Positions 1-64,000 of a DNA stretch of 64,000 nt are shown here, piece after piece. Both the position numbers and the translations under genes were made by a program. Source of the DNA: Trichoplax adhaerens (lineage: Eukaryota > Animalia > Placozoa); the NCBI RefSeq assembly GCF_000150275.1, contig NW_002060944.1:5150123-5214122 (forward strand), read 5' to 3'. The number at the start of each line of letters is the position of its first letter. Position 1 is the first letter of the stretch. The notes under the pieces are model-generated. The model saw only the letters and a list, made by a program, of their open reading frames with translations, had not been told where the DNA came from and did no database searches.

Positions 1-172
1 CAGTACCATACTGTACAGTACACTGTACAGCACATACAGTATTAAATTCTCCTTCTCACCGCAGCCAGTCTATTTCACAACGTCACAACATTTGGCTAGT
101 CAATCAGTGTGGAAAATTTTTCATTAAATTAACGTACATTATTACTAACCTCCATTGCCCTTGCTAGCAATT

Positions 173-3100
173 ATGGAATCTTTTCAACGCTTTGCTAACG
201 ATGCCGCTACGGCTTTCTCTCGTGCTAGACAGGTAAAATGATCATTTAACAGCGTAATCATGGAATTTTTCGTCTATGCTTATTGATCGATTGAACAGGA
301 CACTCGAGTGGATAGTCGCTGCTCTATACTGTAGTACTCTCTTCCCAACACTACTGTCTTTCACACGTCCTTTTTACCCCTCGGATTGTCAACTTAGCTA
401 CAATGGCTGTACTTATTTAATAACAACGCCAGACTAGAAAGACATAAAAATTCACGTCTAGAGACGATCAGCAATCAGCGATAGTACAGTATATGGAACA
501 ACATAGCAAAAGTGTTGTATAGTAAGTTCAATTCTCTGCAACAGCATTAATGAAACTAGTCAAAGACACTCTCGACAGTAATGGCTCAAGGGTTGGAATT
601 TCACCTTTCCTATTTTCCATTGCATGTATCTAAGTATATTTCATGATAACCTACAGTACATTTCCAAGTATAAATGAAAGAATCAACTGTTATATCGATA
701 GCCCCAACTAGTATAACCAGTGAATTTTTTCTCTGCAGTGCGTTGAAAACACAGACATTTTTTTGGCTACTTCGGTTGTTCAACGGATGACGTTACTGTC
801 GATGACGCACAATAATACTGTACAGTGCACAGTGTCTTGCGTCGGCTTAGTATCACAATACTGCTGTAAGTAATGGAAGGCTATGGTAATACTGTAGCTA
901 CACTACGTGGCTACATGCTAGGATCGACTGGTGAGAAACGCCTTAACTCAATTAAATTGTCAATCGAACGTTGGATCGATCGCTTATTTGAATTTCTTGA
1001 TCATTTCTAAAGCCGTGCTTGTCATCACTAGGTAGAATGATTGCGATCAACCCAATCTATTCAGCATATACAGTTGTTAAAATGATAAGAGCCCGTTTTG
1101 GGGGTGCTTGTATACTGTAGAACATGAAATCTTCATACATCACTCATGAACAGTGAGCAATATGTTACATCCGTCCAATAACGAGAAGAACACCATCAAC
1201 GTTGTAGATAGTGATCAACATTGTTTCAATTTCATCAATCTCTGATTTTTAATTCTGGGGGTTAATAGGAGTATACTTTTATTACCACACAACAACAGTG
1301 GCATAGAGTAGCATACCGAGGATAAAATGACATTCACGCACATCATGTTATTACACCTAGACAATATTTACTGCCATGTTCGTTGACACTACTAGTAAAG
1401 CTACTAATATTAGATTAGAGGGGAAGAGTGTGGTATGCACTTGGAAAATCCAAAATGATTGGATGGATAATAAAATTGAGATGAGAAATATTCGACTATT
1501 TTTCTCATTCCCATAATAATTCTACTATGAATGATCATTTTATCTCCATTACAATACAATCATTTGTATCAACTTATCAAAAGTACTTGTAAAATCATGA
1601 ACCACAATCGTACACTGTGTTGCTTTTACTTTCATATCCCTCAAATAACTACATCGATTAAAATTATATATTTACTTTGCTATGCTATAGTATCCTTGTA
1701 ATCGGATGAAAGACAGAGCTAAATCAGTAGATCAATATCTCTTCAATACATACAAAAAATGACTTAGAATATAATCGTGCATCATTAGTCTACAATGCCA
1801 TCATCGATCTTGTTTAGAATGATAACCGCAGTATTATTCAGGCAATTGATCGATCAGATGACTTGAAAGATTATTGTTACTATTTGGATGAGTAGTAAGC
1901 GTATCATTTTCTTGGATATATCTAGTATACTGAAGAGAAAATTGGCCATTCAGAAAAGACTCAATACGATCCTCAATTTGAAAATTTACAACGTAGAGCT
2001 GATCGTACCAAAGTATGGACTGAAAAACTCTGCAAACAAATGGAAAATGTTCTACAGCCTAATCCAAGTAGGTGGATCAAATAATCACTATTTTCTTTGT
2101 CTTGATTTTGGGTCTCAATAGCAATCACTTACTCGGATTAGTCTTACGATCAAGCCGAATACACTGGACCTGATCCAGTCTCTCTATAGTAAAGATTTCG
2201 CTGTTTATTACTTTCATTCAAAGAGACCAACTTTCCATGTTATACGCTAGATGAGCATACTAGCGTCTTTCTCTTATTTGTACAGATCTTTAACTGGAAT
2301 AATACAACTTGTATTACCAAATTAATTATTAATGAATCCAATTTGTCCATGTAGACTTGTTACGATTAATTATGCAAGTTTTGATAGCTTTCATGTAATA
2401 GTAATTGATTGTATTGGATATTTTCTAGCTGTAGCAATTAAAGTAAAAATTATATTTTAATAATAGAGGATAAATCGTGGATGATTGACTTTTGATCAAT
2501 TCATCCTAACTAGATGAGCACACTATTTCTAAATTTTCTACTCTATTTTATTGCTTTTTTTTTGTTGATAAGAAGTCGTTAATAACATCGGTACAGTTTT
2601 TTGTAATATCATACCGCTATCCGATCATTCTAAAAGAATTGCAAATTTGTTATCTCTATAGAATAACACTGACAGTTGACTAAAACTATTGCAACAAATG
2701 CGTATACTTATAGTCATGCTCGAATACTGTACCTTATGATTTGATACTACTCATATACAAGTACGATAAAAGACACATGTTATCTTTATTTGCTTACTAG
2801 CTGTTCGAATGGAAGAATTTTTCCTTGAAAAATTGGATAAGAAAAAACGTCCAAGATTGACGAATCATGAAGTTCTTGGTCAATTAATGACAAGTGCTGG
2901 CAATGATTATGGACCTAACACTGCTCTTGGTAAACTTACTTACTAGTGTATTATAGGGACCAAGTTAAATAATTTTTAGCCAAGCTCTTTCTGTCAGTAT
3001 TGCCTACCAAGTAGTAAACACATATGATACGGTGTTTCTAGTCCTAAATTTACAAAGAATTTTTTAAAAACTTTCGGTACTTTTACTAATTAATTATAAT

Positions 3101-5977
3101 CAGGACCACAATAATGTGTTAATATACCGTACTTCGTATTATAACTACAGTTAATATCATTCAATAGCTTCAATAAGTTATTTTTCATCTGAAAGTTAAT
3201 TATTTTGATCATGAAAGTAAAATTTGAATATGAAGAAAAAATTATCACCTATTAGGTCACAAAGTAATCGTAATTATATTGTAAATATTACCATTTATGC
3301 GTACAATGGCGCGCTGATATTCTAAAATGGCGTCATGATTTTAAAATTCTGAATGATTTCTCTGTTAACTTTACCATAGGTGGTGCTTTAATTAAGGTCG
3401 GAAATGTGCAAGCAAAGATTGGTTTATCCGAGAGGGAATTTGTTGAAACTTCCGCTAGAAAATTTATAAAGCCATGCAAAACCTATATAGAAAATGATTG
3501 CAAATCTATCAGCGTATGTAATAAAATATGTTTGGTCATCCTTTCAATTTTGTTCTATCATTATAGTTATCAATGAACTGTAGTAGTATTCAATCTTATT
3601 GCAAACAAATTATACACTTGCCTTTAATACTATCTACGAGCATAATAATTATAATAAATCCGCTAAATAGATTCTTATAGCATTTCAAGACACAATTTCA
3701 ATTTTTTACCTGTACCAATTTTACTCTACCTTTATAAATCCTTACTTTCCAACTGTATGACATACGTTACCTTCCACCTTATTATACGCAGTTATTGACC
3801 AATTTTTTACTTATAATTTTGTATTTGGTCACTAATGTTATAATAGCAGTGTAGCACTTGAAAGATATCCTCTGAAGTCGTAAATTTACTTCGGTGTTAA
3901 TTCTGTAATACATTACTACCCATAGACTAAAGATTATACAGTGGAGAATTCTAGTTTACTCCAGATTAAGTTGATTGTTTATTACAGAATGATATCTATG
4001 TAATTTGCTTGTTATTTGTTCTAAATTCATAATATTATTTTAATATTTGATATCACTTGATAAATGTAGAAAGAAAGAAAACTACTCGCTGTCAAGAGAT
4101 TAGATCTAGATGCCTGTAAGAGTAAATTAAAGAAAGCTGTCAGTACGGAAAAAGCTCAAGCGGTAAGTTAAAATTTCTTTTATTCGTAACTAGTTTCCTT
4201 TTTATGATTCTTGTATTGGTTGTATAGCTGGCGTTAGTGGCTAATACAAGATAATTTATTCGTTTATATTAGTAATACGCTTATGAAATAATTAATTGTA
4301 AATTGTAATTAGATAAAACTACTACATACGTAAGATTTACTAGTATAGATTTTAGTTTCAATTTTTGATTTAGTTTTACCGGCCAAGAACAGCGTTTTAT
4401 TTTCATTCCTTCTATTGTACATTTAAATGTAACTTACAAAGATACAGAAGATAATGATTATGATACAAATGCAACGATATCAATGGCTTACAATAATTCT
4501 TAAACGACAGTTAGCTATTCTTGTAACGTAATTAAAATACCAAGTTTTTGTAATACTGCAGGCTGATAACGATTTACGTGCTGCACAAAGTGAATTTGAT
4601 CGTCAACATGAAATAACAAAGTTGATGTTGGATGGCGTTGGAAGTACACATGTACGTGTTCTGAGTGGCTAAAATGCTGGGAAACTTGTTATTTATTTTG
4701 TATATAGAATCACACTTTACAGTCCAAAATAAACAAACCGAGAATTGCATTCTAAAATACTACTAGTAGACTTGTAGTGTACAATATACTGTAAACAGTA
4801 CTACACAAAGCAGTATAAGTTACGTGCTATAGTATCACAATTGTAGCGAGCTATACATATTTTGTAGCATAACTTGGTTCTATTTTATTGAAACAAAATA
4901 CACTAAATTAGTTATATTAAAATTTAGTAAATTGCCGCACGAATAACGTTATAAACTTACACCTGCATATATGAAAAATGCGGCTAATTTTACAGTATTT
5001 GACGTCATTATTGATCATTACTGATATATTGCAACCTACCGTATTGTATTACATGGTAAGATCTGATTACCAGTGTCAGTTCTGGAATGCAACTTATTGA
5101 TTCATAAGAGCATTCTGTTTTTAAAAAATGTTCATAAAGAATTTAACTTCTCTAATTTAATTTTTTATTTTCTCCTTTATATAATTATCTATCGGAATAC
5201 TGCAGACCAATCAACTCCGTAGTTTAGGAGAATTTGTTGAAGCACAACTTAAGTATTATCTTACTAGCTACCGTGAATTGATCGAGTTGCAAAAGCAATT
5301 AAACAGGTAGAGATACGTTTTCTTTATGGCAATATATTGTTTTTAGCCGTAGTCAACTGTGAAAGTTACAACTGTAATTATTGATAGCATAATTTTATAA
5401 CATTTAATGTGTAGATCATCATATAATAGACGGAAAATCGTTGATTTTTTAAATTGTGCTATAGGAATTATGATAATATCGTATAAAATATAAATAGAGG
5501 ATTTAAATATAATTTGATAATTTATATTAATAATTAGGTAATTTATTTGGTATTCTGGTAGTACGAGATTTATTTCTCATCAATGCAGTATAATTAGTAT
5601 TGGCTATTAATTGGTTTATAACACTTAATATCAATGCTGCTTACATCCATCTAATTAAATATCAATCACTTCCCCAATCGTCTTTATACTGTAGCACCGA
5701 CGCATTTGCACCTAACGCCACTGTTGGTACAAACTCAACTTCTAGGGACGATATCGCTAATGAAGAAATGTCTCCATTGAAGCCTGCGGTTAATGTAGCA
5801 AGTCGTGCCAAAGTACTATACGATTATGATGCTGCCAATGCTTCTGAATTAAGTCTATTAGCAGACGAAATTATTACAGTTCTTGCTGTCCCAGGTATGG
5901 ATGAAGACTGGATCATGGCTGAGAGAGGCAATCAAAGAGGCAAAGTTCCAACAACATATATCCAGATATTGTCTTAA
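173..5977 (+). CDS. SH3GLB1: Endophilin-B (N-BAR + SH3), 8 coding exons
   Basis: Exons 173-232, 1926-2067, 2801-2929, 3380-3513, 4070-4162, 4562-4651, 5206-5306 and 5695-5977 join in frame with GT-AG introns. Translation MESFQRFANDAATAFSRARQ-YTEEKIGHSEKT...LQPNP...KERKLLAVKRLDLDACK...QSEFDRQHEITK...AKVLYDYDAANASELSLLADE...GKVPTTY matches endophilin B. Co-ortholog of vertebrate SH3GLB1 and SH3GLB2. Confidence 0.95.
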
Positions 5978-7435
5978 AATTGACTGTATGGGCGTTATTA
6001 GCAAAAACATTATCCCTTGTAGGGTTCATCTATGGTTTAAACTAGGAAAAATAACAAATTAAGTCATCAGTATCTGATATGCTAAGACTAAAAATACTAC
6101 TACGACACGTACTCGTACAATATCATCGCATGTACTGTATTGTTATTAATAGGCATCGATTCTACGGTTATCATTCAATTGATGTTTTTTAGTTGTAGAA
6201 AGTATATTATAGTTTATTAACACCTAACTAACAGTAACCATCCATAATACAAAAATATTGATAAGTTTTTGCTTCAGCCGAGTATATAGTATTACGATAA
6301 TTCTATTTTTAGATCGACATACTTGCATACAGTAGTATAGTACGGTAGGATGTGATAGCAAAATGTTTTACCGTCAACTGATGAAAAGTTTAGATTTAAC
6401 TCTAGTTATTTTCATTGCAAGGCATATACATAATATTAACTGTTATACTGTGCTGTAACAATTTACTGTGTTGTATAATCAGTATATTTACGCATATACA
6501 TATATATAAAAAGGTGCATGCAAAATTTATATATATGTACTGTATATGCGTCGCAAAAAGTAGAATGCAATATTATGATACCGTTGAGGAAGTAGTTTTG
6601 ATCGCAGATTTTATAAAATCGGTAATTTAAAATTTAATTGCCACCTTTCCTCTATCGTACACTATTTCAATGTATAATGTACTATGAACAATTGGATATT
6701 CAGTAAATTTATTGTTGTAATCAAGTATCTAATGCAGAGTAATCAGTAGTATTTTACAATAAGCGTGCATATCTAATAACTTTTGATATGTGTTTTATTG
6801 ATTATATATTTCCTGAAAGTATGTGCAATATTATTGGTGAAAAGTAACAATAGTACTGCAGTGAATTGTTACAATAGCCTACAATGCGATAGTGCATCGC
6901 ATGTAGGGAACATATTTGTTATTATTTACATGGCAGGGATCAATATCGGAGGAAATAAAATGAAATGCAGCAGTGCTACTTGTTGAACTGTGATATACCG
7001 ATTAAATTATTGTTAAACTACATAATTTTATAGATAATGTAAGCAATCTGCAATAGCAAAATTTGATTGCACTCTTATATTAAGCTATTAAAAACTTAAA
7101 CGATGCGAATTCGAATTTTAATACAAACACAGCATGATTTTTAAAGTAAAAGCTGTCGATCTTCATTAAAATCAGTAAAAAGATATAATGATGCAAGGCT
7201 ACTGTAGATACTCGTATAGCGTAACTAGTGTACGCAACTTCCGAATTCAGATACTATTAACTAAGCTACTTAACAATAAATAACATGTATTTAAATCTTG
7301 CATTAGAAATAGAGGAAGAAATTAGATGCTCGTACAAAGGTAGTTTGTTTAAACTTTGTTGGTCATTAAATCTATGTAAAACAGTCTAATATTAAATAGT
7401 CTTTAATTTTCAGCAATCTACTTCTCGCGTCTTTT

Positions 7436-10400
7436 TTAACTTTTAAGAGGTGATTGTATTGGAGATAGAGTAGAATTGAGTGTATCACTGTTACCAAAAA
7501 CGCTGGAGTATGTTGATTTTAGGAAGGAGACATAATTTTGCATAGTGCGTGTAGTGTTGTTCGCTTGTTCAAGGCGATCCTTCATATCATTGAGTCTAGA
7601 GTTGCACTTTCTTTCCGCCTATATATCAGTTAAAATTATCATGGATTTCATAAATGAACTTGTTTCTATAAATAACTATAAACACGATAACTAGCTAAAA
7701 ATAATAGTTTGCGCAAAAATATTTCAGCAAAATGTCATCACAGCAATATCAATTACATTACTATAAATTATAAATAGTCGAATACAGTAAATGCAAGATC
7801 AATAAATCTAACCTCTTCTTTTAATCGTTTGTATTGGACATTGGTATTGTTAAGCTTATTAATTTCTCCTTCTAATTCAATTATTCGCTTTTGTGCTTCA
7901 CGATCCTGTTAACCATGGACATCAATATTTTCAAAAACATTAGCATAAAGGTTTGATATACGCCACATGATAATTATAACTGTATTATGCATGAAAAATT
8001 AGCGTTTCGTATAACTTTTGGCATACTTTAGCAGTAAGACGTTCCCGTTGCATCTCCGATTGTCTCCTTGCATCGGCCAATGCAGTTTCATATTGTCGAA
8101 TATTGGTTGTATGTTCCCTGGTTTTCTCATCTAACCGATCCTAATATAAATTACACCGGATAAAAGTGATATAAAAATAGATCTTTGGACAATTTCAAAG
8201 TTATAGTATTTTAATGCATAAATAACGTTCTCATCGTGAATAGATATACATACAATATTGTTATCAACTCAAATTTAGTTTATCTAGAAAATGACAAGCA
8301 TGGACAATATGAAGGCCTTGATATCTAGTCATTCTATCATATCCCAATATCCAGATATTTGATTGAAAAATACTCATACAGACATTCAGATATGAAGTGA
8401 TGATCCTATGCCGTAACTATCTACCTCCATTTGTTGAATAGTATCTTCCCGCTTGTTAACCAAATTAGCGTAATCACGATTCTGTTGTTCCAAGTCTTTA
8501 ACTTTCCTAAATTACACAAATATTTACATCAACTGTGGTGCAGTGTACGTACTAGTTCATAAAATTTTGCACGATACATGATAAGTTGAAGCGCTGGGTT
8601 AGCTCAAGGATTGGAATCGACCGATTTAAAATATGAATTACCTATTCAAATTTTCTATTTTCTCCTGATGACCTTTACTCTCTTCGGTTAATGTATACGA
8701 TTTTAGCTTAAGCTCACTGGCTTGCGCCATTTGAGTGTCATATTTATTTGTTAATTCTGCATTTAATTTCATTTGATCCGTTAGACGTTTTTCGTAACCG
8801 ACAATTCTTTCTTGTGCTTCCTGAAATCGAATCTCTGTTGTCTATATCAATATATATAATTTACATAATAATTATAATCAAAGAGTGATTTATTGACCCT
8901 AATCGCTATTAATGGAAACTAATATTCCTTCATACTTTGAGCAGATCTGGTAAAGGTTCCAGTTCTGATAAGCGCTGCTGCAATTTCATTCTCATCTGCA
9001 ATTATAATAATATAATACCCATATGAATTAAGTGAGGTAATAGTCTTTATTACATATTCTCATGAAAGGCTAAGAATGGATTCTTATAGGGCGCTTTGGC
9101 CGCAAAGACAAGCGATTATTTATTTATTTGACTATATAGCAGAAAGGCTACAATGTCCTATAGATAATACTATACCTTTTCCATTTCAAAGACACCTTCT
9201 TGCTGCATCTTGGAACTCTCCTGCTCCTGTTTATGTAATCGGATAGAATGCTCATCGACATCTTGACGATATTTTTCAATCTAGATAAACATAGTCAATA
9301 ACATCGTTATCAATATAAGGAAATCTATTTCTCAAACCAACACGTACGAGCAAGTGGAAAATATTTGTATATTTAAATTGGGAGAATGTTAGAAGGAAAC
9401 CCTTACAAAATATTCTCTTGTCGTTAAAGTTACCTGAGATTTATAGTCTCCTAACAATTTTTCATATTGCTGGATGCTACCTTGCAGTTGGCTTATTTCC
9501 TGCTGATTTTTAGATATCTAACCCGAAGAAATTCGTCAAATGTTTGGATCATCCGTTGCCATCAAATATGCCCGGAAATATGTTAATTTTACATTAGGAC
9601 AATGAAACATGTCACATTTACTAACATGCTGATAGTCTTTAAGAAATTCTCTCACCTGCTGCATAGAAGCTTGTTCGGTCTCCTTCAGTTTATTTTCTAA
9701 TTCAACGATGATGCGCTATCATATAGAATGGATGATTTGAAATTTAGAGTTAATAATGGGTGACAAAAAAAGGCTAAGAAATAATTACCATGTTTATATT
9801 CATCTTAATTAATTTAAAGCTTATACAAGAAAAACGTATAATATTAATATACTGTATAGCTGTTTTAGCTTTACCTTAAGTCTCTCAATTTCCGCTTTGA
9901 GTGATTGAATTTCAGTAATTTTATTTTCCAATTGCTGATTAATATTATTGATCGTAAGCTATAAGGAAGAAGGAAATGCTTTTATTATAATTTTATTATT
10001 AATAATTATCCTTTATGCAGACAGTTACTTGTAATGAAGATATAATAACATAGTATGCAGATGTTGTGCATTAAAGAAGTCAAAATCAGCCATTTCGCTA
10101 ACTCTAGTTATTATAATAATAACTCGACTGCACGCTTACGCTATGAATTAGAGCTGAGGAGATGAGAATTTAACAAACTATATAGTTGTATATACCTTGG
10201 ATGCTTCTTGACTATTTTCCCACTTTAACTTGATTTCTTCCTTTTGGCTATATGCAATCAAGGGAGAATTAGCTAATTTAAATATCAGGCTTGTGACATA
10301 AACAGCAAAGAACAATATTTAGTAAGTAAGTGATATATTAATGACCTAGTAGCTGTAATCATTTCCTTTTCTAATCGGGAGATTTCTTTCACTAATTTAG

Positions 10401-13400
10401 TCTGCTTAGTTCGTGACTGCTCTAAATTAGCAAGAGCTTCGGCCAATTGAGTCTCTTTTTCCCGATATTGGTTGTGATAAGTTTCTGCAGTATCCTGACT
10501 ACGATGTGCTCTTTCCATATAGACTCTATCAAATCAAAAACAATCGAAAAATTATACTGAATACCTATAACTACTTTTCGTGAATTAGTCGGGTATAGTT
10601 ATCTAAAAACATTGATGACGATTATTGATAACCTAACTCTCCATTTATAACTTAGAATCTTGGAATTTATTGATAATCGAACTTACTTTGCAGCTTTCTT
10701 TAATGCACCTTTTTCCTTGCTTGTTTTATCCTGTAATAACAAATGCAAATCAATCTATAAAAATATATAAAATCTATCGTATCTATGATTGATAAAGTAT
10801 TTATAGTGCAGTGTTACAGTCTGGATAATAGTTGTATGAAATTTTTCAATAAATATACTGGCTAATCTCAAATATGAATTTTTTATATTACTTGTAAGGT
10901 AAGTTGGGTATTGTTGACATAAATATTTATTTTAAGACCGGAAATTTTAAAAGTTTATAGTAAAATTAAGCCGTAAAGTTTTTATTAGAAGTTTATGATT
11001 ACCAACATCAATAAAAACAATCTATCAAAATATAAAGATAAACTATGATTATGAATCATATAGATATGAATATATTACATATCTGGTATCTTTAATGCAC
11101 GTATAAAAATTTAAGATCTATTCACAGGAAGAAAATGGTGAACTAGTACACTGAATAGTTCACGTATTAGTTTTCTTGGTGGTATTGAGCTCTATCTTAC
11201 CTTAGCAGCTTTCAGTAATCTTCTCAGCTGATCAGTTTCGTATTTTTCTTGTTCTAAATGTCTTTCTAAATTCTAATATAAAGATAGGTGTCGTTTAAAG
11301 GTGAAGATTGGTAATGATTAAGAAGTCTTATTAAAGAACATCTACCTGGATTTTGATATGCTGCATCTGCATTTCTTCTTTTCTGGAATTTAAATCCACT
11401 TCTAATTGCGCCTTTGATTTTTCGGCTGATATCTGTAACTGCTGAAAAGTCTGCGCATGGTCCTATCGAAATTTAGTAGAAGAGATTAACCTTCAGAATT
11501 TATAGTATACTAAAAATATAAATGAGGCCTGCCTTCTCTTGGGTCATTCGTAACTTGAGCCGATCAACGTCTTTTTCACGTTCACACAGTTCTGTATCTA
11601 ATGTCTGTCAAAGAATATCAGAATTGTCAGATCTATGCAGATCTTGCGTTTTAGTATAATAATTAAGCAATTTGTAACTGTAAGTTAGTTATAATTTCAT
11701 TATAGTATAACGAACAGAGAAAATTGTATGTCTTTTGCTAGAGAAATTAAAATATAAAAGCTACATACTGTATTAATATAGTAACATCGAAAAGTTGCCA
11801 TATACGAGTATACGTCGTTCAGTTTCTACCTTTTTTACTTAACAATAGCAACCATATATACTATTACAGTCAGTTGCAGTTTTACAGTGATAAATGAAAT
11901 ACTAGAAAATATGTTTATCAAGGAATAGAAATAAAAGAGGTCAATTCTGGAATAATATAGTAGTATCGAAGCTAGACTTATGGCATGCATATTGCTTCTC
12001 TACATATTTGTTGCAATTTAGCTAGATTAGGAAGAATAAATAACTATGCACATATTTATTTGTTCGACATGAGCTCAACTCTGTTGACGATTCTATATTT
12101 TAAAAGTCCAAGAAATTATTATAAAATCGGTAGCAAGTTAAATATGATATATAGTATGGTAAGAAATAAGAATTAGATAGTATTTACGCTATCAAGACAA
12201 CTTTATATAAATAAACTTGAGTTTAGATTGAGTATTAATGCTAGAATGTTTGTAAATTACTTCATCATTAAAGAAGACAGTAACTCTAATTTGTCAATTC
12301 TAACTAGTCGGTACGAAATTCTATTAAACGCGCAAATAGATATTCAGGATTAAATTGCGCTAATAAATTCGCTTTCTTATTTGCACTGTGGCTTATTTGG
12401 TAGTTTTGAGCCCTAAAATTGAAGATCACGTCACGATATCTACATTGTACTAACTCGTAGTTTCCCTTCATATTCATCAATTTTCTCCAGTAATATTCCT
12501 TTCTCTTGTTTCCATTCTTGAAAACTTCTCTGTTAAGTAATAATACCTCTATTATTAAATACTGTCACCAAGTAATATCGATGAGGTGAACATACATGAG
12601 CTCTGCCTTCTCTTTTTTCTTTATCCCTTAAAAGGCTACGGAGTCTCTGGTTGATTCTTTCAAATTCTGATAGCTTATCCAAGAGTAATTCTCGCTGATT
12701 AGCTAAAACTTCAATGTCTGCTTTGGACGAATACTTATTCTACATGTTAATGAATATAAAATCTGTATTAGCCTCATATATTTTACATCAGTAGTTGGAT
12801 TACATATTGCATTACTTCTAATTTCAATTTATGCATCTGATTTTTTAATTTATGAACTTCTTTTGTTGTTTGCTGTTCCTCAATTTCAGCTTCGGCCAGT
12901 TTCGATAGTAAATGATCGCGTTCATTCGCCAAATATAAATTTTCAGTTCTAAATGCAGCAATTAAGGAAATTTTAGGGTTAATGAAAATTGCCATGCTTG
13001 TATTTTGTTATTTAGGCCTTAAATTGTCATCTTACCTGGATAGATTAGCATCATTTTTAACCAAATCTAACGACTTTCGTAATTCATTCTTTTCTTCTTC
13101 AGCTCTGTCTAATTCTGTCTTGTAATCCTGCAACAAAATCAACTTAATAAACTTTCGGCTATGCATCCAATGTATCTTTAAAGATTAATGATGAGGTAAT
13201 AACTGTCTGCAGCTTTTAAATATATTATTTCAAAAATTTACCTCTAATTCATTAGCAGCTTGTCTTAAAGCTAACGTAGATTCGTATAGATGATCATCTT
13301 TTTTATCTATCTTTCTCAAAGTACGCTGTAAATTAACCTAGAAATGATCAACCAATTTATTTATAAGCATTCCATATATTTTGCATTATCATCAGGTAAA

Positions 13401-14839
13401 TTGTAGATTCATATAATATCAATAAGTACTATATAGCAAAGCAATAATGAATATTTTTACCTCGCTTCTTAAGCTATTAATAGTGTTATTTAACTTGTTG
13501 ATTTTAGTGTTGTATTCGTTGATAATACGCGAGTTATCTTCTTCATCCGAAATAGAGTAATCGCTGATTCTTAGTTCCTGATCTTGGTATTGTTTTTTAG
13601 GCGATACTTGAAGGGAGTGTGAAGGGCTCTAATAAAATAAAAGGGACGTAAAGAGAAGTTAAAATAGCTCGTCAACTTTTCCATTAATTTATTTAGAGTA
13701 GACAAATGAAATGGACAACACAGCTACAAATATAATAAATCTTTCTACTTTCCCTAATTTTAAGTTAACTTTATGTGCTAAATAGATAATATTATTATAC
13801 GTAATTTGAATATTTCCCTTAATTATGCGATAGTATATGTGATATGGACGATATCTGCTACGGAAGATGCTTGCTATAATTCATATACCAAAGTACTGTT
13901 CTCAAGATTCATCATAGCCACTCTTTGTAAGACTATCATAACTTGTCAGAAGTACGGTAATTCATCATGCTATGAAAGTGTTAAATTAATGTATATGAAT
14001 AGAAGCTGTATTTATCATTTACAGTAGATGAATCCGCAGCCTATTTTTGGACATAGCAATGATCATAGTTTAGCCTTACCTCTACAACAATGTGCGATTA
14101 CAGAAATATACAGTACTACTTTTCAAGAAATACTATTATCGTTAATATTTTTAAGCCAAAGAATGTGTTTAGTTGGATAAAGTAAATTAGTATGCTATTG
14201 TCCACATAATAAGAAATGAGATCTAATCAGAGAAAGTGCCAAATCTTAACAGCTGTGAAAGCAAATGGGGTCTTCAATGCAGAGGAAATAGCGAAATGTT
14301 ATCGAATAAAGATTTTAAAAATAAAGGACCAACTATTGATAATATCTGCATGGACGCAAAAGCTTTATTAAACTTTAATCGATTATAAAATAGCGATTAA
14401 AACGAGAGCTAAATGTATTTATAACGAGTACCTGGAATGTTAGTTTGCTAGACGATGCTTTTGCTGGTGGAGGAATCCATGTAGGAGCAGCTGGTTTTAT
14501 ATTTCTTTTCGTTTCTTTCCTTAATACCTACAAGTTTAAATTGTAATAACGTCTTATTAGCAATATTTTGCATGTGATATAGTACTATTTATTTATAGCT
14601 TGTTGAGCAATTTAATTTTAATGTATGTCATTTTTGTACTATTTCATGATGATATAAAATTTCAAATAAGTTATGGATACAGTTACTTCGATATGATGAG
14701 AAGTAGTAGTTACTGAAATCATACATAATTAATCTACCTGCTGGCGTTTTTTGCCTTTGTTAACATGAACATGAACTGGAGTATCTTTTTCAACATGAAC
14801 ATGCAGTGGAGATTTCGATCGACCGTTATCGATGGCCAT
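7436..14839 (-). CDS. ODF2: Outer dense fiber protein 2 / cenexin (centriolar appendage coiled-coil protein), about 24 coding exons
   Basis: First exon 14738-14839 encodes MAIDNGRSKSPLHVHVEKDTPVHVHVNK (ODF2 signature). Exon 14432-14527 has PTWIPPPAK. Last exon 7436-7618 encodes DMKDRLEQANNTTRTMQNYVSFLKSTYSSVFG...SPIQSPLKS*. The intervening coiled-coil exons join in frame. Co-ortholog of ODF2 and ODF2L. Confidence 0.93.
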
Positions 14840-15908
14840 TTTGTCCTAAATTTCAATGTAATTCATAATAATTATTTCCCAATAAAGATTCTAATAAATT
14901 AAGTTTGTTGTACGATCTCAATAAAAGTCTAAACGATGCATTAAAATGAAAGCTCTATATTTAAAATATTAATATCGAAAGGTGAGAAGAGGCTTTAAAT
15001 AAGAGACATCCAATATAAATGTCAGCGAAATTTTCCAATATAATACAAATTGAACATCATTTACTATAATTAAACTTGCTCTTACTAGGGATAAGAAATA
15101 AATATCATTTTATTGAAGTATTTTGTATGCTGTAAATTCTACTCTTGTTTAACTTTACTTGCTAATATTTTAGTATTTTGTGAGTAGGCATTGGAAGAAA
15201 CTGCAAATAAAACTTCTATACGATGCTGTACACGATCATGGAATTGCAATACTTTTATTTCAACCATTTTACAGCTATTACAAAGTTCTAGATCGATATA
15301 TTATGTCGAAAATGTGGTTAGGACTCTCGTAGATTTAGATTATTTATACAGTATATGTGAAATAATATAATCAATTTGTATAAGTTCATAACTATACGAT
15401 AAATTTGGCTTGATTTCAATTATTATAACTGGAAATCATATTCGTATATTGTCTACTCGTTCCAACCATGGTTGCTCAAGCATTACAACAGTCTATTGTT
15501 GACAATATTAACCCTCTTTGTTCCTTATTGATTTCTTAGTTATTTACCTGACTTAGTTACTACTCTTAAAAAATTATAATAATTTGACGATATATTTTTT
15601 TGCATGTTAATATTCCTAGTGGCAATATTTAGCTTACTTTCAATTTGAGTTTGGCTGTCCAATGATAATATTAATCGGTTGTTAGCAGACGTCGATTACT
15701 TCTCCAATGTCAATTTCTTTTAATGTTACTGACAGTAATAAAAGTAACACCCTGTCGTCTTGATAATACTATTTTTCTTGATTTAGAACTCAAGCTAAAT
15801 AAGTGACAGAATACAAGGCAAAATCACTACATGAATAATTCTATTAATCGATTAGTATGGAATAATCTTGGCTAGCGATGATTGCTATCTGGGCATTATC
15901 TTGTCTCC

Positions 15909-15922
15909 GTTACCTAAGTAAC
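15909..15922. promoter_or_regulatory. RFX X-box upstream of ODF2
   Basis: GTTACCTAAGTAAC fits GTNRCC(N0-3)RGYAAC exactly. It lies about 1.07 kb upstream of the ODF2 ATG, just upstream of a probable 5' UTR exon (minus-strand donor near 15548). Confidence 0.7.
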
Positions 15923-16214
15923 TGACGCATATCTCTGCTATTTGATTGGATAGGTTGGCGTTGGAAGGACAGCAAGTCCAATCCTGGCAGCAATAGTTTT
16001 CTCCACTTTCTGCTCATGCGTAGCAATGGCCATCTTCAGTAGAATAAATAATAAATAAGGGTAAATAATAATAATCCGTTACTGACATTGATATTATGAT
16101 CAAGGCTGAAAAGCTACTGATTGTATTTGGTTTTAAACTACTCCTAAATAATATTAACAGAAACTACTGGTATTCTACGGTAGCTACGGTAATTATAGCA
16201 AGTATATGTCGAGC

Positions 16215-16950
16215 ATCGTACCTATAGATAGGCTCGAATTTTCTGGATATCTCATTTATTATATAAACGAATATTTCTCGTTGTGATATATACTGATCAC
16301 GAAATTCCAAATTTTAGAAAAATAAGGGCTTTATACTAAGTTACATTACACTCGTATGTCTCGAATTTGTAAATAAGGGTATACGTTGTATGACGTACTG
16401 TATAAACGGGTATAGATACAAAAACGCTTTATATTTATATTCTTAGATAGCTTTCAAGTTAACCCTTTGGCGTTACAATATTACAATAAATTACACTAAA
16501 GTACAAGTGGACATATATCAATTCTATAATAATATTTGCATAACTTATAACTAACGATATGCATGTTGTATAGGCGGTAGAACCTATAGATATACTCAGA
16601 TTTTCTAGGTGTCTCATTAATTATAATCATATGTCTCTAATTTGTAAATAAAGTAATATAAAATATATATGCGCACAGATACAATAGTGTCTTGCACAGT
16701 ATTTATATTCTTAGGTAGCTTTCAAGTTAACTCTTTGCCATTAAAATATTACAATAAATTACACTAAAGTACGAGTATAGGTATATTAATTTATTATTAA
16801 TTATAAATTAATGTAATTACTGCATACTAGTAATCTATAACTAATGATATTTTAAATAGATAATAGCATCTCGTATTTATTCTCTGCAGTAGATGTCAAG
16901 TAACCCTCTAACATTTAAACATTATAATAAATTGGTATAGGGTACTGTGC
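16215..16950. repeat. Degenerate local tandem duplication, 2-3 copies
   Basis: The block tatttatattcttag.tagctttcaagttaac.cttt...aatattacaataaattacactaaagtac occurs at about 16432 and 16700, with a diverged third copy at about 16875. The block acctatagata...attttct...tctcatt occurs at about 16220 and 16581. Confidence 0.75.
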
Positions 16951-18162
16951 TAATCTTTACCTGTTTAATAATAATTATTGTATAACATAGAACTCGATAT
17001 TCCATTCATTTGGGCTGAGTAAATAGTTAATTACGGCACAGGTCTATGATATTGTACTCGTAACTGCAAGCTTTCCAATTGAATCAACATATATTTATAT
17101 GTATTACAAGCTTTGGTTTAGCACTGCAGATGTAGATACAGTATGGAATTTTGTGAAGTACAATTTAGTAGGAATTTGTTACTATAATACTGAAAAATCG
17201 GAGGATTACTTTGAATGCTATTTGCAAGTGCAAATGTGAAATGTCAATGTTGGCAATGTATCATTATTTATGGGTCTATAGCTCTAATTAACTATTTAAA
17301 AATTCGCAAAGTCAAACTGGTATCATGAGCTAATCTGCTACTCAGGCTTTGTAGAAGCTAGTAAGAATATTTCGAATATCGAATGACTAAAAATTGGCGA
17401 TGGAATTTGCTCGAAATAACATTATTCATAACAATATCAGTTAGTTCCTGAATCCGGCTGCACGTCTTTATTTGGTGAAACTTTATTAATTTAAAGTTAA
17501 AGAGATTGTGATTCGATGTGCATCATTACATTTTCGCAACCAAATCATAAAACCAACTATGGATTCTATCTTATTATACGTGTAACATAACCAAATTTAA
17601 TTTGGGAACACACATTCATTGATTAAATGTGATAATATACACTAATATGACAACATGTGATTTATAAATAAATTTTGCATGCTCAAATTTAGTTAGATGT
17701 AGCCTCACTGCAATGGGGAGATTGTGATAGAAATTATGCGAATTTTATTACGCCAATCTTGTAATTCTTTCATATTAATAGTGTAAAAATTAAATACAAG
17801 TATCTGGAACTTAATAATTTGAAGAAGATTAAGATCATCAACGCCTGAGTTTCGCAATAACTTAAATTGGGAAGATCGAAGTAGGAACGGATTATAAAAT
17901 CGACAAGCTAAATACTAGATAGAATTTACGCATACTTTATGAGTCATCGTACTAGCCGATAGCGATTCATATTCAACTGGTAGAGTTGCTGCTTTGATAC
18001 AAATCACGATACAACATAATTGATTAACTATGGTATAGCCTCGAATTAAAATTGTATCATTACGTTATTTACGTCAGTAGATCAGAACTCTGGGATTTCA
18101 TGGTTAATGAGGAAATAGTTAGCGCCAACTATGGTGATACCTGTAATAATTAGGAATAATCT

Positions 18163-20334
18163 TTATTTAACATGTTGATACCAAGAGCTAATGTCGTTCG
18201 CCAGAGCCTTTTTTTTTTGGAAAACGTCTTGAAGAAATTGCGACCATTCATATTTTGTTAATGGCTTAAAAAATGGATCTTCCGCTTGATTGACAGTATC
18301 TGGTAACTTTCTCTCTTCATCTATGGACTGTATATTGGTTGTATTGTTACCTGAATCAGTGCCACTGCCTTGACTAGTAGGAGGAGTATGATATTCATAT
18401 TTATCTCGATCTGTCTCAAAGGAATTCATTATTTCATCGTCACTTTTATTATCCTTATTTTTATTTTTCTGCGGTGGCTTGTTGACACCCTCAGCAACAG
18501 TTAATTCATCAATATGTACGGGTGCGATTCCATCACTAGCCCCGCCATTAGAGATTACGCTATCGTCGAATTCTTGACACGTCGATTTCTGCGATGGTGA
18601 TTGAGATATCGGATCGACACGATGACTCTCTTTCTTCGGCATTAATCCTTCCGAAGTATCATTATTTGAAGAAGTCTTGCTACTATCCAGTAGTATAAGT
18701 GTTCGCCCTATTCCACTAACGTTTTCATCGCCATCATAATTATCGAAATGATCTATATTACTACAATGACTCTTTTGCGATGATTGAGTAATATTTACAT
18801 CTGTTTTATCGTCACCTTGAGGTGCATCGTCGATATTTATATCTGTTTCCGTGTCAGTAAATAATACTGTTGTTACATTATGAGGGCAAGGAACAGAAGC
18901 TAATTCGATACTTTCTTGACTATTTATAATGCTAGGTTTAGATTGATCGGTAATATTATTAACATTTCTATCCGGTGTGACTGCAGCTGAGCTTTTCGTC
19001 TTAACAGAAGCTTCATCTAGCAGTGCATAGTTGAGGAGGATATCATCTTCGTTCTTCGTTTTTGTAGTCTCGTCTATTTGTTTGTCTACCTCAGTCTTTT
19101 GACCATTTGTTTCATCTGTTGATGATGTAACATTGCCACTACAACCATCATCTTGTGTCTCTTGTTGATACTCAATCCTGCCATGTTTGGCTCTTTTTTT
19201 AATATTGCTTTTGCTATATTTCCTTTTCAATGTGTTACGATTGTCGTTGGAATTTCTTAAATCTTGCACGAGTTGACCGGCTTGATTATAGCCATACATA
19301 AATTGTGCAACACTAACAGGTACAGTAAAAGCTCGAGGCTGAGCTTGATCACAAAATTCCTTGAAACATGTCATATCATTCCAACTTTCACCTAGTGCAG
19401 TATCAGCAATATGATGAATAATGGGTGTAATACGACATGGCTTTACAACACTAACAAATTGTCTTAATTCATTATAGTTGGAATGATCTGAATAATGGAC
19501 GACATAGATGCGTTTATCAAGAATAGGAGGTCGATCTTGATAAATATATAATGCTGTTGGTATAATCGCTATAGTTGGACCAGATTGTTGATTCCATCTT
19601 TCAATAGTAGAATCAGTAATTTCATTTTTATACTTGACTATAATTCTGCCCATATCCATTTGATCGGTGAAAACGTTTAAACAGCCTAATAAATTTAACC
19701 GTTGCATTCGTTTAGAATCAACAACAATCATGGTTTGCAATTTCACAGCTAATTGCTCTAATAATTTTTCTTTACCAAGATGTGTGAGACCGATAATAAC
19801 GTTCGAAGTAGGATTTTGTTGGATAATATTCAAGATGATTTGAAAAGCATCATGACGTGTAGGAAATTGTGCTTTAGGATTGCAATAAGTATTATCTAAG
19901 AATAATTGATCGACCTGTTTAGATTGCGGAAAGCCAGGTTGTAAATGTAATTGGTCATCATAGCGAAAATCACCAGTATACAAGATACAGCCAAAATAGC
20001 CTTCAAAGAGAAACATGACTGCACCCGGGCAATGATTTGCATCTAAAAGAGTAACCGACATGGTTTCACAACCCATCTCATCGACAGGTATAACATGAGG
20101 TTGGCCAGTTTGTAGTGATACGACTAGGTCAGATCGGATTGACATTTCATGAATTAATAACGAAGCAGTGATTTCAGAGCAATAGATTTTCAACGACCAT
20201 GATGAATTAAGCCCTTCCATATGATCTGCATGATAATGTGAGAGGAAAAAGAGCTTGCTTTGGTTGCATTGGCGTTCCCGCCAATAATCAATGGCGATAG
20301 GAGTGTCTGGGATTAGGACGCCGTTTCCAATCAT
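18163..20334 (-). CDS. DCLRE1B: 5' exonuclease Apollo / SNM1B (metallo-beta-lactamase + beta-CASP), single exon, 723 aa
   Basis: MIGNGVLIPDTPIAIDYW start, HxHxDH motif (SHYHADH), TLLDANHCPGAVMFLFEGYFG.ILYTGDFRY, LFLDNTYC and YSDHS motifs, followed by a long low-complexity tail. Confidence 0.95.
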   Translation of the reverse strand: MIGNGVLIPDTPIAIDYWRERQCNQSKLFFLSHYHADHMEGLNSSWSLKIYCSEITASLLIHEMSIRSDLVVSLQTGQPHVIPVDEMGCETMSVTLLDANHCPGAVMFLFEGYFGCILYTGDFRYDDQLHLQPGFPQSKQVDQLFLDNTYCNPKAQFPTRHDAFQIILNIIQQNPTSNVIIGLTHLGKEKLLEQLAVKLQTMIVVDSKRMQRLNLLGCLNVFTDQMDMGRIIVKYKNEITDSTIERWNQQSGPTIAIIPTALYIYQDRPPILDKRIYVVHYSDHSNYNELRQFVSVVKPCRITPIIHHIADTALGESWNDMTCFKEFCDQAQPRAFTVPVSVAQFMYGYNQAGQLVQDLRNSNDNRNTLKRKYSKSNIKKRAKHGRIEYQQETQDDGCSGNVTSSTDETNGQKTEVDKQIDETTKTKNEDDILLNYALLDEASVKTKSSAAVTPDRNVNNITDQSKPSIINSQESIELASVPCPHNVTTVLFTDTETDINIDDAPQGDDKTDVNITQSSQKSHCSNIDHFDNYDGDENVSGIGRTLILLDSSKTSSNNDTSEGLMPKKESHRVDPISQSPSQKSTCQEFDDSVISNGGASDGIAPVHIDELTVAEGVNKPPQKNKNKDNKSDDEIMNSFETDRDKYEYHTPPTSQGSGTDSGNNTTNIQSIDEERKLPDTVNQAEDPFFKPLTKYEWSQFLQDVFQKKKALANDISSWYQHVK

Positions 20335-22235
20335 CTTTAGCAGATAGAAGCGACTATTTACATGTAGAATCGATAACTATGATGATAAAGAATCCATAGA
20401 ATAGATTGGTTTGCTTTGCAAGATGTTGGATGTTGCAGCAGCTGGATCGACCTCAAAGCTCTACCTACCTTGCTGTCTGCAACTACTGTCAATGACGTTC
20501 CTCGCAGTCAAAGTACGCAAAAATGTCCCAACTCTCATACTGTAGTTGTTAGCTTCTACCGTTCCCCTGGCTATGACCAAATCTCCAATCTCGCCAATTT
20601 ACTAGTACAGTATAGCGAATGCTACTGCTCCATTCTGACTATAAAATAATAAGGAAATGATATAATACTTAAAGGAAAGAATTCAACTGCTTGCTATTTC
20701 GTTGATGCAGAAGCTAAAGCTAGCATGCATTCGCTCCATTAACAAGCGCAAAACTAGTCTACACTATTGCAAACAAGGCGTTGGAATTACAGCAGTTGGA
20801 ACGCTGTTGTGCAAAGGGTTTTTGGCGTTCGCCTCACTGCACCGCCATTGGCTCACTACAGCAGTTGAATAACGAAATGTTAATCAACTGTTAATGTATA
20901 ACCTATCCATCAGAAAAGACCAAAGTCAGGCCGATAGAGGTAAATAAATAATAAAAAAACAGAGATTTTTTGCACCGAGGCTACAGTGATGTAGCAGCGG
21001 TGAGTAGGACAGTATAGCATTGCAGTTGTTAAGCTTATTTCTGCGGAGTAGCTTTGCACGTAGAGTATGTAATCAGCGAGGTTGCTGAGCTAATTTAAAA
21101 AGGGCCAATCTACCTAATGCCGAACGGTACGATAAGTGTTATGCCCAAGGCATGAGTAGTACAGCATCGCAGTATCTATTCTAGTAGTGCTGTGCTGTTC
21201 AACATTAATTCTAAAGCCAATGATATACTCTAGAGAGTAGAGAGATTCAGTTTGGATTGCAACTCGATTGCCATGTCTGCAAAGCAGTTTATTGGCTTGT
21301 ACTGTCTACAAAAGAGTAAACTACAATATTGCCACACTAGACAGCATCGCAATTTCTCTTCTGTACTGTAGTAAAGGCACTCAACAAGGTCTCTCTTACC
21401 CTAGAAATAGTTGAACACTGAACAGCACAGTGCTGTACTGCAATTGGCAGAGGTCTTGTAAGCAGTGGTTCCTGTACAGTGCACAGCAGTTTTGTCAGCT
21501 GGAAGAGGCTATACCTAATCTACCTAACGTGCAGCAACATCTACATTATGAAGTAAGTGATGCAGCTCTGCCAATAAACTGCAAAAAGTCGACAGATATG
21601 ACAGTCAACAGCAATGCATGCATGCATGCACGCATCATCACTTCTACAATCAAGGTAACTTCGCCTAGGTGATTCTTTCCATGCATGACAGTTTGGTAAA
21701 CAAGGCGAGCTTGGCTGCAGTAGACCAGACTACCAGTAGTAGCTTGAGATTAGCAAACTCTTAAACTTTTAATCAACAAATTATAATATCTTTCACTAGC
21801 CACACTTAACCATTATTTTAATATACTAATAGTGAGTATTTTACTAGAAGATCGACGCTGAAATCTAACCTGTAATAGATCGCCAGCACAGTACTACGAA
21901 TCGCAAGTACCGCCATTACAGTAGGTCTTCCTAGAACATTTCGTTGTGGTGAAACTCTTTCTCTTAAAAGTTGGTATGGAACAGTACTTACTATAGCCAT
22001 GGCTACACTTCTTAATTGAGTTGGCAATGGCTCCATGAGATATTAAAATCCTTCTTGATGAATCATCCTTACTGCCTAGAACTGTTAGTGTCCTTCATTA
22101 TAGCGATAGTTCAGTAATTTAAAAAGTTGTTGCTCAATTACTTATTGAGGAAAGAACGCAAAGAACATCCCATCAGCGAATCTCCGAATAAGAGCATCCA
22201 CTAGTGCTTGATATCAGCTCTCATACCCCGTAGAT

Positions 22236-25200
22236 ATGGCCAAATCTCACACTGTTATTGGCAATTGTTTTACCAAAGAATTTACTTTAAAATCCAATCA
22301 TGACAATTTGTATAATTTACTAACACTAGACTGCGATAAAATATTTACAACTGCTTCTTGGTCGCTTGATCAATTCTCGAAGTTAGAAAAGGAATTGAAT
22401 GAGATTAAGTCACGTTTAAATGATTATGATATCAAAGTCTGGCAGCAACACACATCATATACTAACTTAGCCCATGATATTGTCTTCCAGTTAAAGCAGC
22501 AATGCTATCCTGAGCTGTGCACGCAAGCTTGGGCTAAGTTTTATGAGATTTTGCATCGCTGCAATATTGATCAACGCTTAAATTTACAACAATGGTCTGA
22601 TGATCTAGATTTATCACAGATACCTTTAAGCTCATTGCATTTATGTGAAGGTCCAGGTGCTTTCATGACCAGCTTCAATCATTACCTTAAGTCGCATTAT
22701 CCGCATTTACCTTGGCAATGGCTTGCAATGACATTAAATCCGTACTATGAAGGGAATAAAGATGGTAGCACTATCACTGACAATCGACTCATTTCCAAAA
22801 CTTTATCACATTGGAACTTTGGTCGAGACAATTCCGGCAATATATTGCATCGTCACAATATGACTTTTCTGGTTGAGTCATTAAGTCAATGGCCATCTAT
22901 ACGTTTGGTAAGAGATCGATAGTCTTCATGCTTCTTTACCAAACTACCTTGCAATAGATAATTATATAATTTTATCGATGAACCTCTATGAATAAATTCC
23001 TAGAGATAACAGCTATTCATATAAGAGATTAAAATAGATATAATAACATATACCTTGCACTACAATATACTGTATATATACAATCAGGAAATACTTTCAT
23101 GAATTATACTATGTTTGAGTGACACCTATAATTGAATAAAACACATTATTTGCTAAATTTAAGTTGCTAAAAGCGTATTAATTCTTCTTTTTGGATTACT
23201 GTATTTCAGGTAACTGCTGATGGAAGTATTGATTGTTCTGATCGTCCAGGACAGCAAGAGGCTATTGTATCTCCAATTCTTTACTGTGAAACATTAACCG
23301 CATTAAGAATATTAACTAAAGATGGGGTTTACGTATTGAAAATGTTTACGTCGTTCCAACATCGTTCAATATGCTTAATTTATTTGCTATTAAATGTATT
23401 TCAAGAGGTATAAATATTTCAATGTTTTCATTCATACAACTGTTATCAACATCGAATCTAATGCTTATTTATTTGACTAACTTTTTTATGCTAATGGTAA
23501 ATTACTCTTGATCAGGTTAAAGCTATTAAACCTTCATGTAGTAAGAGCGGCAACTCTGAAGTTTACATAATTTGCATCGGATACATTGGTTTTAACGCTA
23601 TACCAAAGCAATTTTGGGATAACTTATGTGCTAATTATGGTAATTACAAGTAGTACACATCGTTTATTTTACGAGTATGCAAGGATTTATAAACTGTTAC
23701 TCTTGCATTCTATAGGGCTTGAAGACAGATGTATTTCACTCTTTCCTCTAGACTATATACCAGTACCTATTATTGATAAAATATACACTTTTTGCCAGTA
23801 TTTTTCAACTCTACAGGTACGTTGTGTGATAGATTTTTTATACTCTGGCATATCTTCGACAATATCGCGTTCGCCAGTAGTTTTCAATAATAAATAAATG
23901 AATCAAGGGATGTTTAACGCAGGAAATTTTTATTCTTAGTTTAGAAACAAAGTTAATGATAGCGTAAAAGTATTTTACTATTAACGTAGATAATACTATT
24001 AAATATGTAAGCTCACTGTATCTATTAAGTAATTAAATCAACCCTAGTAAACAGTAAATTATCTATTAATAATTATATAATTTATAATTGCTTACGACAC
24101 GGATATAAAAATATTCCTTTGCTATACTCGTTCTTATTTGGATAATTTCAAATAATGATAGATTGATGCTATTCAGCGAAATATCCGACTGTTTGATACG
24201 TTAAATAAGTCAAACAGAAAATTTATTAGCAAGGTATCATACATCATTTGTTACATTTGCACAATAAATTATACCGTTTTATTTTATAAATAACCTAAGC
24301 TGCACAGTTTTATAATACACGTATTATAGGCTAAAAAGGCAATAGCGAAAGAATATATTACAAGGTATCAAGTTTACGAAATTCAGCCTGAAAAAAAGAT
24401 TGTATCCTCGGTAGACGTGGTAAAGAAAAATAAATGATCATTTCGCCCGCTTGATTCGCTAGTACATTTTTATATTAGGCATAAATGAAAGTGATTTGAA
24501 TATTTCTTAAGTTCTGCTTTTCTTGATTAAAGAATCTAAGCAGAAGAGACGATAAATTTAAGAGCATCGGATCAAAGGCCGGTAGTTTTAACCAACGTGT
24601 TGGCCAAACAAAGAGAAAATGGTCAGAATCGGTTAATGATTATAATATTCCCGAATTACTGAAAATTGAGACAGGTACATTTGTTGTGCTATTTAAGCTA
24701 CCAACTTAAAGGACTTTTATTAATAAATTATGATTTTTCCCCCAGCTCCTTGCTCTAGTCGGTTCCCACGGAATAGAATATTTCGAGAAGAAATTTGTAA
24801 TTTACAGTGGCTTCATGTATGCAAGAGATAATTAGCGATTTCAGCTACTTGAAAATATTTTAACCTTAAGGAAGTAATTAATTTTAAATCACAAAACTTA
24901 TGCTAAATTTTTTGTAAATCAAAGTGTAATGACACGTTAATTGAAACTGAAAACTGGACAAGAACTTACGGTTTCTATCCTGCCGAGGTCCATTCTCGCT
25001 AAATGATTTTAATTCATACTGTTTAACAGTGCTACAAGCACGTAAATTCAATCTTTCTGAAGGATATTTTACACTTTAATAGATATGCAATTCATGCTTC
25101 GCTTCCAACGAGCTATTACTTGATGTCATGTCTGTACGCCAAGAACAGTCAAGACACAAACAGGAAATTAAGGTACGGAGATTAATATAGTCTTGATATA

Positions 25201-26943
25201 AGGAGTAGCACAATATCAGCATTGCAAATAAGTCATCAGTTTTATCGAGCGTAACAGTATTCTAGAATACGTAAATACTGACTCTTTACTTGTCTATGAT
25301 TCTAATACTTTCCTTGATACGAAATATGACTTCAACGATTACATCTGAATTATAATTAGCTCAGTAGATTGCGTCATCAAGTAATTACAGTAATAGGAGT
25401 AGCTACTATCTTGAAAATTGACGAGTGTAAACGATTAATCTACAGGTCACTGAATAAATTAGATTCGAAAGTATAAATCAAACTCGTAATTTAGGTTGCG
25501 TAGTTACAAATATAACTGCTTAATAAGAATTGATCATTCATCAATACTATATTTATTAATATTCAGACAATAGACAATTATCAGAACCATTCTTTAAGCC
25601 CAACATTTTACAGCAACAGCTGCTACAAAAGTATAGCTGATATATTATTGTCAGTTACGAAAACTGGCAATCAGGCAAAGTACGTAGTGTTATCAGGTAA
25701 AGTCCAACATATCCTTTCGAATATTTGTAATCAATCTGGAGTGAGCGACGACCAGGTAAGTTTATCCTCGATATCACAATTTACATCATGAGTTTGAGAT
25801 CCTCTTAAGTTTAATTAATTATCGATTCTTTGTACCTCACCTAGGTCAAAGTTATAACAACCAGCAATGAATCTGCACCTTGTTCCACATATTTTGCCAT
25901 ATCTTCCACATCCGAACTTATTAGCAGTTTTGATTCCTGTGAAAGGTAAAAAAGTTTGAACATTGTTAAATGATGCAGCATACAGGAATAATTTGATAGC
26001 ACTGATACTGTCCATCTACTTTTTGAAATACGTATATTTTAGCTAGATAGTATATTAATTTAGTTTAATATTATTATACATTAATTAGATATATACAAGA
26101 AACTTTCAAGGCTGTAGATATTGTATTCGCAGACTTTCATCCAGAATCAATCAAAGAGAGAGCTTCACAAACAAGCCATAATAAGTTAATTTTATCCGAA
26201 GTACTACTTGCTTGCAAGGTAAGATCAGTTCCGTTAAATTTTTACATTGATTAAAAATTGTGTAATGATATGCGATAATATTTTCTCGATAGGTATTGGC
26301 AATGAATGGTCACCTTATATTAACTGTTGGCGATTTACTGAGTCGTTTCCAGTGCAGTGTTGTATATATGCTTCACGTTTTTTTCAACAAGGTATCGTAT
26401 ATATACACGGTTTTGTTGTTAGTAATCTACAAGATACTAATCGTGGCATGGATATGATACTGTCCTATAGGTGTCTATACTACATTCGATTGATGATCAA
26501 ATTCGCTGCAAAACTATTATCTGTTGCGGATATCGTGGACCTGACACCTTGGCTCAAGCGATTAGTGTAATGTGCCGCTTAATTTCACTTAAATTTTTTG
26601 GTAATTCCTTCAATTCTATATTAGCTACAATTTACGTCTTGGTACTTCATTTATAGCATTTGCAGCAGACGCTTAGCATGGTATCAATATTACGTCACGA
26701 TGAAGATGGTACCAATGAAGTTGATCTTCTTTGCTTTGTGCCGATATCATTGCTAACTGACGAAGGTAGGAACTGTTATAAAAATTAGAATTACATTATT
26801 CACAGTTTCAGCAATAATAGCTTTCGTAATACCAGATGCGATTTCAACTATCTTTCATAGGATCAGAGTTTTATAGATATATATATGAAATTAATAATCG
26901 CAGTCTGGGATTTGAACTTGCTGTTCGAGCAAATAAAAAGTAG
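22236..26943 (+). CDS. CMTR2: Cap-specific mRNA (nucleoside-2'-O)-methyltransferase 2, about 17 coding exons
   Basis: Exon 22236-22907 has PELCTQAWAKFYEIL, SLHLCEGPGAF and TLNPYYEGN. Exon 23210-23407 has VTADGSIDC and VLKMFT. Exon 23516-23639 has KPSCSKSGNSEVY. Together these complete the K-D-K-E tetrad. The last two exons encode LCFVPISLL...FYRYIYEIN, with the stop at 26941-26943. Confidence 0.92.
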
Positions 26944-28819
26944 GCCACTCTCTGTGTTAATATGTGAAAGGCTAACATAATTCCATTGGATGATTTCGGA
27001 CGTTTCGATATCACAGCTATGGACAAAAGCTGATGGTTTAAGTACCGTAACAGAAATTAGAGGTAGCGTGGATTTTTACAATTTGCAAATGATTGACTTG
27101 AATTTGCTCCAATGTTTAAGTGCATTACTATCTTAAATTAATGTATTATAAATAGGATTACAGCATTTGTCAAGAATAATAGCATATACTGTGGTATCCC
27201 AGGTAGCTCTCATATTAGATGCAATCACTTAGCTGCTGAAGTATTTAGAAACTTGATCTATGATGAAGTTTGATTATTAGCTGAAGTAACTGATACTATT
27301 CGACATTATAGTTCATGTTTTTATTAGATGGATATATACAGTGAATCCACTCTAGACTACTTGTATCATTGCAGCTATACATCTGTGACAGTTTTAAATT
27401 GTCAGCATCTCTTTAACGCCAGTTTTAGATGTTTTCATAAATTAATTATTCATATGTAACTGCTTAGAGGCAAATAATTTTCGTATTTTACTGTATTGAA
27501 ACATAGGCGACTAGCTGTGTTATTATTGTTTGTGCTATAGTTTATTCTACAGTACCCGCCGCATGTGTAATAAAATGCTTCTCATGAACTGCCAAGCCTG
27601 TAACTGTAAATATACAATATGCTAATACGGCATGTAGCCTTGATTATATTGTCATAATTGCAAGGATAATTATCCGACGAATTTTGCTTAAAAGTAATCA
27701 AATTTATAGTTGAAACAATTTAAAAGTCTTAAATGGTTTTATTTTGTGTCAGTATCGCTACGTTATTGACAGTGTAGATTGAAATATTGTAATTTTTGCG
27801 ATTAGGAAATATTACGACAATGGTAGGTTACCAAAGCTACAACCGATAATATTTTTGATATCATTTGATTGTTAACTCTATAATTTATTTTTTACATCAT
27901 AATAAATGCTAGTGGCAAATGAATACCCTACTCAAAAATCATAGCATTTTGGTAACCGCTATTGCAGCATATAGGGCAACGAAAAGAATTAAATATAATT
28001 AACAATTAATTACAGTCAGCTTAGGCGATTCAATCCATATGAAACTGTCAATTTTAGGAATAATCTAAAATAAAAAATCATAAATTAAAGGGTAACCATA
28101 AAAAGTCCTGTCGTGAGATGAATTAATATAAAAGCACAGTTGTATTTAGAATACAATATCAAGACTTAGTCGGTTAATAATAACGTTTAAGCATGAAAAC
28201 ATAAAGCATAATATATATGTATTTACAAATCAATGCGCAGAATTATTATGATAAAGATAGAAGGACACTGTACATTGTTATCCAATATGCATGTCTAACA
28301 AGACTAGCTATCGGAGAATGTTAATTGAACTGAAAGGCGACTATTTTCTATTTGATTCAATTCCTAGGGGTAATTAATTAATTGATAACATCATTGAGAT
28401 TTATACAAATCTCAGCATCTATTACACTAAAACAATAATAAACTCTTCGTCCGGATTAAGATGAGCAACTGAGCATGCAAAAGGTGCCCAATTGCTGTAT
28501 TTGCTGACCATAGATAACAATCGCGGCATCAGTTTATAACTTTACAGAAATGAAAATATAGTATCGGTCTTGATTTATATCCATGATAAGCTAAATCTTT
28601 AAGATATGAACGCCAGATGTATTGAATTGTTAACTGACTAATTAAGCTAGCAAGAAAAAGGCAATTCTTTGTTCTTCAATATAGTACTAGTTAAAAGAGT
28701 TATATTGGTTCCATCTTTGATGCAACGAAGGAAATAGCATCTAGGGTTATGAACATCTATACACACTCTACAGTATGGCATTGGCTGATTTCCAGTTCGC
28801 TTGATGCTAGGCAAATTCT

Positions 28820-31306
28820 TTAAGATATCATTGCTGATGGTATATCTCGATAGATTAAAGTTATTTTGTTGATACGATTGCGATTATTAACTTTAGTTAT
28901 CATTTGCACGGGAGCCGCTGGCTTTGAATGCTTGTAACTATCCATTAATTGACGAGGCGTAGCATTGGTCGTGCCATTAATGCTCGTTGGAATTGCAGCT
29001 TGTAATCCGTTAGGCGGGTACTTATTTTTAGCTTGTAGTGCAGTTTTGGTAATAGACTTAAAGTGATTACTGCTATTGCGTAGTTGATTCCTTTTACTCA
29101 GTGGTCGAAAGTAACCTGTGCTAACAGCTGCAGCTGATGGGATAGATTTAACATTATATTTAGGATTTCCTTGCGATCTTGCATGTTGCATACTATCATT
29201 TGAGGCATTAGTAGAGAGTGGTTGTCTAAATTTCTTCCAGAAAGTGGCCCCCTACGTTAATGGTAGATGAAAAATTAGTATAAACTTCAGATCCCCTTGG
29301 TATGATAGGAGTTGATAGATATGACATGAAAATACGAGTATTCTACTAAGGAGTAATGATAATTTACAAATATTAGAGGAAATTACATATGTATTTAATA
29401 TATGAAGCAAAAGACGAGAGTAGATAAATGTCTGGTCTAGTAATATTCAATAAACTTTACTAAACGGCATTTGATTCGAACTTGACAGTTCTAGTATAGC
29501 TTATAATATTATAGAACTGATCAATTTTATAAGTTGATGAAGAATAGAGAAATCAGAATGGAATCAGCCGAAGATTGTTTATGTGACCAAGTCCCATTTC
29601 CTTACCCTTTTATCCGGTTGCTCGTGATCATGAGCCGTTTCATCAAATGATTCGTTAATAATCACGTCACTGTTACATAATAACATTAAAAAATAGAAAT
29701 AGCGTTAATATCACTCCATTTTAATATATAAACATTACACAATATTATATAATAATAACAACAAATATATATTAATAAATTGAGCTAACTGTAAATTTTA
29801 ATGGCTAATTAAAGTATCGACATGGAACGGGAAGAACTACTTATATAGTAATTACAAATAGTAAATATGAAAAGTATGAAAATATCCTTTTGTTAATATA
29901 TCAACAAAAATATTTTGAGTCTATCTTAATTTCATTTTTTAGTTGAGTTTATTCGCTAATCTAAAAATATTTGTTTCTAATATAATTGCATGTAAGATTA
30001 CTCTTAAGTTGAATGAAATGGTTATTTACATCGTACATGATTACTCATAGATGTTCAACCTTAATGAATATTGCGGATTGGTTAGCATAAAAATCACTCT
30101 CCAAAAAGCTCAGTTTATGTGATTGAGATCGAGATATTAAAAAAAGTTATTATTTCAGTGTACCCAAAATAATTAATCAGTTTGTATCCATCATTATCCT
30201 AACTCAGCTATCATTGAGGCAGGGATGTAACAGATAGCGATTAAAACTTGAAAAAATTGATTTCTACTATAGAACTGGGCGATAGTAGTTTCACCTCTCA
30301 TAGCATGTTTACTACAATAATTATCACAAGAACTAGATCCTACGAATTTACGAGCCAGAATGAATTAGGGGTAAGACAAAATATTATATTTGCCACTTGG
30401 AATCACACTGTTCAGCACTCCATATTTGAATAGATGTAAAGTCGAATAAATTAGATAAAATAATTAAACTGACAATTGGAGATGATTAAATACCGTAAGA
30501 AACTTAGTCAAAACTTTTACTGCTTAAACTAGCAGTCAAATATCTTATACTGCTACTACTATAAAATCTCAGAAGCAGAGATGGAATAGATACCGTAATA
30601 TTTAAAGCGAATCAGAACTGTAATAATTATCATGTGCTATTTTTGAAATTGCAGCGCAATTACTGTAACGGTTGGACGATAAACTTGTTTTCTTAAATTG
30701 GAGCATGAGATGGAGGAAATCACTACCTAAAAAAAGTTATAACGATCTCGAAAAAGTGACTTACTGTTGCTGATGTGGTGATGAGTTCCCATTTCGCTGC
30801 TTATACAATGCTAACTGATGTTCATAGGTACGCCTCTCTTTAGCTTGTTTTTGTGAATCACAATCGTCATCCTGTTTTCTTAAAGTATTTTCATCATCCT
30901 GCTTAATTTCTAATCGATTTAAGCCAATAGTATGATTTTCACGATATTGTTCAATGTATCTCTCACTTTGCTGGAAATGCTGAAATTTATAATCAATGCT
31001 TGGTTTGCTATTTAACCGATGAAATGGCAAATTATTGGCTGATGTTGATGATGACTTTTTACTGTGCTGGCTAGAAGGAGCAGAAAAAGCTGATTTATGA
31101 CTGCTGCGTGGCTTATTTACTTCATGATATTGGGGTATCCAGCCATGTAAATCATTGGTTTTCTGATGGCGTGAAAATGTAGCATGATTATTTGTAACAT
31201 AATCTCGGACTAAATTGTTTTCTCGTTCTTCGCTGTCTAATAAATTATTGACCAATTCTTGACAATTTTCTCCGAATGCGTGACACGGGCCATGCATGTT
31301 TAACAT
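28820..31306 (-). CDS. Uncharacterised protein (short coiled-coil plus disordered Ser/Asn/Lys-rich regions); 3' end uncertain
   Basis: Exons 30765-31306, 29606-29669 and 28820-29251 join in frame with GTAAGT/GTAAGG donors and AG acceptors (phases 2 and 0). No recognised domain. Confidence 0.6.
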
Positions 31307-33642
31307 GAAATTATTTTAGCATAAATAGGTACAATCAATATCAAAGTATTTTAAATAGTAACGGGGTTTGAGGTTGGAGAATGATTGAAATCTTGTTCTT
31401 TCTGTTTGCTGGGTCCTTAGTACAACAGGATAAAGTCAATAGTTAACTTTGTTGATTTGTAAATGAACCCGAGGATCCGTATCGATTATTTCTCTATTTT
31501 TTATACTTGTTCACTCCGAAGTCTTGAAGATAATAACAATTTTCTATGGATAGAAAGTTAAAGATAATGACCAAAACATAAATCGATATATCCAACAATA
31601 ACGAAGAGAAATATAGCTTCAATTGAGTAATATCGTTATATGAGAAATTTTAAAGCGTTAAATACTGCAGTTTCAAATAACTTTAATGATAATCAGATGA
31701 TGAACTAGGAAAATGATAAAATGCAAGATAGGGATGGTGGGTATGAAAGCGATACAGAAATGAGGAAATTAAGATAGATATAAAAGACAATACAAGCAAC
31801 GACTTGATCAATAGCTAATTCTGTTTTAGAAATTATTGGAGACAGCGATATTAAACAAGGCCTAGAGTATTCTTACTCATAATATCAGCATGATAATACT
31901 TAATTACACCAGTAGTTCTATCGATAACAACATTAATACGTTGCTATAGTAACCATCTAATCATTGGTTTACGCAATCGGTATAGTAGCATCTATATGAA
32001 ACTGAGGACAAAGACACCGTAGGTGTATTTTAATTTTATCTATTAGTGGAGTACTTTATTGCTATTTTATCGCCGCCGTGATTCATGACCATCAAAAAAG
32101 TAACCAATAGATAGATATTGATTGATTAGTGAAACAATATTAGAATTATAGGAACTGATGAAATGAAATCTGTTTTTGGTAGAATAATATATTATTATTA
32201 GTAGTTCGCATACTGAGATACAAATATAGTAGTACATCTATTTATCAATCCCACTGCCAGTTTATCAATATTGGTTAACAAAGGCAACTTTATATTAGAC
32301 TGTATTTGCATAAGTGTCGTGGACAATATGTTGATAAAGTTATAAAACAACAATTAACAGATTTACGGTTTTGAAATTAGGCATGTATTGTTACTAATAC
32401 ATACAGAGTCTTTATCGATCGTAATAAACATCAGCTGAATTAAATTTATACAGTTACCTTATTCGTATGATGATCTGCTCATTTACTATACAATTTATAA
32501 CTTGATGAAATGTAAAGATGTGTCAATTCGCTACTAATTTTTTGTCTGCAAAGGGGGAAAGCATTACTTTTTCTCCAAATACTAATATAAATTGTGTTTA
32601 CATAGTCACTTTAAAAAAAATGATTAAATTGAATGATATTAATTTACAATTGATTGACCGGCATTTTAATCGCAATTCCTTTGCTTAACAAGCCTCGTCT
32701 CAAACCGATACCTTTCCATTTCATGCCGATCTAGTGTTGCAGAAGCTAAATTATAGCTAGCTACTGCTGTGTAGCGTGCTTCTCCTAGTATATATGTTTA
32801 GCTAGTATACTGGCTATCAGTTACCTAGAGCAGACAACTTCAAAAAGCAAAGCCATTTTCTCCCTATTAATCTTATGCATTTTATTTCGATTACGAAGTT
32901 CATGACTGATACACTTGTGAATAAGAATTGAATTGGGTAACATATAGAATAATAGCACTAAAAATATATGTAATTCCTCATAAGAAACTTCACCAAGTAC
33001 AGAACAACAATATATATCATCATCAGTTTTGTAATTAACTTGACAAGCTACTGGCTAGATTTATGATGAGACTAATGATCATTGTAATAAGGTCGTGTGG
33101 GAGATTTTTAAGTAAGGGGTTAGTCTGAGCTATTTTGCAAATACGATTCAATATATTATCATCTCCAAAGTTTCAATCAATGATTAAAAACTTCCACTAC
33201 AGACGTACGCTATCGCTAAGAGAATTCTCAACTGCACTGAATTTATGGTTTATTACGTCAACGTGCGCTGATTTTAAATTTCGCTTCATGTTGGGTATAC
33301 AATCCGAATGATGCTATCGAATACTGCAAAATCTTTCTAAATCTTTCGATTCACCCATTACAAAGTAACAATACTATTAAAGATTACATTTTAGAAGATT
33401 TTTGAATAAAGATTCTATTATATTTTCGTATCGTCTATAAGTCGTTATCATTAGACAAAAAAACTTTGGTCCTGTGATATTAGTTAACATATCATGTTGC
33501 CTTTTGATTGATTGCGAATAAAAATGTTTCTTTAAAGGTATATTTCATATAATAACAGATATTTCAGGCAAGAACATTTCTGGATTAAATTTCAAACGTT
33601 AGCAGTAACCGTATGGGTCTACCGATCTTCCTAAGCCGATTG

Positions 33643-37810
<4,168 letters not shown>

Positions 37811-38141
37811 CTTCAATCGCTTTCCAAGATATCTTGTACACTTTCTCCGCGGAAGACATCAAGACAGAAGGAGGATGGATTGCGCAGTTGCTGTTATATA
37901 CGTACTGAAGCGAAGCTCTGACACGTCTGACCATCGTACTCTGCGAGTGTAGCGGTACAAGGGTGAATCGTCATCGAGAAACAATCAAACTGAGTGACGC
38001 AAAAATTTGCAAATTTGAAAGCATTCCCTTATACACTACACGACCAGAAATGATCCGAGGTGTAATTTCCTCTAGTCTACGACTGTTTTGAACACGAATC
38101 GGAGATGAGGAGTGGCCATTGAGTGCAAATAATACCGTTCT

Positions 38142-38279
38142 TACACAGTACAGTACAGTATAGTACAGTGTCAGTTACAGTATATTGTAAAGTACCACAG
38201 TACAAGTACTGTAGTATACTGTACTGTACTGTACGGTGTACAGTGCACGTACTGTGCACTATACGCGATGTACTGTAAG
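38142..38279. repeat. (ACAGT)n/(ACTGT)n inverted microsatellite in the SURF4-AXDND1 divergent promoter
   Basis: acagtacagtacagtata (38145-38162) is the exact reverse complement of tatactgtactgtactgt (38215-38232). The stem extends to about 25 bp with one mismatch. Confidence 0.8.
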
Positions 38280-38797
38280 AGTCGACATGGCGATTGGGGG
38301 GGAGATAGCGGAGATGGGGAAAAACCAACAAGGGTAAAATTTGTATGGAATGTACCATACTGACTGTAAAACTGACAGCAGTCATTTTCATTCAAATCTA
38401 TATTGCAAATATAGCCTATAGATATATATAGTTATACATATTATGGTTGCAATGACAAAATTCTTATATCTTCATTCAATGTTGTAATAGTGGCCACCCT
38501 AGTAGTTGCAATAATAAGGCATAGTTGCAGTACTGTACAAGTGTACATGCCAATTTCAGTCACTATAATACTGCACTAATTTACGGTATCAAAGTTCAAT
38601 TTCATTTCATCCCCAGCTAACATAAGGCCAGTTAAGCAATGATGTAACGTCTAATCGTTTCCCTTACGCCTTAATTTTCAAAAAAATCAAAATCAAATAT
38701 ATAAATAAATTACAATTGAACAAGCTAATCGCTTTGCGGCGAAATCAACTACGCATGTACACAGGCATCATTCCTGCGACGAAATGAAATGTTTTCC

Positions 38798-38810
38798 GTT
38801 GCCTAGCAAC
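38798..38810. promoter_or_regulatory. RFX X-box upstream of AXDND1
   Basis: GTTGCCTAGCAAC is a perfect X-box about 190 bp upstream of the ATG at 39003. Confidence 0.75.
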
Positions 38811-39002
38811 TCCTACGTTCTTTGCCATAAAGCCTCTAGCGAGTAGCAGAATCGAGTTTATTTGGATATTAACCAGTAATCCTTTTGAGAGTAATGAGGT
38901 ACTATTGCTTATGTTACTATACAAGCATTCATTTTAATATAAGATTGTACTTCGATGAGATTTAATCTCAAGGCTTACAGTTAGTCATTTCTTACTTGCA
39001 AA

Positions 39003-42000
39003 ATGGCGTCAACAGTACAAAATAATCGAGAGGAGTTACAAACAAGTAGGACACCAAGTCCTAAAGTAACCACATTACCTTATATCAATCCAGCCAATGA
39101 AAGTATTATTACCCAAAGGAACGAAGATCATTCTGGCAGAATGAGTTCGTCAAATATTGCCAACGATCATATACCACAAGAAGTTTTAGCCAACTTAATT
39201 CGATTATCAACACCACCACCTAATAAAGATCATGTTGGCATATCTGCAAAAAAGAAGTCCAAGAAGGTCAGAAAATTTTCGATGATACAATTTTACCTTA
39301 ATATAATATCATTACCAAGCTGGTTATTGTATTTTGCTTACTCTTGTGTAATATTGATAGGCTATCCAGTCAGTATTATAGCCCAAGCATAAGCAATATA
39401 CTGATTCTTACGTTTTCTTGTGTAATGTTGATAGACTATCGTGTTCATTCAATAGTATTGCAACCCAAGAATAAGCAGCGTAATCTACATATCGAAATAA
39501 ATTAAATTCGAGTTTGAATAAAAATACATCAAGCATAATTATCTGTCAATCAAGTTAAACACTAGTCTAAAAAAAATAATCTGAGCTACGACAATTAAGA
39601 ACTACTGCTGTTAAATGTTGGATTTAAGCTGTTGACGGTGCAGAGCAGTAGTGTATCATAACAAGATAATTTATGTATCATTGATTATTTTGGTAAAGTA
39701 CTTTATGGCTCAACCTTTATTAATAGAGATAATCTAATATATTGCTTATAATTAAGGCAATATGTCGTCTGTATTTCTTGAGGTTCATGAAAGAATATCT
39801 TTCTATTAGATATAGTATTGATCTACATAGAAAAAGGGCGATAATAGATAAAAATAGAAGGCGCAAGCAATTACTTGTAACTGCTTCCGTTACCACATTA
39901 TAATAATTATGCAATTAATCATAGCTACCATCGCCAAGAACACCATCCAATGCTTGGAATTTCGCATCGACAAGGGAAAAATTTAAACATTTGGCTGAAA
40001 AACCTACATGCACATGTGGAGCTGGAAGGTTTATATCATGTTTAAAGTTTTAAATTGTGCTAACTAAGAATATTACTTTAAACAACAATCCCATAACTAA
40101 CATCTTTTTTTGCTTTCTAGTGGGCTGACTTTCTTGTATGATAAATCGAATAGTCCAGTAAAAGATACTGAAGTATCCATTGATGACAATGAAAGAGCTG
40201 AGAAAAGTCAAGAGTTAGCGCGAACAGTGTTAAAAAATCCTAACAATGAAACTAAATTAAGCGTATCGCGTGAAAAAATCATTACATCGTTAGCAGATAC
40301 GGAAGCTAAAGACTCAAACGACGAAGAGAAAAATACAACGGTTGCAAAAACGGTATTAGATACAAATTTGATTCATGTTATCACTCACTACTCAAGTTAA
40401 TGACACAATAATTATAAATAACCTTTTCACCTGTTCGATATTTGTAGACGCATAAAATACCAGATACATTAATTCCACTCGAATATCATATCATCAAGGC
40501 ACCCGCTGTTGCTGGACTAGAGTTCCAAGATGAGTAAGTTGATATTTCTTATGATACAAATAAAATTTTTTAATTTGAAGTAATTATTAATTAAATCCAG
40601 CTATGTAACCCTGAAATATTGTTTTTCAGCAAATATACAACAAGAGTCCACGATCATGAACATCATGTAACCGTATTTCCATCACTGTAAGCTATCTAGT
40701 GATATTTAAAAAATCATTTTGAGAATCAGAATTTTTATTTACTTTTTATATCATTTTAAATAGCTTAGGCAGTCATAATTAGGTTTAGTTTTGTAATGGT
40801 ATTGTATTATATTGTACTATAAAATTTAAATTAAAAAATAAAATTATACCGTTGTTGAATAATATACATACTAGGCGGCCAACTAGTAGACAAGAAGTTC
40901 TTCAGTTAAAGCATACAATGGAGTTAATGCTTAAAAAAGCTGGTATATCTGACCTTGATACTTCTAAATCCACGGGACCAACACAGGTAATACTGTTATG
41001 ACTTTTGGCGTAACTTTGTACTTTACCAGAGGAATGATATTATTATCTTTATGAAACAGTAAACTAGATTATCACAAACTAGTGGTTTTACAACTGTTGA
41101 ATAATTTTTTCTATTTTATAAATCTAGATCCACAACTTATTAGATGTCATTGAAAAGGAACAAACGATTTATAACATTTGTTTTCATGAAGTTATTCGAC
41201 AGGTACATTAAATCTGCGCATTTTAATCTACATTTTCATATCAAGTTAATCCTTATAATTTTAAACAAAAACATTTAACATAAGATGACCCTTGCTGTAT
41301 TTATTTATAAAATTTGATTACTCAGGTAAGCGTTGAATGTGTAGAACGTGGAGAGCTACTGGCAGATATTCGTCAAAGATATTCGGGATTATTTAATCGT
41401 ATTCCACGTCAAATTATGAGGTAAGTATCATAAATAAGTATAGTACAAATTTAGTGCTGTCTATATGCACCACAAGTAACAGCATTTCGGGTGATAGATT
41501 TGTCCCAGTCTAATACTACAATAAATTTTACCCAAGACTAATTCTGATTGAGTTTCTCATATTTTGTCCTATTAGCTTATACGAGGAAATATTAGCTCAG
41601 AGAGCCCTTGATCGGTTTGTTAATTTATAAAAAGTAGAAAAAAATGATCATTATATCCAACGTCATTTGCTATAAATAAATAAATCTTAATTTTAGACGA
41701 TTGATTGCTGAACTATCGCGATTTAAAACTTCCATTGGTGATTTATCCAAGTAATTAATTATTGAATGAATTGAATGTCTTGTAGGTTATATTTGCCTTA
41801 ATGTACATTAAAATTTTAATATCCTACAGAGAGTTAGCTGAAGTTAGAAATCATGATTTTCGAATGAGTTCGGAAGCTAAACAAGCAAAAGCTAAGGTAT
41901 AAGCAAAAAATTGTAGGATATTTTTAATGGTAATCTCGCAATTTTTAATTCTTTGACGTATTGAAAACATTTATATTGTAATACATATTTATTAGCTTGT

Positions 42001-45000
42001 ATCAGCAATGGAAGAATCCGATAAAAACGTTAGGTAAGAATATAAGCTGCATTAATCTGTATTTACAAACTACACATCTTGCTAGCTTGTATGCATGTTT
42101 TGGCTATCGCTAAGCGGTCATTAAGCTTTAATTAAATTTTTAATGTCAAATCTTATAATATTTCACAGTTTACTTACTGAATACCATCAGTTATACGAAT
42201 TACAACGAAGGCGGTTAGAAGTCCAAGTTGGTGAGTAGAAATATCGCTTGTATAATGCAGCTATAAACAATGAAATTAGCTCATCTTTTATTTTAAATAC
42301 TTCCTTGATGCCAATAGCTCAATTATCAGAGGAACGAGAGATCTGGAGCAATTGTGCATATAGTCTATCTTTGAAGGTAACAGAAAGCCATCAGCTCAAT
42401 ACAGCAAGAAGATTACATCTAAGTGAAAAAGCGTGGGTGAAATTTGCTACTCATTTCACTGTTTTAACAAGTGATCGCGACTCAATTGAGGTTAGAGGAT
42501 AGTAAAATAAATTGTATGAAGTAATTAATAATCCCCATCTTTACTGCGAATACTTATAGTTTCGATATTATTTATTATAGTTATCTCAACTACAACACAA
42601 AGCTCATATGTGGCAAGAAAAGATCGACCGATTTGTTCGTAGTGTAAATAAGAAAGAAAACAACTTGTGCGACCAATTAAATAAAACTAATAGTGGTATT
42701 CGAAGATGGTTAAAAGAATTTGATAAATGTCTATAGTAAGTTTATTAATTCTTCCCGATTGATTGATATTTTTAGCAATAGCATTTCCTGTAAAGAATTA
42801 ATAAACATAATTTAAAATGTTAAAACTAGCCCTGAAGCTGGAGCACAAAATGCAACCCTGCCAAGTAACTCTTTCTTGCAAAAATTTCTTAATGATGTCA
42901 ATTTATGGGAAGGAATTATTAATGCAGAAATTGAAAAATTCACTGGTGACAGTATTCTAACTGCGCAGGAAGAAATTAAACATGCTACTAAGCTGGTTAG
43001 TCAGCAGTTTCTGTCTATTATTTTCGTATAAGCGAAACTTCACCAAGCGCATCCATGGAAGCACCTTTGATCACCTGATTAAATCAATTTTTGCTTTTTC
43101 AAATTTTAGGTTGAGGCTTGGACAGATTTAACCATAAAACTATCTGGTCGCCATTCAACTTCCACCCAAAGTTGTATTATAGAAATGAAAAATATTAATC
43201 AAGTAAGAATTTGTTGATGCTGTTTCTTCTGCGGTATTGTTATGAAATGATCCGAAAACGAAATCTTTGCTAAGATATCGTTCATTACCATATGATTATT
43301 CTCATTCGATGCTGTTTGATATGGTAATTAATTGATATACGGTATAACTTTTAATTATCAATTTGGATTAATCGTTTTAGGAAATAGGAATATTTAATGC
43401 AAGATTCATAATCAGAGTGGCCGGTGAAAATGGTAAAAAATGCACTACTTACACATATATATTTCATATTTTCATTACTATATCGAATCAGAACTAGATG
43501 AAATGGTTAGTTATTTATCATATTAACTGGCTTCCCTTCTGATTGAAATACAGGTGTTGCTAAGGCCCTAATTGATATGGTTAATAACATGGAAACATGG
43601 GCAAATCGAATTTATGTTCATTTTAACACCGATCCATTAACAGAAACAGATTGGTTTAGGTATAAACTCTACTAACGTTATTGAAATTCTCTACGCTATA
43701 CTTTTGATAAATGAATATCCAGCTACTTTATCAACTTAAAATTATCTGGATATCTTCAGTTACTAAAGGCATCATTTTAATTGACCGTATTTGTACTATA
43801 ATTCTACAACATAATTGTGACTTAAGAAGCCTATTACTACTTTTCCAGGCTTTATAACTCCATCACTGATTGGGAGGATAAAATTAAGTATATTCACGAA
43901 ATTATTGGAACTGTCAGAACTGAATTCGATAGTGAAGCAATGACACCAGAAAAGTAAGCTTTTACAGTCAAGACAGCATCTATCTATGAGTGATCAATAC
44001 CAGTTTCAGAACTGGATTCTTATACAGTATATAGAAGAGCCATATTTAAACTTTCGCAATATTAGAACAAATCATTTTACTCTATTTTTCTTATCTCCAT
44101 GCCACTAAAATCTTTATTTCCATTCGTGATACCGTACATGCTCATATATCAATTTGCGATATCGACAGCGGAAATGAGAAAGGATTACTGATCAATTTTA
44201 AATTATGATAAATACTTGCTCCTATTTAGATGCCAACAGGCAATACAAAATTTATTTTTAACCTTACAAAATTGGACAAACTCTATAACTCATGCCGTAG
44301 AAAATGATGATACGAAAATTATTAATCAAGTAAGCGCTGTTATTGCACATAGTAGAATCGCTTTAATTTACATTTTTAGGGAGGATTATAGCAGTCTTTC
44401 CATATAGATTCTAATTACGAATGATTTGACTTGATACAGTATACTGTATAAAGAATTTCTTAACTTCTAAACTACATTCCTCAATTTCGTTAGGTAACAT
44501 CAGTTCATATGGATATGATTAGTTGGATGGTGCAGTTACTACTACAGGTAACACCAGATATGGACGATAGCCCTTATATGCAACATTTCCGTGAAAATGG
44601 CAAGAAATATAAGACTGCAGATGATGTTAAAGCAGCTGCAGTCAGTATTATCGAACGCTTGCGATCCTTCACTAAGGATATTATTAGGTAAATAGCTATA
44701 ATAAGAACTAATAGTAATGGATAACTTTAGACCATTGCACTTATTTTTAGTCATTTATTAACATTATAATATAGTAATTTTATTATTTAATATTAGTTAA
44801 GTGTTTTAATACTGTGTTTATCTTGTCTTTACTCTAGTAATTCCAATGATATTGTTATGGAAACACGACAAGCAAAATTAGATTTACATGATGAAACAGC
44901 AGATGATGATTATAAAGACTTACAGAGAATGAAACGCGAATGTGACGAATGGATTGAAGCAGCTGGATTATTAGTTGGAGAGATGTTGCAAATACAAGGT

Positions 45001-46332
45001 GATTCCTTAAAGCGACTCTTTAGCGATAAGACAACATGGGCAGCTACACCTGAGGTAAATCTTAAGCCAGTTTACTCTTTATACTACTCCAGCTTAAATT
45101 AAAATATCCAATTCAATATTGGTATCAGCTATATATTCGGTGTAATGAAGCATTAGTATTTAGCTTATAGCTAATTAGAATACTTTATCTATTCAAAGGA
45201 ACTTAAAATTAGGCCTATAGAAGCAGTCTCCTCTAATCAGCTTGCAACTAGTAAGGAAGGAACTGAAGAGCAAGAGGATAAAACTGCACAGACTGATCAA
45301 CCACAATTGGAAAAGCAGGATGAAGGTTTGAAAGATTCAGCTTTATCTCAAGAAGAAGTTGATACTCCACCAGAAGAAGTTCAAGGTGAAAATATGGAAC
45401 AAAATCAGGAAGAAAAACCCCCCAAAATACCTGAAAGCGCTGAAACGAATCGAGAAGAAGAAGAAAAGAGTCAAGAAGCAGTTAAAGAAGATGATACTGT
45501 AAATGAAGTGAATAACGACGTTACTGATAGCATAGATTCTACCAATAAAATCGATGAAAAACCTGTAGAAGAGACCCAAGATCAAATAGAAGAAGATGAT
45601 ACGGTAAAGGAGACAAAGCCACAAGGTGAAGAAATAGTAGTTGTTGCCGATGATGAAAATATCCGAACCAGAAATTTAACAGCCCTTGAACAATCGGTAA
45701 TTCGACATTGATCTTACAGTGTAGCAGAATTTATATCTGTTTCCCTATTTCATGATCTAAGATCATCAATTTTTCCTATGTCCCATAGATTCGAAGAACT
45801 GGTACACCAGGACAACATTCAGGTTTGTATTGATTATATTAAGATAGACATTAATTCGTAATCATATATCCTCAAAACATATGATAAAGTACTGTATTAA
45901 GTGCTCTCTATAATTTAGTCTTAATTACTCTTCGCCATCTTAGACTTATGATATGCTGCAAATATGCAACGTGTCCTTCTTTACTATACTATCAAATTAT
46001 TAATCAATCCCTTTATATTATAAACAGCTATCTCTCTACCAAGCTCTGATACTATTGAAGCAAGTAATAATCTCAAGGCATTACAGCCGCTAAACCAACA
46101 TTTATTAGAAACAGAACTTCGTGCTCAAGAGGCTGAAGATCGAGCGATTAAGGCTGAATTTTCATTGAAGGAAGCACTAAATAAGATTATAACATTGGAA
46201 AGGCAATTACAAGAGCAAGAGCAAAAGCAAAAGCATGAACCTAAAAGTGACAGCAATAAAGTAGGGATGTCACATCGAAAAGTTGGAGCATCTAACACAA
46301 AGAGCCGCTCCAATCCACAAAAAGCTATTTAA
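39003..46332 (+). CDS. AXDND1: Axonemal dynein light chain domain-containing protein 1, more than 20 exons
   Basis: Spliced translation includes KFKHLAEKPTCTCGAG.GLTFLYD, LIPLEYHII, KYTT...VFPS, [27 protein letters not shown] (Ax_dynein_light domain), EYHQLYELQRRRLE and EREIWSNCAYSLSLKV. It has a Glu-rich exon at about 45199-45696 and a stop at 46330-46332. Confidence 0.9.
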
Positions 46333-48562
46333 ATAGTGGGTGCAAAGTGATGCCGAGCTGAATGAAATTCTAAAACTAACTGCCCTAAGTACAATAATCA
46401 ATCCATAGGACTACTGCGATGGCTAACCTTACCTATTGATTTTATTACTGAATCATGGATTTAATCGATCTTCTTGCAAGGGTTAATATTTTTCATGGTA
46501 TTTTATCAATTTGAGGTTTCAAGTTGGAAGCCTGAGGTTTCTGAGTTATTGACGATTTGAAGAAGATCTATTGAATATTTTATAGTCATATATTTTATTT
46601 CGATATACTAAGTTATAAATACAGATGACGTTTGTACTAATCATAATTGACTATAGCATTTCAACTGGATAAATCGACTATCAATCATATACCATAGATC
46701 GTAATTACTACGAATCCTTGATCATTGCTTTTACAATCATTTTTAAATGCCCTGCAATGACAGTTTCAGATGATTTGCTTTAAACTACTGGTTACGCAGC
46801 GATGGCATCTATTGCAGCATATAATTAATTGAGTCCACTATGGTATCTTATTCTAGTTACTCATTAATTATAGCATGTCAATTAAGTAAATGTGTATATT
46901 TCATCTTATACGGTACTAATTCCTCATTTAAGCTACATCATGTATTATTGTATTCTAACAAATTCATGTTTACATCATTATTATCGGATATCAGATTCTA
47001 TAAATTTATGTAATTAAGAAATAGATTGTGTAAATATCTGCTATTATCACTCTTTCTGTACAATGTACTTTATCATTGACTTACTGCAATTCTACTAAAA
47101 TAGCGAAGTTATAGGTTAGCTTACTTGAATTTAGAAGCTATCTATTGACTGATAATGAATGATAAAATTCGATGGATAGCCTTATCATTGTTAACCATCA
47201 AATCGAAGGAAATCTTTGAAAGTTATATACAATAATTCTTGTGTATAAATATACCAAAGAGTAATTTCTAATAACTAGCTGGTGCACTTTTCTCTACATG
47301 TTGCTACTACTAATTAAGTCAGACAGTACCTAGATATTATATTAAAATTACTGGTTGAGTGCATTATCGTATCTCATGATTTTGTTATTCTTATAGTGAG
47401 TACGACCGTGACAATAATTATATTTTAAGGCATATATCAAGTAAGATGCAATCAATTACGCCTTGATGGATACCATCAGAGTTCAATTTAAGATTTAAAA
47501 TGTATATATTGACTATTAGATATGTATCGACTGCAATGATTGCAAATAATTACCCATTTATTTTCAATTAGTGATTAAATTATGCAGGATTTCATACCAT
47601 TGAATAAAATGACCATTTATTTTGCCCTTTATGATGCTATTAGTAATACTGCTAGTATAATTCTAGAAAATGATATAGCTAGCGAAAGCACTTTTAAAAA
47701 TTTTTTGAGGATTTATTAATTTTTTACTCTATTTCTCAAGTTGACTTTAACTTCATTGTCAAATATTTCCTAATTCAAAGGATCAAATGTCAATCTGATA
47801 CCTTAGCTACGAGATCATAAAACAAAGTAACCATATTAGGAATTGTTAATTAATCGATTAGCCAATTGCAAATAGTTCCTAATTAATTTTCAATTCAAAA
47901 GTAAGCTCCACAATTAGTAAGACCATTTGTTATTACTTTACCACTAGGTTGTTTGGATGTTCTGAAATGGCATTTAGAATTCCATAAAACTATATATAAT
48001 GGAACAAGCCTGATGTTATAATAGAGAGGCAAAAAATTGGACTGATGATGATTTATTTCTATAACTAATCATGTTTGTATTGCTATTAAACTCCAGACTA
48101 ACCTGCTGTGAATAGGAAAAGATAAACAAATAATGGTAAAATATAACCGGACTAGCAGTTATCAAACTGTTATAATGAAATGATGATTTACCGGTGAATT
48201 GAAATTTCGATAACGGGGAAGTGGAGGTATAAAAATAAAGTATTTGATCGATTAATTAACATTTTTTCAATATGGTTCTGTGCTACTTCATGAAAAGTAT
48301 GTAGCTTATACAATCGATCGAAAGTACGGTATAGAGGTTAAAATAAATTGAAAGTAAGCGAAACAAGAGCGTACTGAAAGCTTGATAATTAGCTTAGCTT
48401 TTGTTATTTATTTCCACGAAGGACAAGATATGAGCAATGTATGATTTAATTGACTATAATCAAGTTATCAAATTAAGATAGATAATATCGCGTATTGTTG
48501 ACAAAATCTACGTCAAAAGTATGGCGTAGTCTTCCAGTTGGACGAATCTTCAAACCATGGTA

Positions 48563-51500
48563 TTAGCTTTCTTGACATCTTGAACCGAAAATGATTGGAA
48601 TTTGTTTGTCCAGGTTATCAGCAATTGTTTTTGCTAAAAAATATTCAGGATCATTATAGCAAACACTTTTATATGACTTGACACAAGCTAGGAATGTCCG
48701 AATAATGTGGCAATATTGCCCTGGTGTGACGACTTTTTTGGAATCCGTTTGATATTCTTTAATACATAGTTTAACATTACATCTTCTTTTGGTAAGATAG
48801 GCTGTAGAAATTAAGTAAATTCATCAGCAATGAACTATTAGCTAAAAGTAAAATCTGTCTAGATAATATTCGGATATTGATAGGAAAGCATAAAGTTGTT
48901 AGGTTACAAAAAATTGTAGCAATTCTATTATGTCAAATTGTATTAACTTTGATGTTTTAGAACAAAAGTACAGATTATAGTACAAGAGTAATAAACATTA
49001 TTTAATAAATGCCTTTTAAAGTCTCTGCCTTTTTCATTGTATCATACTCGTAGATACGATCAATTTACTCTTTCAATTTACTAATGTTGATCTCAAAATT
49101 ATGGTCTAGACGCGCAAATTTTTACTTAAAGTATTTAATATTCTAAGATTCTAGAATATATTAGCAGGAGAAGATGAAAATCTTTCATTTACTTTACTTT
49201 CTCCAAATGAAATCGGAATTATTTGCAGTGTTAGCTAATAAGTGGAACATGAAAGGTATAACTTACCATCTGGGATACTTAGTTTGGTACACTTGCTAAA
49301 TTTTTCTTTCATTGTAGGCAAATTGTAGCAATCCAAAGGCAATAGCTGATTATTGAAACCAGGATCGGCCTTCAGTGAATCAAATTGAGCCTTGCATAAT
49401 CGATAATCACTCATTAAAGCTTGACATTCTTCTTTACATATCAACCGTTTGTAATTAACTCCTGCACATGGCGCGAAGTTATGATAGCAAATAGCTTTCA
49501 ATGCATATTCTTCGCAATGACCACCAATAGCACGTATAAATGCGAAAGTTTCCGATAATTTTTGCTCCAAATCCTCCTGATTACCAAATGCTGATGTTTC
49601 TGTTTTATTGACACCATAAAAGGGTGCACAAACTGAGCCAGAATAAAGTTCACAACTCGAACGTATTAAGGAGTTTGAATAATCGTTCTTTTTATCATGC
49701 AGGGTAAATTTAGTAATGTCAAATCTAGGTAGATTTTGTAACATTAGCGTTAGCTGGAGAGTATTGTTTAATAGCGTACGTATAAGTACAAATAGAGATT
49801 CAAGTTGAATATAATCAGATAATCTTGCTTATTACCTTGCAAGTGGATCCGTAAATAGCTGAGCTAAAAATGAACGAAAGGCATGGTAAAGGAAGAAAAA
49901 TTGTGGTGAATATGTTAGCTAGTTTAGCGGTAGTAGCAACTTTGCAGTTTTAAAAAAACTTATCGAATGTGCACTAATGTTAGTGTGAAACATTATAATT
50001 TCTCGTAACATATGTTTACTACACTAAATTGTATTGATTTCATGGTAATTCGTGAGCAATAAATCGAAATTATGTAATAAACAGTGAAACGGCAGAAGAA
50101 ACTAAACATTACGATATTAGAGAGTTGATCTATCTCGAGTAGTGATTAGATTTATTCCCAGATTAGGATCTAGTAAGGTATTTCAAATTTTGCTTAACAA
50201 TGGAAATAGTTTCAAAGTATTGTATTATGATTCATCAAACTTTTACATTTTCGTATTAAAAATAGCATTAAGCCATTGCCGCAAATCATCGCAGGAAAAA
50301 AATTAACCTATTATCAAGGTCTACGTTGTGCTTTAATTACAATATTCGCGTAATTTCGCTAATTTTACAGACATATAGAAAGATAATGGCATGAATCTGA
50401 GCTTATTGAGGATAGCTTGATGAGCGTAAAGATAAATTTTTACTGACGTTCGCAAGATCGCTTCCTGTAGTTGATTGTATCGATTGAGATTTTGGAAGAT
50501 TTCGCCTTTCCTCGGAAGCTTTCAAATATGATCTGTATGGAAATGTAAGAAATAAAATATAGATTTCGGTAGACAGATGGCGATAAATGAATAACTCATT
50601 TATCGCTTATCGCTTAGTTAAAGTTATCTTAAATTGAGCTAACTCAATATTCAACGATAATTAATTATTAATGTCTTCAGAAAATTCATCATCAGCTTTC
50701 TTTTTACCTTATAATTGATATTAGATTCAATTTGAATTTGAGCAAACTTCCAGTGTTGGCCCTGATCGCCTTTTTTATCCCACAGTTTTACCAGTTTGCC
50801 ACCGGATGGTCGTATGTAAACGCGAAGTCCTGACGATTCATCGGTTGACTCCATATGGTACCAAAATTGGAGACAGATTGGAAATTTTTGAGGTAGAACT
50901 TTGCTAACTAGTCTTGCCCTAGTACGATACTCCTTTGCATAAGTCGTATCTGTCCTGATATGGAAGTCTAAATAAAAAGAACGAAATATAATACCAGTAT
51001 TAGCATTGCAAACGATAATTGTGGTATGTATCTGTGTTAATCGCAAGCTAATAAATTTTGCTGTACCTCTTTTACCAATTATGGGAAATCCTGAATTTTC
51101 CTTCGATGTTTGAGGTAGTTTAACACGCTTCCAGTTAAAGTCATTATTGGCACCATTTCTCCATCGACAATACGATGATTCAAAAGTGCATTTGATATTG
51201 TAAGAAACTAATGATTTATAAACATGGCATAAGATAAAATCAGTTCAAACTGCAGACGAAAAGATGCAATTCATATTCAAATCAAAACTGATGTAATTTG
51301 AAAATGGTATGGTATGGCTATCAATTTATTATGCTTTACATAGGTAAGAAAGAAGGCTATAAGTAATTTCCTAATAGCAAAGTTGTAAGAGTTGTATCAA
51401 TTATTAAATTTCTACAGCTTTATAGGTGAAGAAAATTAAGTATTCTTCCTGTCAATTTAAATATTACCAGTAATTCCGATAGGTTAATTACCTACAAATA

Positions 51501-53823
51501 GCCTATATTTTACTAGATGACAATTAAAATGATCTATGGCATTTGGAAATCTTTGGCATTTGATTTTTAAGTTGATAAAGTATAATTAAGAAAGGTACTA
51601 TAAGGTGTAAAAGATGGCGAAGATTCCTGCAGCTTAATTCGAACGCTTTAAATCGTATTTTACTCTAATACGATATTAATCAAGGTCAAAGATTGGATAT
51701 GATCCGTGATTGAAATTTTAAAAGGAACAGACAGATGTAACGATATGGCGAGAATTTTATATTGGATTTATGCAGTATAGATACAATAGAAATATGAAAC
51801 TTAAAAAAATTTTTTGGTATTTTGACACTGAGGCCGTTGAACGGCATACTGTAGGTTAAAATTCTGTTAGCAGACTTAAATCCAAAACAGTATAAGAAGA
51901 AACGGCATTTTGATGACAATTTGTAAATTAATTAAAATAGATAGAAAATTGTTGGTAGATCCAATTCAGCACAACTAAATAAATCTTTTAATTACGGTAA
52001 GCATTGCGATAACTCTTTTATTGTTGCAGCCTTATACGCCTTTGGCACTTTTAATAACACCAAGTAGATTCAAATTAACGTTGCTAGAAATACTTGCTAC
52101 TAGTGAAATAGCGATTATTGTATCAAGATGTAGAATACTTGGATTATTAATATTGCAGCGGTTGTAAGGCTTGATTTCGAGTTAATTATATTAGCTCTTT
52201 TAGCCGTAGTGATTCAAATATATGGGTAAATTATCAAGTTTCAGGTGAGTTAATCTATTTCTAATGATATTCACAGGAGGCAATGTTAAGAAATACTTTT
52301 ACCTAAATGCAGCTGGTTACTTCTATCATATAGTATAGAAGTGAATATGAAATGAATACTTTTCCTTAAGAGCTAAATGTAAAAACTCACTTAAGCTATA
52401 GCCAAGGCGTTTAGCTTTTTCTTTTCCGCCTAAATCTTGTAAGATGTCGGCAAATTTGGAATATTCTAGCAAGTTGTATTTGATATTAGCTAATCTACAT
52501 GCGAATGTTGTACCTTAATATCGGCACTTGATCTTAAGTATGCAGATTCTAACCTTTACATTTGCTTACCTGATGAGCTAGGATTGTCATCTTTAGACAG
52601 AGTTATCGATTTCATTAGGAAAGATGATATAATCATACGGATAAAGAGCATGCAAATATTACATTGTTACAATGAGGATTAAATTTTTTATGTACAATAT
52701 CTATAAAGATAGTAAGGAAAATTGATGTACCCTATGTAAATACCGAAATTTGTTGACTAGGTATTAGTTTTTGTCGAATTATAATTATAATTGGTTAAAG
52801 ATATCTTTCATTAATACTTTAACTATAATCCACTACGATCTATCAATATTGCCCAAAACCTACAGTCTAATTCATTCAATTCATTAATTTCATCCAACAG
52901 ATCTTCATCGACGTAGATGGGATTTTCCTCTACAAATAACGGTGTCGTTAGTAGTTGTTCATAGTCGCTATTTTTTTATAACATTTAAACTTTTACAACC
53001 GTATTTCTAAAAAAACGTATTTAGTTAGAGTTCTCACAGTATCACCTTAAAATATTTAGTTAACACTAATCCTATTATCCTCGCTATTTGTCAGTTGCCC
53101 TCAAGTTATGTTACTAAGATTCTGAAGGTTAGTGCAGTAGTATACAAGAAATATGAGCTATAATATATTGTAAATAGAGTTTTTGTGTCGCTGCATATAA
53201 ATTAATGATAAAATCTTAAATTTGTCGCTTTCCGGTAATTTAAATCAGCTAGGATTAATACGGTCACCGTCTACCTATGATTAATAGGGTAATAATTATT
53301 GGCAAATTTCTTTATGATTCATGGTATAATAGTGGATATTAAATAGTGGTAAACTTATAATTAATTATTTACATATTAGATTAGGTATTCTATCGATATA
53401 GCCATGCTTACGAGTAAAAGATGATGCAATAATAAAAATATATTAGTCCTGTTAAAACTATTTTAATGTCGCTTTGATCAGATTTTACGTATAAAAATCG
53501 TGATCAATGAGCACAGTTGTGCCTTTAGCAGTGCATTAGTAATTTATTTTTACCGTAGATAGGTAAATGCCTATAATATAGATTGTACTAAAATTGGCTA
53601 CATTCAAGGAAAGTAGTACAAAAATGTAAAGTGATTGTATTTTATTCGATGGTATTAGAATTTAAAATATAGTATGCCATAGACCGCTTTATTTAGTACG
53701 ATAAAATTTAAATTTACCTGGAATAGCAACCGAGTTGCCGTTCATTAAGCCAATATTGTCTGGTGCTTGTTGTGCTTGTGCAACAGCCAACCAGGTAATA
53801 ATAAAGATGAAAAGTAGCTTCAT
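48563..53823 (-). CDS. Secreted protein, about 480 aa: signal peptide, acidic propeptide, MAM, ROR-type Frizzled CRD, RGM-N-like six-Cys domain
   Basis: Ten exons (53718-53823, 52864-52929, 52570-52590, 52391-52429, 51067-51207, 50708-50967, 50448-50532, 49836-49863, 49267-49724, 48563-48801; 1443 nt) join in frame with GT-AG introns. Signal: MKLLFIFIITWLAVAQA. MAM: CTFESSYCRW...CLQFWYHM...LWDKKGDQGQHWK...IIFE...IDTI. CRD with 10 Cys: CELYSGSVC...CYHNFAPC...ICKEEC...CTKLSIP. Tail: CNVKLCIKEY...YCHIIRTFLACVKSYKSVCYNDPEYFLA...C. Confidence 0.85.
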
Positions 53824-56800
53824 GTTGATTTTAATGACTTGGCTGCTCGATTTTCAGCAAGTCAATCACAGTTAAGTACTAGTATATTAGTAAGAATTCT
53901 AAAATTAATTAAATGTACAATAACTATATGAAAGATAAGAGTAATATATTAATTCAAGCAGACCTGAATGTGGATGTTTTATTGTACTTTAAACGAAGAG
54001 ATTACTAGTAATCCTTCTAGTACAGACTGAAATAACGCTTCGAATACAGTTCATGAAATTAATGACGACTTATGTATAGTTTTTATAAGTTTTGACATTG
54101 TTATGCTTAACTTCTATGTCATGCTGATATCTTGTATATGATAAATAAATCATGACCATCATATTATTTATTCTAATGGGGAATAAAGTGGCCACAATTG
54201 AAATGACTATTGCATTCAACTAGAACTAATATAGCTTTAATAATTAATGTTCTTATTGTAAATTCTATATGTAAATAATTACAGCCTATCTACAACAATG
54301 TTGTGATGAATATTTGGATAAATTAATCTTTGTACTGTCCAAATTTAAACAGGTTTTGTCCGAGTTGATTAATTAGTCAGCACTGCTTACCAGGATGCCG
54401 CGTTGAAAAATTTTTTTAAAATCACCGGATTTACCTCTTAATTGGTTAAAGCAAACGTGATAACATACTTTACATTGCCCGAATTTTTCTCAAAATCCTG
54501 CATGTGCCGTATGCAAGAGAAAACCCTATTTAATGAGAAAAAATCTTCACATTTCGCTGCGGATAATTTCTTATGGTGATAAAAAATTGCATGAAAATGC
54601 CGATATGCTAATTGTAATATGTTTACGCGACATTCATTTCAAATGCAGCAGCGAATAAACGTATGTATTTCTTGAAGACTTGAATAATATTCATCGCCGT
54701 AGAAAGTCTCAGGATGGAAATCTCTACATCCTTGTTGATAAAATTTTGAATGGATAAAGGAAGAAATAGAGCCGATATTGTCATGTAATAGTTGGCTGTG
54801 GTGTGATATTTTGTAATTCTTCGGCTAATGTCATGTGATTTAAGGCATATCCTACCGAGCTATAAGCAATCATTGGCTGGTTAAAGTTTAGACAAGATTC
54901 CGACTGGATCGATTGGTCATAACAATGTGCTATTCTCAAATAAAGGTAACGATATACAAGGAACCAATGAGCTCAATCTTTATATACATACTGTAGCATA
55001 GGATGCGACTGGTATCACTGCAGTTAATAAACCTTTGAATCATAGGCATGGTATAATTGGGTTCTTTGTAATATATTGAGATTGGGGGTAATAATTTGCA
55101 TACAGGCAATACGATTCGTGTAATATAATAAATTTGTAATACAAATAGTGAAATCTATACCAGAATAGATTAAACAAAAAGATGGAGTCAGCGTTATTAC
55201 TAGTCTATTAATAACTAAATGCAAAGGATCGAATTGATTTAATTTAAGGCTAAATTAAGGTAAAATAACACACAAAATTCTAACTCATGTTGAAGTAATT
55301 TATTTTGATTATACATCGTTTTACGTAAGTCGACGTATATATCAATGCTAAATATTGTTATATCGATAGGAATCGCGGCCTTGTAAAGATAGTAGTTGTT
55401 ATTCTAGTGATTATTCTAGTGTAAATATACATTAGTTGAATTCATCATTGTTACAGATCGTTGTTAGCAAATCAGATTTGGATTATTCCCAACCTTCGAT
55501 TTGACTTTCTTGCTGCCAACAAATCCATGTCCTCATCGAAACATTGAGATAATTTCTTCACTTTGTGCTGGAGTCGCTCACATATCAAATAGTAATAACT
55601 GTAAAAATTTGTGTAAGGAATCATTTCTTCAATGATAGCGACAATCGTAACCGAAAATATCGACATGTTATTTAATATCGTCATCATAAAAGACTTTAAT
55701 ATATACGTATACTAAAATAAATACCGATGTTTTCGATGTTTTACGAGAGACAATTTCTCGATCGCTACTATATTAGATAATAGACAACCTAGAAATGAAA
55801 CTTATTTTGAATATCTTGCACATGATCAAAGTGCTAATAACTGTTAGCTGTCCATTACTTATCGGATCTACATCCAGCTACGTGCTATTCTAAGCATAGA
55901 CTGCATCAATGATAGTGAGAGAATTAGAAAGCATGTAGTATCTCATTATGAATTGTGATTTTGAAATTGGAAAGTTTACCATAACTATAGTGCTCTCCTC
56001 TAAGGTTTGTCATGTACCATAATATGATAAAAATAATGCGCTCGAAATCACAACGTCGCGTTAGGTAGACGTAATGGATAAGACTTTTTTAAATTTCTAG
56101 TCACATTAGTTGTGGTTACCACTTGATCATAGGTATACACTCTGCTAATATCTATATATTATGGAGCTTAAATATTGATCAAATTAATCTTAGCAATTAG
56201 TATAATCCATGATGGCTCTACCATCAGCTGCTAAACTCTCTTATTTCAAGGAATCCCTACAAATCGTATACTATGATTTACAATATTTCATGATGAAAGC
56301 ACATTAAAAGCACCTATTAGGAGAGTTTCAAATAATTTTTACCATGCATTATACTATAAATTTCGAGTACAATAATTACATATGGTACGTAGACATGCTA
56401 GAAATTTTATACAGGAGTTTAAAAAGTTTGCGAACTTAGCACGACATCGATAGTTTATACAGTACTTTGAAAATATTGTGTTAAACTTTTTTCAAAAAAT
56501 ATTGTTTTTTTAATCACATAATACTCAAAATATGATTTTTATTACGCCATCGTAGAACCAGTTTAATAGTTGAATAATTAAAATTGTGTAAAAGGGTAAG
56601 ATTAACTTTGCTTAAAGGTCAATTAATGATGTCATAAGATGTTTTAAAATTTTTACATTAGGATAGAGTAGATAGGGATGTGGATGTAAATGCATTTATG
56701 TAGGTTTGAAAGTGTGAGATATACAAATTAATTATTGCAGCACACCCAATATAGCAGACAGGTGGTTATGCGTAAGAAATTGTAAACTTTGCATAGAACG

Positions 56801-57221
56801 GTGTAGAACTAATTTATAATCAGCGATAAACTGTCAAAGTGCATTTAAGCTATTAGCTTGATGTGATTTATTTACTAAGTGGTATCTTGCTGGTTTTAAG
56901 CTGATTGTTAGAAATTACAATTTCATCATACCACGATTCGCAACCTAACATTGCCTTTACTATAGGCAAACGTATCATTGCACCTCGCTAGGCCGTCAAG
57001 CTGCCGCATAACGTATGCAATCCGTCGTACATGTATTTCGAGCAACGCAAACACGGATAGCCGATTACCTAGAAATGATTACAGGAATACATTTGGTCAT
57101 GGCTGTTTAATCTTTGCAGAAAGAATCTAACTATACGAGTATTCACTGTAGATCATACTACCTTTCAGCTATAGCACTTGAGCCATTACTCTTCGGAGCA
57201 ACTATTTGCATATTTTTGATT

Positions 57222-57620
57222 TTATAGCCATAATGATTAAATGATATTTCAATGTTAATAACCCATAGATAAATTATACTACCGTATCTCATACTATCTA
57301 TCAACTGTCGTATCTGAGCTATTATTCTTCGGTGTAACTCGTATTTGCATATTTATGATTCCATAGCCATAATGGTAAAATGATATTACAATGTCGATAA
57401 CGCATGGGTAAATGGCACTACTGTGCTCCATACTACCTACCAGCCGTCGCACACTAGCTATTATTATTCGATTCAACTCGTGTTTGCGTCTTTTCTCGTA
57501 TGATCCCATAGCTGTAATGATAGAATGATATTGCAGTGTTGATGAATCTTCGGTAAATTATAGGGGAATTTTCAATTATCAATGATTCTGAAAATTTCCC
57601 TAAATTATACTACTCTATTC
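57222..57620. repeat. Degenerate tandem repeat of about 140 bp, 3 copies
   Basis: atagc..taatg.t..aatgatatt.ca.tgt..at...taaat..act recurs at about 57224, 57363 and 57508. Confidence 0.75.
57563..57600. mobile_element. 38-bp hairpin insertion with a 9-bp target-site duplication (Mutator-like remnant)
   Basis: taaattata (57554-57562) flanks ggggaattttca...tgaaaatttccc, followed by taaattata (57601-57609). The terminal inverted repeats match at 11/12. Repeat unit 1 (about 57270) has a single taaattata, i.e. an empty site. Confidence 0.6.
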
Positions 57621-58242
57621 TAGGAGTTTAATCGTTTGCATGAGGCTATATCAGTAGAAGTATATACTATAACAGTGCGTAACTACCGTGATATACCGTT
57701 ATATTCGTGCATATGCATGCGTAAGAATGGATCCAGTAAAGGAATTTATAAAGGAAGCTATATTGTATACTGAATCTACTATTGATGCGCTTATTTCATT
57801 GACCAATTTATAAAGTGTAATAACGTTATCCAATGGCGATAGAGCATTTCGACCCATATGTATCGCGATTAGTTATAACCTGATGCATGCGTACACTCAT
57901 CATAATAAATGAACAAACTGTAAAATGAGTAGCGACTAGCTCTGGTCAGAACCTATTTTAATCGAAGAAACTGGCTGCAGTTTCTCATACCCTGATATTA
58001 ACCATCCACTCAAGAAAGCTCAAAATTATTTTCTCCTTTGGAACTATTAAAATTATACACATCAGTATATCATGTTCTTAATGGATGAATACTTTTATAC
58101 TTATTAAAGAATTGATTTCGTTTCAACAGGTTTTCATTATATCTTATCCCTTGAGGAATACCTACAGTATATCGAAGAATTGATTTCGTACGACGTCATT
58201 ATATATCTTTTGAGAAATACTGCTACCCCTATCAAAGAATTA

Positions 58243-61078
58243 ATTCCATTTGAATGCGTCAATAGGAGACGTACCCATATATCATATTAAAGGCTGATTT
58301 TGTTTCAACGTGTCCATCTGATGTATTTTTCGATGAAGACTTTTACCTATGTCAAAGAGCTGAGTTTGTTGTTTCGTGATTCTTAGTTTTAGTTTTAATG
58401 ATAGATATAAGTGATCTCCTTGATTGCAGAGTCTTTATTTTTATAATTAATTAACACAGTAGTACCATGGAAATTGATTGCACTATGCAGTATTCAATAG
58501 AGTTAACAGTAAATGCAGTAACTCCAATAGAATATTATTTTATTTCCTGATTGTTAGTTTTAGTTTTAAAGATAGATATAACTCATATAAGTAATCTTCT
58601 CGATTGCAGAGTCCATATTTTTAGTGAATAAAGCAGTACCTTGGAAATTGATTGCGCCATGCAATCATACGCTCGTATATACTACTAGTGGTACAGTCAA
58701 TACTCCAAACATAGGGAGAGGCAGTCGAAATGTATTTGAAACATGATGGAGCGATGACGTCATATCTAGTTTTAAAGATAGATATAATTCAAATAACTAA
58801 TCTTCTCGATTGCAGAGTACACAGTAGTACCATGGAAATTGATTGCACCATGCAGCATTCAATAGAGTTAACAGTAAATGCAGTAACTCCAATAGAATAT
58901 TATTTCCTGATTCTTAGTTTTAGTTTTAAAGATAGACATAAGTGATCTTCTCGATTGCAGAGTCTGTATCCTTACTAATGAAGTAATACCATGGAAATTG
59001 ATTGCACCATACAGTATTCAATAGAGTTAACGGTAAATGCAGTAACTCCAATAGAATATTATTTCCTGATTCTTAGTTTTAGTTTTAAAGATAGACATAA
59101 GTAATCTTCTCGATTGCAGAGTCTGTATCTTTATTAATGAAGTAGTACCATGGAAATTGATTGCGCCATGCAATCATAAGCTCGTATATAGAGCTAGTGG
59201 CACAGTCAATACTCCATACATAGGGAGAGGCAGTCGAAATGTATTTCGATGGGGCGATGACGTCATATCTGCCGGTCAAGTGCTGATCGAGTTTTTCTTT
59301 CTTTTGATCTCAGTTGTTGTCAGTGTACTGTACCGGCGTCCAGTCCTGTCCAACACCAGTGTAACAGTTCAATACTGAGTAGTGAGTATCCGTGTTATGG
59401 AGTGCCACTCCATAGCATAGTACTGTAGAGTGGAGCTGTCTGGAAAATCGTCATGTGAGCTGCGTACGGCCTTACGTATNNNNNNNNNNNNNNNNNNNNN
59501 NNNNNNNNNNNNNNNNNNNNNNNNNNNNNATTCCATTTGAATGCGTCAATAGGAGACGTACCCATATATCATATTAAAGGCTGATTTTGTTTCAACGTGT
59601 CCATCTGATGTATTTTTCGATGAAGACTTTTACCTATGTCAAAGAGCTGAGTTTGTTGTTTCGTGATTCTTAGTTTTAGTTTTAATGATAGATATAAGTG
59701 ATCTCCTTGATTGCAGAGTCTTTATTTTTATAATTAATTAACACAGTAGTACCATGGAAATTGATTGCACTATGCAGTATTCAATAGAGTTAACAGTAAA
59801 TGCAGTAACTCCAATAGAATATTATTTTATTTCCTGATTGTTAGTTTTAGTTTTAAAGATAGATATAACTCATATAAGTAATCTTCTCGATTGCAGAGTC
59901 CATATTTTTAGTGAATAAAGCAGTACCTTGGAAATTGATTGCGCCATGCAATCATACGCTCGTATATACTACTAGTGGTACAGTCAATACTCCAAACATA
60001 GGGAGAGGCAGTCGAAATGTATTTGAAACATGATGGAGCGATGACGTCATATCTAGTTTTAAAGATAGATATAATTCAAATAACTAATCTTCTCGATTGC
60101 AGAGTACACAGTAGTACCATGGAAATTGATTGCACCATGCAGCATTCAATAGAGTTAACAGTAAATGCAGTAACTCCAATAGAATATTATTTCCTGATTC
60201 TTAGTTTTAGTTTTAAAGATAGACATAAGTGATCTTCTCGATTGCAGAGTCTGTATCCTTACTAATGAAGTAATACCATGGAAATTGATTGCACCATACA
60301 GTATTCAATAGAGTTAACGGTAAATGCAGTAACTCCAATAGAATATTATTTCCTGATTCTTAGTTTTAGTTTTAATGATAGACATAAGTAATCTTCTCGA
60401 TTGCAGAGTCTGTATCTTTATTAATGAAGTAGTACCATGGAAATTGATTGCACCATACAGTATCCAATAGAGTTAACGGTAAATGCAGTAACTCCAATAG
60501 GATATTTCCTGATTCTTAGTTTTAGTTTTAAAGATAGACATAAGTAATCTTCTCGATTGCAGAGTCTGTATCTTTATTAATGAAGTAATACCATGGAAAT
60601 TGATTGCACCATACAGTATTCAATAGAGTTAACGGTAAATGCAGTAACTCCAATAGGATATTTCCTGATTCTTAGTTTTAGTTTTAAAGATAGACATAAG
60701 TAATCTTCTCGATTGCAGAGTCTGTATCTTTATTAATGAAGTAATACCATGGAAACTGATTGCGCCATGCAATCATACGCTCGTATATAGGGCTAGTGGT
60801 ACAGTCAATACTCCAAACATAGGGAGAGGCAGTCGAAATGTATTTCGATGGAGCGATGACGTCATATCTGCCTGTCAAGTGCTGATCGAGTTTTTCTTTC
60901 TTTTGATCTCAGTTGTTGTCAGTATACTGTACCGGCGTCCAGTCCTGTCCAATACCAGTGTAACAGTTCAATACTGAGTTGTGAGTATCCGTGTTATGGA
61001 GTGCCACTCCATAGCACAGTACTGTAGAGTGGAGCTGTCTGGAAAATCGTCATGTGAGCTGCGTACGGCCTTACGTAT
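58243..61078. repeat. Duplicated block (58243-59479 and 59530-61078) containing a roughly 156-bp minisatellite, split by a 50-N gap
   Basis: The offset between copies is 1287 bp at the left end (identical ORFs at 58730 and 60017) and 1599 bp at the right end, so copy 2 has two extra units. Unit core: ttagttttagttttaaagatagacataagtaatcttctcgattgcagag...ccatggaaattgattgc. Confidence 0.92.
59480..59529. other. Assembly gap (50 N)
   Basis: Run of n characters. Confidence 1.
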
Positions 61079-61093
61079 GGAATGTCTATAAAT
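60856..61093 (+). promoter_or_regulatory. Putative ependymin-gene promoter: CRE palindrome, 27-bp palindrome, TATA box
   Basis: ATGACGTCAT at 60856-60865, gtgttatggagtg-c-cactccatagcac at 60991-61017, and TATAAAT at 61087-61093, about 55 bp upstream of the ATG at 61146. Confidence 0.55.
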
Positions 61094-61145
61094 GCAAACG
61101 AGCAGCAAGGTCAGGACATTATTCGTTATTCGTTCCAGCTGGAAA

Positions 61146-61832
61146 ATGTTGCGTTCGTTGATATTCTTAGCTATCCTGTGCTCTGCAGTATATGCCTCGA
61201 AAAAGCCTTGCTGTGTGCCTGGCCAATGGTCTGGTATGATATTGCAAGGAGGCTTTGATTCTATGGGAAAGGGTAAAGCTCAAAAAAATATTACTTTCGC
61301 TGCTAAATTACATGTCTACCTCGATGCCAAAATGGGCAAATACAGGGTTGACGAGAGCATCACCACTTCCAAAAGCAATATCACCGTCATTTCCGACTAT
61401 AAGGCTGGTCTTCAATACCTTGTGATTGGTAAGAAGTGTACTACTAGCAAGTTGATGGGAAAATTCCCCAATCTGTGTATTCCGAAGACTGCAAATTTCC
61501 TTGGAAGTGGAGTACTTGGCTTAAAATTAAATTATGATTTATTCAGCTTTTCGTCTACTGATCGAAAAACTGCTGGTATTGTGGCTGTAACCGACAAAGG
61601 CTGTCTACCTGTTTTTGAATCGATAACCTTGCCTGTTGCTGGTAAGACACCACAGCAAGTAGCTGTTTCTCAGATCTTTAGCAACATCAAGCCTGGAATT
61701 AAAGATGATTCAATATTTAAAAAGCCTTCAAACTGCCCTTCTCAACCTGAAAAGGTCATTCAAGGCTTGGATCCTCTAACTTATCTTCATGAGAGATTGG
61801 TACAGCGTGCACTAAAGCAGCTCGGTCAATAG
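61146..61832 (+). CDS. Ependymin-related secreted protein (EPDR family), single exon, 228 aa
   Basis: Signal peptide MLRSLIFLAILCSAVYA followed by PCCVPGQWSG, ISDYKAG.QY, KC, LCIPKTANFLG, GCLPV and IFKKPSNC, the typical ependymin-domain pattern. Two NIT sequons. Confidence 0.88.
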   Translation: MLRSLIFLAILCSAVYASKKPCCVPGQWSGMILQGGFDSMGKGKAQKNITFAAKLHVYLDAKMGKYRVDESITTSKSNITVISDYKAGLQYLVIGKKCTTSKLMGKFPNLCIPKTANFLGSGVLGLKLNYDLFSFSSTDRKTAGIVAVTDKGCLPVFESITLPVAGKTPQQVAVSQIFSNIKPGIKDDSIFKKPSNCPSQPEKVIQGLDPLTYLHERLVQRALKQLGQ

Positions 61833-63184
61833 AGCATGGGAACATTTGCCTTTTTTGATAGTATTGATTATAGTTTAGTCATTGCACTCTATCCATCACT
61901 TAAAATCGAAAATAAAAATACGTCTTGAAAGTATTCAATCAGTAAAAATCCACATTTACAAGGTTGTTTTGTCATCTCTACTAACGGTAAATAACAGGTT
62001 ATCAATGCTTCCTTTGATCACCATACGCTTAGTAGATGTCGACGATAGGATATCTAATGTTATAGTCTAGCGGTAATCTCTTACCGACTCTGTTTTTTGC
62101 ATACTTAATCGTAGCCATAGAGTAGCTACTCCAGGATGTCCTGTTGCTAACACTAAATAAAATAAAGCTATCTTACAAAAGGAAATATCTTGTCAACGGT
62201 GTTATCAGAGACTAAGTAAAAATTGACAACATGTACTAATGGTGAAACAAGTAAGACGGCAGTTGTTCGCGTAATTAGCACATAATAGTCATTTATACGT
62301 TGATTAATATGATCTTAGGCAATATCGATTGATTCATATCAGGCTTTATCATTGTCACAATTATATTACACTCTAATGATGAGAAGATGAGCCAATTTCA
62401 GAATGGTACCTTTCTACCTTGACAGTTCAATTTAATGAGAAATTGCAAGCAGCACCTTCGGTACACCTAAGCTTCAAGTTTTCACCTTGCAATATTATTT
62501 GTTATTATCAGTGCATCAAACAGACCGTCAAGAAAGAATTCTTTTTATTACTTTTATCATGCAAAGCGGTTGACAAAAATCAAAGGATAGAACAGTACAT
62601 GACATCATCTAATTCAGTTCACCAATATTTAAAAAGTGATTTGTTGAAAGATGCTTCAGCATTGAAGAATTACGCTTTGAGATATGAACGGTAATTACGA
62701 TACTTTAATGAAATAATTAAGAGAAATATTTGATTCTGATATCTGCCTATACAGAAACGACAGTCTTGACGATTAAAGTCAAAGGGTAGCTTGATTACAT
62801 GACTAAAATCTGCTTCACTTGCATGCTAAACTATTGATCAAATTAGCATCTAGTTTACCCGTCTTCTTTCTGATACTTTGTACTTGTAAGATAAATAATA
62901 ACCGTAGCAACAATATCACATGATATTGGAATGATTGGCCTCTTATTAAAATATCAATTGGATACTGTACGTATCTATTAATACATATCATACTATTGTC
63001 TTCCAATAGGATATAAACAATGGCGTTTATTAATTTCAGTAGAACAGCTCTATATGTATGACTTATACTTCTTTTGCGATCGATTTTTAGTGGAATGGCA
63101 TAGAACTTTTTTAATGCTGAGCTATCGTATTGATAAATGAATTCATTTACCATATGTTACTAGATGATTAACTGTAAAAATTAA

Positions 63185-63620
63185 AACAGACTATTACATC
63201 GACTTTACTCAATTACTTGTAAAGGCTATCAGTTGAGTATTTTTCATATACAGCAGTGCTACTTATGGCCAATAACTGATCTCTGTCGCAGAACAGGATT
63301 TAATCTTATATATTTTTTACCTTCTTTCTTCAGTAATGGACTATTTTATCGACTTTGCTCAATGACTTGTAAAAGCTATCAGCTGAGTATTTTTCATGTA
63401 CAGTGTAATAGTGCTACCGATGACTAAGAACTGATAGCTGTGGCGATAGAGCAAGATTTAAGCCTATGCATTCTTGACCTCCTTTCTTTAGCAATGTATT
63501 GTTTTATCGGCTTTGCTCAATGACTTATAAAGACTATCAGCTGAGTATTTTTTATGTACAAAAGTGCCATCTGTATGTCCTATAACGAACTGATATCTGT
63601 GCTTGAGTGGATAAAAGTAA
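63185..63620. repeat. Degenerate tandem repeat of about 150-158 bp, 3 copies
   Basis: tcg.cttt.ctcaat.actt.taa..ctatcag.tgagtattttt.at.taca recurs at about 63199, 63349 and 63507. Confidence 0.8.
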
Positions 63621-64000
63621 AATCTTAAGTCCAATGGAGTTACACAAATCTGTACGTTCGTTCTAGCGTAATGATTAAAGAACACCCGCAGAAGCGATTT
63701 ACGGTAATTTTAAAAATTTGTCTTAAATTACTATAAAAGACTTGCTAGATATGTCTTAGATTTAGATACGTAATAAAGTTCAATACGAAAGCAGCGTAAA
63801 TACTGTTTTACTTTTTCACGAATAGTAATTGGAACATTTTTGCAAGGCTCAATATTAAAGTATGCAATTATATACTGTGTAGTGAGTGTGTATATATACA
63901 TCAAAACTTGTTATTAAAATTCAGTTTGAATATAAATATCTAAAGGTACTTATTCACTATAACAACTGAACTAATTATTAACACGAAGTATCAGGAGCAA

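What the first reader, a model, noticed from the sequence alone, without database searches (positions are those of the whole stretch)
48563..53823. Secreted MAM + ROR-type CRD + RGM-N protein: candidate soluble dual Wnt/BMP ligand trap
Seen: ten in-frame exons, seven of them absent from the ORF track, give a signal peptide, MAM domain, 10-Cys CRD and a terminal six-Cys domain, then a stop with no TM, kinase or GPI signal. Known: Frizzled/ROR CRDs bind Wnts; sFRPs are CRD+NTR; the RGM/hemojuvelin N-terminal helical domain binds BMPs; MAM domains mediate adhesion or oligomerisation. Inference: an sFRP-like decoy with a BMP-binding module in place of NTR could couple Wnt and BMP signalling extracellularly in a basal animal. 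I know of no described protein with this architecture.
Basis: partly seen in the sequence, partly recalled or inferred. Interest (0 to 1): 0.9.

Follow-up and report, generated by a model that had tools for sequence, protein, structure and literature searches.

The report
Secreted MAM–ROR-CRD–RGM-N protein of Trichoplax
This is a real, expressed Trichoplax gene for a 492-residue secreted protein that joins a MAM domain, a ROR-type Wnt-receptor domain and an RGM-type BMP-binding fold in an order seen nowhere else, but whether it binds Wnt or BMP is still untested.

Summary
Spliced RNA contigs from four studies give exactly ten coding exons on the minus strand (ATG 53823, stop 48565-48563), all GT..AG, reading 492 aa in one frame. 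There is a signal peptide but no TM helix, GPI tail, kinase or kringle. All three domain calls are supported. MAM scores 111 bits. The CRD matches ROR2-like kinases (E 4e-19) and its best solved folds are ROR2, MuSK and Nrk. The six-Cys tail scores 23.7-25.8 bits against RGM_N, around the cut-off of 24.2. Its AlphaFold model (pLDDT 84) has RGMA/B/C N-domains as its top 12 Foldseek hits and its only two VIA hits with Z of 8 or more. A deeply diverged placozoan keeps the MAM, CRD and tail exons and the stop, with dN/dS 0.06-0.08. The gene is already public and uncharacterised: TRIADDRAFT_53504 is a mis-spliced 430-aa model, and Trichoplax sp. H2 has a correct 492-aa model under a misleading name. 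The dual Wnt/BMP trap idea rests only on analogy. ROR-type CRDs lack the Wnt-lipid pocket. The RGM residues that contact BMP (Gly, Leu, His) appear replaced, in the least conserved stretch of the tail. A complex prediction gave no verdict. This is a new domain arrangement of known modules, apparently placozoan-specific.

The parts
53964..54000 (-). 5' UTR exon. Its upstream limit was not determined because it runs past the stretch laid.
   Evidence: The joint 53878->53964 (skips 85, GT..AG) is seen in 3 runs.
53718..53878 (-). Exon 1. It holds the 5'UTR end, the ATG at 53823, and a signal peptide with a hydrophobic core followed by an A-Q-A motif.
   Evidence: The Kyte-Doolittle maximum lies at residues 1-22.
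52864..52929 (-). Exon 2, an acidic Tyr-containing linker. It is missing from the public model TRIADDRAFT_53504.
   Evidence: Joints; translation; comparison with P0001.
52570..52590 (-). Exon 3, a 21-nt micro-exon in the linker.
   Evidence: Joints 52465->52570 and 52590->52864 in 4 runs.
52391..52465 (-). Exon 4, the linker before MAM.
51067..51207 (-). Exon 5, the start of the MAM domain (first two MAM Cys).
   Evidence: Pfam MAM; joints.
50708..50967 (-). Exon 6, the MAM core.
   Evidence: Pfam MAM scores 111 bits over residues 96-250 of P0085; joints.
50448..50532 (-). Exon 7, the MAM C-terminal strand and fourth MAM Cys.
49836..49863 (-). Exon 8, a 28-nt micro-exon linking MAM to the CRD. 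It is missing from TRIADDRAFT_53504.
   Evidence: Joints 49724->49836 and 49863->50448 in 4 runs.
49267..49724 (-). Exon 9, the complete 10-Cys Frizzled-type CRD of the ROR/MuSK subtype.
   Evidence: Pfam Fz. phmmer gives E 4e-19 to an Actinia ROR2-like protein. The best folds are ROR2 9fse, MuSK 3hkl and Nrk 7me4.
48563..48801 (-). Coding part of the last exon: a six-Cys three-helix RGM-N-like domain followed by the TAA stop at 48565-48563.
   Evidence: The joint 49267->48801 is seen in all 4 runs. Pfam RGM_N scores 23.7-25.8 bits.
48100..48562 (-). 3' UTR. The contigs continue at least 320-460 nt beyond 48100, which could be a long UTR or overlap with the convergent neighbour.
   Evidence: table 8 (records 1, 8, 11).

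Best explanation
Shown, with confidence about 0.97: this is an expressed, selectively constrained gene of Trichoplax adhaerens, apparently restricted to placozoans. It encodes a 492-aa secreted protein made of a signal peptide, an acidic linker, a MAM domain, a ROR/MuSK-type Frizzled CRD and an RGM-N-type three-helix domain. It has no membrane anchor, kringle, kinase or RGM C-domain. Inferred, with confidence about 0.45 (the figure given in the confidence field): it acts outside the cell as a non-signalling binding protein for secreted morphogens. On this reading the MAM domain oligomerises it or tethers it to a surface, as MAM does in meprin, RPTPmu and neuropilin. The CRD would recognise a Wnt in the lipid-independent way proposed for ROR2 and Nrk. 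Alternatively or in addition, the C-terminal RGM-N fold would occupy the type-1-receptor epitope of a BMP-type ligand, as isolated RGM N-domains do. Because it cannot signal itself, the net effect would be competition with, or presentation to, the true receptors. Which ligand, if any, it binds has not been shown.
For: Splice model: there are 10 joints, all GT..AG, in contigs of 4 runs from 4 studies. The CRD exon always joins the tail exon, and the stop is read through into the UTR. The joined exons form one ORF of 492 aa, identical at 490 of 492 residues to Trichoplax sp. H2 protein P0085.
Domains: MAM scores 111 bits. Fz scores 26.6-30.8 bits here and 32.6 bits in the relative's CRD, against a GA of 32.1. 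RGM_N scores 25.8 bits for the H2 tail alone, against a GA of 24.2.
CRD: 84 hits in 1.84e9 representatives. The best non-placozoan hits are ROR2-like and ROR1-like kinases of a sea anemone and echinoderms. The best folds are ROR2 CRD-Kr (E 1.8e-6), MuSK and Nrk, with Frizzled CRDs at E 0.14 or worse.
Tail: the AF2 model has pLDDT 84. The top 12 of 350,542 PDB chains by Foldseek are all RGMA/B/C N-domains (TM 0.64-0.84). By VIA-align, RGMB (Z 9.2) and RGMC (Z 8.6) are the only hits with Z of 8 or more among 48,161 chains. An RGM cluster is the top ESM Atlas hit in two searches.
Constraint: dN/dS against a deeply diverged placozoan is 0.058 for the tail and 0.077 for the CRD. All six Cys and the stop are kept.
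Literature: the RGM N-domain alone binds GDF5/BMP2 at the type-1 receptor site, and soluble RGM fragments inhibit signalling (PMC7354924). The ROR2 CRD is necessary and sufficient to promote WNT5A signalling (PMC11219042). The genome has five TGF-beta ligands, including a BMP2/4-7-like one that keeps the W-x-D-W RGM/receptor epitope.
Against: There is no binding evidence of any kind. The complex prediction gave no verdict.
The Pfam scores for Fz and RGM_N straddle their cut-offs.
By cysteine register (inferred, not from a residue-level superposition), the RGMB contact residues Gly101, Leu103 and His106 correspond to Asn463, Pro465 and Phe468. In human RGMC, L101P and G99R/V abolish BMP2 binding (PMC7354924).
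Five of the 14 substitutions between the two placozoan tails fall in that 7-residue loop.
ROR2 and Nrk CRDs lack an exchangeable lipid pocket, and ROR2 acts together with Frizzled (PMC11219042; bioRxiv 10.1101/2021.04.29.442059), so a free ROR-type CRD need not sequester Wnt.
Three-helix bundles give many middling structural matches (note).
Confidence: 0.45

Rival explanations
1. One reading: one soluble molecule traps both Wnt and BMP at the same time, coupling the two gradients as an sFRP-like decoy with a BMP module in place of NTR.
For: Both candidate ligand-binding folds sit on one secreted chain and are equally constrained. Dual Wnt/BMP extracellular inhibitors exist with other folds, such as Apcdd1 (bioRxiv 10.1101/843714) and Sfrp5 (PMC3639276). 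Trichoplax lacks Dkk, WIF-1 and Cerberus (PMC13128682), which leaves room for lineage-specific regulators.
Against: This version needs both inferences to hold, and each is uncertain, for the reasons given above: non-conserved RGM contact residues, a variable loop, and a ROR-type CRD without a lipid pocket. Trichoplax already has a canonical sFRP (PMC13128682). No complex support was obtained (no verdict).
Confidence: 0.15
2. The protein binds neither Wnt nor BMP. It is an extracellular adhesion or matrix protein, or it binds other ligands, and the CRD and three-helix tail serve as generic disulfide-rich interaction modules.
For: MAM is by far the strongest domain signal and is typically adhesive or oligomerising (nearest Atlas clusters are MAM proteins). 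CRDs bind diverse ligands; the MuSK CRD and lipid- or sterol-binding CRDs are among the fold matches. The RGM contact residues are not conserved (inference from PMC7354924). The acidic Tyr-rich linker would suit matrix or charge interactions.
Against: The tail is the best RGM_N match in the whole genome. The only established role of that fold is BMP/GDF binding (PMC7354924). The CRD is specifically of the ROR type, and ROR CRDs are tied to Wnt5-class signalling.
Confidence: 0.3
3. The exon chain is an artefact: a chance chain of exons, a pseudogene, or two genes fused by the reader (a MAM-CRD gene plus a separate RGM-like gene).
For: The public T. adhaerens model differs from this one (430 aa). 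Seven exons are too short to appear as ORFs.
Against: Spliced contigs join every exon in 3-4 independent runs. They form one uninterrupted frame, and the same 492-aa protein is annotated in Trichoplax sp. H2. dN/dS is 0.06-0.08. There is no RGM_C anywhere near; it lies on another scaffold.
Confidence: 0.02

Closest known systems
ROR1/ROR2/Nrk and MuSK receptor tyrosine kinase ectodomains (Ig-CRD-Kringle)
   Same: The CRD is of this subtype. The best sequence hits are ROR-like kinases (28-38% identity, E down to 4e-19). The best solved folds are ROR2 9fse, MuSK 3hkl/9lgg and Nrk 7me4. It has ten Cys.
   Different: It has no Ig, kringle, TM helix or kinase. The position after the CRD, where RORs have a kringle, is taken by an RGM-N fold, and MAM precedes the CRD. 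The protein is soluble.
Repulsive guidance molecules RGMA/RGMB/RGMC (hemojuvelin), DRAG-1
   Same: The C-terminal 70 residues form a three-helix bundle with six Cys. They match Pfam RGM_N, and the solved RGM N-domains are the top structural hits. The central Cys spacing C-x8-C-x7-C and the N-terminal C-x4-C agree with RGMB as I recall its sequence from memory; this was not checked with a tool.
   Different: The domain sits at the C-terminus rather than after the signal peptide. There is no RGM_C/vWD domain, no GDPH autocleavage site and no GPI signal. The RGD/RGN loop and the Leu and His contact residues are not conserved (inferred). The last Cys is displaced by about 6 residues. Trichoplax has a separate canonical RGM gene on another scaffold.
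Secreted Frizzled-related proteins (CRD + NTR)
   Same: Both are secreted, non-signalling proteins built around a Frizzled-type CRD, so the decoy logic is plausible.
   Different: The CRD is ROR-type, not Frizzled-type. There is no NTR domain. MAM and an RGM-N module are added. Trichoplax has its own sFRP (PMC13128682).
Dual Wnt/BMP extracellular inhibitors (Cerberus, Apcdd1, Sfrp5/Sizzled class)
   Same: They share the proposed function: one secreted or surface protein acting on both pathways (bioRxiv 10.1101/843714; PMC3639276).
   Different: The folds are unrelated, and function here is only hypothesised.
MAM-domain extracellular proteins (MAMDC2, meprins, MDGA, neuropilin, ALK)
   Same: It has a canonical MAM domain with four Cys and a 111-bit score. 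These are the nearest ESM Atlas clusters by features.
   Different: None of those clusters combines MAM with Fz or RGM_N.

Membership tests
MAM domain proteins (PF00629) | Profile match above the curated cut-off over the full domain | tested here: met
   111.1 bits against a GA of 26.4, profile positions 1-157 of 158, residues 96-250. Exon-wise, 76.8 bits.
Frizzled-type CRD (PF01392) | Profile match above the curated cut-off | tested here: inconclusive
   26.6-30.8 bits for the window/H2 protein, below the GA of 32.1. The orthologous CRD of the diverged placozoan scores 32.6 bits and passes.
Frizzled-type CRD (PF01392) | Ten conserved cysteines, with significant sequence and fold similarity to known CRDs | tested here: met
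   Ten Cys at residues 285-406, nearly invariant in an alignment with 48 CRD relatives. phmmer E 4e-19 to ROR2-like. ROR2, MuSK and Nrk CRDs are the top PDB folds.
ROR receptor tyrosine kinases | Kringle domain, TM helix and tyrosine-kinase domain after the CRD | tested here: not met
   No Kringle or kinase Pfam hit. No TM helix. No kinase or kringle motif in the whole window. Transcripts end after the tail exon.
sFRP | C-terminal netrin-like (NTR) domain after the CRD | tested here: not met
   Pfam at E up to 1 finds only RGM_N in residues 410-492. The fold is a three-helix bundle, not NTR.
RGM family | RGM_N three-helix, three-disulfide domain | tested here: met
   Pfam RGM_N scores 25.8 bits (H2 tail) and 23.7 bits (window) against a GA of 24.2. 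Foldseek's top 12 are all RGM N-domains. VIA gives Z 9.2 and 8.6 as the top two. There are six Cys. The score is borderline by sequence but clear by fold.
RGM family | RGM_C (vWD-like) domain with GDPH autocleavage, which binds Neogenin | tested here: not met
   Absent from the protein and from the window. The genome's RGM_C lies on scaffold C1412.
RGM family | C-terminal GPI-anchor signal | tested here: not met
   The last 20 residues are hydrophilic (mean KD -0.2), and the protein ends 3 residues after the last Cys.
RGM family | BMP-contact residues of the alpha2-alpha3 loop and alpha3 helix (RGD/RGN Gly, Leu103, His106 of RGMB) | tested here: inconclusive
   By Cys register these are Asn463, Pro465 and Phe468, with the Tyr105 equivalent kept as Tyr467. 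The register is inferred from the aligned ranges and the residue numbers in PMC7354924; no residue-level superposition was available. The loop is variable between placozoans.
RGM family | Binding to BMP2/4/6/GDF5 | not testable with these tools
   Complex prediction gave no verdict. Biochemistry is needed.

The most novel reading that the evidence does not exclude
A placozoan-specific secreted protein, made by domain shuffling of a ROR-type CRD and an RGM N-domain behind a MAM oligomerisation module, binds a Wnt and a BMP-type ligand on one chain. It would thereby couple the Wnt (central-peripheral) and BMP (top-bottom) patterning systems of an animal that lacks Dkk, WIF-1 and Cerberus.
Probability: 0.15. 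Interest if true: 0.8.

Novelty: new variant of a known kind. Interest (0 to 1): 0.55.

Why it matters
The RGM N-domain has so far been known only at the N-terminus of GPI-anchored RGM co-receptors, and the ROR-type CRD only in receptor kinases and their kin. Here both are found on one soluble chain. They have been conserved under strong purifying selection across deeply split placozoan lineages. This shows that these ligand-recognition modules were shuffled early and independently of their receptors.

If either module keeps its ancestral ligand, the protein would be a lineage-specific extracellular regulator of Wnt and/or BMP signalling. Trichoplax has a reduced set of classical antagonists, and its body-axis signalling is only now being dissected (PMC13128682).

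The work also corrects the public T. adhaerens gene model. That model lacks two exons and the first CRD cysteine.

Tried and rejected
- Complex prediction with the tail (P0085:413-492) as partner and two copies of the mature Trichoplax BMP2/4-7-like ligand (L021:1459-1806) scored 0.00. That is no verdict, and I do not count it for or against binding.
- phmmer of the tail, and hmmsearch with the three-sequence tail profile, against PDB sequences found nothing at E up to 10. The RGM link rests on the Pfam profile and on fold.
- The search for homologous proteins with the whole protein and with the tail region found only the two Trichoplax entries. This tool depends on shared words and similar length, so the blank says little.
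- A search with the exon of the canonical Trichoplax RGM, meant to fetch RGM N-domains for a residue-level alignment, returned only placozoan fragments. The PDB alignment covered only the C-domain. The contact-residue correspondence therefore stays inferred.
- ESM Atlas by features gave no usable hit for the tail. For the whole protein it gave only MAM clusters below 0.9.
- There is no paralogue of the tail in the genome, and only one weak paralogue of the CRD.
- Earlier notes of the scan hold nothing here.
- No paper mentions TRIADDRAFT_53504.
- The joined exon model was built only inside scripts, to check frame, length, hydrophobicity and identity to P0085. Exon references and the database protein P0085 (490/492 identical) were used instead.
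Full report
**1. What is there**

The feature is a minus-strand gene. The genome holding the window is 105.6 Mb in 1414 contigs. The database protein that matches the locus is TRIADDRAFT_53504 of Trichoplax adhaerens.

I laid Logan contigs of four runs from four studies on window 48100-54000. One run is on record as RNA-Seq; for the other three, RNA is a guess. The contigs gave ten joints, each CT..AC on the + strand, which is GT..AG for the gene. Contigs that lack introns at canonical splice sites can only come from spliced RNA, so the gene is transcribed and processed.

The coding exons are 53823-53718, 52929-52864, 52590-52570, 52465-52391, 51207-51067, 50967-50708, 50532-50448, 49863-49836, 49724-49267 and 48801-48563. 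A 5'UTR exon lies upstream of 53964. The contigs run on at least 0.9 kb past the stop.

The CRD exon is joined to the tail exon in all four runs. No joint leads to any other exon.

**2. The protein**

Joined in a script, the exons give 1479 nt, which is 492 codons and one terminal stop.

- There are 20 cysteines, split 4 + 10 + 6.
- The only hydrophobic segment is the N-terminal signal peptide.
- The C-terminus is hydrophilic, so there is neither a TM helix nor a GPI signal.
- No kinase or kringle motif exists in any frame of the 64-kb window.
- The next ORFs downstream are on the opposite strand.

I searched exon by exon by reference. I then used database protein P0085 (Trichoplax sp. H2, 492 aa), which differs from the window's model at only two residues, H139Y and G441E.

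The public T. adhaerens model P0001 (430 aa) lacks exon 2, exon 8 and the first part of exon 9, including the first CRD cysteine. The RNA contigs contradict it.

**3. MAM domain**

Pfam MAM scores 111 bits over the whole profile, at residues 96-250.

**4. CRD**

Pfam Fz scores 26.6-30.8 bits, just under the cut-off of 32.1. The orthologous CRD of a diverged placozoan scores 32.6 bits and passes.

A full phmmer scan of 1.84 billion representatives gave 84 hits.

- After the two placozoan entries, the best hits are a sea-anemone ROR2-like kinase (E 4e-19), crinoid giant Ig/FN3/Fz proteins and echinoderm ROR1-like kinases.
- Of the 73 sequences scanned (72 further hits plus P0085 itself), 24 carry Kringle and 17 a tyrosine kinase domain; only P0085 carries MAM or RGM_N.
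- None of the other hits scanned carries MAM or RGM_N either, apart from P0001.

An AlphaFold model of the CRD plus tail (pLDDT 81) finds human ROR2 CRD-Kringle (9fse, E 1.8e-6), the MuSK CRD and Drosophila Nrk first. Frizzled CRDs come only at E 0.14 or worse. 'ROR-type CRD' is therefore correct.

**5. The tail**

Residues 421-489 carry six Cys with spacing 4-17-8-7-27.

Sequence evidence:

- Pfam RGM_N is the only family found at E up to 1. It scores 23.7 bits for the window and 25.8 bits for the H2 tail alone, against a cut-off of 24.2.
- It is the best RGM_N match in the whole genome.

Fold evidence:

- An AlphaFold model from the three available sequences has pLDDT 84 and is a three-helix bundle.
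- By Foldseek against 350,542 PDB chains, ranks 1-12 are all N-domains of RGMA, RGMB or RGMC from their BMP2/GDF5 complexes (TM 0.64-0.84, rmsd 1.2-2.8 A). The next family has TM 0.44.
- By VIA-align against 48,161 representatives, without Foldseek, RGMB (Z 9.2, 67 residues, 2.0 A) and RGMC (Z 8.6) are the only chains with Z of 8 or more. Generic helical bundles start at Z 7.1.
- Two ESM Atlas searches also put an RGM cluster first.

Helical bundles match promiscuously, and no single number here is decisive. The agreement of a profile hit, two aligners, two model sources and the cysteine pattern makes an RGM-N fold, and probably homology, the clear reading.

**6. What is missing**

There is no RGM_C domain, no GDPH site and no GPI signal. 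The genome's RGM_C lies on another scaffold, in a separate canonical RGM gene. This protein is therefore not an RGM, not a ROR and not an sFRP (it has no NTR). It is a new arrangement of their modules.

**7. Conservation**

Genomic contigs of a related placozoan (Logan SRR30664515-17; loci L014-L016) carry a MAM exon, the CRD exon (77% identical) and a tail exon (82% identical). All six Cys are kept, and the stop falls one codon later than in the window protein.

Synonymous sites are saturated (pS about 0.70). dN/dS is 0.058 for the tail and 0.077 for the CRD. The tail is thus at least as constrained as the CRD. It has no paralogue in the genome.

**8. Function**

Everything beyond the anatomy is inference.

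- The isolated RGM N-domain is sufficient for high-affinity GDF5/BMP2 binding at the type-1 receptor epitope, and soluble RGM fragments inhibit signalling (PMC7354924).
- Trichoplax has five TGF-beta ligands. One is BMP2/4-7-like and keeps the W-x-D-W epitope.
- Trichoplax lacks Dkk, WIF-1 and Cerberus (PMC13128682).

Against it:

- ROR2 and Nrk CRDs have no accessible lipid pocket, and ROR2 works within a Frizzled super-complex (PMC11219042; bioRxiv 10.1101/2021.04.29.442059).
- By cysteine register, RGMB Gly101, Leu103 and His106 correspond to Asn463, Pro465 and Phe468. In human RGMC, G99R/V and L101P abolish BMP2 binding (PMC7354924).
- Five of the 14 differences between the two placozoan tails lie in that 7-residue loop, while helices 1-3 are almost invariant. 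The window was chosen post hoc, so the hypergeometric P of 0.0016 is only indicative.
- Trichoplax already has an sFRP (PMC13128682).

The residue register is my inference from the aligned ranges and the residue numbers in the paper. The RGMB cysteine spacing that I compare with is recalled from memory and was not checked with a tool.

**9. Verdict**

The gene is already in public databases, uncharacterised and in one case misnamed. I found no paper on it.

My estimates for function are:

| Reading | Probability |
|---|---|
| Secreted, probably MAM-oligomerised binder of at least one morphogen class | about 0.45 |
| Dual Wnt/BMP trap (a subset of the first) | about 0.15 |
| Different role, such as adhesion, matrix or another ligand | about 0.3 |

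This is a new variant: a new domain architecture built from known modules, apparently confined to placozoans within the limits of the collections I could search.

Noticed in passing
window 48563-53823 versus P0001 (TRIADDRAFT_53504): The public T. adhaerens gene model (430 aa) is mis-spliced. It omits exon 2 (52929-52864) and micro-exon 8 (49863-49836), and it uses an internal acceptor in exon 9, which deletes the first CRD cysteine. RNA contigs and the Trichoplax sp. H2 model (492 aa, misnamed 'MAM and LDL-receptor class A domain-containing protein 1' although it has no LDLa domain) support the longer form.
   Followed up: yes
G000:C1412:4976739-4981300 (L012, minus strand): This is the canonical Trichoplax RGM gene, with RGM_C at 69.9 and 32.4 bits. 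Its autocleavage motif reads G-S-W-H instead of G-D-P-H. Its N-terminal Cys-rich region has a different cysteine spacing and was not among the RGM_N candidates in the six-frame scan. The best RGM_N match in the genome is therefore not in the RGM gene.
   Followed up: partly
window 52391-52929 (exons 2-4), residues about 36-90: This is a strongly acidic linker with tyrosines in acidic contexts (for example I-Y-V-D-E-D and L-D-Y-D-N). They could be tyrosine-sulfation sites. No domain match was found.
   Followed up: no
window 48720 (and 48674, 48725, 53764, 53803, 53816): Runs labelled organism B and C carry the H2-type alleles (48720 C>T on the + strand gives G441E). A run labelled organism A matches the window. 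These look like strain differences, not editing.
   Followed up: partly
window 47640-48562: RNA contigs continue at least 0.9 kb past the stop codon. This is either an unusually long 3'UTR or overlap with the 3' end of the convergent plus-strand gene at about 42-46.4 kb. That gene has a long acidic ORF at 45307-45711.
   Followed up: no
G000:C1414:10945006-10949816: A tandem cluster of at least four Fz-type CRD exons on one strand. It contains the only detectable paralogue of this gene's CRD (29% identity).
   Followed up: no
G000:C1409:241694-241996 (L021) and four other loci: Five TGF-beta-family ligand genes, each with the mature domain in one open frame. The best has an RRKR furin site and is closest to BMP2/6/7 and GDF5 among solved structures.
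   Followed up: partly
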